From the NCBI GenBank assembly GCA_937625935.1, contig OW569381.1, forward strand, positions 372,001 to 436,000: DNA of 64,000 nt, given 5' to 3'. The position numbers and the translations under genes were made by a program. Positions 1-64,000 of the stretch are shown here, one piece after another (within the stretch, counting starts at the first letter, position 1; the number at the start of each line of letters is the position of its first letter). Under the pieces are notes generated by a model that ran no database searches, was not told the origin of the DNA, and saw only the letters and a program-made list of their open reading frames with translations. This stretch comes from Tetramitus jugosus. Its lineage: Eukaryota > Protista > Heterolobosea.

Positions 1-1337
1 TACCACAGTCCTATTCGAGTAATACACCAAATATTACTTCATTCCTCTTCACAACAGAATTGATTAATATCTTGTGTAAGGCCTTGATTCGGACCCTTTT
101 AGTTGAGTACCCTTCTCGTCCAGAGCAAGTTTGCTTCGTCCATCGCACCGTCGCTTCAGTTGTTCACTTTATTGTCTGTTGTTTTCATCAGCCATCGCTC
201 CCAGAAAGTCATTGCTATCTCACTTTCTTTGTCGTGAATAGGTGGAGGATAGTCGTGAGGCACGTCAGTTTCACACTATTTACATATGTTGCACCCTTCA
301 CAGCGACTTAGGGCTAACTAACTACCCTAAAAAGGAATTCTTTGTTCCATCCATGATAAAGCTTGTCTCGAGTTCCCTCCGATCATCATCTGCGAACAGT
401 CTCTGTTAATCTTTCATAATTACCATAGGATACTTCTAAACGTGTTGGTTGTGTCATAGTATTGGTCCATTCGATAGTGAAAGGTCCAGCAAAGGCTCCT
501 CCAACGGACACAACATCTAAACACTGACCGTTTATCAATGTCAAAGAAGAATGGGTCCACGAAAGATCCAGAAGGCCCCGGTGCTACTTGTGAATCCCCT
601 AAGTAAGTAAATACAAAGAACCCGTTCAAGGCACACTTCAGAATTGAATCTAAACACTGATCATAGTACTTGGAGATAGCTTTAGTGTATTGCAATCTGA
701 CAGTGTGTCCTCCTCAATCGAGGACCTTTTTACTCATGTGAACGCAATAATAATGGATTTTTCTCCTATGAAGGAGGATCGGGGGTTTAGAATCTCCATA
801 AAGAAGCAATCGAATCATACGATTGTTTCAGCTTTTCTTGGATGTTCGATGGAGACCCATTTGGGTGTCCGAGATGTAACCTTCTGTTTTCATTGCTCCG
901 GAAACAGAAACGGGTGCAATGAAAATTTTTGAGAGGTCCTGGATCCCTATTTCGATCGTTACCCATTATTCTTGTTTTTTCGCTTGTTTCTTTTCGTATG
1001 GGTTGAGCTTTTATTTAAGGACCTCTCTCGACATCAACAACAAAAATGAGAGGCGAAATCAATCGTAGTGTTTTGGTCTAACAATGTGGTGCATCAAGAA
1101 CTGTAACTCGGATGGTCTCCAACAAATAGATCAAGTCTGGTGAATATCAATAAGGTGTAGTTGAGGTTCCATGATAGGGTTAAAAAAACGAAACTAACAA
1201 CTGCTAATCCTGGTTCAATGGAATACCATTGGCTCTATGTCACCTAAATTAAGTTCGACCTCCTGCGACTGGAGCCCTCATTACCAGCACCGTTGATTAT
1301 TTAGTCTACTAGATAGATATCAACAACCAAACAACAT

Positions 1338-2309
1338 ATGAATACTTGTAAGATCATTGCGGCGCTATTGTTAAGTGTAATTCTCAATGAAGTCTGTATG
1401 GCTCAAGGAGGAGCCCAACCACATCTAGAACATACCAAGAGAGGTTTATTCCGTGTATCAAGTCTCTCTCAAATTCAAGCGACCACCACTGTGCTCAGCG
1501 CAACTCCAACATCACCATCTAGCAGATTCAACTGTTTCCCATTCTTTGCTGGTACTCAGGTAATTGTTGGTCGTCCAGACACTTGGTTGCCATACTTCTT
1601 TGGAATTTATAAAAACTTACCAGCTGCAGAAATTCAGGTAGGAGATAAGATTGTATTCGATATGACCTTCATCAATGAAGTAGTACAATCATTTGATATT
1701 GCTTTAGCCCACACAGCAACAAATGGAGGAACTACGCCTGATACCAATGGATTCACAGTTATAGCACCAAACAAGAGTCCCCCTGTTCCTGGAGATTTCA
1801 TTCTTGATAATTATGAACTGTCATTCGATGTTACCACACCATTCTCTTTTGCTGGAGGAGGGTTAATGATCCGTTTCTCAGTTGCTACACCATCTGCATT
1901 TGCTTCTGACGGTCTTTGTCAAAATGGTTTCAATGGTGCTTCGGCCTCTGATACTTCGAATCTGTTTGTTCGAAGAGTGTATGCTGGAGATGCCAATGGA
2001 AACCCACCAAGCGAGCAAAACGAACCCGATGATAATATACCAGCTTTTAAGATCATCAGAACTACTCAGCCTGTGGGTGCTTGCACTCAAAGAACTTGTC
2101 CATCGGGAAAGAATTGTTGCAGATTCGTTCCTCCTTGCCGAACAACACCAATTGAGAAGTGCTATGGTTCGTCCAAATCTTGCATTCCTGACATTATTAA
2201 TCCCACTCAAGCATGCTTATGCAAGACTGGAGATGAATGTTGTAATCAGGTTTGCTATGATCCAAATAGATTCCGATGCTCTGTTCCAGGAAAAGTTGTT
2301 AGACTGTGA
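1338..2309 (+). CDS. Secreted protein of unknown function: signal peptide, beta-rich central domain, Cys-rich C-terminal tail
   Basis: 323-aa intronless ORF after a CAA-rich leader; hydrophobic N-terminus (KIIAALLLSVILNEVCMA); dibasic TKR; about 12 Cys in the last 75 aa. Confidence 0.7.
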   Translation: MNTCKIIAALLLSVILNEVCMAQGGAQPHLEHTKRGLFRVSSLSQIQATTTVLSATPTSPSSRFNCFPFFAGTQVIVGRPDTWLPYFFGIYKNLPAAEIQVGDKIVFDMTFINEVVQSFDIALAHTATNGGTTPDTNGFTVIAPNKSPPVPGDFILDNYELSFDVTTPFSFAGGGLMIRFSVATPSAFASDGLCQNGFNGASASDTSNLFVRRVYAGDANGNPPSEQNEPDDNIPAFKIIRTTQPVGACTQRTCPSGKNCCRFVPPCRTTPIEKCYGSSKSCIPDIINPTQACLCKTGDECCNQVCYDPNRFRCSVPGKVVRL

Positions 2310-3323
2310 GTTGGGGCAAGTTTCGACATTACACTCGTTTGACAGAACGATTTTCTCAACCAATTTTGTAGGATAGTGATAGACCACACCATTAAACACT
2401 TGTTGGTTTTGATATGGTCCCGCCCTTCTGAGCACCCTGAGGGTCGTTAATGATGACGATTCCCTTCTCTTGCAACCTCATCATTGTGCTATTATGAAAC
2501 GTCTAATGCATTCGTTCGTGATAGGCAAGACCTGAAGGTATTCCATCATTTCTGGCGTTAACCTTTCTTTGTAACGCCATGTTGATGACCTTACCTTGGA
2601 GATCGAGGAGCAGCCTAGGACAGAAGTGCACCTCCGGTCCTTTGACAGGAATTCTGGAGGTACTCTGTGCTTTTCAATATCTCTCTTCGCTCTTCTGCCT
2701 TTCTGACGACCGGGCAATTCTTCTGCCTGTCGGTACCGTCTCTGTCCTCCGCATTATAGACCTTCTTCACCACCGCCTTCGTGTACAATGTGACTTTTGT
2801 GTAACGAACCATTCCAGATGGAGATACTCAGCCTGTTGCACCTACCAAACACGCTTCTCTTTACATATCAAATCTCTGTATTGTCTGATAGACATACCAG
2901 ATCTGTTGTTCTTCTGTCACTTCAAAATTGTCCTCGCATATGAATGTTTGAAGAAGCTTGATCTCAACCTTAAGTTTCAGGTCTCTGGGCAGTAATTGCA
3001 TCTGTCACTCGGCACCAAGCCTTAGGCTTCACCCAGTTTGTTTTCAAACTCAACAACATGCGAGTTTTTTTCCATGCAATGTGAGTTGCCTCTTTATTCA
3101 TTTCACCTTGCTACAGGGAATGATGCTGCTCTGCATCGGCACGGTGCAGAGCTCTTGGTCATCCTTACCCTGTCAAGTCCATGAGGAATAGTAGTTGTTG
3201 TGTTGCTGCTTTGCACGGTGCAAGCATCTTTTCCTCCATCGCTCCTTGGACGTGGTTAACAACTTGGCAGCTCTTTAGCACACCTTCTTGGTGCGTTTTC
3301 CTGCGGACACTTGTCAACGTTCA

Positions 3324-4700
3324 TTTTTTTTTTAATACAACGCGTAGTTGCTCACTTTTTTGTGTATCATTCTGTCAAATAGTTTCTCTTTTTCTCACTG
3401 TGCCGCTCGAAGAGCGGCACTTATCTTTCCTTTCAGTGGAGGAGAACGTTACTACTGTTTGCAGTCCTTTGATTGCTGGAGGAGTCTGTACAGCGTTGTG
3501 ATGCAGCGACTCTTCACCCAGCACAAAACTACGGGCCTTTCGCTGCGCTACTTCTTGTTTCATCCCATTTTTCATCAGCGCATCCAACACCTGTTCGACA
3601 TTGTCGTTCTCTAATCCCATCATTCCCATGAGGTACTCTCTGCTCGACTTCCTCGGCATGGGTCCCATGAATCCGTTTCTGAACAGCACTTTGTCAAACC
3701 ATAGGGAGATGGCGGACTCTCGATGTAATGGAAGTTTGAGCAACTTGTTGTAGACTTCCAGGACACGTCTTCTTCGGGCATCAATTGCGTACTGGCATCT
3801 GACAAGGCAATGAAGAATTGTATCAGGTTCAGTACCGCATCTCGGGCATAGATTGGGGCCGTCATCATCGTACAAATAGTTACATATCACTCTGGTATGC
3901 AACGTACCACTACGTACTTGAGCGTGGAACCACTCCAACTGACGATCAACAACAAATGGATTCTTGAGAAAGTCGAACTGATTTTTATGTTCCATTGCAG
4001 CTACCTGCAACCACCATTGTGAATACCGACAGATGAACGCCTTACGTTCCTGGAGGAACAATTCTTTCAGATCTTCTTTTCCCCTCGCGTACTTACCATT
4101 GAATCTGATGGTATGTATGAACCCCTTTGTTTGATGCAACTCCATATTCATGCACTCCGGCATTGCCATCACCGTTAGGGCCACCTCTTGGTAGGTTTTA
4201 GGCCCAAACCCCTTGCCAACCTCGGTCTTTAGTGACTCGAAGCTCTTGACTCTCCCCTCATTAAGTAGTTGTTGCTTTTGGTACAGTCCAGTCCTGCCGA
4301 GCAGTCTGAGAGACAAGTCCGGAGTTCATTGATGGTGGACAGATAACATAATCTGCTCATTGTTTATTACGAAATTAGTCTTTGTTCAAGCTCAGACAAC
4401 GGTACTATCGATCATGCAGTACCGATCCAATACGATCTTCAATCAACATCATTCGCAGACAACCCGTGGTCTTCAAGTATATAATCCATGATACTGTCCA
4501 CCGGAACGCGCTCTCCTCTTCTATGATTTTCTTTCTTGATATTGAACAGCAGACATACGATGGGACATGAGATCTCTTGTCATGGTTGTCTGCCATCAAT
4601 TGTTTTGTCTGTGTTAATTGACGCATCATTCGATCCACTGGCCCAGACGTAATAGGAGGAACAGTCTTGAGTGCCAATGGAACATGTGTAGTTTACAGAA
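3324..4700 (-). mobile_element. Degenerate 3' part of a non-LTR (LINE-like) retrotransposon
   Basis: ORF 3375-4316(-) carries R-S-G-T-L-H-T...CPRCGTEPDTILHCLVRC, the CCHC zf-RVT motif that follows RT in non-LTR ORF2. Broken frames upstream include an HVPSYV RNase H-like motif. An A10 tract (T10 at 3324-3333 on +) lies about 40 nt after the stop. No intact RT is present. Confidence 0.65.
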
Positions 4701-4915
4701 GCATAGATTGTTGTCCAAGAGATTACAGTGATTCTTGCATGTCAGTTGGAAGGATTGGACAGATGTGGAAGGACTGACAAGGGCACTACTGCCCCTTCAT
4801 CATTGTCCTCCTTCCAATGTATTGCAACTCCGCCCCTGAGAAACCACACACGTTTGTCAGATTTCACAAACATCCAAACATAAAAACAAACAACTCAACA
4901 CACAATTGTCAAAAG

Positions 4916-7591
4916 ATGAGCACATTTCACACTGGTGGCAATCATTATCGATTCAACTCTCTTTTGATCAATGCAATACTACTATTGGTCATCATCATCT
5001 GTTGTTGTTTCACATCGAAAGGAATAGAATGTGCTGTCAAATTCAATTCCTTTCAAGGCGAACCATGCATACAGCAGAGAATTGCCAACACCTCTCGTCC
5101 AAAACTTCTTGAACAATCATGGACAGTTGCCATCTCTCTATCCATTACTCTTGGTGTCATATGGTGTCTCTTGTTGATCTACTTGTTGATACCATGTGCA
5201 TGCAAGGATTACACATGTCTCGATTTGGATCTATTTTCACATCAGCAACAACAAGAAGAGGACAGCAATAGTCATGTTTATTATTTGGAACACAAGGTAT
5301 CACACATCCAATGCCCCATGTTCATTTGTTGTTGTTGCAGTAGTAGTCGTTCCAGTAAAAGTAGTCGTTATCAATCGATGGAGGATGACAAGGAAGACAT
5401 GAATCAGAATGATGACATGAATCACCACAATAATGATGATGAAACAAATAACAACAACAACAACATTGACATGGTGAATGATGAAGATGCAATTGGCAAT
5501 CAAAACAAGAAGAATCGTCATGTCGTACTCAAATGGAGACCATGGAACATGTTTCATTCATTGGAGAGTGCAAGACATGGTACGATTCAAAATGCAATCA
5601 TCACTACTACCACCACTACCACCACTACCACTGCTACTACGACTCCAAACTCTACTCATAGCACAAGACAACAACAATTACAACAACAAGAGAACAACAA
5701 CAAACAAAGAGTAGTGACATTGATTAGTGAGAGTGAAAAGACGATTGCAGGTGGATTCATGACCATTACCATTCTCATTCTCTGTGTCATATCAGTCATG
5801 TTTGGTATATTGAATCGAGTGGATCCATTGACTGCTGAACTGGACAAGCGAAACGATTCTGTCAATAAGCAACTCTCTCATTTTGTCATGAAGTATCAAG
5901 TGAATGTGTATGATGTGTTGTGTGATCCATTCATCATCATGAATAACAAGACTACTAGTGCTACTCTTGATGATGACAGTGATGATGTGAATGACAATGA
6001 TTCAACAATCATTCAAATCATTCCACTACCCTCTCCATCCAATCACTCTTCATCTCATCATGCATACCTCGTATTGTTGAACAGTACGGGAGTAGAGTAT
6101 GATGGATCACAGGACATGTCTCTCCACGTGCATCGCAACTGTTTCTCTACCATGAACATTGAACCGGTTGCTCAATTACGAAGAGTGGTGACTACTACCT
6201 CGAACAATAGCAATCAAAGTACGAGTGAAGCAACATTTGTGGATGCAGATGGTAAACTGCCCTATTATCAATCAGCTGCCATCTACAGTCGAAATTTCAA
6301 GTACTCGTGGAATATTACCATGCAACAGTCATATGATGTGTTGTTGGTCGATGCTACATGGTACAGTTTAGAACCGATTGTGGATGTGTTGACAGTGAGT
6401 GACATATCGAAAAAGTACATGAACTGGATTGTGGATCAATATCCAATCTTGCAATTGGTGCTCGGTAAGAACAGTAACTCCAATTCCAACAGAAACAGCA
6501 CCAATGATGACAGTACTGGATCTGATGATGCCAATCAAACCAAGGAAACACTTGTCATGGAATCCAAAGACTGCTTCATGTACAACAGTGTGAACAGCAA
6601 TCGAAAGACAGATGCATCTGATCGAATCCAAATCAAATTCTCAATCGACTCCACAGTGAAACAGAGGTTCTATGAGAGTCAATCCTCTCGTATCTCTCGT
6701 CTACCATTGAACGTATTGGCCAGTATTGGTAGTATTATTGCTCTGAGATCACCTGCCACCTATCTCGTTGTATCCGTGTTGGAATCACTCAGTGGATTCT
6801 TCTTGCTCAAGTCAGTTGTTGTCTCTATTGCTGTGTTGGTGCCTACGTTTGTTCACTTGTCCGTGTATGCTGCTCAGGCCATTTCAGATCCCAGTCTATT
6901 CCATCAAAAGGTCGACTACTACAATATTCTCGTTATTTTAAATTGTGTAGTGATTGTTGTTGTGTTCCATGGCATGCTCCTATGGAATATGGATTTCTGT
7001 TCTCGATGGAGGCAAATGGAATTGTGGGATCTGTGGAATATTGTGACACAACCGCTGCACATGGTGAGAATAGGACTAGGATATGAATCTCATACTCAAC
7101 AGGTATATCATAAGAAGCAGCAACAAAAGAAGTCAAAACAGAGCAATGGACGAATAGCACGTGCTCTGTTTTTGGTCTACTGTATTGTTTATTGTTCATC
7201 TTTTGTTGTTTGTGTGATGATGGCATGTGGATTGATATGGATTCATTGGAGTTGTGCCATTGCCAGTGTGATTCTCGAGTTGTGCATTGTTACTGTGTTG
7301 CACTTGATTTGGAAACTGTATCTAAGGGATGCACTCTCATTGCCTGACATGTTGACCGATAGCAGCACCAACAACAGTAGCAGCAACAGTAACAATAATC
7401 ACAACAGTAGCAATCTCTACCCTTCTCTTTCAGGTTATTCAAGCGCCAGTGGAGGAACCAATAAGACAATCAACAGCGAAACACAAAACTTGATGGTCAT
7501 TCAACATGTGGATCACACTGGTTTTGATGATGACGAAACCTCTGATCACAAGACGGACATTAAGCTCTACGGCTCACTCCTGTCACAATAA
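4916..7591 (+). CDS. Multi-pass membrane protein with low-complexity loops, unknown function
   Basis: Long ORF (likely ATG 4916 after a CAA-rich leader); three N-terminal and about 4-5 C-terminal hydrophobic helices; poly-N/T/Q tracts. Confidence 0.75.
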   Translation: MSTFHTGGNHYRFNSLLINAILLLVIIICCCFTSKGIECAVKFNSFQGEPCIQQRIANTSRPKLLEQSWTVAISLSITLGVIWCLLLIYLLIPCACKDYTCLDLDLFSHQQQQEEDSNSHVYYLEHKVSHIQCPMFICCCCSSSRSSKSSRYQSMEDDKEDMNQNDDMNHHNNDDETNNNNNNIDMVNDEDAIGNQNKKNRHVVLKWRPWNMFHSLESARHGTIQNAIITTTTTTTTTTATTTPNSTHSTRQQQLQQQENNNKQRVVTLISESEKTIAGGFMTITILILCVISVMFGILNRVDPLTAELDKRNDSVNKQLSHFVMKYQVNVYDVLCDPFIIMNNKTTSATLDDDSDDVNDNDSTIIQIIPLPSPSNHSSSHHAYLVLLNSTGVEYDGSQDMSLHVHRNCFSTMNIEPVAQLRRVVTTTSNNSNQSTSEATFVDADGKLPYYQSAAIYSRNFKYSWNITMQQSYDVLLVDATWYSLEPIVDVLTVSDISKKYMNWIVDQYPILQLVLGKNSNSNSNRNSTNDDSTGSDDANQTKETLVMESKDCFMYNSVNSNRKTDASDRIQIKFSIDSTVKQRFYESQSSRISRLPLNVLASIGSIIALRSPATYLVVSVLESLSGFFLLKSVVVSIAVLVPTFVHLSVYAAQAISDPSLFHQKVDYYNILVILNCVVIVVVFHGMLLWNMDFCSRWRQMELWDLWNIVTQPLHMVRIGLGYESHTQQVYHKKQQQKKSKQSNGRIARALFLVYCIVYCSSFVVCVMMACGLIWIHWSCAIASVILELCIVTVLHLIWKLYLRDALSLPDMLTDSSTNNSSSNSNNNHNSSNLYPSLSGYSSASGGTNKTINSETQNLMVIQHVDHTGFDDDETSDHKTDIKLYGSLLSQ

Positions 7592-7819
7592 CAACAATTT
7601 TCCCCTATTTCGGCTTTTTTAGGCCTATTCGCAATCGCCAACGATACCGTAGTGCCGTTACTGGTCTACGGACTGGCGAACAGACATTCAAATCATTTTT
7701 GGATTCGAGTATAAACGAGGTGATAAAATAGAGTAACACCATCATCTCCCTTGCTCCTCTCTGTAACATCAAACCATTCTATCCTCACATCAACCACACA
7801 ATCATTTCACCTTTTAAGA

Positions 7820-8338
7820 ATGACTGATAATTCTGAATATGCAAAATGCCACAAATGCTTTGGCGCAGGACAACACTTGTGCCCCATTTGCCAGGGAAGA
7901 CACGTACTGAGTCGGAAGGATGCCTATACTGTCGTCATGTGTAAAAATTGCATGTCTGGTAGAGTTCAATGCAAAACCTGTCTCGGCACAGGAAAGGTGA
8001 AGAGTTTGGACATTTCACTCAGTACAACACCTCCACCAGCTAGGTCTTGCTTCCTACCGCCACCTCAATCTCATACAACAAAGCAAACACCTGTACAAAC
8101 ACAACAAGTCTACAACAACTCGAGCTCTCCTTCCTATCAATTGAATCAACAGGACAGCCCTCGAAATCGGGAGAAGATTATTGAAACTCTACAGCTCCAA
8201 GTCTCCTCGCTTCAAGAGCAAATCAAATCCCAGCAAGAACAAGTCAATCAATTGATGCATCAGAATACTCTTCTGATGGAATCAAACCTGCAATTGACCA
8301 AACTGTTAACGAATAGCGATTCTGCTTCGAATCGCTGA
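7820..8338 (+). CDS. DnaJ-type zinc-finger (CxxCxGxG repeats) plus coiled-coil protein
   Basis: CHKCFGAG, CPICQG, CKNCMSG, CKTCLGTG; C-terminal heptad repeats; ATG at 7820. Confidence 0.75.
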   Translation: MTDNSEYAKCHKCFGAGQHLCPICQGRHVLSRKDAYTVVMCKNCMSGRVQCKTCLGTGKVKSLDISLSTTPPPARSCFLPPPQSHTTKQTPVQTQQVYNNSSSPSYQLNQQDSPRNREKIIETLQLQVSSLQEQIKSQQEQVNQLMHQNTLLMESNLQLTKLLTNSDSASNR

Positions 8339-8455
8339 TCCTCTCCGATAACTTTATAAACAATGTCTACTATCTGATCAGCTCGCATTTTACAATGATA
8401 CACGATTTCATCTTAATTCATGTATTTTATTTGGCAAATGATGATCACTGATCTC

Positions 8456-9994
8456 CTAGGAGCTCATTTCATACTTGTATCCTCTGCTGATCAATGTTTC
8501 TTGAATCTGTTCAATGTGATCGAATCCCTTGGTACTGACAGTGACGCACAGTGTAGTGAAACCCAGTGGAATATCTCTAAAGTTTCTCTCGTGCTCCACT
8601 TCACGAATATTGCATCTCATTTCATGGAAAATGCTCAACACGGATGCCAGTTGACCTGGCACATCAGGCACTGTGACTCTCATGCGTGCCAATCGACCCG
8701 ATGTCACCAATCCTCGATCAATAATCTCTCTCAATATGGATATATCAATGTTACCACCGGACAGCACCACACAAATTCTCCTGTTCTGAGGATTCTTGGA
8801 CGACTGATGATGCAAGTGAGGCAACTTTCGGAACAAGAGTGCAGCCAATCCGGCACTTCCTGCGCCCTCACTCAACGTCTTTTCTCTCTCCAGTAGTGTC
8901 AACACGGAGTGAGCAATCTCATTCTCTGATACAGTGACGACATCATCAACGTACTTGTCAATCAAATCATACGTCTTATCACCCAGTGCTCTCACTGCAA
9001 TACCATCTGCAATGGTTGGATTGAATGGTACACTGGTCAAGTACTTGTTGTGTCGACTGAGATAGGCACTGGGCATGTTGGTTGCCTCTACACCGTACAC
9101 CTTGATCCGAGGATTCATTGTCTTGAGTGCCACAGCCAACCCTGCAATCAATCCTCCTCCACCAATCGGACAAATCACAGTGTCCAAATATGGATTTTGT
9201 TCCATGAGTTCCAATCCGAGTGTGCCCTGTCCGGCAATGACTGCCGTGTCGTTGAACGGATGAACAAACACTCGATTCTCTTGTTGAGCAATCAGAGTGG
9301 CAACTGCATATGCATCATCTACACCTTGTCCACTCAGAACGACATGTGCTCCAAAACGTTTGGTTCCCTGTACTTTGGCCAGTGGAGTCGTCTCGGGCAT
9401 GCATATCGTTGCACTGACACCGAGTCTCATGGCATGATACGCCACTGCTTGTGCATGATTGCCTGCACTGCAGCACACGACACCTCGCTTTCTCTCTTCT
9501 TCACTCAACAGTGTCATTTTGTTGATGGCACCTCGTTCTTTGAAACTGCCAGTCAAGTGCTTGTTTTCATACTTTAGGTACAATAGTGGTTGAATCGACT
9601 GCTTGTGATTTGTCTCATAATTCTTGAACAGCTCGGCAGAGAGTGATTGAGAGACGAGTAGGGGTGTGGGTGGTAGTAGGGGACGAATTCTGGTGAATGC
9701 GTCTTCAATGTCTTCCAGTGTCACCAAATCTTCACCACTCTCCACTTTGTCCAGAATGGTTTCTCTCTCTGTATCAGTCAATACAATATTTTGTTCTTCT
9801 TCTATTGTTGGTGTTTTTGGAGTCGTATTGGTGGTGGTGGTTGATTGTTGTATCAGTAGTGCATGACTGTGATAGAGACGGTTGTTGTCGTTGTTGTTGT
9901 TGGTGTGTAGTGGTTGTGATCGCGGAACAAAACGACAATGTAAAGTGGTTGCTGTTGCTGGTGGTGATGTGATGAACCTTCTTAGTTGTTGCAT
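8456..9994 (-). CDS. ilvA: Threonine ammonia-lyase (threonine dehydratase) with a single C-terminal ACT domain, probably mitochondrial
   Basis: PLP lysine motif LKYENKHLTGSFKERGA, SAGNHAQ, PIGGGGLIAG, LSGGNID; ACT motif VPDVPGQL; Arg-rich, acid-poor N-terminal presequence. Confidence 0.93.
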   Translation of the reverse strand: MQQLRRFITSPPATATTLHCRFVPRSQPLHTNNNNDNNRLYHSHALLIQQSTTTTNTTPKTPTIEEEQNIVLTDTERETILDKVESGEDLVTLEDIEDAFTRIRPLLPPTPLLVSQSLSAELFKNYETNHKQSIQPLLYLKYENKHLTGSFKERGAINKMTLLSEEERKRGVVCCSAGNHAQAVAYHAMRLGVSATICMPETTPLAKVQGTKRFGAHVVLSGQGVDDAYAVATLIAQQENRVFVHPFNDTAVIAGQGTLGLELMEQNPYLDTVICPIGGGGLIAGLAVALKTMNPRIKVYGVEATNMPSAYLSRHNKYLTSVPFNPTIADGIAVRALGDKTYDLIDKYVDDVVTVSENEIAHSVLTLLEREKTLSEGAGSAGLAALLFRKLPHLHHQSSKNPQNRRICVVLSGGNIDISILREIIDRGLVTSGRLARMRVTVPDVPGQLASVLSIFHEMRCNIREVEHERNFRDIPLGFTTLCVTVSTKGFDHIEQIQETLISRGYKYEMSS

Positions 9995-10497
9995 TGTGTT
10001 GTTGTTATTGTTGTTGGTATTGTTGGTTTCTTTTTTTGAAGTTGTCTGTCAAATGATTTGGTCACGATGACTTTTTCGCCGTCTAATATTTGTTGATTGG
10101 GCCAGCGATGAAAACTGGACTGTCAGAGGGGAATACCTCGCATCATGTGTTAGTTTGGCGAATCGCCCCACCTGTTGTTCTGAAATGAAGGCGGACGTTA
10201 TGCAAAGTACCGAATGTTGGCGCCAAAGAACGAAGATTTTTGCTCGGATATACCGGAGTATCATACACTGATCCCGACAGATTCTCTCCAAACCACTCAT
10301 GGCAACTCGATCGAAGAACAACAAGGAAGAAGAAGAAAAACGACGTCGCGTGTTTGAAAACAATAGTATCGTGGGGGTAACAATCAAGAATACACACAAA
10401 CACACACGTAACAAAATACAATAACAACACCAAATCAAACACAAATAATAATAACAACAACACTCATCATAATTGACAACCATTTATACAAAAAAAA

Positions 10498-11247
10498 ATG
10501 TTGATGGGTAGTGAAACATTGGAAGAAATTGTCGAACAAGAGGCAATCAATGAAACATACAGAAGTAAAACACTGGTCTACTTGGCCAAACACCCCATGA
10601 TACCACTCATTAGCAGAAGAACACTGAGATGGAACATTCTACTTGTTCTCTCCACTGTTTTCATGCTCATTTTCTGTATCGTGTGCAGTGGATTCGCCAC
10701 CAAAAACTCTACTCTCCACGTTCCACACGGTCTCTACAGTCAAATACAAATGTCATTCAACAGTACGCGTGTCTATGAAATCAAACAGAGTTTGAACAGT
10801 GTAGGTCTATTGGCATTGGGTGTTCAAAATGGTACAGAGTTGGCCACCAGTGTACTGTACACTCTTGTTCTCATGCTACTGTTGTTGAGTGTAGCAAAGA
10901 GATTGCAGAGTGATAAGAGGTGTCACGTGACGAGAAATCAATTGTTTGTCAAGGCGAATCGAGCAGTGATTGTTGTTGGATTTTCATTGGCATGGCTCGT
11001 TGTGATCCCATGCTTGTTGCACACGATTTCTCACTTTTTCATCTTTTCACAGCTCATGACACCAATGAGCACTGTGCCTTCTCAAGCACTCTCCGTATTG
11101 ACTGGTATCTCCATGCTCTTGTTTTTCATTTTTGCTGTGGGAGTCGGAGGGTTGTACATTGTGTTGGCCGGCATCTATGCACTGTCTCTGTTGTTGATAT
11201 CAAAGAGGAGAGGCTATTATTTCCATCATGCAAACTCTCATCACTAA
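10498..11247 (+). CDS. Four-TM membrane protein, unknown function
   Basis: 249-aa ORF with about 4 hydrophobic helices; A-rich context before ATG; AATAAA after the stop. Confidence 0.7.
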   Translation: MLMGSETLEEIVEQEAINETYRSKTLVYLAKHPMIPLISRRTLRWNILLVLSTVFMLIFCIVCSGFATKNSTLHVPHGLYSQIQMSFNSTRVYEIKQSLNSVGLLALGVQNGTELATSVLYTLVLMLLLLSVAKRLQSDKRCHVTRNQLFVKANRAVIVVGFSLAWLVVIPCLLHTISHFFIFSQLMTPMSTVPSQALSVLTGISMLLFFIFAVGVGGLYIVLAGIYALSLLLISKRRGYYFHHANSHH

Positions 11248-11621
11248 AATAAATCAAGGTGATTTTTTTGAGCATAACAGTGGTTTAGTTGTTTCTCTTT
11301 GGGGATCATCATCATCATGATATGTTGTTATCCATGGATGCGCTCTGAGTTGTTGTTCTGATTCGTGGTTGTTGTTGGTGTTGTACGTTCGTTGTATGCG
11401 AGACGTCATCCGATCCTTTTATGGACAGTCGGAGAATATAAGAATGTCACTTGTCAAGAAAAATATCCGCTCCTGAAAACAGTCGAAAACAACAAAAAAC
11501 AAACAGCCAACAACACAAACATCACACAACATCCATCAATCAACAACAACAACACCAAACAACACCAACAACCAAACAACATACCAAATTTTTGCCATCA
11601 TCAAATTAGCAACGTATAAAA

Positions 11622-13973
11622 ATGGCAACATCAACACTTCAATACTTGTATCAACACTTGTCCGCCTATGATCATTACACATTGGACATTGTGTTTCTCA
11701 TTGCTGTCATTTCAGTGTTTCCCTACTTGTTGATTTGTTACTTCTTGAAAAGTACACCATCAACCACCAAAAAAAATGATCAGGAAAAACAAGAAACAAC
11801 AACACCCATCATTCAACAACAACAACCACAACCAGAACACACAAAAGAAGAAGAAATTTTGAGTCCTGTGATTACGATACTACCACCACCCAAAATCATC
11901 AAAAAACAATCCATTGACCTCGAGAGTCAAAACAAGAAACAAATACAAAACACCGTTTCTGAGTTGTTGTCCACTGAACAGACCTATATTCATCAACTAG
12001 AGACGTTGAACACCATGTTTATCCAACCGATTCAGAATCAAAAGTTAATCAAGAATCAAAAAGTGTTTGACACCATCTTTCCAATCGATATTCAAATTAT
12101 TACTCGAACGAATCGTATGTCAACAACCATTTGTCTATTTCGCTATTATATATATTTGTGTGTGCATGTGTGTGTGCGTGTGTGTATAACTATTCATTTA
12201 CTAAACATCCATTTGTCAATAATAATAATAATAATAATAGAACAATTCTTTCATCATTTGAAGCACATTATTCAACTGTATTCCCTGTCTGATAAATCAC
12301 TCAACTCATTCTCATCATTCTCTCGATCTCAGACATCCACACCCATCTCTCCTACTACTACCACTACTACTACTACTGAACAACAATTAAATCATACTAA
12401 TCATGATAATAGTATGGAAAATGATGAGGATGAAGGTGATGAACTGTTGAAAATGGAGGAAGAAGAAGAGGAAGAAGTGGAACAAATGAGTGAATATGCT
12501 CACAATACGACCAATAGTCAAACAGAGAGTGAAAATGATTCGGATGACAACAGTTCAACTACTTCGTCAAGTGACGATATCGAAGAAGCAGAACCTGTAA
12601 TGAACGATTTGGATGTGGAATCTACTACCTCTGCTACCTCTACTATTTCACCTATTGCCACACCTAGAGAAACAACTACTACTTCAACTTCAACAACAAC
12701 TACTACTACATCAACATCACCATCACTTGTCATCTCATCCAATCTTCATCTAGACATTGATATTAATCAGAGTCAACTGTACAATATTGGTCACTTGTTC
12801 AATCATTACAGTAAGCTATTTCGATTGTATGTCGGTTATATTAGCAAATATCAGAATTGTGTGAGAACGTTGGAGATGGAATGTGAAAAGAACAAAAAGT
12901 TGAACTCGTTCCTGAGTGCTCAAATGAATCAATTGATGCAACTCAATCAAAACACAATGATTTATGACTATTTGATTACAATGATTCAGAGAATACCACG
13001 ATATCAATTGTTGTTGCAGGATTTGATGCGACACATTGAACTGAAACAATCACAGCAGCAATCCAGTGATGAGAATAACATGGAAGAAGTGGAAGATGTG
13101 AACCAGAGTACGCGTACCATACTGAACAATGCACTCGAATCCATCAAACACACTGCAAAGTACTGCAATGAAAAGGAGAGAGAAGTTCACATGTTGTTAA
13201 AATTGTTTCAAATTGAGAAGTCGTTGCCTCAAAAGTATCTCATGAAATCATCATCGTCATCAAGCAACAACAGTGGTCACAATAGTATCAGTGAACTCAG
13301 TAGTGGTGGAAATGGCGGCGAACAAAACACAAACAGAAGAGTGCTTCTAGAGGTCTACAATCAAATGACTCATCATCATCATCATGAAGATGATGGTTAT
13401 GACAATGGTGGTGACGATGCAGCAGAGGCACTGCTCAATACTACTGTTCACTACTATTCATTGAAAAAGAAACGATTTAGACCAATGGGTGAACTGTTCC
13501 TGTGCAATGATTGTCTCTTGTTCGAGAAGGAGAAGAAACGAATCAGTAACATGAAAAAGAGGAGAAAGAGCTCCAAGAAAAAGTCACTGGTGGCAGCCGT
13601 TGTGACAACCATGTCCTCTCAAAAGAGAAAAGAAGATTATTATCATATTCAGTATTGGAAGTTGAGATCAGTGACACATTATGGCACTGTTGTCAACGTT
13701 CAACTCAATTTGAATTATCAGAACGAATCCAACGTGTTCCAATTGGTGACCACGTTTGAACAACAGTCGTCTCAACAGTCGTCGCAACATGTCTTTATGA
13801 GCCGAAGAAAGAGTGCTCATGAATCGACTGCATCAAGTACCTCGACTACCGCTGATCACAACAACAGTAGCAGTGGTGGTGGTAGTAGTGTGACGCATCA
13901 GTGTGTCATTCGATGTCCTTCAACTTACAGTTACAACCAAATTACATCGGTGATCTCTGAATTAATTAAATAA
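11622..13973 (+). CDS. RhoGEF (DH-PH) protein with N-terminal TM anchor; in-frame intron 12115-12240
   Basis: DH motifs ELLSTEQTYIHQL and YLITMIQRIPRYQLLL; PH-like LFLCNDCLL; GTATGT...TAG 126-nt intron removes an implausible VCVRVC/IIIIII stretch. Confidence 0.85.
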   Translation: MATSTLQYLYQHLSAYDHYTLDIVFLIAVISVFPYLLICYFLKSTPSTTKKNDQEKQETTTPIIQQQQPQPEHTKEEEILSPVITILPPPKIIKKQSIDLESQNKKQIQNTVSELLSTEQTYIHQLETLNTMFIQPIQNQKLIKNQKVFDTIFPIDIQIITRTNRMSTTICLFRYYIYLCVHVCVRVCITIHLLNIHLSIIIIIIIEQFFHHLKHIIQLYSLSDKSLNSFSSFSRSQTSTPISPTTTTTTTTEQQLNHTNHDNSMENDEDEGDELLKMEEEEEEEVEQMSEYAHNTTNSQTESENDSDDNSSTTSSSDDIEEAEPVMNDLDVESTTSATSTISPIATPRETTTTSTSTTTTTTSTSPSLVISSNLHLDIDINQSQLYNIGHLFNHYSKLFRLYVGYISKYQNCVRTLEMECEKNKKLNSFLSAQMNQLMQLNQNTMIYDYLITMIQRIPRYQLLLQDLMRHIELKQSQQQSSDENNMEEVEDVNQSTRTILNNALESIKHTAKYCNEKEREVHMLLKLFQIEKSLPQKYLMKSSSSSSNNSGHNSISELSSGGNGGEQNTNRRVLLEVYNQMTHHHHHEDDGYDNGGDDAAEALLNTTVHYYSLKKKRFRPMGELFLCNDCLLFEKEKKRISNMKKRRKSSKKKSLVAAVVTTMSSQKRKEDYYHIQYWKLRSVTHYGTVVNVQLNLNYQNESNVFQLVTTFEQQSSQQSSQHVFMSRRKSAHESTASSTSTTADHNNSSSGGGSSVTHQCVIRCPSTYSYNQITSVISELIK

Positions 13974-14118
13974 AGTAAATCTCAAACTCTCTCCGCAGGC
14001 TAAGATTGGCAGTTGGCAGCCATCCATCCAATTCACACAATCATGAAAGCAACTCGATCCGCTATTTTCGGGTGCCCCGAACAAACAAAAACATCAAACA
14101 AACCCAAAGACAACAAGG

Positions 14119-15091
14119 ATGACATCGTGTGCTTGCGGAGGCGTCAGTTCTCACAACAGTGAAAAAAGAGGAAGAAAAGACAAGAATCTGTCCCTCATTG
14201 ATGACATGTCTCCATTTGACACTGCCAAGAACCATTTTATCATTCAAGAAATTACTTCGTTTGAAGTACTGTGGGACATGATGGATCATGATGATGATGA
14301 CGATGAACAAGAAGAAGAGGCAGATGATGATTCAATTCTCTCATCCATGCCCGATGCACAACAACAGCAGCAATTGAACAGCAATACTACTACTACTACT
14401 ACTAAGACTACAAGTAGAAAGAGTAGATCAATGAGTGCAATGGAGGCATCGCCAGTTGATCTCGTAGCAAAGATTCTAGTACTGGGCGATACGTCTGTTG
14501 GTAAGAGTAGTCTATTGTGTCGCTATGTTCACAAGGAGTTTGATACGATACATTTTGCGACTATTGGTGTGGATTTCAAGTGTGTCAACGTTCGAATCAA
14601 TGACAAGTACATTGTTAGAGTATGTTGTTATTGTTGGTTGGTTATTTGTTCTAATCTTTATGTGAATTTACTAACAAATTGTCAAATCTCTTCTTGTATT
14701 GCTGCAGTGTCAATTTTGGGATACGGCGGGGCAAGAACGGTTTCACAGTATCACGAGCTCGTACTTTAGAGGATCGGATGCGTGTGTACTTGTGTATGAT
14801 ATCACCAATTTGGACTCATTTGAGAATGTCAAGAGATGGAACAGTCATCTCATTGAGAAGACAATGACTCAACTCCCAAGACTCCTCGTCGGCAACAAGA
14901 TTGACTTGGAATCACAGAGAAGAGTGTCAGACAAGGAAGTGCAAAGGATGGTGCATACATTGAGCGATCAGGAAATGGGCACAATTGATCATGTCCCTGT
15001 CAGTGCACTCACTGGTCAAAACATTAATGAACTGTTTGAAATGATCATCAAGAAAGCTGTTCTCTCGCTCAGGAAGAGAGAAGAACAGTAA
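14119..15091 (+). CDS. Rab-family small GTPase with a long acidic N-terminal extension; intron 14620-14707
   Basis: GDTSVGKS, TIGVDF, WDTAGQERF, YFRG, GNKID, SALTG; GTATGT..CTAAC..GCAG intron joins IVR|CQFWD. Confidence 0.9.
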
Positions 15092-15201
15092 ACACAAAAA
15101 TACATTGTATGGCGCCAAAACTTTTACAATCAGACAGGAAAAAGCTTTCATGGTGTGAGAAGAAAACAAAGAGCGACAGCATATACAACATACAAAAACA
15201 A

Positions 15202-16429
15202 ATGTATCAGCCAATGAAATCTTTGTCAGCACAAGAGTTAAACAAACTAAAGAGAAGGTATAGTGAGATCATCTCTTCTCTTGACAGTGCAGAAGAGTAT
15301 TGCTTCTCTCTCAGGCATTCTCATGAAGCGGAGAAACAACAACAACAGCCCACTGCTAATGAAGAGAACTCGGGCAATGAGAGCTCTCATTGTAAACTTG
15401 ACGAATATCAAGAGATGATATCAGAGTTGACACAAGGTGAGTATTCACATGTGAATAAACTTGTTAGTACTTGTTTTCTTTTTTATTTGCGATCACTAAT
15501 ACCAGAAGAATCAATTCATGAAACAGAATGTCAATCAAAGAAGCAGAGAATACTTCAACTAGAAGAAACTGTTCAAATTGTTCTCAAACTACAACAGGAG
15601 AATGAAGAGTTAGTCCAGGACAAGCACACATATCAGAATCAATACAATGAAACCATTCAAGTACTTGAAACAGAGATTCAAAATCAAGAGTTGAGTCATA
15701 TTCAAGTCAACCGAATATTTCACAAGCTAACGGAACATGTCAATGAAAAGGTGTTGGACATTGAGAGGCAACAACTGGAATTGTAAGTGATGGACACTAG
15801 GTTTACAAACAACAAAGTTTACTAACATCATCTTCCAATGAAACGAAAGGGATCGAGTCATGAAGAAACTCATTCATTCTAACCAGTGCACCTCGGCTCA
15901 AAATAGAGAATTAGTGAAAAGAAATGAGACGATGTCGAAAACATTGAGACAACGAGGGAAAGAAGTGGACGACATGCACATGGAGCTGGCCAACTGTGAA
16001 AGAAGGTTTCAAGATACACTCAACAAGACCAGAATACAGTATGAAGACAAGTTGATGAAGATGTCTTCTGAACTGGATCAATCCAACTCGACCTCACTCG
16101 AGCTGTGCAAGCAAAGAATGGTGCAACAAAAGATGGACTATGAGAGACAGATTCAAGAACTAAAGCAACAGTTGATGGAGCACCAACAGTCTAGCAACAG
16201 AGCAAATTCCACAAACAGTAGTGCTGTATCGTCCTCTTTGAGAAGTTCAAGGTCATCTTCTGCCGATCGCAATTCTACACAATTCATCAGCTCTTCGCTC
16301 AATTCGAGTAGAAGCAGTACTCTCACATCCACCAGAAAACTCTCTGTCCTTCCAAATGCTCCCAGTGCGTCCGGGGAAACCAGGAGCTCTCGAAGAGTCC
16401 CTCCAAAACCAGGCATAAAGAGCAAGTAA
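15202..16429 (+). CDS. Coiled-coil protein; introns 15437-15505 and 15783-15849
   Basis: Two coiled-coil ORFs joined in frame by a GTAAGT..CTAAC..AAG intron; GTGAGT..CTAAT..CAG in-frame intron; start uncertain. Confidence 0.65.
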
Positions 16430-16578
16430 GGGTCATCGGAGATTGTTTCGCGCTTCTCATTAATGCCCCGAATCGCACCAACAAGCCCGATGGAGTAACA
16501 AAACTATCCTCTTCTCTCTTCATAAAAAAACCACACACAACTCACTCAAACAAACAACAACCATCATCAAACATAAAC

Positions 16579-16803
16579 ATGCCTGCATCAAAGAAGGATA
16601 TGAAAAAAAAGCAAAAGGCTGCTGACGTCAAGGCAGGTATCGATAGAACTCAAAAGAAACCAGAAAATACCACAGCCACTTGCACTCAATGCAAACTCCA
16701 ACTTCGAACAACAAAGAAAAATGTTGAATTAAAGCAACATTGGGAGTCCAAACACACTGGAAAAACCTTTGACGAAGTCTTCCCAGGAGAGAAGTACGAA
16801 TAA
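16579..16803 (+). CDS. Small basic C2H2 zinc-binding protein (zf-met2 / At2g23090-like)
   Basis: Lys-rich N-terminus; CTQC...HWESKH followed by TFDEVF, typical of this family. Confidence 0.8.
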   Translation: MPASKKDMKKKQKAADVKAGIDRTQKKPENTTATCTQCKLQLRTTKKNVELKQHWESKHTGKTFDEVFPGEKYE

Positions 16804-17031
16804 ACAACATCATTTATCATCTATCTGTCGTTTTTCTTTTTTGTGAGGCTCGAAGTCATTTTGTTGGTTTGATTGAAGAGATACAGTAGGAAAATCATTT
16901 TTACTCATTGAATGTTCAATGTTGTCGCGAAAAAACGGCAAATCACACAGACAGAGAAAAAAAGCATTTCGTCACCACACAAACATCCGCTTCAACAACA
17001 AAAAGAGAGATTTGAAAAAAAGAAGAAAAAA

Positions 17032-17355
17032 ATGGTCAAAAAGTACACTCATACGCTCATGCACTTCAACTACATTGTTCAACCATCTGGCGGTGTCAGT
17101 CATCTGATGACAGTTTGTCCCGCACGATTCATCACCAATCAATTCGATGCCGTGAGTCTATATGATCACTTTTATTCTGACAATATTGAAGAAAAGAAGG
17201 ATTTTTTCAAATTCGCAAAGGGTGTCAAACAAGTTGAACCAGAGGTCGATGTCTCCACATGGATGAGCGATGAGACCAGAAAGGCATATTTGGAACATTT
17301 GCAGAGAATGAAGCAGAAGCAAGCGGCTGCTGCCACTTTGACTGGTTATGAATAA
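17032..17355 (+). CDS. Small protein, possibly mitoribosomal bL31m-like
   Basis: ATG after a poly-A leader; MVKKYTH...IVQPSG...HFY loosely resembles the bL31 pattern. The ORF is credible, the product call is weak. Confidence 0.45.
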   Translation: MVKKYTHTLMHFNYIVQPSGGVSHLMTVCPARFITNQFDAVSLYDHFYSDNIEEKKDFFKFAKGVKQVEPEVDVSTWMSDETRKAYLEHLQRMKQKQAAAATLTGYE

Positions 17356-17419
17356 TCATCATTGATGAACACTATCTCTCGACCCTAATATCGATATGAT
17401 CATCACATGTGATCCAAAA

Positions 17420-17812
17420 TCATTGTCTCTCTATCTTTGTCGTCGTCATCATCATTATCATCATCATCCTTCTCACACGCAAGCTTGTGTGTGCTTGTGT
17501 ATGTGACTGTGTGTTGTGGTGGTGATGATGACAATGACGCTTAAAATATGACTTGCAAACGGCCAAACAGTGTGAGTACAAATTATCCATATAAGACCTT
17601 ATTGTTGATAGATTATTGACTATCGAAGATCGAAAATCCCGACACGTCAATACCAAATTCAACACATCTTCTACACCAAGGAACGAACCAACTAGATACA
17701 CAAATAAATCAATATGTATATCGGTTATTCTTACTTTTCTTTTGACTCCAAACTTTACCAATTGTTGGTGTTGGTTATGTCTTCTTTTGGCGCCTTTTCC
17801 TTGTTTTCCCAT
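17420..17812 (-). pseudogene. Truncated F-box-like ORF
   Basis: NLS-like N-terminus, then ITDIHIDLFVYLVGSFLGVEDVLNLVLTCRDF (F-box-like); the frame runs into low-complexity, intron-like sequence and no substrate-binding domain follows. Confidence 0.4.
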
Positions 17813-17954
17813 TTGTTCATTGATTTTTTTCATCAAAAAAAACTTGCAAAAAACAGAAAACAAACACTCTGAAGGACATCGTGAATGCGAGTGACCTGAT
17901 GATGAGTGTGAGTTTTCTGACGTTTGTCAAATTCTGTCCTATTGATACCATTAG

Positions 17955-18602
17955 AGAGGTGTTGAATTGTCCGATAACTTGAGTATTCAGATCTCATTGA
18001 TGACACTTGCTCTTCAAACATATCCTGATAACACTGACTATGTCAACAAGATTATTAATAACATTGCTAGTCAATTGAATAGCACTGCACTTGCTTCAGA
18101 TGAAATTGTAGACATGTCGAAGCGATTGTTGTTGGTGCCACTCGAGTCATACAACAATGTGCTAACAGTTTTGAAGTTGGAGAAGTATGGTGATATTATT
18201 CATTCTCTTGGATATGAACAGAGAAAGTTTATTGCACTGAGCATTGTGAGATGCGCACTTGACAATGGACACAAGATTTCAACATTTGAACAAGTGAACA
18301 AACTGTTTGATTTGATTCGTCCACTGTTGAAGGATGAGGAAGACCAAACAACATTCTCACCTTCTGACGACTCACCAATAGCTGCAACATTGCTCGAAGA
18401 TTTCGAAGAAGAACAGAACTTGATTGCCAGATTGGTTCATTTGTTTGATAATAGCGATACTGATCAATTGTTTAAAGTTTTGGCCGCAGCCAGAAAGCAC
18501 TTTGGTCAGGGTGGTGCCAAGAGAATTCAATACACATTGGTACCGCTTGTATTCTCCTACTTGAAACTTGCTCAGAGAATCTACAATGCACACTGCAAAT
18601 AG
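17955..18602 (+). pseudogene. VPS35: Isolated internal fragment of retromer subunit VPS35
   Basis: LSIQISLMTLALQTYPDNTDYVNKI...DFEEEQNLIARLVHL...ARKHFGQGGAKRIQYTLVPLVF is the middle of VPS35; no ATG, and no N- or C-terminal VPS35 exons anywhere in the window. Confidence 0.85.
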
Positions 18603-18919
18603 ACACCTCTTGTCGACTCTCCATCTTTTTTGATTGATTTGGTTGTTGTTGTTGTTGTTGATGTTCGTTGTGCGACTTGTGTTTTTCGTTGTTGTTGTTG
18701 TCGTGTCAGAGAGAAAGTTTTTCGTTGTCTTTCGTTTGGTTCAAGATTGGATAGATAGGTGGATATATTATAAAAAAATACAATAAATGTTGTATCAGTT
18801 TCCTCTAAGCTGCGGAATTGGTGCAGTTGTAAAAATTTCCGTTGAGACTGTCTTTACAACGACAACGGCCATCTACCTCGGTTTAAAAAGCGCTGTCTTT
18901 TTCGCTGTTTGATTCAACT

Positions 18920-18951
18920 CACACAACAAATACAACACACAACAAATACAA
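18920..18951 (+). repeat. Perfect 16-bp tandem duplication CACACAACAAATACAA in the Fanzor 5' leader
   Basis: 18920-18935 is identical to 18936-18951. Confidence 0.85.
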
Positions 18952-18958
18952 TAACATT

Positions 18959-20872
18959 ATGCCACGAGGCGTGCCTAAGGACGGCAAGAGAAAGAGAAAG
19001 AGAGAGACTGTCAAAAAGAATGAATACTCATCACATTACGTGGTCAAGGTCGGTCTGAAGTCTCTGTTGTTGCATCATCCAACTCTGTTACCAATCATAC
19101 AGACTCAAGCTCTGGAGATTACAAGGATTGCTCTTCGACTCACAAGATTTATAAACATATTCGTTTTGAGGCACTTGGAGTCTGACTATCAAATCCCTTT
19201 ATTAGATCAAGTGTTTCTTCAAAGATTAGGTTCTGTGTTGTTTGGACGCAATTCAAAACCAAGAGACAATAACTTAAGTCTCATCAACGAGTCTGTCAAC
19301 ATGGACGATGTAGTAGTCAAACTCAGAAAGATTTATCAGAGTTTTGCCACGTCCATCAATTATGTTGCCAGGTCTCTCAATGTCAACATCTCCAACATGC
19401 TCAAGTTCACATTGGAACCAAGACTGAGGAAGTATCTGAGGGTCAGAATGAATCAACTACACAGTGACTCATCTATTCCAAAGTCAGAACAAAGAAGGGT
19501 TGTTGAATACATTATCAGAAGGTTGACATTTAGCACTCCTGTCCACGATTTTATCAAATTGCCTCCAAAAGAGTTGATAGAGACGATTCCTGTGTTGATC
19601 CGAGAGGTTCGAACACTTGTTGATGCTAAAACTGATGAAGTAATTGATGAATCATTTGTGAAGAACAACACCAATAACATGCTGAAGTTTTACTGGCATG
19701 TTCAACAATTTCTGATCAACAATGATATGAAATCGTTTGCACTACTTCCTTTGTCTCATTTCAAGTGCAGGTGTATGGAGATTGGCACAAAGGAATTAGT
19801 TGATATGCTTAAACAGAAGAAACAAGGAAGACAAAAGAAGGGCGAGGAGTCAACTGAATTGAAGTGTAATCTCAAGTGTTTGAATGTTGGAACAAAGAAG
19901 ATTCAAATCGACTCTATCAGAACTGACGGTATTCAAGCCTCTGTTGTTCTCAGACATCAACTCGTTGGCAATCACAAGAACAATAAGGCAAAGGAATCCA
20001 AGGGCCAGAAAGAAGCAAAGAAGAGAAAGAAAGAAAAAAGTATGAACGAAGGTGCTGAATATTTGGTTGGGATTGACCCGGGTATTGTTACGTTGGTGAG
20101 TTGTGCAGATTCAGATGGCAAGAAGTGGGAGTTGTCTAACAAAACATATAGACATCTGTCCCACCATTCAAAAAACTCCAAGCGATTGTTGAAATACAAA
20201 GCAGAATGGAACGAAATGAATGAGAAGAACTTGGATGAACTCCAAAACTCAATCAAACAGGCCGGTGTACCAACAAGTGGTCTGTTCCTTGAACACATCA
20301 ATTCTGTATTGAAAGTCGAGGACGATTTGTTGAATTTTTATTGCACCCCAAAGGTGAAGAGACTGAATTGGGATAGCTATATAATGAGAGATAAGACGAT
20401 TGCCAATGTTATGAATGACTTTCGAAAGAGAGCAAATGGAAGAAGCATGTTAATTGGGATGGGCAATGCTGGTTTTGGTCATTGTTACAAAGGACATGCT
20501 CCAACACCAAAAGGAAAGCTATTGAAAAAGTTGAATGAGCACTTCAAAGTGAAAATGATCGACGAGTTCATGACAAGTCAGAAATGTCATCATTGCCATT
20601 CTCACATGAAGCCAGTCAAGCATAAGAGAATAGACAAGAATGGAACGTTGAATGTCTCTGTCGTCCGAGGAGTTAAACAGTGTGCAACCACTAAATGTTT
20701 AGTGACTCACAACAGAGACATCAATGCGGCCAAGAACATGCTCCATCTACTGAGAACAGAAATGGATGGACAGTCACGTCCCGATGCCTTCAAGAGGAAG
20801 AAAAAGGTCGCAAAAGAATTAATCAAAATGGTGGAACACCTCCAAGGCTCACTCCATCAAGCTGCTATGTAA
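18959..20872 (+). CDS. Fanzor1-type RNA-guided endonuclease (eukaryotic TnpB homologue)
   Basis: 637 aa, intronless. N-terminal NLS KRKRKR; FALLP; SIRTDGIQASV; RuvC-I VGIDPG (D373); canonical RuvC-II Glu position replaced (LIGMGN..F) with the relocated Glu in MIDEFMTS (E536); CHHC...CATTKC zinc finger; RuvC-III NRDINAAKNM (D587). Confidence 0.93.
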   Translation: MPRGVPKDGKRKRKRETVKKNEYSSHYVVKVGLKSLLLHHPTLLPIIQTQALEITRIALRLTRFINIFVLRHLESDYQIPLLDQVFLQRLGSVLFGRNSKPRDNNLSLINESVNMDDVVVKLRKIYQSFATSINYVARSLNVNISNMLKFTLEPRLRKYLRVRMNQLHSDSSIPKSEQRRVVEYIIRRLTFSTPVHDFIKLPPKELIETIPVLIREVRTLVDAKTDEVIDESFVKNNTNNMLKFYWHVQQFLINNDMKSFALLPLSHFKCRCMEIGTKELVDMLKQKKQGRQKKGEESTELKCNLKCLNVGTKKIQIDSIRTDGIQASVVLRHQLVGNHKNNKAKESKGQKEAKKRKKEKSMNEGAEYLVGIDPGIVTLVSCADSDGKKWELSNKTYRHLSHHSKNSKRLLKYKAEWNEMNEKNLDELQNSIKQAGVPTSGLFLEHINSVLKVEDDLLNFYCTPKVKRLNWDSYIMRDKTIANVMNDFRKRANGRSMLIGMGNAGFGHCYKGHAPTPKGKLLKKLNEHFKVKMIDEFMTSQKCHHCHSHMKPVKHKRIDKNGTLNVSVVRGVKQCATTKCLVTHNRDINAAKNMLHLLRTEMDGQSRPDAFKRKKKVAKELIKMVEHLQGSLHQAAM

Positions 20873-20981
20873 GTCCCGATTATGTAGGAGCGTTAAGGTG
20901 TCTTCTCGGGAAATCATAATTTTTTTATTATGGGTTTTATTTCACCGAACTACATCCTTAAACACATCGCCTTACAATTAA
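20873..20981 (+). ncRNA. Predicted Fanzor omegaRNA: scaffold about 20873-20961, guide from about 20962
   Basis: Complementary pairs TCCCGA(20874-79)/TCGGGA(20906-11), ATGTAG(20882-87)/CTACAT(20950-55), CATAAT(20915-20)/ATTATG(20927-32), and loop TTAAGG(20893-98)/CCTTAA(20956-61); position directly after the nuclease stop codon. Confidence 0.6.
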
Positions 20982-21144
20982 ATCAAATCTACCAAATCTA
21001 CTTTTTCATGACATGCAACAATGAATTGCATGCATGTTCAATATAATCTATTGACAATACAAAAACATTTGAAAAACAATTGCTTTATTTATCGTTTTAT
21101 TTGTTGTTGTTATTGTTCGAATACATTTAGCTGTGTGTGTTCAA

Positions 21145-23670
21145 TTATTGTGCAGAAGCTACACCAGAGGTGGCAGCAGGTGCAGCTGGTGATGGTGTGA
21201 ATTGAATGTCCTCTGTTGGCTTTCTCTCCAATTTGCCACCCTTGAGCAGTAGTTGAACCTCTGATCCCGTCAATGTCTCGTACTCCATCAACGAGTCTGC
21301 AATGTGCTTCAATTGAACCTTGTTGGTCGTTAAATCCTTCATTGTTCTCTCATAGTTGTCTTGCAAAATTCTTCTCACTTCCAAATCGATTTCTCTCTTG
21401 GTCTCTGGACTGCAATTGTCTCTGTGTTCCTTGACTCTGAATGTGCCTAGACCCAAACTGCTCATACCATAGGCCTCTACCATGCTGCGAGCAATGTCTG
21501 TGGCTCTCTCTAGATCGTTGCTTGCACCAGATGTTACATTGTCCTTTCCAAAGACGAGTTCTTCAGCGACGACACCACCCAACAACACTGCAATCTTGGC
21601 TTCCATTTCAGCCTTTGTGATGGAAACAGTGTCCTTTCGCTTCAGACTTGCAGCAAAACCGAGAGCTTGACCCCGAGGAAGAACAGTGAGCTTGTGCAAT
21701 TCAGATTCCTTGTCTCTGAGCAGTGTCATGAGTGCGTGACCCGTCTCGTGAACTGCAGTCACATATCGATCCTTGGCATCGACGAGATTTCTTCTCTCGA
21801 GACCCATGAGAACACGATCAAATGCATGATCGAGATCAGCATTGGTCAATTGTTCGTGCTTGAGCTTACTGGCACGAATACTGGCCGTGTTGACAAGATT
21901 CTCCAACTCGGCTCCACTGAAACCAACTGTGCGCGATGCAACTCTCTGAATGTCCAAATCGGTCGACACTGGAATGTTGTTCAAGTACAGGTTCAAGATA
22001 TCGACTCTGCCGTGCATGTTGGGCAGTGGGACATGAATCTTCTTATCGAAACGACCTGGTCTAGTCATGGCAGGATCGAGCACCTCCAAGAAATTGGTTG
22101 CACCAATCACTATAATACCATCTGTTGTGTTAAATCCGTCCAACTCACTCAAAAACTGATTGATTGTCTGTCTGTGATAATTCTCTGATGATACACCTCT
22201 CTTGCCACCGAGTGCATCAATCTCATCAATGAAAATGATGGCAGGTGCGTGTTTCTTGGCTGCTTCAAACAGTGAAATGATACGCTTGGCACCCAATCCG
22301 ACCAACATTCCATCAAATTCAGCTCCCGAGGCATAAAAGAAGGGCACACCGGCCTCACCTGCAATCGCCTTTGCGATCAGAGTCTATACATGGTCACAAA
22401 TACATGAGTGAGTGAGTGAGTGTGGTTAGTTAGTATTGCATGATGATGTGAGAGAATGAAAAACGAAAAACAGCTGAAGTTCAATTGAGAATAGGACAAA
22501 ACAAACCTTTCCAGTACCCGGAGGTCCACTCAATAAAACACCGCGAGGTAATTTTCCACCGAGTCGGGCAAATTCCTGCGGATTTTTGAGGAATTCGACA
22601 ATTTCCATAACTTCGTCCTTGCATTCGTCAATGCCCTTGACATCATCAAACGTCTTCTTGGTGTTGACAATGGGTGTGAACTGTGGTGTGAGACCATTGA
22701 GCAATGTTGATGTGCCACCATCGGAGAATGGCTTGAACATTTTGAGCAGCACGTAAATGATGGCAATGATGAGCACTGTTTTTCCAATACTGGCTGCAAA
22801 GCCCTTGGATGGCATCATTCGACGGAAGAAGCCACTGTTGGCACCACTGCCACCCTCACCTTCACCATAATATCTCTGTTGTTGTTGTTGATTTGCAAAT
22901 GATGATGATGATGATTGTTGTGTGGATCGCAACAACTCTGCAAACAGTGCTTGATTGTTCAATAGAGCTTTGAGTGCTCTGTCTGATGTTTCATTGCTCA
23001 GTCCACTACTACTACCACTGCTACTACCACTACCGCCTGCTCGATGTTGTTGTTGACTGGTAAAGGTAGATGATGATGAAGGTCGATTGTATCGAGATGA
23101 AGAAGAAGCATTGTGATGTGGATCCAACATGTGTCTCGTTGCTCCCAAAACAGCCTATGATTATCATCATGATATTGATGATGACGATGAGTACAAAATG
23201 AAGAAAACACAATTGATTTGTTAATAAAAATTGCATCAAAAAAGAGTCCACACAATTCAAGTCGATCCTATCTAGATCTCTATCTCAATCTATATACATA
23301 CTTGAGCATACTCAAAATCAACTTGTCTGTTTCTGGCATATTGTTGACTGTCATATCTTCTAATGACTTCATCAAACTGACCTGTCTCATTCAATTTATG
23401 CATGTACAGTGCCTGTGCATCTGCATTGTTGGGATCTTCCTCTGCATGTGACTCTAGGCGATCGAGTTGAGCACTGCGATAGTATGCAAGCTTATTCGAT
23501 GATGTAGTTGAGAAGTGTCTCATGGCTGTGTTGTGATGTTGATTGATACATGACGGAGATCCAACATGGTGAAGGAGTGAAGAGAGAGCAGAAGTAAAGG
23601 CAGACTGATTGATTGAAAGTCTGTTGTGAGTGGAGCTGTTGATGGGTAGATGTTTGATAATTTTTTTCAT
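21145..23670 (-). CDS. YME1: Mitochondrial i-AAA protease YME1/FtsH4-like; exons 23670-23302, 23154-22507, 22383-21145
   Basis: GPPGTGK|TL Walker [10 protein letters not shown] Walker B, RPGRFD, HETGH zinc motif, GASNDL; both GT-AG introns restore the frame. Confidence 0.93.
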
Positions 23671-24389
23671 AGCTAATTTTTGTTGGGATGATGCGTGTTG
23701 TATTTGTGTATGTACAAGCGAAAGGAGTGAGTTAGTTTTTTTTGTGGTAGAGCTTTGTTGTTTGATTGTGTGCTGCGCTGTTGGAATTCGGATGAATAAT
23801 GCTTTGCGGATCAAAAAAGATTGTTCCTGGGCTTGAGGCACGTTGAATGAATACAAGCACGAGGTTCTTCCGATAATGGCGAGTTTGTTTGACCCATGGG
23901 AATCCACTCCTTCACAAAGTCACATTCCAAGTGAATCTAATGGATATTGTGATTCATGAACATTGGGCACCCTTCGAATACTCTCCTGCATCCTGTGAGG
24001 CAGCAAGAATCATTCGTTGAAGTGTTCATTTTGTAAAATTCCTAAAATAAATTTATTTCTCTGCGAATTTCCTGTAGTCTTGAACTTATTCTCACAAGAA
24101 AATACAAATCATACAAAACAGAAAAGTTTGAGTACCGAGAACGTAAGTGTTTCATGTCATGTGACATTTTTTCCTTTTGACAATGGTGAATAGCTCGTGC
24201 ATCGTTTGTGATGGACCGCTCTTCCCATTTACTTTTTTTCTCTCAGTCAACTGACCCTTTTTTTTCCCTCGCAAATCTCGTGATGATCACGACAATTTTT
24301 TTCCACTTTTTTTTTTCTGAAACAAACAAACACACATACACACGTACAGTACATCAACTACTACACGCACACACAAATACATACAAAAA

Positions 24390-26534
24390 ATGGGTAAAGG
24401 CAAAAAATCAAACACACAAAGCAACAACGACATAGACATAAGCTTTAGGAAGTTGGAAATTGAGAGTGCACTCTCTTCTTCTTCTTCTTCTCATTCTAGA
24501 CCAAATATTTCACAAAGAGATCTTGAAACCAAGGTGGCTCAACTCTATGGAGTATTCGATGGTAAAGTAGAAAGAGGTGACATCAAAAGAGTTCTAGAAG
24601 ATCATCAATATGATGATGACCTTGCTCTCAACTATCTATTGAGCCACGTGAATCAATGGAACGAAGTCAAGAAGAAGGTATGTTTTTTTTTCATTCAATC
24701 ATCCACATGTGTGATCAATGTACATTCTTTTTTTGTATGCAACATGAAGATTCTCACACGCGCATTCTCTTCCATACAGGACATGGCAAAGAAGTCAAAG
24801 AAAAGAACACCATCATCATCATCAGCAGCAGCAACTGCCACACCAAAAGACAACGTAAATACTGCCACCACTACCACTGGAACCACTTTTGTACGAAGTG
24901 GACCTAGAACTGGCAGAGGAGCTGCTCGTGCCTCTGGTGACTCTCGCAAGAGGAGAGAAACTGGAGAAGAGGGCGTCGTTGAGTCTACCACCACAAACGA
25001 AGTGGCACCACAAAAGACTACCACCACTACCACTACCACTCCTTCTGTTCCAACATTTGCAGACGCTGTCAACAACAACATAAACGAAAAAGTAGTTTCT
25101 AAAGACACTGACGAGTTCTTTGAAGTGGATCGATCAGGAGCAACATCTACCTCTAGCGAAAAAACCACTAGCAAGAATGCAGCCAAGAAACAAGCAAAGA
25201 AGGCTGCTCCATCGTCCTCTTCCACATCCGCCCCAACTCACGCTGAACAAAAGCCTGCAGTCACAACCTCTACCGCCACCAACGCCACTCCAGTCATGTC
25301 CTACAGCCAAGTAGCATCCATTGGTCAATCAACCGCACCAGCTGTCACTGCAACAAACGACAAGCAAACAAAGGAGAAGGCTAAGAAGGCAAAGAAGAAC
25401 AAGCAACTACAACAAGAGAAGCCAGCTTCATCCGAGAGTGTTGCATCTGCTGCTCCAGTCTCCAAGCCTGCATCTACCACAGCCACAGCCGCTACCACTA
25501 CTGCTCCAACCACCGCTGCTACTCCTGTAGTCTCCACTGTTACCACTAGTGCTCCGACTGTTTCTCAAACAGTTGAACAACCTGTTCCAGTCACATCTGT
25601 GCCTGTCGAAGTGACTCCAGTGATCAAGGAACAACAACCAGCTCCAGTTGTTGAAAGTGTTAAGCCAGCAGTCGTTCAAAGATCCACTGCTCCAGTCACC
25701 ACTGCTGCCGTTGTCGAACAACAACAACAACCTGTTCAGCAACAACAACAAACAAGACAAAGCGATATCATCTTCCCAAATACTACTTCCATGAAGTGGG
25801 AGAACAATCGCAGCATTAGTTTAAAGTTTGGCAACTTGGGTGATGATGAAGATGAGCCTTCTGCTCCTTCCATGAACCAGACTCAAGTGTCTGCACAAAG
25901 AGGTGTTCACCACTTCCATCAACACGGTTATCATCCAATGGACCAAAGTGCTTATGCTGGATGGGATGCACAACAGCAACAACAACACTACTCTCAACAT
26001 CAAGAACAACAGGATCAATATGACCAAAGTGCTCAAGATGCAAGCCAAAAGCAAGGACTCCAAAATGGACCACACCCAGGCTACTATCATCATCCAGGCT
26101 TCTACCCATACATGATGTACGGTCAACAATATCCATTCCCTCAATATGGTCAACATCCTCAAGCAAACAAGAATGTGTATGGAAACAGATACAATGCTGC
26201 TCAACAGGCACATGATGATAAGCAACCAACTGCTGCTCAACAACAACAAGGTGCTACTCAATATGGTGCTCAACATCCTCAGCCATATTACGGACACTAC
26301 TACTATCACGAACAACAGCAACAACAACAACAGGAAGTGACCAGAACTAGCCCACCTACAAGTGATGAGAGCCAACAACAGGGATTGCATCAAGCCTATC
26401 CATATCCATACTCTATTCCATACTACTATGGAATGTACCCTGCATCGGCTTACACCCAACAAACACACCAACAACAGGGTGCTTACCAACAATCTCAACA
26501 AGGCCGACAATCAGGCGATTCTTGGAACCAATAA
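24390..26534 (+). CDS. UBA/CUE-domain low-complexity protein (UBAP2/Lingerer/GIP1-like); in-frame intron 24678-24779
   Basis: Helical CUE-like domain ending LLSHVNQWNEVKKK; RGG-like segment; Thr/Ala-rich middle; LKFGNL motif; Q/Y/P prion-like C-terminus. Confidence 0.75.
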   Translation: MGKGKKSNTQSNNDIDISFRKLEIESALSSSSSSHSRPNISQRDLETKVAQLYGVFDGKVERGDIKRVLEDHQYDDDLALNYLLSHVNQWNEVKKKVCFFFIQSSTCVINVHSFFVCNMKILTRAFSSIQDMAKKSKKRTPSSSSAAATATPKDNVNTATTTTGTTFVRSGPRTGRGAARASGDSRKRRETGEEGVVESTTTNEVAPQKTTTTTTTTPSVPTFADAVNNNINEKVVSKDTDEFFEVDRSGATSTSSEKTTSKNAAKKQAKKAAPSSSSTSAPTHAEQKPAVTTSTATNATPVMSYSQVASIGQSTAPAVTATNDKQTKEKAKKAKKNKQLQQEKPASSESVASAAPVSKPASTTATAATTTAPTTAATPVVSTVTTSAPTVSQTVEQPVPVTSVPVEVTPVIKEQQPAPVVESVKPAVVQRSTAPVTTAAVVEQQQQPVQQQQQTRQSDIIFPNTTSMKWENNRSISLKFGNLGDDEDEPSAPSMNQTQVSAQRGVHHFHQHGYHPMDQSAYAGWDAQQQQQHYSQHQEQQDQYDQSAQDASQKQGLQNGPHPGYYHHPGFYPYMMYGQQYPFPQYGQHPQANKNVYGNRYNAAQQAHDDKQPTAAQQQQGATQYGAQHPQPYYGHYYYHEQQQQQQQEVTRTSPPTSDESQQQGLHQAYPYPYSIPYYYGMYPASAYTQQTHQQQGAYQQSQQGRQSGDSWNQ

Positions 26535-26603
26535 GTCTCTTTGTTGTACAATAAATTGTTGAACACAAATCAACATAAACTTTGATGTCTTCACTACTTT
26601 TTA

Positions 26604-28715
26604 TTACTGCCCTGCGAGATGCAGCTCTATTGCATCTTGAAATGTTCGGTAGAGGTTTACATGCCTCTTTTTGTCAGTCTTTCGCCAGCTATTTGCTTCC
26701 AGCGGGCGAGCAGAGTTCATGTCTCTGCAGTCAACAAAGGTAAAGGAGCTCGAATTTTCATCTTCTCCCTTGCTAATGCGCCAGACACTAAAGAGTTTGC
26801 CTTGTTGTCTTTCCAGCAACCTTCTTGATTTGGTTGACTGGATTGAGTTTCCTAAACTTGGCTTACTTATGATGAAGTATTGCTCTGTTTCTTGGTCGTA
26901 AATACAAGATGTCACGAACACAAAATCTCTGGCTCCCCAAAGAGATGATTGACTCATGTGAATAATGGTCGAAGGATACACAACTAAAGAGTCATCGTCC
27001 ACACTGTCGCTCGACGGAGATGACTCCTCACTATTGGTTCTGGTGGAGATAGATTCTGACTTGTGAAGTAGTTGACGATAGGTCAGTGTGCTTACAACTT
27101 TCTCCGGAGGAAATGATATTTCTCCCTCTGTTCGATACATTTTCTTCGTCGATCCTGTTGTCACACCATCAGAGAATCGACACACCTGCTTACTTTGAAA
27201 GCTTTTCGACTTACTCGTACTTGATATTTGTCTCCAGTCGGTCAGAGACATGACAGACTTGGCAAATGTAAAATCTTCTTCCGTTATTCTTACTTCTTTG
27301 GGACTCCAACGTACTATTATGTCCTCTTCTTGACGAGGTGTCAATGATTCAGAACTCTTGGAAGCTTGGGGAGTATTAGCAGTGTTAGTGATTGAATCTA
27401 CTGTCGAATATCCGAGTTCTACCCACATTTCCAAAGCAGTCTGGTTATGATTGTTCTTCACATCTGCTCGGACATCTGTGTCCAATAGAAATAACAATGA
27501 TAATTCTTGTTGCTTCAACGAGAGGGCTAGATGGAGTGGTGTATTTCCGTGGCGATTTCGTACATTCGAGTTAATTCCGAGTGAACCAATAAACAATTTG
27601 ACCATATCAAATTTCTTATTGAGAACAGCAATATGGAGAGGAGTGTTTCCTTGTATATCATCCGGTTCGTTCAGCAATGTTGATAGGTTAGAGTCTGAAA
27701 GATAAGACACCACAATAGCAAGTGACTTCAGATTACCACACTCGGCTATTCTGTGAACAATGTTTTGTCCATCATGGTCGGATGCCATAAGCCACTTTGT
27801 GAGGGATTGTTGTTTCACTTGTTTCATTAGTGAAAGCATGTATGCTAGCTTTTCTGACTGATCGGTACAACAGAAGATTGGAGGCTCATCGTGTCTGTTC
27901 TTGGGATTTAGAATGATTTTGTCTTTGGCTTCTTGAAGGAATTGGACAAGAGCTTTGAAATCTCCTTTGCTTGTTAAATGATGAAGAACAGTGTTTCCCA
28001 TTCTTCCAGATAAATTTACATCGGCACCTGCCAACACGAGTAGTGAAACAATGTCCATTGATCCTCGTCTTGCAGCCAACAAGAGAGGGAAATTTTCGTG
28101 ATCATCCTTCAGATTGACCGAAGCTCCGTGGTGTAATAGTGTCAAACAAGCTTTCGTATTACCGTTCAAACATGCATAGAACAGAGGGGAGCTTCGCGAC
28201 TTATCTAGTGTATCTACATTCATATTACAATTCTCAATCAAGTACGATATCATTTCTTCGCAGTCGGGTCTTCGGGCCAAAAGGTGCAACGGAGAACATT
28301 TCATCGTGGAAAGCACCACCTTGTTCACATCGATCGTAAAATCGTTCAGGAAACGAATCATATCTGATAGGGTACTTTCATTGACAATCGATTCAAAAAT
28401 TTCATTCGCAGGTGTACCAAACTCTTGAGAAAAGACACTTGACTTGCGAGAGCGTTGTGGTTCTCTCGATTCAGGTGACACAACCTCTAATGGAGACCAA
28501 ATATCTGTTGACTGACTTTGTGTTGATGGACCTGCTGTGTATTCTATATTGCTGCAGGATAGATAGAGAGACGGTATGGATTGGTGAATGGGATAGGAAG
28601 AGGACATTTTGATCGTTTCTCTGTCGTATAGTGGTTGGGCGACTCTACCAAACTCCATGGGTCGAAGAGTATCTTCTATGACTTGCTTTAGAGCTTCACG
28701 AATCGTGGTTTTCAT
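26604..28715 (-). CDS. Ankyrin-repeat protein with a C-terminal START-like domain
   Basis: Multiple ankyrin motifs (SPLHLLA, SPLFYAC, GNTPLHIAV, GNTPLHLAL); START-like W...ARDFVFV...YFIISK. Confidence 0.85.
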   Translation of the reverse strand: MKTTIREALKQVIEDTLRPMEFGRVAQPLYDRETIKMSSSYPIHQSIPSLYLSCSNIEYTAGPSTQSQSTDIWSPLEVVSPESREPQRSRKSSVFSQEFGTPANEIFESIVNESTLSDMIRFLNDFTIDVNKVVLSTMKCSPLHLLARRPDCEEMISYLIENCNMNVDTLDKSRSSPLFYACLNGNTKACLTLLHHGASVNLKDDHENFPLLLAARRGSMDIVSLLVLAGADVNLSGRMGNTVLHHLTSKGDFKALVQFLQEAKDKIILNPKNRHDEPPIFCCTDQSEKLAYMLSLMKQVKQQSLTKWLMASDHDGQNIVHRIAECGNLKSLAIVVSYLSDSNLSTLLNEPDDIQGNTPLHIAVLNKKFDMVKLFIGSLGINSNVRNRHGNTPLHLALSLKQQELSLLFLLDTDVRADVKNNHNQTALEMWVELGYSTVDSITNTANTPQASKSSESLTPRQEEDIIVRWSPKEVRITEEDFTFAKSVMSLTDWRQISSTSKSKSFQSKQVCRFSDGVTTGSTKKMYRTEGEISFPPEKVVSTLTYRQLLHKSESISTRTNSEESSPSSDSVDDDSLVVYPSTIIHMSQSSLWGARDFVFVTSCIYDQETEQYFIISKPSLGNSIQSTKSRRLLERQQGKLFSVWRISKGEDENSSSFTFVDCRDMNSARPLEANSWRKTDKKRHVNLYRTFQDAIELHLAGQ

Positions 28716-29111
28716 GGAAAGGTTCAGTATAAGAGTAACAGGATTTCAATTGTTTGTTTTTGTTTCTGTTGTTTTGTTGATGTGACTTTCAATGAAGAGG
28801 TCATCTATGCCTTAGCTGCCAATGATCATTTGTGGATTCAACACAAGATGAAGATTCGTGGGTGATAGGTTGTTGCGAATGGTTAATTTTAGGGTCAAAG
28901 GTTTTCCTCACCTGGATGATGGAGAGATATCTTCCTCGAAATTAGACCACTTTTTCCTCCTTCAATGTTCCAAACCTGTCACCGGAGTTCCACCTTTGAA
29001 AAATAGGAAATTTACACATCAACACACCTGCAGAGTCACAAACACGGATTATTCACAGGTGATTGCTTAGATTTCATCTGTCACCCAATAGAAGAGAATA
29101 ATAACACCTTT

Positions 29112-31187
29112 TTAATCTTCTAGTTTTTGAACTTTGCCTCCTCTGCCTCTTGCAGGAGGTCCTCCCTTTCTCATATTATTGACCTTCTTTCCAATGAAAT
29201 CATTATCTACATCTAACTCCTTCTTCAATTTATCAAATGCCTCAATGACCTTACTTTCATCAGCATCATCAGCATCATCTATTTTGTTGATCATGTCTGA
29301 TACTTCATCATTTTCGAGCTTGGTCTTCTGAGTGGCTCTTCTTGGTCTTGAAGAGGAAACAGCTGACTTTACAGGTTGTGATTCTTCGCTGTCAAGTTTG
29401 GCAGCAGCACGTCGAGGAGGTCCAGTTGATTGAGGTTTAACTGGTGCAGGCGCAGGTGCTTCATCTTCATCATCACTATCTCCTGCTAGCTTCGTAGATT
29501 TCTTCACTGGTCTCTTTGAAATCTTTGGCCTTGGAGCACTGATTGATGCGAGCTCGCTCTCATCGTCAGAGTCAGCAAGCGTAGTCTTCTTTGAACGACC
29601 TGACTTGGTGAGAGCTTGTTGAGAAGATGTTGTCTTGGGTTGATCCAATTCAAATGTAAGCTCTTCTGGTTCAAGTTCTTCTGGCTCCAATTCAGTTTCT
29701 TCGTCCTCTGTTGATTGATTCTCTCCGCGACCTGAACCTCCTGCAATAATGGTCAATAGCTTCTTCAAGCCTCCCAACTTTTTGATCAACATCTTATTCT
29801 TGTTATCAGCACTGAGATTCCACAGAGCACCAGCAATGTTCTCCTTTGCCTCTTGACATACGTCCTCCTTGTCCAACAATTGCACAAGCAATTGTATTCC
29901 ACCATTTTCTCTGAGAGTTGTTTGGACCTTCTTGCTCAATGAGAGATTCAAGAGAGCACCGGCCGCCTTCTCCAACAACTCATCATGATTATAGCTCTGC
30001 ATCACGTGCAACAAATTGTCGATTCCACCACCTTCAAGAACTTCGACCTTGGCTTCCTCTGGATATGACAGAACAGCAATAGCTGATGCCACATTCACCA
30101 ACATATCCACACTCTCGTCCACAGTCAACAAAGGAATCAACTTTTCAAATGCACCCATTTGTCTAAACATGGCAGCACTGTCCGTGTCAATCGACTGTGC
30201 ATAAATTGCACCAGTCACCTTCTCCAATGCATCCACCATGCCACAATCCAACAGTGCAAACAACGGTTCAAGTGCACCACTCTCCCGAATCACATTTCTG
30301 TTCTCTTCATTGTTAGCCAGATTCCACAATGCCATGGCCACATTGGTCTGCAACTCCAACTCGTCCTGATAGCCCAACAATTGAATAATGCGCTCCAGTC
30401 CTCCCATCTCTCCAATCATTTGTCCAATTTCGTCCAGTGCAGCAATACCGGCAATCACAACGCACGCATTGGCAATCACTTCGGAATAACCACAGTCGAA
30501 CAAGGAGAAAATTTTTTCGACAATGGATCGATCGTTGAAGAATGGTTTGCTATCGTCTGATACGGCCATATTCCACAGGCATCCACTACCTCTTTGCATC
30601 ACTTCAGGGTCCACTCCCTCTTCAGTGATCAAATGAGTCACCAGTTTGACAGCATTGAGCTTTGTGGCCAGTTCAATGGCACATGATTCATCAGAACTGA
30701 TGGCAGCCAACGCACCCATCGTGTATTGCAACGTTGTCGTATCATTCTTGATGAGAGCTTTTTGAAGGAGTTGAACAAGTCGTTGCAATCCATCACTCTC
30801 AATGACCTTGGGAGCTACTGATGGTTCAGCAGCCAAATTATTGAGCGCACCAGCTGCGTACTGTGCCACATTGTCATTCGCATGACTCAACAATTTACAA
30901 ATGGCGGGAACAGCGTCGGGGAATTGTGAAATTTGGGCGCGATTCGCATCGGTTGTCGAACAGTTGAGCAAAGCACCACAGGCTCTCAACACGAGATTAT
31001 CAGGATACTTTTCAGAATCCAAATACTGTACAAACACTTGCAGTCCACCATACTCACTGATCCACTCTTGTTTCTCAGGGTCAGAGCTATGATTGAGAAG
31101 AGAGCCAATGAGACGAGATTTGGTGTCGTTGGAGGCAGTTGGTGCTTGAACGGCCTCGATTAAACTCTTGATTTCGGAGGCTGACAT
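29112..31187 (-). CDS. Armadillo-repeat protein with an acidic/basic disordered tail
   Basis: About 11 ARM repeats (GGL..LV.LL...AAGALWNL). Confidence 0.88.
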   Translation of the reverse strand: MSASEIKSLIEAVQAPTASNDTKSRLIGSLLNHSSDPEKQEWISEYGGLQVFVQYLDSEKYPDNLVLRACGALLNCSTTDANRAQISQFPDAVPAICKLLSHANDNVAQYAAGALNNLAAEPSVAPKVIESDGLQRLVQLLQKALIKNDTTTLQYTMGALAAISSDESCAIELATKLNAVKLVTHLITEEGVDPEVMQRGSGCLWNMAVSDDSKPFFNDRSIVEKIFSLFDCGYSEVIANACVVIAGIAALDEIGQMIGEMGGLERIIQLLGYQDELELQTNVAMALWNLANNEENRNVIRESGALEPLFALLDCGMVDALEKVTGAIYAQSIDTDSAAMFRQMGAFEKLIPLLTVDESVDMLVNVASAIAVLSYPEEAKVEVLEGGGIDNLLHVMQSYNHDELLEKAAGALLNLSLSKKVQTTLRENGGIQLLVQLLDKEDVCQEAKENIAGALWNLSADNKNKMLIKKLGGLKKLLTIIAGGSGRGENQSTEDEETELEPEELEPEELTFELDQPKTTSSQQALTKSGRSKKTTLADSDDESELASISAPRPKISKRPVKKSTKLAGDSDDEDEAPAPAPVKPQSTGPPRRAAAKLDSEESQPVKSAVSSSRPRRATQKTKLENDEVSDMINKIDDADDADESKVIEAFDKLKKELDVDNDFIGKKVNNMRKGGPPARGRGGKVQKLED

Positions 31188-31498
31188 TGTTATGATGTTT
31201 TTTTATGTGTTTTTGGTTTATTGTTGTGTTGGTGTCTGATGGTTTCTGACATTTGACAAGGAGGAGTAATGTCGCACTGTTTGATGTCGATTAGGAAACT
31301 GTAGAGTCGAGAAGGAACCGCTCTGGTGGCTTTGGACTTTGTTGTCACCTTTGTGACGTCAATCTCCATGCCACCTGTATCTTACTGGTGAACGTTCACA
31401 GATTTTTGTTCTCCAGAACTGAACCCTCGGAACTGGCTACGAGGATAAAAAGGTGGCGCGACCTGATGTTCTCGGCCACCAAACAAGAACAAAACACA

Positions 31499-32416
31499 AT
31501 GGACAATACTGAATCTCAAACAGCAGATATACTTGCCAAGAAGGCGGATCATATTCTAAGTAAACTCCTCTACTGGGGAGACAGAAATCAAGATGCTGTT
31601 GAACTGTATGAAAGAGCAGCAAACATGTACAGAATGGACAAACAATGGGTTGAATCCGCTTTGTGTTTTGAAAAATGTGCACAGTGTTATGACACTATGA
31701 AGGAGGGCCTGTTAAAATCTGAGGCTTGCAAATCTGCAGCTCTATGTTACCTTCGAACGAAATCCCACTCGGACACTGCTCTCAATCTCATGCAGGAAGC
31801 TCTCAAAATTCATTTGGAGAGAGGTGCTTTTGATTCTGCTGGTCGAATGGCAGAACAAATTGCTGAAACGATTAAAAATGAATTGGGGAACCAAAAGGAT
31901 TCAATTGCAATGTATCAAAAGGCTCTGGATTGCTATGACGCACAGAATATGGTACCGTTGGTTATCAAGATACAGACCAAGATGGCTCACATGTATGCCT
32001 CGATAGATCAATTCAATGACGCACTTCAACTCTTTGAAACATTGGGAGAGACAGATAGTCTGAACAAGTATCGGTCCAAGGATTACTTCATGAAGGCAGT
32101 GTTATGTCAATTCGCTCAACTCAAACCTGCTGATTTTATGGATGAAGAGTTGGAGAGAATTCAAAAGAAGCTCCTGTACTACTTGGACACAAGTTTGTAC
32201 TTTAATGGTTCTTTCCAGCATACCCTCGTATCAGAGATCCTGACTAGCTTCCAGAAGAGAGATTCCAAAGTGTTTACTGAAGCTGTTACTAAATGCGACA
32301 GAACTCAAAAATTCGATGATTGGATGGTTCAAATTCTTGTCACAGTCAAGAAAGTGCTGTTGGCTATGGAAGAAGGAGAGATGTTAGGATATGATGATTT
32401 CGTTGATCTAACCTAG
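31499..32416 (+). CDS. Alpha-SNAP / Sec17-like NSF attachment protein
   Basis: DAVELYERAANMYRMDKQW, AGRMAEQIAE, YRSKDYFMKAVLC, KFDDWM, C-terminal DL; ATG at 31499. Confidence 0.85.
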   Translation: MDNTESQTADILAKKADHILSKLLYWGDRNQDAVELYERAANMYRMDKQWVESALCFEKCAQCYDTMKEGLLKSEACKSAALCYLRTKSHSDTALNLMQEALKIHLERGAFDSAGRMAEQIAETIKNELGNQKDSIAMYQKALDCYDAQNMVPLVIKIQTKMAHMYASIDQFNDALQLFETLGETDSLNKYRSKDYFMKAVLCQFAQLKPADFMDEELERIQKKLLYYLDTSLYFNGSFQHTLVSEILTSFQKRDSKVFTEAVTKCDRTQKFDDWMVQILVTVKKVLLAMEEGEMLGYDDFVDLT

Positions 32417-33099
32417 TTGTATATCAAGACCAGTGTGCAGTACAAACGAGCACATTTTCACTTAAGGTGACCGTTCAATTGGCAAGAAATCGAAAAATAC
32501 AATGAACCGCAACCTTAAGACAATGATTTACTTCCAAGAGATAAAAGTATGAACTAACGCTGTTGTATTTTAGTTCGTTGAAATCCTCTTCGTTTTTTGT
32601 GTGTACAAAATGGCTTGATCAGGTTTTCATTCGATGGGCCCCAAAATGAAAAGACAAGATTTCAGGTGCGTGTTATGATGCCAAACTTGTCCAAACTATC
32701 TATCTCCCTTGGAAATCGATAATACTCACACTCAATATGAGTTGTTGCAACCAAATCATTGATAGTGCATTTCTTCATTTGGTTGGCATTCACACACTCG
32801 ACTTCTCTTGATTGAAACTTGATAGCACCCATTCCTATCGAGTGCTATGAGAGAACTTCAACAACGAGAAAACGTGAAATAGAAGCAAGCATTTTGACTG
32901 TCATGTCACATTCTTGGTAGCATCAAATGGTTTGTTCAACAGTAGAATATTCCTTCTCAACCGGAGACGCCACAGTTTGTTCAGTTGGACTCTGGTGAAT
33001 TCAAAGACAAGTTCTTCACAGATTGACAGCCAAAATGATTTTTATTCTTGGATGAATTTCTTGTGGAGTTTCGAAGTATTTGACTCATGGTTCGTTGGT

Positions 33100-34560
33100 G
33101 ATTTTTGAATCTAGTTAAAGTTTTACTTGAAAATTTCGTAATTCGAGTTTCCTCCCTAGAATATGTACCTGCAAACCTATGCTGAAAAGATAGAGAATGA
33201 CAAACAAGAATGATTGTAGTTGACTAAAAGGATAAGGATTGTGATGACGCACGAGACAGGAAACAATCCCGTCTGATTGCTAGCTACTGTTCCATGACGT
33301 TCATATCTTGAACTACCTTTCTCGTTTGTTTCTTCAACTTGTGTTTCAATTTGTTTGTTTCATTGACTTTCCCTCATTTCATTCAAACTACATGAGCTTG
33401 TTTCGTTCTCCTTTGAACTTGATTCCTTCATCCCTGAAAAGATTGTATATTTCTTAGATTGATCGTTCTCCATCATTCAATTTCAACAATGTTTCGTAGT
33501 TGTACTCCCAACTAAAACTTTGTACCATATCCGATAAGAATAGCACGAACTAAATTCGAAGCATGCGAGTAGCCACACATTGAAAGACCAGTTCCTGGAG
33601 TAATTCTCCCTTGTCTGTGATGTCTTTCCTCAGGTGGTTGTTCAGCGCAATGAGAGGTGCGTCTATTCTGTCCTTGAGATACATTGTGAAGTATCTTGGT
33701 AGAGATACCTTCATCAATGGAGAATCTTTCTGGTAGTTTTCAAGAAGATACTAGCTCCATTATGGGATAGGCGAAGCTTGACTCTTGATGACGATCTTGA
33801 GTTCCATATCCAAGGGTACACCTAAATTTGCGACCAGAAGTAATTTAGATACCAATGAATTCATCCACTCACGATGCGTGTATGGAGGATTGGTTGTTGG
33901 TTGTTGAGTGCCAGGAGGAGTCATGTTGTGTAATTGTGATGGCGCATAGTCCCGGGGGTTTGATAGTGGGTGGGGCAGGTGAAGCCATTCCCATTTGAGA
34001 ATAATATTGAGAATACTGTTGCCAGAAAGCATAATTTTGTGCATCGTAGGCACCTCCACCAGTAGTAGTAGTGGGATAACTGGGATAGACTGCTGTTGGT
34101 ACCATTAGGTCAAGACCTATCTGTCGATTGTAACCTTCTTGTTCAAAAAATTGATCAAGGATGTCTTCCCATCGAATTTACATTCGTTTTCGAGCTTGAA
34201 CAGACCTAGTAAAGCAAGGGATACATTCCTAGCAATTCTTGGGATACCTGAGGAGTAAGAATCGCAATAGGTAAAAAAGTCGGTGACCACTGTGGCATCG
34301 TACCCACATAGGTATCGCAAGATATCGAACGATGGTGTACAAAAGTTTTCATGTTGGATACTCACCTCAGTTAATTTGAGGCTTGTCTGGACATGGTCAG
34401 GAGTCAACCCGGGTAAAGTAATAGAAAGATAATTTGTTGGTGAATGTCCGTCCATATTGGAACGGAACCCTTTCCAATCAATGTAAATAAAGAACTCCTT
34501 CCTGCAACTATTGTAAATATTCTATCGTATTCCATAGATACAGAAACATATTGGGAAGCC
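33100..34560 (-). pseudogene. Decayed ORF with many stops, possibly a Crinkler/RHS-type NTPase-nuclease, interrupted by an unrelated gene fragment
   Basis: Stop-interrupted protein-like frames (SSGIPR...; KGELLQELVFQCV); family call is weak. Confidence 0.3.
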
Positions 34561-34807
34561 GATCTTTTTCATGATGTCCTGTATAGATGAGATTTAGATA
34601 GAACTACTACAATGATTAATATCCTAGGATCTAGAGAATTAAGAATACCCTTTGAAAACTAATGTCCTTAAAAACCAAGTAATCTTTGTGTGCACCAACC
34701 TGTCCATTTATCTTAACGCACGGCAAGAAAATTTGGAGCCAAAATTTAGGTCCTGTTACGATACTTAGAAACAACATTCTTTGGCATCAACAACAAAAAC
34801 AGGCAGA

Positions 34808-36340
34808 ATGAAAAAACGCGAACGCTCAGAGCACCTAAAAAATACTGACGCAACAAGCAAACGAAAGAAAAGAAATGAAATTGAGGAGTGGAAAAATGAA
34901 ATGATTGACATTTGTTCAGAAGTTTGCAGAGACGTGTGGTCAGCAATCATTGAGTTTTGTGCCACTCCTGAATGGTTGCAATTGAGTTACACTTGCAAAG
35001 GAATCAATCAATTCAAATTCAATCGATTGCTCATGTCCAACAAGGTGAGAACACTAAAACAAAATTTGAAAGAAGATGAGATTGAACGCCTGTTTCGATT
35101 GGGAAAAGGAACACTGTTCAATGTTCACTTGAACAAGAATATTAATGTGACGATTGGTCATTTTCGACTGTTGGAAGGAATTCACACACTCAATATAAGT
35201 CATTGTTTTCAAATATCTGGCTGCGCTCTCTGTCACTTGACTGGTATTCACAAGCTTGATATGAGTCATTGCGAGAGAATTACAGACGGAGCATTCTCTC
35301 ATTTAGCTGGTATTCATACACTCAATATGAGTCATTGCGAGAGAATTACGGACAATGCATTTTCTCATTTAACTGGCATTCACACACTCGATATGAGTTA
35401 TTGCAAGCAAATCACAGATAATGCACTTTCTCATTTGGCTGGTGTTCACACACTTAACATAAGTCATTGCGAGAGAATTACAGACGAAGTATTTCCACAT
35501 TTAGCTGGTATTCACACACTCAATATCAGTGGTTGCAATCAAATCACAGACAATGTATTTCATCATTTGACTGGCATTCATACACTCAATATAAGTCAGT
35601 GTAACCAAGTTACAAACAAAGCATTCCCATATTTGACTGGGATTCACACACTCGCTATGAGTTGTTGCAATCAAATCACAGACGACATTTTTCCTTATTT
35701 GGCTGGTATTCACAGACTTGACATAAGTCATTGCGAGAGAATTACAGACAAAGCATTTTCACATTTAGCTGGTATTCACACACTCAATATCAGTGGTTGT
35801 GAGCAAATCACAGACAATGTATTTCATCATTTGACTGGCATTCACACACTCAATATAAGTCATTGTAACCAAATTACAGACAAAGCATTTCCGCATTTGG
35901 TTGGTATTCACACACTCAGCATGAATTGTTGCAGGCAAGTCACAGATAGTGCATTTTCGCATTTGATTGGTATCCACACCCTGTCCATGAATAGCTGCAA
36001 TCAAATCACAGATAAGGCATTCCCATACTTGACTGGTATTCACACACTCAATATGAGTTGTTGCAACCAAATCACTGATAGTGCATTTGCTCATTTGGTT
36101 GGCATTCACACGCTCAACATGATTCATTGCAAGCAAATCACAGACAATGCGTTTTATCATTTGGCTGGCATTCACACACTCAATATGAGTTTTTGCAAGA
36201 AAATAACAGATCAAACCCTCTCTCATTTGGCTGGCATTCATACACTTGATATGAATGGGTGCTATCAAGATTCAAGCACAGAGAAGTCGCTAGTTTATTT
36301 GAAGGGTATCCACACACTCGCTCATGGCTATGCCTACTAG
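34808..36340 (+). CDS. F-box-like plus 22-aa leucine-rich-repeat protein
   Basis: NLS-like N-terminus; F-box-like VCRDVWSAIIEFC..WLQLSYTCK; 18 units of LxGIHTLx(M/I)SxCxxITDxAFxH. Confidence 0.88.
   Translation: MKKRERSEHLKNTDATSKRKKRNEIEEWKNEMIDICSEVCRDVWSAIIEFCATPEWLQLSYTCKGINQFKFNRLLMSNKVRTLKQNLKEDEIERLFRLGKGTLFNVHLNKNINVTIGHFRLLEGIHTLNISHCFQISGCALCHLTGIHKLDMSHCERITDGAFSHLAGIHTLNMSHCERITDNAFSHLTGIHTLDMSYCKQITDNALSHLAGVHTLNISHCERITDEVFPHLAGIHTLNISGCNQITDNVFHHLTGIHTLNISQCNQVTNKAFPYLTGIHTLAMSCCNQITDDIFPYLAGIHRLDISHCERITDKAFSHLAGIHTLNISGCEQITDNVFHHLTGIHTLNISHCNQITDKAFPHLVGIHTLSMNCCRQVTDSAFSHLIGIHTLSMNSCNQITDKAFPYLTGIHTLNMSCCNQITDSAFAHLVGIHTLNMIHCKQITDNAFYHLAGIHTLNMSFCKKITDQTLSHLAGIHTLDMNGCYQDSSTEKSLVYLKGIHTLAHGYAY
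35171..36320 (+). repeat. 66-bp coding tandem repeat array (18 units) with a 264-bp higher-order duplication
   Basis: GGTATTCACACACTC core every 66 bp; about 35457-35625 is near-identical to 35721-35890. Confidence 0.9.
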
Positions 36341-37045
36341 TCTACGAACATATCTCGAATCACGATCCATCCAGGATAGAATTGTGAATGATTTACCCCA
36401 CCTCAATCTCAAGATAGTCCCGCACAGCGCACTCTAGCTCTGATGCAACTGCGAGCACACCAGTGAGATTGATCGATCCTGTGAACAAAGGTTGAAAGAA
36501 TACACCTTGTGTGTTTATCAGTTTTCATAGGTATCATGACTGGTCTCTGTGTCAAGTTCACTGAACAAGCTTCTGGGATGACTTGATCACAATACATCGG
36601 CAAGTTCACAGACTGATTTAAAGAGTCTAAGTCGTTTACTTCTCTTGTAGATCTGCAGCGCATTGAGATCACCGATGTTTCACTTATGTTCCCAGGTTCT
36701 TTCTTCCACATACTGTATCTCACTCCGCATTGGATTCCACTGAAGCAAGAGTATGAGTTTCAAGAACCCAATCAACAACTGCAGTCCAAACACCTGGCAA
36801 CAATGACATGTCTTCAGCTGCTGAGGATGAATACACTCTTGTCAAGATGTCTCTTTGCGTTGGGCTTAACAGTTTTCACAGAAACCAAACGTCAAACCTG
36901 GTTTAGTGTGTGACCGATCTTGCGCAGGCACCGCGTTAACTATACCACTAGATTTTTGTAATTAAATACAACAATAATAAAACATTCGTTACTCACACCA
37001 TACAAAAAACACTAATCTCAGACCGAGCTTTCTGTCGCTTGACCA

Positions 37046-37345
37046 TGACCGGTATTCACAAGCTTGATATGAGTCATTGCAAGACACAGACAAAGCACTC
37101 CCATATTTGCTGGTATTCACACATTCAATATGAGCTGTAGTGAGAGAATTACAGATAATGGACTCACTCATTTGGTCGGTATTCACAAATTCTTTGTGAG
37201 TAGGTGCGAGCAAATCACAGGCATTTTCTCATTTGACTGGCATTCGCTCACTCACTATGAATCATTGCAGAAAGATTACAGACAAGGCATTTCCTCATTT
37301 CCTCCACTATTCACTTACACTATCCAAGCGGTATTCACGAATGTT
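37046..37345 (+). pseudogene. Frameshifted cassette of about 4-5 units of the same 66-bp LRR repeat
   Basis: TGACCGGTATTCACAAGCTTGATATGAGTCATTGC at 37046 matches 35238 with one mismatch; later units carry indels. Confidence 0.8.
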
Positions 37346-37664
37346 GATGTTTCAACTCAAGTATGCTCGTGGGAGCCGGAGTTTCGAAAGTGTTTGACTC
37401 CTAGTTCGTTTGTGATGTTTGAATGAAGTCGAAGTTGGACTTGTAAATTTCATGGCTCAAGTCTAATTTCTTCCAAGATGATCTTTGTTTCAAGATAATT
37501 GTTCAGTTCCTATAGGGACTATCTCATCTGATTGGAATTCCCCATAACGAAAATAAGAAGTACTTGTGTTGATGTTGCACAAGAGAAGAGCAATAGTTTT
37601 TGGTGATAGAAGAGATGATCATTGACTGTTTCAATATCCCGACTGTTTTGTAAGTAAAAACTCC

Positions 37665-38930
37665 TCATAAAAGTTGTTTTATTCCTTCTAAATCACCCAT
37701 GGAAAAGAAATATCGCAGTACATCGAATGCCCGAGTAGCATATTGCTTCCTATCCTCGACCTGGCCTAAAACAGAAAACAGTTTTGCGAGCATTAAGTAA
37801 TGGACACCCAGTAGCGGTAGTAACGAGGGATAGTATCTCTCGAAGCAAGGTGTAAGTTGTCGACCAAACTTCAGTGCAAGATCAAACTCCGCATTTTGAA
37901 TGTAGTTGTGACACAACTTTGAGCACGTATTGACTAATCGCTCATGCATTGGACCGTATATTCTTTGATACAAATCATAAGCTCTCTTGAGACATTGTGT
38001 TTCTTCTATCGTGCTATCGCTGCATGATGATCTATCAAAATACGAATCAGCTTGTTGCTCGTCAGATTCGGTGTATGTATCCAATAAACGCTCTGTTAAC
38101 GGTGCATCGCTCTCTGTATCTATGCATCGAATGCAGTCACATAAAAAGCTATATCTCTCTTTCAGTAGCTTCCTTCTGCTATTTGTGCTTTGTGCTAGTT
38201 CTATGTAAGTAATTGTTAGCTCCTCATGTTGTCTCAATGGACGTAATGAGACAGTCTTGGCACGTATCCCTTCGAAGAAGATTGCTGTGTTGGGCTGACA
38301 ACTATGGTTCATCTTGGAAACAATAGGATACAAACCAACCCCAACACTGTTCATATCACTATGACAAATTCCAATGTTGTTCGCCCGAAACTGGCACAAC
38401 AAGTGATAAATATCATCTACATCCAGACTAAAGTTGGGTATCTTGTCTTGGATCAGTGATATCAATCGATATATCAATACACTTAGATTGCGTAAATTGG
38501 TCACATCAATATGTTCAGAGGGAGTCCATGCCACAAAAGATCTCATCATTTCTCTCACATCCGATCCACCATTATGACAAAGAATGATTAAGCGAGTTGC
38601 TAGACGAATAGACCTCGTGTAGTTTGAAATATCAACTTTCATTCTATTGGATAACCTCTGCAATACCAAACATTCCAGTCGATGAATGGGAACATCATTC
38701 TTGAAACATTGGGGTGAACAATATCGACAAAACTTGCATGACGAGCATGAAAACTTCTTGTTCAGCACACCGAGGCAAAAATGACAATGAGTACTGCTCA
38801 TGCCATCATCAATCGTGTAAACAATCGGATCAATGAACGATTGAGAGATCAAATGTCCAGCATTGATTGCATCATTCGTGATGATTCCTTCGCCTTTGTT
38901 CGCAATAGGCACCACAGACAATCCCTTCAT
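37665..38930 (-). CDS. SMYD-family SET/MYND lysine methyltransferase
   Basis: KGEGII; MYND CHFC..CSSC..YCSPQC..HRLEC; SKMNHSCQPN; ELTITYI; post-SET FLCDCIRC; TPR-like tail. Confidence 0.92.
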   Translation of the reverse strand: MKGLSVVPIANKGEGIITNDAINAGHLISQSFIDPIVYTIDDGMSSTHCHFCLGVLNKKFSCSSCKFCRYCSPQCFKNDVPIHRLECLVLQRLSNRMKVDISNYTRSIRLATRLIILCHNGGSDVREMMRSFVAWTPSEHIDVTNLRNLSVLIYRLISLIQDKIPNFSLDVDDIYHLLCQFRANNIGICHSDMNSVGVGLYPIVSKMNHSCQPNTAIFFEGIRAKTVSLRPLRQHEELTITYIELAQSTNSRRKLLKERYSFLCDCIRCIDTESDAPLTERLLDTYTESDEQQADSYFDRSSCSDSTIEETQCLKRAYDLYQRIYGPMHERLVNTCSKLCHNYIQNAEFDLALKFGRQLTPCFERYYPSLLPLLGVHYLMLAKLFSVLGQVEDRKQYATRAFDVLRYFFSMGDLEGIKQLL

Positions 38931-39134
38931 TTCTTTTTTTTGCTGGCACCCTAGAACGAGATTGACGCTCGTTCAATATTTACAAAACTTACAACATGGA
39001 CTGCTTTGTATCCTCGTTTGATCTCAACCAATAGGTCACAACAAACAACAAATCACAACAATCAAAACAACAAGAACAACAACACAAAAGAACAATAAAA
39101 TACGCAGTAGTAGCAAACAACAAAAAACACAAGT

Positions 39135-39515
39135 TTAATGTCCTCTTCCTCTGCCTCTTCCACGACCGCGGCCTCCACCACCACCACGACCTCCTCCTCG
39201 GCCACCTCCCCGTCCACCAGCCTTAATCGGCTTTCTTTCCTTGTTCTTTGGTTTAGGCCTAATCGTCGTGTCCTGCAACAAATTGTCTAGATTCAACGAG
39301 TCAGGCAGGATAACATATCGTATATTGTTGCCACGTATGGACATGTGCTCTAGAGCAATCGGATTTCTGTTCTTTAACGTCATTTTGACCGTTTTTAGAT
39401 GAGTGTTCATGGAAAGATCCACACCAGTGATCGTACCCGAGACAACAGTGCCATTCTTCAGTTCAATTGTTACAGTTTCATTGCTTAGTTTCATCAAAAA
39501 TCGTACAAGTATCAT
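39135..39515 (-). CDS. SNRPD1: Small nuclear ribonucleoprotein Sm D1
   Basis: [23 protein letters not shown]...[18 protein letters not shown]; RG-repeat tail. Confidence 0.97.
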
Positions 39516-40122
39516 TTTTTTGTTGTTATATAGAGTTGTTTTGATTGTGTGTTGGTTTGTTGGTTGAGAGATATATAATATGATATGTGATCTTAGTGTT
39601 GTTGTTGTTATTGTTGGGAAGATAAAGCGATTGTGAGATCGGTAGTCGTCTTGCTGCAAAGCTTGCTTCTTCTATCTATGTTGGCGCTTTTTTTTTCTCT
39701 TGATGGTGAAACTTCCACGAATTGATTGAACGGGAAAAATCTGGAATACAACAACCACGAGAAGGACAACAATTGAACTTCTCACAAGTTCATCTTAAAG
39801 ATATAAGTGTATGCTGTTAATTCTACCACGATGAGATCTATCGTGCAGACTCTTTCAGGTTGTTGAGCGACACAACTAATTATACCCATTTCGGCAACCA
39901 AACAATGAACCAATTTCTCATAAATCTTGTGGTGCTTAATTCAACAGTCAAACACTGCTTCTAAGGCCTTATTTCATGGGTTTTCTTTTTTCTTGCTAAT
40001 AGCCCGACTGAAGGTTCAATGTGCTCTCCCAATTGGTTGACTTTCTTACAAAAATTTGTCGCAAAAACAAACACAGACGGCGCAAGCATTTGAATTTTTT
40101 CTCCACAACATATCAATTGAAC

Positions 40123-40947
40123 ATGAAGGCAGTGTTTACCAAAGTGAACCCAAGACAAGCTTTGATTCTTGGTGCATTGGGTGGATTGGGTGTTGCTACC
40201 TATTCCATGAAGCAAAACAATTTGTCAGCTGATAACCCAGCTGCAGTTCCATACCCACATCCATGGTCACACAAGGGTCCATTCGACTCTTATGATGCTG
40301 CTAGCATTCGTCGTGGTTACAAGGTGTACAAGGATGTTTGCTCTGCATGTCATGGTATGTCTGAAATCGCCTTCCGTAACTTGGAAATTGCTTTCACTCC
40401 AAATGAGATCAAGTACTTGGCCTCTCAAGTCGACGTTGACGCTGACCCTGATTCCCAGGGTGAAATTCACAAGAGATCTGCCAAATCCTTTGACTACTTC
40501 CCAAGTCCATACAAGAATGAACAACAAGCTCGTGCTTCCAACGACGGAGCTCTTCCACCAGATCTATCTATCATTGTTAGAGCCAGACAAGGCAATGAGG
40601 ACTATGTGTTCTCTCTGTTGACTGGTTATGACAGCCCACCACCAGGTGTTTCCATTAGAGAGGGTTTGTACTTCAATGCTTACTTCCCAGGTGGTGCTAT
40701 TGGTATGGCACCTCCTCTGTCTGATGGATCCGTTGATTATGACGATGGAACCCCTGGTACATTGTCCCAATACGCAAAGGACGTCACCACCTTTTTGACA
40801 TACTGTGCAAGACCAGAAGAAGAAGACAGAAAGAAGTTTGGTGCCAAGGCCATTACCGGTCTTGCCATCATGACTGTATTTTTGTATTACAACAAGAGAT
40901 TCAAGTGGAACGTGATTAAGAACCGTCGTATTGAGTTTAGAGATTAA
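40123..40947 (+). CDS. CYC1: Cytochrome c1, mitochondrial complex III
   Basis: PWSHKG, SIRRGYKVY, CSACH heme motif, PPDLS, YFPGGAIGMAPPL, C-terminal TM anchor; ATG at 40123. Confidence 0.97.
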   Translation: MKAVFTKVNPRQALILGALGGLGVATYSMKQNNLSADNPAAVPYPHPWSHKGPFDSYDAASIRRGYKVYKDVCSACHGMSEIAFRNLEIAFTPNEIKYLASQVDVDADPDSQGEIHKRSAKSFDYFPSPYKNEQQARASNDGALPPDLSIIVRARQGNEDYVFSLLTGYDSPPPGVSIREGLYFNAYFPGGAIGMAPPLSDGSVDYDDGTPGTLSQYAKDVTTFLTYCARPEEEDRKKFGAKAITGLAIMTVFLYYNKRFKWNVIKNRRIEFRD

Positions 40948-41227
40948 GCGCTTTCAAATACTGAATATTTTTGCCATCATGTATGGAGTCGCATGCGAGA
41001 GTCTATGTTGTTGTTGTATGATGATGATGACACAATATTTTGCGAATCGACGTCAATCTGCTGACTGCTATTATTGTTGTTGTTCTGTGGAATGACTCGC
41101 TCCTTTTCTCGATGACGAATATAATATTTTGAGAAGCACTCGAGACCAATTGAACCATTGTAGGGACCTTGTATGTGAATAAAGAATCAAAACAAAAATA
41201 AGTACGAATTTGGCATGTCAAAATTTA

Positions 41228-43000
41228 TTATTCGACCTGTGCAATCGATGTTCCGCTAATGATCTCCTGTTGTTGATGTTGCTCCTTCTTTTGTCGCTCG
41301 AACTCCAATCGCTTGTATTTGGAGTTGAAGAGGAATGTGGGGATGATGGCTGCCGTTAACAAACCGAGACAGATCCACAGTGAACTTTGCATGCTACCAT
41401 TCTTGACATCCTTCTCTACAAAATCCAAAACAATAACGCATAAGGCTGATACAAGTGTTGAGCAAGCATTCAGTATAGATGCAGAGATGCTTTCAGGCAC
41501 GGGGTACGTAGTCTCCACACTCAACTCAAGAGTCAGAGGCACAGTTGGGCAAGCGAAAATTCCCAAAAAGGCAATAGAAATACAACTGATAATCATACGG
41601 GTTGGTGTTCTGTGGTGCAACATGTTGATTGAGAACCATGCAAATGAGGCGCAGCCACCGACACCACTAATGCACAATAGAAGCTTGTATCTCTTGGTAT
41701 AATCTGCAATGAGTCCCATGACAACAGCACCAGTCATTCCACAGAACACAACAATCACACCAAACACACTACCATCCTTGACACTGTATCCCATTGGTAC
41801 AATAATCTGATCTAACATGACAGAGAAACTCTGTACGACAGCATAACCCACCGAGAATGAAATAATTAGGAAGATAAAATGAATATTCTTAATGACGATC
41901 CAAAAGTCCTTTGCAAATGAATTGGGCTCCAAGTGCACATTACTAGGGCCGATAGGAATCGTAATCTTTGATGGTACAATCTCGCTCGCTTCATTGCTGC
42001 TGCTACTACTGCTCAAATCATCCGAAATCTCTCCATTTGTTTTGATGATTGCTCTTTGTTCCTGATTCCACACCATGTCACCTTTTTGAGATGTAATACT
42101 ATCGGAGATGGACACCTCTGGATAATGCCCAATATGTTGAATGGCAGAGTTGGTACTGTGTTGAACACGGCGACGGCGATGACTGTGGTGATGGTGATGA
42201 CCCAGTGTAGGAGGCGTCGGAGGTCTCTCTCTAAACACCATAACGAACATGAGTAATGTAAATGCTGCCAAGGCTGCCTCACCGCCCAACAAAATGGCCA
42301 TTCCAGTCTCCGTTCCATCACCAACAACGGAAGGACCCACACCAAAAATGAAAGCACTACCCAAGATGCTCAAAAACGTAGCAATCGTCGTTGCGGTCGT
42401 TCTCTCCTTCTCACCAAACCAATTCGATGCAAGCATCGTTGTCGCATTTCCCACAAACGGTTGAGCAAGTGCCGTAATGCACTGACCACTGAAAACGATC
42501 CAGAAGAAGAGCTCTCGGCCTTTTTTGAAGCCGGCCAACCGTACACAACCACCGACAAAGTTAAACATGACAGCAATGAACACTGACGCCTTCAATCCAT
42601 ACTTTTTCATAACCATACTGCTGGCCAAACTCATTGGCACATAGGCAATCATGTAAGCTATGGCAAGAGAGTTCACTTTCCAACTGGAACTCTCTGGAAT
42701 CTTGTAATACTTTAACACGACTGTGCTCATACTAGCAAACGTCATTTGATAGACTGTACAAAGGAATTGAGCCAAAGCAAAAACAAACAACATGACCCAT
42801 CTTCTCCTGTACAAGATGATCTTTTTCTGATTGTTGGATGCAGGTGGTGATTCCTTGTTATTGTTACTCTCTCCATCTGCATCCAGCAGACCTGCATCAC
42901 CATCATCACCACCACCAAGTGAGTGATACTTCCGTTGATCAGTCAATGAAGAAAAGGGTGTGGATTCATTGGCTCCCACCACAGATTGGTAAGATGACAT
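41228..43000 (-). CDS. MFS transporter, FLVCR/SLC49-like
   Basis: LYRRRW, 12 TM, ASNWFGEKERTTAT, LELSVETTYPVPE, YKRL. Confidence 0.9.
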   Translation of the reverse strand: MSSYQSVVGANESTPFSSLTDQRKYHSLGGGDDGDAGLLDADGESNNNKESPPASNNQKKIILYRRRWVMLFVFALAQFLCTVYQMTFASMSTVVLKYYKIPESSSWKVNSLAIAYMIAYVPMSLASSMVMKKYGLKASVFIAVMFNFVGGCVRLAGFKKGRELFFWIVFSGQCITALAQPFVGNATTMLASNWFGEKERTTATTIATFLSILGSAFIFGVGPSVVGDGTETGMAILLGGEAALAAFTLLMFVMVFRERPPTPPTLGHHHHHSHRRRRVQHSTNSAIQHIGHYPEVSISDSITSQKGDMVWNQEQRAIIKTNGEISDDLSSSSSSNEASEIVPSKITIPIGPSNVHLEPNSFAKDFWIVIKNIHFIFLIISFSVGYAVVQSFSVMLDQIIVPMGYSVKDGSVFGVIVVFCGMTGAVVMGLIADYTKRYKLLLCISGVGGCASFAWFSINMLHHRTPTRMIISCISIAFLGIFACPTVPLTLELSVETTYPVPESISASILNACSTLVSALCVIVLDFVEKDVKNGSMQSSLWICLGLLTAAIIPTFLFNSKYKRLEFERQKKEQHQQQEIISGTSIAQVE

Positions 43001-43710
43001 GTGTATGAGTGAGTGATGAACCGGTTCTGAGTTGAGATTCGCCTCTACTTCAATATGATGTTATGATATATCAGATGTTGTTTTGTGTGTTGAGTTTTTG
43101 TTGTTCAGCTTTCTGTGTGCAAAAGTGTGGAGTCGACTCTTTCTAAAGGAACAAAAAATTGTGATGGATGATAATCAATGCAGTTAGGTTGTTTTGGAGA
43201 CAAGGGCGATTGGAATGCCCCGTTTCCAACGAGGGGAAATACGAATTCACTTAGGGAATTCCAACACAGATAACTCCGATTATTGTAATCCGGCATCTCC
43301 TTTCTACCTTCCTTGAATCGATTGCTGTGAGGTCAGCAGAAACTTTGTACATTCCAGGAAAGGATCTTTAACTTTGGATCTTTTGAACACCACAGCCAGT
43401 TCCACAATATAGATTCACCAACAGGTTTACCAGCGAAAACCAAACAAATTCTCGAGCCAAAGTGTTAAGCAACAGCAATAAGGAGTTCCGTGACATGTAA
43501 GTCATAACACGTATCAAGGTTCACACAGGATTCATCTCGAGAACACAACCAAGAATCCCAAAAAAAGCGCGAACCCGCGTTTCTCCCTTTTATCCCGATG
43601 TTCTTCTTTTTCCTTGGAAGCTCGATTCAAAGCCAAAAAATCTCAATCACCAACAGAGCAATCTCTCTCTGCTGCAACAATATTGATTTGTCTGTCTACA
43701 CACAACAACC

Positions 43711-44562
43711 ATGCCCACCAATTTCACTGGTATCAAATCGCTTGATGACTCTGAAGTGACCTATGTTGACGAAGAAGAGGAACAAGAGGCCAATCTGAGA
43801 CCATTTGCCTCTCATTCAACATCATCATCATCATCTGCAACTCCTACTACTACTACTATTACTAATAATAATAATAATTCTACTAATACGAATACTGCCA
43901 CTACACCTAGTATTGACCTCCTGTTGAAAAATAAAAAGAAAAAGAAGAAGCATGTTGGAAATAACAAGAATAGCTCATCGAGTCATAAATTGATGGATGA
44001 GAGAAAATTGATGAATGATTATGCAAATGAGTACATGAGTTCAGAGGAGGGTGGTGACGGAACAGCGAACGACTCGGAATATGATTTGAATGAGGAGGAC
44101 ATTGATTTGGATTCGTCGTATCATGGAACATTGGTTGATCGTTTTACGACACCTCTCAAACTGGTTCAAATTGGGTATTTGGTGATGATTGTCACGAGTA
44201 TTATTTTGTCCGTTTGTTTGATTGCTGTTGGATTTGCATTTTATATGATTTTGGTGGATGGATTGTTTCGGTTGATTGCATGCATTGTGGGACTGGGAGC
44301 TTCGATCCTATTCTTGTTGAGAATATCGGATTATGATAAGAAGCAGATGAGAAATGCGTTTAGATTGTTGATTGCGAGTTGTGTGATGCTAGTGTTGGAG
44401 TTTGGTGCGTTGATGGGCATTTTGATTTATGTCAAGGTGAAGCAGGTGAAGACGGATTTGCAAGGTGCCATGTGGAGCGCCTCCCTGTTTATTAATCTTT
44501 CAACGATACCTCTCGTGGCAATTGGTGCCGGTTACTGCTGGTTAATGAAAAGGAGATTGTAA
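43711..44562 (+). CDS. Four-TM membrane protein with an acidic, disordered N-terminus
   Basis: 283-aa ORF with four C-terminal hydrophobic helices; AATAAA after the stop. Confidence 0.75.
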   Translation: MPTNFTGIKSLDDSEVTYVDEEEEQEANLRPFASHSTSSSSSATPTTTTITNNNNNSTNTNTATTPSIDLLLKNKKKKKKHVGNNKNSSSSHKLMDERKLMNDYANEYMSSEEGGDGTANDSEYDLNEEDIDLDSSYHGTLVDRFTTPLKLVQIGYLVMIVTSIILSVCLIAVGFAFYMILVDGLFRLIACIVGLGASILFLLRISDYDKKQMRNAFRLLIASCVMLVLEFGALMGILIYVKVKQVKTDLQGAMWSASLFINLSTIPLVAIGAGYCWLMKRRL

Positions 44563-44886
44563 AAAATAAAGTTTTTGTTTCAGGACGTAGTACATTGGGA
44601 CACTACCTGATATTGCTTGAATTCCACAGAACTCTGCTGAACAAGTGTCATACTCGTCCTCATATTCATCATTGAACTAGAAGAGACCTACTCACCCAAA
44701 GGGACAATAGAATACACTCAAAATTGACATAACCACCGAATTGTGTTGTCTCACGTAAGTCAATGACGTCTCACCTTCGAACAATCTGCTTATGCATGTG
44801 GATAATGGAAAATGCATCTGTGAGAAGCACACTTCTTTCCATTTGGCTTCGTTTCGTTTTCAATCAGTTATTGTAAGTGAGTGTCC

Positions 44887-47030
44887 CTAATCGATTTCTA
44901 TTGCCTCATCAATTGTCAGTCCATTTGAATGATTCTTCTCTAGTGTTGCTTTTGTTGTCACCTTCTTGGATAACAAACCAAACAATGATGGTGAGTAAGT
45001 AGCATTCATGAGTTTGGAGTTGATGGCTTTGAAAGCGTATGGAGTCGATCTCTGACTGCTCAAATCGCTGGAAAGTGCACGGCTGAGAGCGAGAGCAGGC
45101 GAAAGCGGACTACTCTCAATCTGTCCATCTCGGTCATCATCTTGCATCTCACCATCATCGTTATCGATCGATATAACTTCTGCTTCAACCTTTGATGACG
45201 GAGTAGGAGCAGCCGTCGAAACCTCCTTCTTGTTATGAGGTGTTGCCGGAGCATCGCTTCTGCTTTTAGCACTAGTATCTACAATTTCCCATTCACCCGT
45301 CTTATTGTTAATTTTAATTTTGTCAACGCTTTGATCTTTTGGTATCTTACTTAGTACTTGTGTCAAATAGTCATCCACCACTAACTCTTCATGGGGACAT
45401 CTCCGGTGACAACAAGGGCATTGCCATATTCTAAAATCTGAACAGTACCTCACATAAGTATCCAAATCAAAGCATCTCTTATGTACACAGAATTTACCCT
45501 TGGCGGGCACTTCAATTTGACACATAACAATTGGATCCTTGATAGTGATGACTTCTTCATCACAGGAGAACAAATCTTCGTCTTCATCCTGTTGCTGGGG
45601 AGGAAATATCACTGGTGGTATTGATGTCGTAGAAACATCACTACTTCCACTACCACCACTACCAAGGGCATCAGTCATCGTTGAGTCGTCATCATCGAGT
45701 CGTAAATTGTGTTGCTTTGATTCCTCATAACTCTGCCTTACACTTGCGATTAATTCGTCTACAGTTCTCTTCAAAGACAACGTAATCAGAATAATACTGT
45801 TGAAGGAGGTATTTGGTGGCGATTGAACTTCCAATCGATTCCAATTAGAACTCTCGTTCAATCCATAACAGATATCAAATGACAGTGTGCTAGATCGACT
45901 CACAATTGGTTTCTTAGATAATAGTTGAAGACGTGCAGGCGTAGAGCAAACAACATTTGCCTTTGTTTTTCCCTTTTTGTTCTTCTGTAGTGCTTTGATC
46001 GTTTTTGGCTTGCTCAGTGTTGGTCCATCATTCACTCGAAACAGAGTACCATCACCCCAATTCTGCGCCTTCAAATCCAAAGAATCAATCACTCGATCTG
46101 TTTGCGTAATCTCAAACAAGTGAACACCAACTTCATACAAATTACTCTGCATCGATAGTTTTTCCATATTTTGTTTTGTCAACTCGAATGCGAAACCTAC
46201 TTTATGATAACCTCCAGAGTGACCACTCGGTATATGACAATGCTTCAATTCAATTATTTGTTCAATAGGGTACCTCGGATCTATCAATCCATTAATTGTT
46301 TTTGATGTTTGTAAAATAGTTTCAATCTTTGCTTGCATCGCTGTTTCCATTAATGATTTGTTCCTGTATGCGTGCGTGTGTGTGTATGTAATACATAATC
46401 CATGGAGATCAAAAAAACTTTCAGTTAGCTCACATCTTCATCTTCCGTTTTTACACAAGAACAAGCTTGTTGTTGCATTTTCGTCCTTCTTTTTTTTTAG
46501 CTCCAAAACAGAAACCTTGTTCATGCACACCGTCCAATAACACAGACACATATGAGATAGAAAAAAAGATAATCTTACCTTTGCAAATTCAATGATGCAC
46601 CACTCATCGAACTACTGCTGCCACTCAAGATACTTGAACTGTGCAGCGCACTGGGTAACGCATGAGCAAATCGCATGGCCATACTCGGATTGTAACTACT
46701 CTGTGAAGAACTGGCAGCAGCAATGTCTTCAGCACTGGGAAAGAGTGCACTGGAGCAGCGTCGAATGAGTTCATCCTTCTTTCCACTCAGTGTCAAATGC
46801 TTTCCCTTTTCTTGTGTAAGAAAACGTAAAATATCCTTGAGTTCATCCACTTTGAGTTGTTTCATGTTCGTGTTGGGTGAGCCATCTGATTTTGGTTTGA
46901 GGTATTTTGTGAGAAACTCTGATGAGTTGTTTTCTTTGAATCGTACGAGTTTTGTTGTGATCAGCTTGTCAACATCACTGTCTGATAGCACACACTTGTT
47001 TGTTGTTGAGGATGATTTAGCCTTGGGCAT
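44887..47030 (-). CDS. SIZ/PIAS-type SUMO E3 ligase (SAP + SP-RING); intron 46578-46364
   Basis: SAP LKVDELKDILR...LSGKKDELIRR; SP-RING IKDPI...PAKGKFCVHKRCFDL...WQCPCC; SIM EVISID; GTAAGA..CAG intron joins the frames. Confidence 0.9.
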
Positions 47031-47176
47031 TGAGTGTTCGTGTTGCTGAGAAACTCAAGAAGTGAGAGTGGTTGTTGATAGCTGTTTGCGCGGTTTTGTT
47101 CGAATGCTAAAAAATTGAAGCGAGTTTCTTCTGGAAGTGTCGTCGGTTTTTATTGTGTGAAGGAGACGAAGAAGTG

Positions 47177-48724
47177 TTAGGAGCATCTGACAGAGGAACT
47201 GGTCTGCGATCCCTCACTTGAGGACCAAATATCTATTGTGCTGTCTGAGCTTCGTGATCCGTTGTTTCTGGTTGTTTGAGCATCGGGAGTGTTTGGTAGA
47301 AAGAAGTGATTAGTGGGAGAAAGGAAACGACCACTAGTTGTGGTCCTAGAACCCAAGAATTGGTTTCCGAGAGCACAATCTGAGAATGATCCAATCTTTG
47401 GTGTTTGACATATCGAATTCAAGTCAAAATCTGGATGTGAATCTCCAAATGTTAGTACTGTAGAATGAGAGGGTTCCTCCTCTTCATTCAATTGTAGAGT
47501 TAACCCTCCATACTTGTTTCTCCTTGATATCGAAGGATTTGAAGGATTAGAATACATATTGGATGAATAGGGATTGAAGTCGCTGATGTTCTCGTCTGTT
47601 TCAAGTGTGAGCTCGCTCTCGACCTTCACTCTCTTGATTGATCGCTGGCCTTCGAGTTCATGGTCTTCATGGGACCTCTTTCGTTCTTCTTGGCCGGATG
47701 CATTGAATGAACTTCCTGAGAATGGATGAGATTCTTCATTGTCAAAGGTATCTCCGGGGGTTTGGTATGTGGGTATTGGGGCAATGTTTTCTTGGTTTTG
47801 TGTCATGGATTGAAATTCCTCTGCCTTCTTCATTTCATTCCTCCGGCTTAAGGTGGAATTCCAATGATTCTTAATCGCATTTGCTGTTCTACCATGCAGT
47901 TCTCTGCTAATCTTTGCCCATTGGTTCCCATATTTACTATGCATCTCAACTATAATATCATCCTCTTCGGGCGCCCATGCTTTCTTACTGATCCTAGGAT
48001 CCAAGTGGTTCAAGTATCTTTCCCTACATTGCTTTCCTATTCTACCCTTCAGTTGAGTCGCAATATGAGACCACCTCTTTGCTCCGTGTTTTCGTACAAG
48101 ATCTATCAGTAGTTTGTCCTCTTCTTCTGTCCAACTTCCCTTAATATGAAAATCATCCTCTACTCTCTTCAACTCTCTTGTTGGGGTCCCATTTCCCTCA
48201 ATGGAAGAGGAGCTAGTGTTGACCATACTGTTTAGAGTTCCACTACTATTTTGAATATCAACAATCATATTATCATTGAAGCTGTGAGCTCCCATATCTA
48301 CAGTAACTTGCTGAGGAATGCTCCTTGGAGCGCTTAACATCTCAACTACCCTCTGAAATAAAGCTACTGGTAGCTTGGCATACACAAAGGGTTCTTCACT
48401 CCCTTGATTGATCCCATGTCCAGAATTATAGTTTTGAAACGAAGAAGTGAGGTCGTATATGTGAATATTAGATAGAGAAGATGACGATGGAGAGCTACTC
48501 AAAACATGGGAAGGATTTTCTAACATGATGCACATCTGTTGAGACATGTTGTTAGGTGGCTCTGGGTGTTGAGCATACACTGTTTGATGGTGAAACAATG
48601 GTGCTTGTGAGCAGTGAGATATTTCATTTGGATTCTTATATATTCCAGTTCCTAGGATATGTAAGGAGGATAGGTCTTGCTCTGGAAACTCATGTTGGTG
48701 ATTGTGATCTATCGGAGATGTCAT
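47177..48724 (-). CDS. R2R3-type Myb transcription factor
   Basis: KGSWTEEED...GRIGKQCRERYLNHLDP and W..EED...GNQWAKIS...GRTANAIKNHWNS. Confidence 0.93.
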   Translation of the reverse strand: MTSPIDHNHQHEFPEQDLSSLHILGTGIYKNPNEISHCSQAPLFHHQTVYAQHPEPPNNMSQQMCIMLENPSHVLSSSPSSSSLSNIHIYDLTSSFQNYNSGHGINQGSEEPFVYAKLPVALFQRVVEMLSAPRSIPQQVTVDMGAHSFNDNMIVDIQNSSGTLNSMVNTSSSSIEGNGTPTRELKRVEDDFHIKGSWTEEEDKLLIDLVRKHGAKRWSHIATQLKGRIGKQCRERYLNHLDPRISKKAWAPEEDDIIVEMHSKYGNQWAKISRELHGRTANAIKNHWNSTLSRRNEMKKAEEFQSMTQNQENIAPIPTYQTPGDTFDNEESHPFSGSSFNASGQEERKRSHEDHELEGQRSIKRVKVESELTLETDENISDFNPYSSNMYSNPSNPSISRRNKYGGLTLQLNEEEEPSHSTVLTFGDSHPDFDLNSICQTPKIGSFSDCALGNQFLGSRTTTSGRFLSPTNHFFLPNTPDAQTTRNNGSRSSDSTIDIWSSSEGSQTSSSVRCS

Positions 48725-49327
48725 TTAACAGGACAAAGAGCGGCTCACGGCAAATACTACTGGTTGCGTTAACGAATTTTGAGAACTTGGTCAGGTAAGT
48801 ATATATCTGAAGCGGATGCCGATTGCACGCACTTCTCCCAACCGTAAATAATGTCGGGTTTATTTTACAACACAGAACGTTTGTGTGAAAATTATGGATT
48901 CTGTTCCAAGGAACTACAAACTTCTGTATCATTTTTTTTCGCGAGATATTCCGGAAAGACCCACCGATAAATTTCGCTACTTCACCAAACGTAGACGGCG
49001 GAATTTTAGAAAATGAGGGTTACAATTGCTCCAGTCAACCGTGGGTTCAACAAAACCTATTTTTCGGGCCCGATTATCTTTGCGCATGTGCGATTCTGGT
49101 TTTTCGAATTTGACATCCACAGGACGATCAAAGATTTTTGAAAAACACAACACGTTACACCCAGGACACCCAAAAAGCTTTCAGTCACACTAGAGCAGCC
49201 CACCCGACACCTCTGTTTAACGTACCTTTATATAATTCACTTGAAATCCCAGTATCTCTCGAAGAAGAATATTATTCAGTGAATTAACCCCCTTTTAACA
49301 AAGACAAAAGAAACCAATTACTGTTTT

Positions 49328-49529
49328 ATGGCCTTTGTTAAGCAAAACTACGACGAAAAAAGACCACTTACCGCACTAGAACTCTTCATCCTTTCCAGCA
49401 ACGTATGTGTACTTTCACATTTTCACACACACTTTTCTCCGATGTGACAAAAAAAGCTAACATCCTTTTTTTTGTGCACGTTTCTTTCGCTTTTTGTTGA
49501 CAAAAATGCAGAGCAAAGAACCAGGGTAG
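49328..49529 (+). promoter_or_regulatory. Spliced upstream ORF in the AdoMetDC leader (exons 49328-49402, 49512-49529)
   Basis: ATG 49328; GTATGT donor 49403; GCTAAC branch 49456; pyrimidine tract; first AG ends 49511; product MAFVKQNYDEKRPLTALELFILSSNSKEPG*. Confidence 0.55.
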
Positions 49530-49532
49530 CAG

Positions 49533-50924
49533 ATGAAAAACACCCATCAAAACACGATCGATCACACTTACGAAACGGAAAAAATTCACGCACAAGACAT
49601 ACACCAAGAACACTTCATCTCCGAGTATGAGTTCGAGGGATTTGAAGGCCCAGAAAAAAAGATTGAATTAGAATTTCGTTATTCCCCAAACGCCAAACAA
49701 CAAAATAAGCATGGTCTCCGCCAATTGACCGCATCTGAATGGCAATCTCAATTGCTTGACGATGTTCACTGCAAAATTATCTCTCAAACAAGCAATCATT
49801 ACTTTGATTCCTATGTTTTGAGTGAAAGCTCCTTGTTTGTCTACCCATTCAAGTTGATCTTGAAGACTTGCGGCACTACTACATTGTTGCATGCCGTTGA
49901 ACCCATTTTGAAGATTGCCTCTCAATTTGAAATGGTTGTTGATTTTTGTTGGTTCTCCAGAAAGAACTATGTGTTCCCACATAAGCAACTCGCACCTCAC
50001 ACTAGTTGGGAGGACGAAGTTCAACATTTGGATCAATACTTTCCAAATGGCAATGGGTTCATTGTTGGACCAATGAGCAAGGATCATTGGTATCTGTTTG
50101 TTGCTGATTACAGAAACAGAATGGATGAAGAAGAGTCTATTGCACACAACTCACCAGTGGTTCATCACTCTCAACAACCGGATCAAACCTTTGAGGTGTT
50201 GATGCACGAGTTGAGCCCAGATACGATGAAGCAGTTTTTCAAGGATGAGAATTTTGTGAGCTCTGAACAGGTCACAATCTCTAGTGGTATTGCCGATTTG
50301 ATCCCTGGTAGCGTCATTGATGCATTCCAGTTTGATCCTTGTGGTTATTCAATGAATGGCCTGTATGGAGAATCCTATTGGACTATTCACATTACTCCTG
50401 AGGATTCCTGCAGCTTTGCCAGCTTTGAAACCAACTATTTGCCATCCAAGGGTGTTGCATACTATGCAGAGTTGACTCAAAAGGTCATTGATGTTTTTAG
50501 ACCAGGTCGCTTCTCTGTGACTTTGCTTGCCGATGACCACACACCCATTGTTGCTGATGATGAAGAAGACTTGAATTTGCCTCATGACAAGTCCCTGGCT
50601 GCCTTCTCCAACTTGAATTTGCCAAACTTTACTCAATTGTCCAAGTCTTTCTATGAGTTTGAAGGCGGTTTCAACATGACCTTCTGTAGTTTCAAGAAGA
50701 CACCCGAAGTGATTCGCACAAGAGAAAAGAAATTGGCTGAGCTTGTAATCAATTCTGCCAAGAAGCACAAGGCAATCAAGGAACATTGTCAATTGCCTGT
50801 TGTCGCATCACGCGAAGAATTTGACGAGAGTGTCAGTGATAGCAGCAGCGATTCTGAAGAAAAAGATAGCTTCAGCCCTGTTGTCCATAGCCCAGCCACC
50901 AAGTGTGCTATTGATGTACTTTAA
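49533..50924 (+). CDS. AMD1: S-adenosylmethionine decarboxylase proenzyme
   Basis: FEGPEKKIE, YVLSE/SSLFV autocleavage site, LKTCGTT, FDPCGYSMNG, TIHITPE, ASFETN; PEST-like tail. Confidence 0.97.
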   Translation: MKNTHQNTIDHTYETEKIHAQDIHQEHFISEYEFEGFEGPEKKIELEFRYSPNAKQQNKHGLRQLTASEWQSQLLDDVHCKIISQTSNHYFDSYVLSESSLFVYPFKLILKTCGTTTLLHAVEPILKIASQFEMVVDFCWFSRKNYVFPHKQLAPHTSWEDEVQHLDQYFPNGNGFIVGPMSKDHWYLFVADYRNRMDEEESIAHNSPVVHHSQQPDQTFEVLMHELSPDTMKQFFKDENFVSSEQVTISSGIADLIPGSVIDAFQFDPCGYSMNGLYGESYWTIHITPEDSCSFASFETNYLPSKGVAYYAELTQKVIDVFRPGRFSVTLLADDHTPIVADDEEDLNLPHDKSLAAFSNLNLPNFTQLSKSFYEFEGGFNMTFCSFKKTPEVIRTREKKLAELVINSAKKHKAIKEHCQLPVVASREEFDESVSDSSSDSEEKDSFSPVVHSPATKCAIDVL

Positions 50925-51058
50925 TTTATTATTATTGGCATGGGCGGTGCAAGCACTGATTGTTCACACGATTCCAAAAGAATAAATACTTTTATTTTTT
51001 ACTACACCAGAACAACAGTCAAAAAAAAGGAGCTCTGAAGTTACGTCAACTTATTTAT

Positions 51059-51744
51059 TTATGTGTACTTGTACATTGCCTTGTTGTGCATAATCATCTT
51101 GTCGTTCACAAAATAGAATGAATCAGACACAACTTCATATGGATGAGCTACAATGTCCTCAACTGTATTTAATCATTGAGTCAGCAAAGAACGAAACCAA
51201 CAAAAAACAGAAGCACCACATACTCTCTTGACTGGATAAAGCTGGCATATTGTAAATGCATTCCCAAGAGTTAGTACTGTTAGGAATACAAAAATTGAAA
51301 TTGAAATCAAATGTCTTTAGGAGCCTATCCTTAAAGTAATGCCTCTCAATCATTCTGAAATTCTGCAGTGGCTTGTCTCCAACAGAGAAAATCAAGGTTG
51401 TTCCCAGAGCTGGACTCTTCAGTACTTCTCTGCTAAATTGATACTTGATACATCTGAGGTCATCTTCATCAGTGATTCCTTGGTTAATGGCATCTCTTGT
51501 GACTTCTTCAGCCGAAGTTTCAAATATAATTTTGTTTGTAGATGTGTCTCTAATCTTGAACTGCAAAAATTGTACATCAAAAGTGTTGGAGGATAATGGA
51601 CACAAGTAGTCTATGATTGTGTTTGATTGAGACACATGTAAGTCATCTGACTGGTTCAGTTCATCAAAGGAAAGAAGAAGACTACGTACTCACAGTTGGT
51701 TTCTTTAGCTTCAGAACATCGGATGGAGTGTATGTCCCTCTCAT
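51059..51744 (-). CDS. UNC119: UNC119 lipid-binding chaperone; exons 51744-51690, 51610-51224, 51162-51059
   Basis: YLCPLSSNTFDVQFLQFKIRD, NFRMIERHYF, FCIPNSTNSWE, SDSFYFVNDKMIMHNKA. Confidence 0.93.
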
Positions 51745-51895
51745 GATTAGTGTTTGTTGATCGATGTGCTCCTGTTTTGTGTCGGGAAAGTTGTAGACGG
51801 AGAAGGGCGCGATCAATGGTCCGCAGCATCTGCACAGCAAAAAAGTGATCTCAAAAAACACAAGCAAAAGCTTTGATCAAACAAACAACACAGCT

Positions 51896-52798
51896 ATGAG
51901 CCAATACAACATCCAACAGACATCCAACGAAAAGGTTTTCGGTGGTCAATTGTACCGCTTCTCTCACAAGTCACCAACTCTCGGTGGCTGTACCATGAAC
52001 TTCCACGTGTTCCTCCCGCCATTTTCTTCCCTCCAAAATAATTTGGCGCCAGTTTTGTATTTTTTGAGCGGTTTGACGTGTACAGATGAAAATTTTGTAC
52101 AAAAGGCGGGAGCTTTCGGCGCTCTAGCCAAGCACGGCTTAGCTCTTGTTGCTTGCGACACTTCTCCAAGAGGTGACGACGTTCCTGATGATGAGTCAGC
52201 ATGGGACTCTGGTAAGGGAGCTGGTTTCTACGTGGATGCTACTCAAGAACCATGGAGCTCTCATTACAAGATGTATAGCTATGTCGTGACTGAGCTTCCA
52301 CTGGTGCTACAAGAGTTGGTTGAGCAGAAAAGTGCAGAGTTTGGTGTGTTGGACTTGAGCAGAGCAGGTATCTTTGGTCATTCAATGGGTGGTCATGGTG
52401 CATTGACCATTTATTTGAAAAACCGTGAAAAGTATCAATCTGTTTCTGCTTTTGCACCCATTTCAAACCCTTCTCATCCAGAGTGTAGTTGGGGTCAAAA
52501 GAACTTGGGAAGATACTTGGGAACAGAGGACAAGTCTGCCTGGGCTCAATACTGTGCGGTTGATTTGGTCAATCAACTGAATGGACAAGGTTCTGGAATT
52601 GAGATTTATGTGGATCAGGGAATAGAGGACTCCTTCTTGAAGAGGGGAGAGTTGAGAGTGGATGAATTGAAGACTGCCTGTGACAAGAATGGTGTGAAGC
52701 TTGTGTTGAACATGCGTGAAGGTTATACTCACGGTTACTGGTTCGTTCAAACATTTGTGCAAGACCATATCGAATTCCACGCTCAGAGATTAAAGTAA
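51896..52798 (+). CDS. ESD: S-formylglutathione hydrolase (esterase D)
   Basis: LSGLTCTDENF, DTSPRG, GAGFYVDAT, GHSMGGHGAL, GYTHGY. Confidence 0.96.
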   Translation: MSQYNIQQTSNEKVFGGQLYRFSHKSPTLGGCTMNFHVFLPPFSSLQNNLAPVLYFLSGLTCTDENFVQKAGAFGALAKHGLALVACDTSPRGDDVPDDESAWDSGKGAGFYVDATQEPWSSHYKMYSYVVTELPLVLQELVEQKSAEFGVLDLSRAGIFGHSMGGHGALTIYLKNREKYQSVSAFAPISNPSHPECSWGQKNLGRYLGTEDKSAWAQYCAVDLVNQLNGQGSGIEIYVDQGIEDSFLKRGELRVDELKTACDKNGVKLVLNMREGYTHGYWFVQTFVQDHIEFHAQRLK

Positions 52799-52851
52799 CC
52801 TCAGTTGGTCGTAATTATCAAGGAATACATTGTTTTTGGGTATTATTTGTT

Positions 52852-54999
52852 TTATAGCGCAATAGAATAAGATCTTCCGCCAACATTGTGCATTGGTACG
52901 ACTTGGTGCGAAGTTAGGTCTCTGATTGTCCACTCATACCAAACCTTTGTTTTGTCGACACATCTGTACATGTGAACTTGTATCTTTGCTCCACTCTTTA
53001 CGCTCATTGGGGCACGCACTGGAAACAAAATTGGGAACCATGAGAACATGCCTTCAGAGAAAGACTTTGGAAGAATACTCATTAATACGTCTCCATAGAG
53101 TGTACATTCAAAGTATCCAATCAGACCGTGAATTACCATCTCATTTCCACCTACTTGATTGGAGGGAACACACCCTGGCAGCTCGAAGCTCAATACCGTA
53201 TGGCGGCTGTTGTTAATCGGATGTTTGTTATTTGGATGCTCGAAGCTGAAACACTCTTGTGGCTCGCACAGCGGCAAACCACTGAACACATTGACAACAT
53301 AGGCCGTCTCGAATGCCTTTCTGACCTTTGTAGGAGTTACGTTCATCACTTCGTGATGCATCTTGGCAGACATCAATGGACTCAAATAGGACCTGTATGA
53401 AGATGGAATACTAATTCCAGTGTCAGGCTTCAGCAGCCTTTGAGCACCGTCCAAACATTCCGGACTCAATTCATTGTCACCGAATGAACCCAAGAGTTCA
53501 CTGACAATAATATCGGCCAATTCCTCTGGTTGCCAAACTCTCATATCACTCTCAACGATATGAACGTCCATATACTTCCAAATCGTGTTCTTGAAATGAT
53601 GCAAAGTAACAAGTGCATTCGGATTTTTCTCTACTGCATAGATTTTGACCTTTTTCTGAGCTTGACGAGCAGCTCGAATCGTGGCTTTTACCAATGGTCC
53701 TCTTCCAGCACCAACAACCATGACCACAACAGTATCCAAATGAGAATACTTTTCGATCAAAGCTTGCTTGATTGCTTGCTGATACAGAGCGTACTTGACT
53801 GGATCCTTCTCAAACACCTCATACGTCTGAGATTCCAAATTGTGATGCAACGGTTGCAAAGGAGCTTGTAAAAAGTCTCTGTAAGGCTTTTCAAACGCCT
53901 CCACTTCAGTCAACATCTCACACTCGTCATACAAGTGATTAATTGCATCAACATATGGTCTTAATCCTCCGTTACGATTGATTGGTGTTCCAGACAACAC
54001 AATCTGTAGTTCATGCCTAAACGCCTTCTTGATAAAATCTGCCATGTATCCATTGCGCCCCGATTGAGTAAAATGAATCAAGTTTTCTCCATGCTCCAAC
54101 GCACTCAACGGCAACACACAAACCTTTAACACTTCACCAAACCACCGTTGCCACATGACTGGAGACACCTCATGACTCTCTCGCTCTTCTTCCTTGTCAT
54201 TTTCATCATCATCAAATGACACAAGTTCCACCATTGGTAACATGTTCTTCCAAGCGTCACTACCCTGACACAAGCTCTTCAACTCATTCCAAATGTTCCA
54301 TCGATCGACTGGTACCTGGATCCAAAACGCACAAAACGCATTCGTATTCTTCATTAAAACATTGGCATAAGCCACTATATTTTCACTTGTTGGACAAGGC
54401 AACACCACTGCAGGAACACTTAGATGATATGCCCATGCCAATTCTCTCTCAATTATCATTGTTATTGCATCAACATTTTCACTATTCTTCTCACCACTAC
54501 TCAAACAATCAAATGGAATGGAATTGATTTTGGCTACGATACGATTACTCCAATCAGTCGTTCGAAACAACAACTCTGTCGATTGAATGTTATGTCTCTG
54601 ACTCATTGGTCTCTGATCCAACAATGACATGTCATTTCTATTATCATTATCATGAGTAAGAGGAGTAGAATTATTGGTTGTTGTTGTTGTTGTTGTTGAA
54701 TGATCAAAGTAAGCAATGGGATGAACCATGTAATCAATTTGTTGTTCGGAAATGATTTGAAGGCATTGATCAATGGACCAACAACTACTACTATTGGCTG
54801 AATTCACCAATGATTGTGATTGTGATGATGATGATGTCTCGTATCCAATATAAATCTTTTCACACAAGTCATAGTATGGATTATTATTATTGTTGTTGTT
54901 GTCGCTGTGTTCATCATTGTCTTCATTGGAGTGGAGTTGTAGTTCTTGTCGAATGTTGTGAATGACATCGACAATGGGATCTTCATTGGGATCGATCAT
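52852..54999 (-). CDS. PRMT5: Protein arginine N-methyltransferase 5
   Basis: LQAPLQPL..NLESQTYEVFEKDPVKY, VVGAGRGPLV, VSELLGSFGDNELSPECLD, GMFSWFP. Confidence 0.97.
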   Translation of the reverse strand: MIDPNEDPIVDVIHNIRQELQLHSNEDNDEHSDNNNNNNNPYYDLCEKIYIGYETSSSSQSQSLVNSANSSSCWSIDQCLQIISEQQIDYMVHPIAYFDHSTTTTTTTNNSTPLTHDNDNRNDMSLLDQRPMSQRHNIQSTELLFRTTDWSNRIVAKINSIPFDCLSSGEKNSENVDAITMIIERELAWAYHLSVPAVVLPCPTSENIVAYANVLMKNTNAFCAFWIQVPVDRWNIWNELKSLCQGSDAWKNMLPMVELVSFDDDENDKEEERESHEVSPVMWQRWFGEVLKVCVLPLSALEHGENLIHFTQSGRNGYMADFIKKAFRHELQIVLSGTPINRNGGLRPYVDAINHLYDECEMLTEVEAFEKPYRDFLQAPLQPLHHNLESQTYEVFEKDPVKYALYQQAIKQALIEKYSHLDTVVVMVVGAGRGPLVKATIRAARQAQKKVKIYAVEKNPNALVTLHHFKNTIWKYMDVHIVESDMRVWQPEELADIIVSELLGSFGDNELSPECLDGAQRLLKPDTGISIPSSYRSYLSPLMSAKMHHEVMNVTPTKVRKAFETAYVVNVFSGLPLCEPQECFSFEHPNNKHPINNSRHTVLSFELPGCVPSNQVGGNEMVIHGLIGYFECTLYGDVLMSILPKSFSEGMFSWFPILFPVRAPMSVKSGAKIQVHMYRCVDKTKVWYEWTIRDLTSHQVVPMHNVGGRSYSIAL

Positions 55000-55154
55000 T
55001 CTATTCTTGTTGTAGTTGTTGTTGCGATTGGAAATACGATGTTTTTTCTCTTTTTTTTATTTGTATGGGTGTGAAATGCACTGTGGATCTTGTTGTTGGA
55101 TGGGAGGATGATGGAGGGATGTTGTGTGTCAGAGACATGGAGTGAGATCAAGGT

Positions 55155-55784
55155 TCAACTAGAAGTGCGACGACCAGTGATCTTCAAGAGAGTTGCTTTG
55201 AATTTAAATCTCCTTGTCCTTTTCTCAGTTGTTGTATTCAGCTTTGTGGGTTGTTCGACTTTTTCTACTCCTTTGTCGTCCAGTTCCAGCGATGTTTTAG
55301 ACGATAGATCCACAACATTTTGCTCATGACGAAAAGTACTATACTCTGCACAAATGTTGTTGTTTTCCAAATTCAAAATCTCTCCATCGCCTGGATTGGA
55401 TGACCGGGTCACATGTACCACATTGCAGCGAATGGTATTGGGACTGTATTCTGAATTGAGAGGTGACATATGACCGCATCCTCTACAACTGTTAATCCAG
55501 GGAAGAAACAGAGAACTCATTCGATTTCTGTTCTTGGATTGTTCAGGTGCTGATCTGGGTGTATCAATGGACACAAGATACGACCGATGACGAGGATGAC
55601 AGGTCATGGAGCGACTGGTCGTGTGTACATACTGAGGTATGTTTGAATGATTAGTTGATGAGTATTCCTGGTATGTAAAACGTTGGAAAACGGTATGAGT
55701 GGGCGACTGAATGCAGAAGGGAGATTTGGGAGTGATATTCAGATGATCATTCAAATCCAACGTTTGAATATCATTGAATCTCAT
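55155..55784 (-). CDS. Hypothetical protein
   Basis: 209-aa ATG ORF filling an intergenic gap; no recognisable motif. Confidence 0.35.
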   Translation of the reverse strand: MRFNDIQTLDLNDHLNITPKSPFCIQSPTHTVFQRFTYQEYSSTNHSNIPQYVHTTSRSMTCHPRHRSYLVSIDTPRSAPEQSKNRNRMSSLFLPWINSCRGCGHMSPLNSEYSPNTIRCNVVHVTRSSNPGDGEILNLENNNICAEYSTFRHEQNVVDLSSKTSLELDDKGVEKVEQPTKLNTTTEKRTRRFKFKATLLKITGRRTSS

Positions 55785-55976
55785 TCTTCCAATTATGAGC
55801 TTGATGTGTTAGACAACAGATACAGAGTAAAGTTCGTTGGGTGTTTCTTGAAACCCTAGAATGAAATATCAGCTCAACTCCTCTGTCATGTTGAGAGAAC
55901 TAACTGTCGAGCTGAAAAGAATCCATCAGCCAAACACCCTTCGAAAAAAGAAAGTGTATCGGTCTACAGTAGTTTT

Positions 55977-58016
55977 TTATAGATCCGAAAAGCTCTGATC
56001 GGTCATACCGATAACTCCGTTACTAAAAGCACCTCGGAAAGGTATTGATTGCATGACCCGAGGTGACATCCCATTTTGTAAGGGTGATGTAATTTTCTTT
56101 GGAGATGTCCTGCTCGCTAGTTGCCTTCGAAATAGTTCTACTCTCTTGTCCCTCTGAAAGTTGGATATCGCTGAAGATGGGTTCGTTTTTGGTGTGGCCT
56201 TGTTAGGGCTGGAAGTTGGCGTCACATGAGAGTTACTGAATAGGTTCGTGTTGTTTGTGATATTGGAACGAGTTGTCTTTGGACTATGCTTGGAGAGATC
56301 GAAAATACTTGGAATGTTGTTGGCAAAGCTGGCAAACATTTGAGCTTTCGAATGTTGCAACGACAAATCCACTCCCATGGACGTATAATCTATGAAATCT
56401 TGATCTCTATCCTCCTCATATGTTCCCTTCTGTAATTCTCTATCTCTATGTTCATCTTCATCAACCTGCAATTCTCGTTCAACTCTTGTTGAATTATCCG
56501 TTCCTCTTCCATGAGAAAAGTGGACCCAACTACTAAATAGCCCGTTCTCTGTATTTGCTTTGGTAGAGGAGTCACACTCCGCAAATCTCCCGATAGAAGG
56601 TTGTGTAAGTAGCAAACTCAAATCATTCTCAAGCATGCACCATAGATCATCGTTCTTGGATATCCTCTTTTCAATGTACTTCTTCATTTCTGTTACAGAA
56701 CTTTTGTACGTTTCTAACTCCATCATCTTCTTAACTAAATCCCTCTTTTGAGAGATATTTCCCTTTTGTTTCTTCATTATCTCTCTATCACTATTGGATG
56801 CTAGCTCGACATCGTTGTCGAAAATGGGATCGCTTATCATAGCCCATATGATTTGTCTGATGTTAATCTCCTCTTCGTTCGATAACACTTTTTTTTTGGA
56901 AACTATCTCCCCTGCTTGGCGATCACCAATTGGCTTTGATGTTTTGAATGGATTCTCTTTGTCTCGAACAAGGAGCTCAACGATGCTTCTCAAAAAATCT
57001 TTCAAATATTGTCGGAACTCCACTGCCGATTCTTTAAGTAATGTTACTATCGGTTTCATCTGCTCTAATCTACTCACAAATATCTCTAAATCAAGAGCCA
57101 ATTCGATCTCTTTCTCAGTCTTGAATTCTATTGGCTTACTATTTGGCGATGTAATGTTCGGATCGGGAGGGGTTGCACTAACACCACTTGTTAACTTCTT
57201 AACGAATTTTTGGTGTTCAGTTTTCAAGGTTCGTGGTTGGGTTATGAGATTCCTTTCCTGCTTAGAATTCATCTTGGACATCTTTAGAAGTGTAACATCT
57301 AACTCCCGTGCTAACACTTCCTTCTCTCTTCTCAACTTCTTGTTTTCTAGCATCAAGGTGTTCCTTTCCTCCTTCATCCTCTTGTTTTCCGATCTAATTT
57401 CATCCTGCTCTCTTAACTGCTCGTGATTTTTCACTTTGAGCTCAGCAATCTCCTTCGACGAAGAATCATCAATTTGTTTAAATCTTGCAATCAAGTTTTT
57501 AGCCTGTATTAGCTCCTCTTCCAACTTTGCAATGGTTTGCTGAGACTCATAATGGGCAGATGTTATCGTATTTAACCGAGATGAAGTTGCATTCAATTTT
57601 GATCTCGCATTATTGAGCTCAATATTATACTTTACCAGAAAGTGATCCTTCACATATGTTAAAATATTAACTTTACAAGAGGATAAACCCAACCGAAATT
57701 GCTCCCCAGTACTCGCGTTTCTCATGGGAGTATCCCACTTTGACTCTGCAATTACTGCCGTTTCAGTACAAGTAGGAACATTTTCAATTGGAGTGAACTC
57801 TGAAGAATCAGTCTCAAATTCAACAATTGACGCTTCACTCGTTTTTGAACTCGATCGTGAACGTTGTTTGCGTTTGGTCCTGTCCCTTTCTTCATTGCTA
57901 GAAGGGCCAATACTCTCGCTCAAAGCTCTTACCTTGATATAATGGGGAAACTTAAGTGGAGGTATAATCGTTGGATGTTTCGTCACCATTCTGCTTGAGG
58001 GCTCTCGTGTTGTCAT
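55977..58016 (-). CDS. Coiled-coil protein of unknown function
   Basis: Uninterrupted ORF of about 680 aa with a long heptad region; likely ATG at 58016. Confidence 0.7.
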   Translation of the reverse strand: MTTREPSSRMVTKHPTIIPPLKFPHYIKVRALSESIGPSSNEERDRTKRKQRSRSSSKTSEASIVEFETDSSEFTPIENVPTCTETAVIAESKWDTPMRNASTGEQFRLGLSSCKVNILTYVKDHFLVKYNIELNNARSKLNATSSRLNTITSAHYESQQTIAKLEEELIQAKNLIARFKQIDDSSSKEIAELKVKNHEQLREQDEIRSENKRMKEERNTLMLENKKLRREKEVLARELDVTLLKMSKMNSKQERNLITQPRTLKTEHQKFVKKLTSGVSATPPDPNITSPNSKPIEFKTEKEIELALDLEIFVSRLEQMKPIVTLLKESAVEFRQYLKDFLRSIVELLVRDKENPFKTSKPIGDRQAGEIVSKKKVLSNEEEINIRQIIWAMISDPIFDNDVELASNSDREIMKKQKGNISQKRDLVKKMMELETYKSSVTEMKKYIEKRISKNDDLWCMLENDLSLLLTQPSIGRFAECDSSTKANTENGLFSSWVHFSHGRGTDNSTRVERELQVDEDEHRDRELQKGTYEEDRDQDFIDYTSMGVDLSLQHSKAQMFASFANNIPSIFDLSKHSPKTTRSNITNNTNLFSNSHVTPTSSPNKATPKTNPSSAISNFQRDKRVELFRRQLASRTSPKKITSPLQNGMSPRVMQSIPFRGAFSNGVIGMTDQSFSDL

Positions 58017-58181
58017 TCTTTCCACAGTCTGTGCCTTGAAAATAATGTGTTTGCTTTTCGAAAGAAAAAATCTGTAGATGAGCATAACGGGCAGAAAATG
58101 AGCCGTCAGGCTCAAAACCAAAGAACAAGCGAAAATGATGCGAAAAGATAGTATTTGATTTGATGATAAAAAACAAGATGT

Positions 58182-58948
<767 letters not shown>

Positions 58949-59394
58949 TCAAATTAATTGAATATTTGTTTCGGAGAAATAAAATCCTAACAAAGGCTGC
59001 CATACAATGCTATCTACTCCTCATTCATGTAAACTAGAATTGTCCAGAATTTGTTAAAGAAGAAGCTTATGAGAAGATGCTTCTCTGTTACCATGAGTGG
59101 AGCTCATCCAGTTATGGGATCAGAGCCACACGTAGAGCTACATTTTACATTATCATTTCTGAAGGGATGTAAGCTCGCGAGCAAGATAGAAATCCAGAGA
59201 GCAGTTGTAATCATGTTTTGTTGACTTTTGAATGTTGATGGGTGATGCGTACCCCGAAGCTATAAAAATAACGACTTGTGTGGAATCCGTTGAATCATCA
59301 AGGAACACGATCAAGCCATTCCACCCAACACCACCACCAAAACAAAAAACCAAACAGTCAGAATCCGATCTACCTACTTCTTATACGTACCACC

Positions 59395-59880
59395 ATGTCT
59401 GCCAAAGCAAGCGTCGATGAAATTGTCAAAAGTTACAAGAATCTTCTGGTCAACCTGAAGAATAATCCGACAAACCCTGGTCTCAATGATCTGAGATTGA
59501 TCAACTCTTCTCTCCTGATGGTCCACTCACTGTTTGCTATTGTTTTACCAGTGATGATCCGTGCATTCACAGGTGGTGTCTCCGTTGTGAGCAATGACTA
59601 CACTTGTGTGAGACTTGTGGACGAACAGATTCGTTTCTCTGGTGTGTTGAGTCTTGCTCTCGTCCTGTTCAACTACTTGTCTTCTAGATGGGCCGAAGTA
59701 GCACAGAGAGATGTCATGAGAGTGATGGCAATTGTTTATGCTCTGGGAAGCTTTGTCTGTGTCTTGTCAGTGTACTCTGGTGGATCATTCTTTTATTTGA
59801 TTGGAATGTTGATTATGAGTGCATTGGCTTTCTTCCATGCTCAATCATCCGGATTGGCCTCCTATTTCAAGAAGGAGTAA
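59395..59880 (+). CDS. Small four-TM membrane protein, possible C-terminal dilysine ER motif
   Basis: ATG at 59395 (CACCATG); four hydrophobic segments; ends FKKE. Confidence 0.7.
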   Translation: MSAKASVDEIVKSYKNLLVNLKNNPTNPGLNDLRLINSSLLMVHSLFAIVLPVMIRAFTGGVSVVSNDYTCVRLVDEQIRFSGVLSLALVLFNYLSSRWAEVAQRDVMRVMAIVYALGSFVCVLSVYSGGSFFYLIGMLIMSALAFFHAQSSGLASYFKKE

Positions 59881-60174
59881 TGGACGGAGGAGATGCCTAG
59901 TTGAGAAACAACGCCCTCAACAACAACGATAACAACAAGGTTCTGATCCTGCCGTGTCGGAACACACACGACTCTCTATTGAACATAATGACTCCTTCAT
60001 AAATGGAATAAAACAAAATTAAATATATCAGGAGCTCTTGACAGAATGAATGCACAACAAAAGAAATATGAAATTCAACGATGAATAATATTATATTTTG
60101 TTGTGTATTTGGAATGTTTTTGTCTGGGTGGAGGCTTTGTCTGGTGGATAAGATGAGGTGGGTTGGAAGAAAAG

Positions 60175-62283
60175 TTAGAGATTGCTTGGATGAGATCGCA
60201 TCACACTCACCACATCCTTGTCTTTGTCTTGCAACAATTGATTCACCATCTCTTGAGCCCAATCTATCAGAAATAGGTTGTTATCTCTCACGAAGCGAGC
60301 CACACCAAGTCTAATGTTTGGTACTTTGTCTGCGACTAGTGTGTTCAACTCTGGGACAAACTCTGTTATGAAAAAGTCTGTTGGGATGTCACGGTAGAGA
60401 GAAGAGCAAGCATAAATAAAGGCTAAGCGACGGTGGTGTGCTCCTCTGGCCATGGAGTGAAGGAAGGATAGGAATTCCTCTCTTGCTTCCTTGCGTTCCT
60501 CTTCGTCATCTGTGCGATAGTAGGGATTCTCTTCGACATCATCGGAATTTGGAGTCGGTATAGAGTCAATAACAGCAGCGCTTGTGGTCACTGGAGGCAA
60601 GAGTCGCTTAAGGAGCAGACCTGCACTTAACACTGCTTGCTTTCTGACGCAGGCGAATTGATCATCATAAGATGATTGTGCTGGCTTCAGTATGACATGC
60701 CTCACGCATTGGACTGAGACGAGCATGGCCATTTCACCTAATTGTTCGCTGATGCGAGCTCTTATTCTCCAATTGTCGGTTTCTTCTGGCAGCAGACATA
60801 TCAGTGGTACATATTGTTCACGCTTAGCAAGGGAAAGATTGCTCAAAAAGATGGAAACATTGGAAATGACACCAATCTTCACTTCATCCAAATCTCTCAA
60901 GAACAACTCGAATGCACTCGATAGAACACGCTCACTGATTTCGCGTCCCACAATTCTTGCAATCTCGTGCAATGAGCAGGCCAATGACCTTCTCACCTTC
61001 CATTGCACATCCTTGACCAAGTGTTGATATGCCTTCTCGAGATTGGAACTGGCAAACTTTTCAGGACCACAAGTGTACACAACAGCAGGGAAGTTGTAAG
61101 CACAGTACTCTACCAAGTCACTCTCGCTCTGAGAATCATGATCATTCACAAATGCCATATCACTAAAGTAGTTGATGAGTGAGTCAGGAACGTTGGCTCT
61201 TCTCTTTTCCTGAGGAATGTCATCATTCTCAGAATTGTCTCTAAAGGACAGAATGAACGCGCCCAGATTCTTGTAGCTCTCCATCTTGACCCACCTGCTC
61301 ACATCTTCAGTAAATCGTTCAAACAGTTCGACAAGGGACTTTTCACGCACATCCTCCGAACAGCACTGAGACACCTTTGGTAAGCTTTCGGCACAAGCCT
61401 TTCTCACACCCCAGATATCATCTCTACTCAGTGTGAGAAACACTGGAATCAACTTTGAGTCAGTCTCTTCCACACCAATCTCATAACAAATGTTGCCCAA
61501 GTTTTGAGCCACAGTCTTCCGCACCAACAAGCTCGGATCCTCACTCAATGAGATAATCTCCTGAACTACAATATTGGTGCACAGTTCTCTGCCAAAAACA
61601 GGTGCCAATTCATTAAATAATTTTGCTGCAGCAATCCTGTACTCTTCCACTCTTTCATCATGAGCCAAATTGACAATGACACTCAATAGTTGAGGATCGA
61701 CGTGTTCGGCCTTGATGTGCTGCGAGATTTTATTGAGGGCTTCAATCGCCGACTGTCCCACCTCTACACTCTTGTCAATAATCAATTCGAAAGCATAGGG
61801 AATGAATGTGTTGATGAGTTCACTGTAACCATCTTCATCCATCTTTGATTCATCTCTCTCCAATTGACCATACAAGTCCTTGTCATCACCACTACCACCA
61901 CCACTACTCTCATCCATTTGATCGACATCAATACCCTTTGCTTGATTAAAAACAGGTTTTTGAGCCTTTTTTGGTAGAGTGTCCAAGTGCTCATTGTATA
62001 GGAAGAAGAGAGCGAGTTGATGAAGTTGATCAGCAAACACTTGTCGCACCACTGGTTCCGTATCGCTCACAAAATGAGTCAATAGTGGCAATAATCGTTT
62101 TTTGGCCTCTTCGTGACCTGCTTCACGTGCTGTATCAAAAATATCACGCACCAACACTAGTCTTTGCAAGGAAAAATCAGAGTTGTAATATTTTTCGAGT
62201 CGAGACAGTGAGTCGAGAGAGTCATCAATGGTGTATTCGTTAAATATGAAATCACCATCGTCGTATTCGTCTTCGTCATACAT
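60175..62283 (-). CDS. PPP4R1: HEAT-repeat phosphatase scaffold, PP4 regulatory subunit 1-like
   Basis: DDIWGVRKACAE, DVSRWV, CAYNFPAVVYT, DVQWKVRRSLACSLHEIA, DLDEVKIGV, DKVPNIR. Confidence 0.88.
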   Translation of the reverse strand: MYDEDEYDDGDFIFNEYTIDDSLDSLSRLEKYYNSDFSLQRLVLVRDIFDTAREAGHEEAKKRLLPLLTHFVSDTEPVVRQVFADQLHQLALFFLYNEHLDTLPKKAQKPVFNQAKGIDVDQMDESSGGGSGDDKDLYGQLERDESKMDEDGYSELINTFIPYAFELIIDKSVEVGQSAIEALNKISQHIKAEHVDPQLLSVIVNLAHDERVEEYRIAAAKLFNELAPVFGRELCTNIVVQEIISLSEDPSLLVRKTVAQNLGNICYEIGVEETDSKLIPVFLTLSRDDIWGVRKACAESLPKVSQCCSEDVREKSLVELFERFTEDVSRWVKMESYKNLGAFILSFRDNSENDDIPQEKRRANVPDSLINYFSDMAFVNDHDSQSESDLVEYCAYNFPAVVYTCGPEKFASSNLEKAYQHLVKDVQWKVRRSLACSLHEIARIVGREISERVLSSAFELFLRDLDEVKIGVISNVSIFLSNLSLAKREQYVPLICLLPEETDNWRIRARISEQLGEMAMLVSVQCVRHVILKPAQSSYDDQFACVRKQAVLSAGLLLKRLLPPVTTSAAVIDSIPTPNSDDVEENPYYRTDDEEERKEAREEFLSFLHSMARGAHHRRLAFIYACSSLYRDIPTDFFITEFVPELNTLVADKVPNIRLGVARFVRDNNLFLIDWAQEMVNQLLQDKDKDVVSVMRSHPSNL

Positions 62284-62497
62284 GTTTGTTGTTTGTTTGT
62301 GTTGTGTTGTGTGTGAGTGTTGTGTGAATTCAAAGATGTGTTTGTTGTTGTTGTTTGGCTGGGGGTGGATTGGGGGACCTCAATACTGCTGTTTGCTTTA
62401 CAAAGAAGGAGAACAACAATTCTCCGCAAGTTCTGTTTTAGGTTGACTGCGATTGAAAAAATAGGGCAAATATTCAAAATCAGCAGGATGAATATCT

Positions 62498-62569
62498 GGC
62501 TTAATAGCACAGCGGTAGTGCACCAGTCTTGTAAACTGGGGGTCCCGAGTTCGATTCTCGGTTGAGCCT
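62498..62569 (+). tRNA. tRNA-Thr(UGU)
   Basis: Acceptor GGCTTAA/TTGAGCC, D-arm GCAC/GTGC, anticodon arm CCAGT-CTTGTAA-ACTGG, T-arm CCGAG-TTCGATT-CTCGG; no encoded CCA; TTTT Pol III terminator downstream. Confidence 0.96.
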
Positions 62570-62627
62570 ACTTTTGCGATCGACAGATTCTTGGGAACTC
62601 GATCAATAACAAACATCCTTTCGAACT

Positions 62628-63954
62628 TTATTGCCAATAACAAGTTGCGTTGCATCTTTCGTTCGACCAATAGGTGATTGGACATGCAAATGTGTTATTC
62701 ATAAGGTTGCAAGCATACATCATAGGAGGGGATGGAATATTGGGAATACCACCCAAATTGTTGTTACTCAAATCCAATACCTGAAGGGAGTATGAATAAC
62801 CGATTGTGGCTGGAATACTTCCGTACAAGTAATTATTTGACATATTCAAGTATCTTAAACTTGGAAGAGAACCAATCTCATCAAGGATATAGTCCTGCAA
62901 TCCATTGTTTGACAAGTCTAAAACTTCCAAGTATGGGAGTCGACTAAAGATGTGTGGAATTCGTGAAATTTTTTCTCCAGATATCCTAAGGGTCTTCAAC
63001 ATGAAACACACTCCAAGACCTTCTGGAAGGTAGGTAGATTCGAACTTGTTATCTCTAATCTCTAGAGTGGTCAAATTTCTCATGAAATCAAAGTATGGAA
63101 ATGCACCTTGGAATCTGTTACCAACAATGACCAAGCTCCTCAAATTTGACAGATATTGGAAGGAATCTGGCAGAAAACCAGAGACCACTTTCAATAATGG
63201 AGAGAACTTCCAATGAACTTGGTAGATAGGGAGGTAGCGAACCATGTAAGAAAAGATAGGAAATGTTGAGCTCTTTCAAACTAAAAAGGTTGACAAGTTG
63301 CTCTGGAAGTACTCCATCGATCAAGTTGACAGCCACATTCAGCGAGGTCAGATTGGAAAGCATGACAATGGAGGATGGAATATGTCCAGAGATCAAGTTT
63401 TCAGACAAATTCAACTCGGTCAACAGTGTAGCATTACCCACATTACTTGGGATTTCACCACGGATTCTGTTTCCTCTCAAATCCAACTTTTCCAAGGTTG
63501 TTAGGGAGAAGAGAGAGAATGGAATATCTTGTGTTGTTCCCAGATACCAGAGATTGTGGAGTTAGTTGAGATTGTCAGTGACTACACGGACACGAGCATT
63601 GAAAAACAAACACATCAATCAAGAGACAAGTACCAGCTACATACAACCAGACAAATTATTTTCAGCCAAGAACAATGAGACGAGTTGAGTGTTGTTGTAG
63701 GTAGAGTCTAGTCTACAAGATACACCAAACCATGAGCAATAGTCATCCTTGACTAACCAACCAGAAGAGTGAACCCAATTTTTACCATTGGTTGCGTTAA
63801 AGAGCTCCCCCAAAGCTCTGTAGACTTCATGGCTGTAGTGGTGGTGCTGTTGAGGGTGTACAAACCAGTTTTGGAAGGAGAAACCTTGGCAAATATGACT
63901 CATCGTAAGAAAGAGAACAATGCCGCATAAGACGGCGCCCATAAGCTTTGACAT
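62628..63954 (-). CDS. Secreted plant-type LRR protein (N-cap + LxxLxLxxNxLxGxIP repeats); intron 63644-63528; apparent frameshift near 63180
   Basis: Signal peptide; ALGELFNATNGKNW...CSWFGVSC cap; repeats continue across two frames that switch at ESGL/SGFLP. Confidence 0.8.
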
Positions 63955-64000
63955 GATGCTAGTGTGAAGAAGTACAACTGTTGTTTATGTGGATATTTTG

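Follow-up and report, generated by a model that had tools for sequence, protein, structure and literature searches.

The Fanzor1 open reading frame at 18959–20872 (+) of the window, as we call the whole 64,000-nucleotide stretch of Tetramitus jugosus DNA that was analysed, is virtually certain to be borne by a transposon. Its carrier is a young, multi-copy TIR family that has a TTAA target and no transposase of its own. We consider it likely that Fanzor1 is the payload of this non-autonomous cut-and-paste family, that the family is moved in trans, and that homing-type repair takes place. A more elaborate version of this reading is put forward tentatively: a Kolobok-mobilised Fanzor1 whose in vivo homing is recorded in the genome, with a W-TTAA TAM, truncations, mosaics and gene capture, and with relatives on virus-like contigs.

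The open reading frame is intronless and, as the original prediction had claimed, runs through 637 codons without interruption. The motifs listed there were also recovered: TDG at aa 322–324, D373 within a DPG, E536, a four-Cys zinc finger (543–580; C543/C546/C575/C580) and an NRD with D587 (RD at 586–587). E536 is located seven residues upstream of the first zinc-finger Cys, and an NLS-like basic run occupies aa 10–15. On the basis of an alignment with SpuFz1, D373, E536 and D587 would be the equivalents of the RuvC catalytic triad. Across 80 homologues D373, G502 and R586-D587 are invariant, while E536 and the zinc-finger cysteines are conserved in at least 90%. The Fanzor signature (D...[TS][TS]...C4 zinc finger...RD), as defined in PMC3627910 and PMC10711439, is present in the form D-X(125,275)-[TS][TS]-XX-C4 zinc finger-X(5,50)-RD, with the TS found 165 residues after D373. 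Gly/Pro at the position of the canonical RuvC-II Glu, combined with an alternative Glu before the zinc finger, was likewise found (G502 and E536).

A Pfam search matched the 637-aa product to Cas12f1-like_TNB (E 7e-10), and the top PDB sequence match was SpuFz1 (E 5e-13, spanning aa 132–614). The original prediction had called for a structure comparison, and the one that was run placed the protein closer to solved Fanzor1s than to Fanzor2. A model of aa 363–637 (pLDDT 96) aligned with SpuFz1 over 243 residues at Z 18.9 and rmsd 3.5, followed by PpFz1 (Z 17.1), a mimivirus Fanzor2 (13.2) and TnpB 8h1j (12.0). Additionally, a relative with 75% identity was modelled at full length, and its TM values were 0.68, 0.65 and 0.62 to SpuFz1, PpFz1 and GtFz1, respectively, but only 0.21 to a Fanzor2 (ApmFz2; structure 9b0l).

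With SpuFz1 the best match both by sequence and by predicted fold, we have hardly any doubt that the product of 18959–20872 is a Fanzor1, as had been proposed. Of the two reasons then given for this class, size holds; the Gly with a shifted Glu does not work as a diagnostic, since Fanzor2 and TnpB2 have it as well as Fanzor1 (PMC10530073; PMC13565253). Fanzor1 is told apart only by its size and N-terminal fold. Membership in Fanzor2/IS607EU was ruled out by the length of 637 aa, the presence of TIRs and a TSD, and the lack of a recombinase ORF. In a tree of 86 homologues, built by a quick method and from sequences other than the named Fz1/Fz2 references, the family forms its own well-supported clade. 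Homology search found more than 1900 relatives, so the bare finding of an intact Fanzor1 is ordinary.

The genome searched comprises 26.35 Mb in 56 contigs (given below as C-numbers); the published T. jugosus assembly paTetJugo1.1 has 26.3 Mb, and a second haplotype is deposited (PMC11106597). The original prediction had described a stand-alone nuclease embedded among housekeeping genes, and neither part of this description survived. The block 17549–20961 is repeated on many contigs with up to 99% identity, and the adjoining VPS35 ORF is cargo that lies within the element in about 20 copies. In general, the genome holds 18 further full-length open Fanzor ORFs with 65–100% identity, and many fragments besides. 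About 20 copies are two-ended, with TIRs and TTAA, and span 2.2–4.6 kb. Left ends of complete copies begin with TTAA-GG and a matching inverted repeat of 10–12 bp, whereas all right ends read CC-TTAA and are followed by unrelated flanks. The right ends are of two types (A and B), with termini GG..CC in both. The TTAA duplication flanks the two-ended copies, the surrounding sequence is unrelated between copies, and at two sites (L037 and L049) long open frames reappear when the flanks are rejoined at TTAA. No transposase ORF was present in any copy that we read.

The copy in the window measures 3.4 kb (17549–20961). A left TTAA at 17541–17544 (+), probably the original target site, is followed by 4 nt that were not found in other copies (17545–17548) and then directly by the element interior. 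The body of this left-truncated, non-autonomous TIR DNA transposon extends over 17549–20957 (+). It closes with a type A right TIR of 12 bp that ends in CC (20946–20957, +), and the right TTAA target-site duplication stands at 20958–20961 (+). The left TIR and about 271 bp of the element start are missing. This copy would not be mobilisable any more, while its nuclease and predicted scaffold are intact.

End types are swapped between copies, and mosaic ORFs are present. A divergent Fanzor subfamily (L055–L058 and C32:2808-4989; 42–44% identity) has type A ends. This suggests that the type A element of the window is a chimera in which ends of the divergent subfamily are combined with a main-family ORF. 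The switch point of the presumed chimera is located directly past an A/T-rich hairpin. In L019/L038 (C2, about 595.5 kb) a separate element of about 160 bp, with its own inverted ends, interrupts the Fanzor ORF. TIR matches without a nearby Fanzor ORF were also seen (C10:247203, C24:126318, C25:365143 and C47:119538); such orphan sites may be candidate guide-only ('ghost') loci or the ends of other elements.

Part of the evidence for the proposed homing comes from the junctions of truncated copies. We read seven left-truncated copies, in which a long junction repeat is clear twice and ambiguous once. The left junction of the copy on C48 consists of TTAA and the first 9 bases of its own right flank (13 bp), and that of the copy on C3 of TTAA and the first 12 (16 bp). 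The ambiguous case, L035 on C2, has 9 bases beyond TTAA (13 bp), but these lie within sequence common to the cargo of other copies. In the window copy and in one copy on C2, TTAA is followed by 4–6 nt of filler, and two more truncated copies show nothing; the window copy has TTAA plus one matching base only, and thus no long repeat. As a control, 175 pairings were made with the flanks of other copies, and none of the matches exceeded 7 bp.

Losses are also one-sided: a hand count of the TIR lists gave 14 right-only against 2 left-only copies (binomial p about 0.002), and at the two left-only copies no mirror repeat was present. Additionally, the last ~50 codons of the ORF are 99–100% identical between copies whose bodies are only 57–85% identical, and 60% identical in a relative from another sample.

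We propose that the element is moved in trans by a DDE transposase, most likely of the Kolobok type. By analogy with characterised Fanzor1s, the omegaRNA would be transcribed across the stop codon, the right TIR and the TTAA into about 15 nt of the flank. It would then guide the protein to the empty site, which would be cut 14–21 nt downstream. The right broken end would invade the filled allele or another copy, and synthesis running leftwards from the right end would restore the element. Where synthesis is incomplete, left-truncated copies would be left behind, some of them bracketed by TTAA and the first guide bases, and the copy in the window would be one such product. Template switching during the process would account for the mosaic ORFs, for ends being swapped and for the capture of host fragments.

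Several features agree with this scheme. Right-flank bases can come to stand at a left junction if the site was first empty and was then broken to the right of the TTAA. Homology to a donor is confined to the right broken end, so that synthesis should start from the right and abort leftwards, and such abortion would produce both the right-only excess and the homogenised 3′ end of the ORF. The 9–12 nt past TTAA found in the repeats fall short of the 14–21 nt cut distance of SpuFz1 and GtFz1 (PMC10432273). Thus, the long repeats and the right-only excess fit Fanzor cutting of an empty site followed by incomplete copy-back, that is, homing, and we lean towards Fanzor cutting as the origin of the junction repeats.

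The truncations and repeats might instead have been generated by the transposase or by host repair alone, with Fanzor as a selected passenger that has some other role. The routes would be one-ended strand transfer at the right end, abortive gap repair or templated insertion, and for this signature in Chlamydomonas CRe-1/2/3 one-ended transposition was indeed what was first proposed (PMC3627910). In favour of this reading, the numbers of truncated copies are small, and two of them, including the one in the window, carry only TTAA and a short filler, as one-sided gap repair at a break made by the transposase would leave. However, one-ended transfer is expected from either end, which agrees neither with the skewed counts nor with the lack of a mirror repeat on left-only copies. 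In Chlamydomonas, moreover, such TSDs are frequent only in Helitrons that carry Fanzor and occur in 1 in 200 of those that do not (PMC3627910). That this mark is found on a TIR element as well as on Helitrons suggests that Fanzor is what the cases have in common, and we regard the transposase or repair alone as an unlikely explanation.

As regards the mobiliser, we incline towards a transposase of the Kolobok type. The TTAA TSD and the 5′-RR..YY-3′ termini of the family (the window copy itself is without a left TIR) are those of Kolobok, in which this combination is the signature and the RR..YY ends mark the difference from piggyBac (PMC9587614). Kolobok is also known from Naegleria (PMC9587614). 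The likeness is one of ends: a genome search with the Kolobok profile PF20700 gave no match, although its control was blank as well, and the genome searches turned up no transposase bearing such ends. A Kolobok-type DDE transposase (C/DxxH signature) was absent from the copies read, too. We also noted a YqaJ exonuclease ORF at C43:251443-252066, whose architecture resembles KolobokE, and a DDE+DEDDh candidate at about 41–47 kb of C38, which resembles KolobokD; neither has a matching TIR nearby.

A piggyBac-type or another TTAA-specific transposase is an improbable mobiliser, and choosing it would change the family label only, not the Fanzor mechanism. The failure to detect a Kolobok-type transposase leaves room for it, as does the place of piggyBac among the Fanzor hosts listed so far (PMC13565253), and piggyBac-type ORFs are present in the genome, where PF13843 matches long frames at C34:198515, C18:38735, C18:150749, C30:266267 and C39:393561. 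However, no family TIRs were found near any of them. PiggyBac termini are pyrimidine-first (CC), and as a candidate for membership the family shares the TTAA TSD but has GG at its termini. Such 5′-GG..CC-3′ ends are RR..YY, as in Kolobok and not in piggyBac (PMC9587614).

Retroposition of the truncated copies by a host LINE is very improbable. Truncation at the 5′ side and TSDs of 13–16 bp do resemble target-primed reverse transcription, but poly(A) is absent, the insert stops exactly at the TIR, and the repeat starts exactly at TTAA. Furthermore, 6 of the 7 copies have kept non-coding upstream DNA and what is probably the donor site of a VPS35 intron. Finally, a stand-alone, possibly domesticated nuclease gene amid housekeeping genes is scarcely conceivable. 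The window copy does lack a left TIR and a transposase and sits between two convergent host genes (ORF 16912 and a YME1 protease). However, only 6–9 nt changes separate it from mobile copies located on other chromosomes (99.6% identity), and it retains the right TIR, TTAA and cargo. The orthologous site is empty in a related species, where the orthologues of ORF 16912 and of the protease converge at a distance of 36 bp and have no insert between them.

The homing scheme makes the right end of the element part of an RNA. Single-sequence folds predicted a 5′ stem-loop of the omegaRNA at 20861–20891 (+), overlapping the stop codon, and a main stem at 20892–20961 (+), in which an internal TTAAGG (20893–20898) pairs with the terminal CCTTAA. 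In two metagenomic relatives the stem of the 5′ stem-loop is retained although its bases differ, and conservation of both arms of the main stem extends to relatives whose protein is as little as 44% identical. The fold of 20860–20961 has a z of -3.4, while RNAalifold, whose support was weak, did not recover a clean consensus for the omegaRNA. TIR and TSD would thus form part of the predicted scaffold, which is the reported Fanzor1 pattern (PMC10711439).

The predicted guide comprises about 15 nt of right flank (20962–20976, +), a length taken from PMC10711439. Allowing up to 2 mismatches, TTAA plus the guide was found in the assembly at this site only, and a search for the flank of this site in metagenomes returned 12 matches, all by chance.

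A filled right junction still reads TTAA followed by the target, and hence the TAM must extend further upstream. In 15 of 16 complete copies an A or T precedes the left TTAA (background 0.54, p 7e-4), whereas one follows the right TTAA in only 13 of 26 (Fisher p 0.006). Because the left base is A/T-biased while the element ends in C, we predict a TAM that ends in TTAA and is probably W-TTAA, so that the element's own C-TTAA right junction would be spared. The asymmetry of the flanks could also come from the transposase's own preference. The window copy has C before its left TTAA, which mismatches the predicted W-TTAA; either it would cut its own empty site poorly, or it counts against this TAM. 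L036 (C24:244715) is the sole copy with a complete left end that has C before TTAA, and it has lost the last two bases of the right TTAA.

Upstream of the nuclease gene, the window copy carries fragments of host genes. An F-box-like fragment at 17549–17863 (−) is weak (Pfam E 0.024, below the cut-off), and the ORF at 17420–17863 (−) is chimeric, since it spans the element junction. An internal fragment of the host VPS35 gene lies at 17918–18602 (+) and contains a 211-aa ORF (17967–18602). It matches Pfam Vps35 with E 5e-44, is 98% identical to the host gene (source at C22:83229-83909) and is carried inside the element in about 20 copies. Upstream of L040, L041 and L047 we observed a different piece of VPS35, in which a middle fragment is joined to a C-terminal part, and other copies have zinc-finger and chromodomain-like fragments as cargo. 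About 185 bp of the left flank of L035 (C2, about 619 kb; part of a long host ORF) appear as internal cargo in L042/L043, possibly a direct record of cargo capture.

The family also bears signs of function. Relative to the window copy, dN/dS is 0.08–0.27 at every distance, in an alignment from which codons 349–363 were left out, and the D/E/D triad and the four cysteines are invariant in the 21 sequences compared. Purifying selection, the invariant triad and the conserved predicted omegaRNA argue for function and lend indirect support to the 'probably active' of the original prediction; judging by these sequence features we think it likely that the family is catalytically active.

Metagenomes from soil, groundwater and freshwater contain near-identical DNA, soil metatranscriptomes account for small shares, and near-identical proteins (P0005 and P0155) come from other samples. 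The closest outside relatives are metagenomic, show 59–75% identity and nest in the tree within the amoeba's own diversity. Three of the relatives (L051, L052 and L053; JGI 3300042923; 61–75% identity) are located on gene-dense intronless contigs, next to virus-associated genes (DUF4326, thioredoxin, PP2C and Gad2-like). L053 has type B ends (left TCAA, right TTAA) and no cargo, whereas L051 and L052 have different ends, without a TTAA TIR. Judged by gene content, these contigs possibly belong to an amoebal giant virus. In IMG/VR there was no protein relative, and the TIR pattern matched by chance. A tRNA-Thr(TGT) gene was seen elsewhere in the window, at 62498–62569.

Among known systems, Spu-1/SpuFz1 of Spizellomyces punctatus (8gkh; PMC10432273) likewise encodes a protein of about 640 aa with the same fold and triad. 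It is also multicopy (19 full-length), transposase-less and bounded by inverted repeats, its omegaRNA lies in the interval from the stop codon to the right end, and its TAM is expected to contain the TSD plus upstream bases. However, SpuFz1 and the Tetramitus protein are only 23% identical in the RuvC half, and Spu-1 has 30-nt inverted repeats and a CATA TAM in place of TTAA and 10–12-bp GG..CC TIRs. The Tetramitus family further differs in its host-gene cargo, two swapped end types, heterolobosean host and separate clade. GtFz1 of Guillardia theta (9cer) shares the Fanzor1 fold, and its TAM, TTAAN, resembles the predicted TTAA, but its loci are without inverted repeats and its third catalytic residue is Asn, while the Tetramitus protein has the canonical Asp and clear TIRs. 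NlovFz2 of Naegleria lovaniensis, a Fanzor2, also has a heterolobosean host and a rearranged RuvC Glu; it belongs to the other class, and its loci have a CCG TAM and no inverted repeats (PMC10432273), with the TM of 0.21 to the Fanzor2 9b0l cited above.

Kolobok (PMC9587614) likewise combines a TTAA TSD, RR..YY termini and short TIRs, and occurs in Naegleria, whereas a Kolobok transposase was found neither within our element nor in trans. Kolobok as a Fanzor host was absent from the literature searched, the 2026 review (PMC13565253) included, and no publication covering both Fanzor and Tetramitus was found there.

The closest parallel to the junctions is provided by the Fanzor1-carrying Helitron2 elements CRe-1/2/3 of Chlamydomonas (PMC3627910, in which the signature was described in 2013; PMC10288648). 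They are also truncated at the 5′ side with intact 3′ ends, and they show variable duplications of 7–19 bp that begin after the target tetranucleotide, as well as short filler at the 5′ junction. CRe-1/2/3 are HUH/Helitron elements, in contrast to the TIR/TSD element of Tetramitus, and with such different transposition chemistry the signature they have in common does not come from a shared transposase. Fanzor has been tentatively suggested as its cause in CRe (PMC10288648).

Homing has been demonstrated for prokaryotic TnpB and IscB, but not for Fanzor (2026 review, PMC13565253). If the more elaborate reading given at the outset is true, the Tetramitus copies would provide evidence at the genome level that a eukaryotic Fanzor housed in a TIR/DDE element carries out homing. 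The role of Fanzor in its native host is at stake here, and the junction scars predict the TAM, the cut distance and the direction of repair. The protist is small and in culture, two of its haplotypes have been deposited, and for each of the roughly 19 intact copies the guide can be read off and the target predicted. The system also contributes a compact, divergent nuclease whose natural variants have 65–100% identity, and the range of Fanzor1 now takes in Heterolobosea and probably also a superfamily of transposons unlisted as a host. Compared with the systems above, what is probably new is the host lineage, the probable carrier superfamily, the cargo and the testable homing scars on sister copies.
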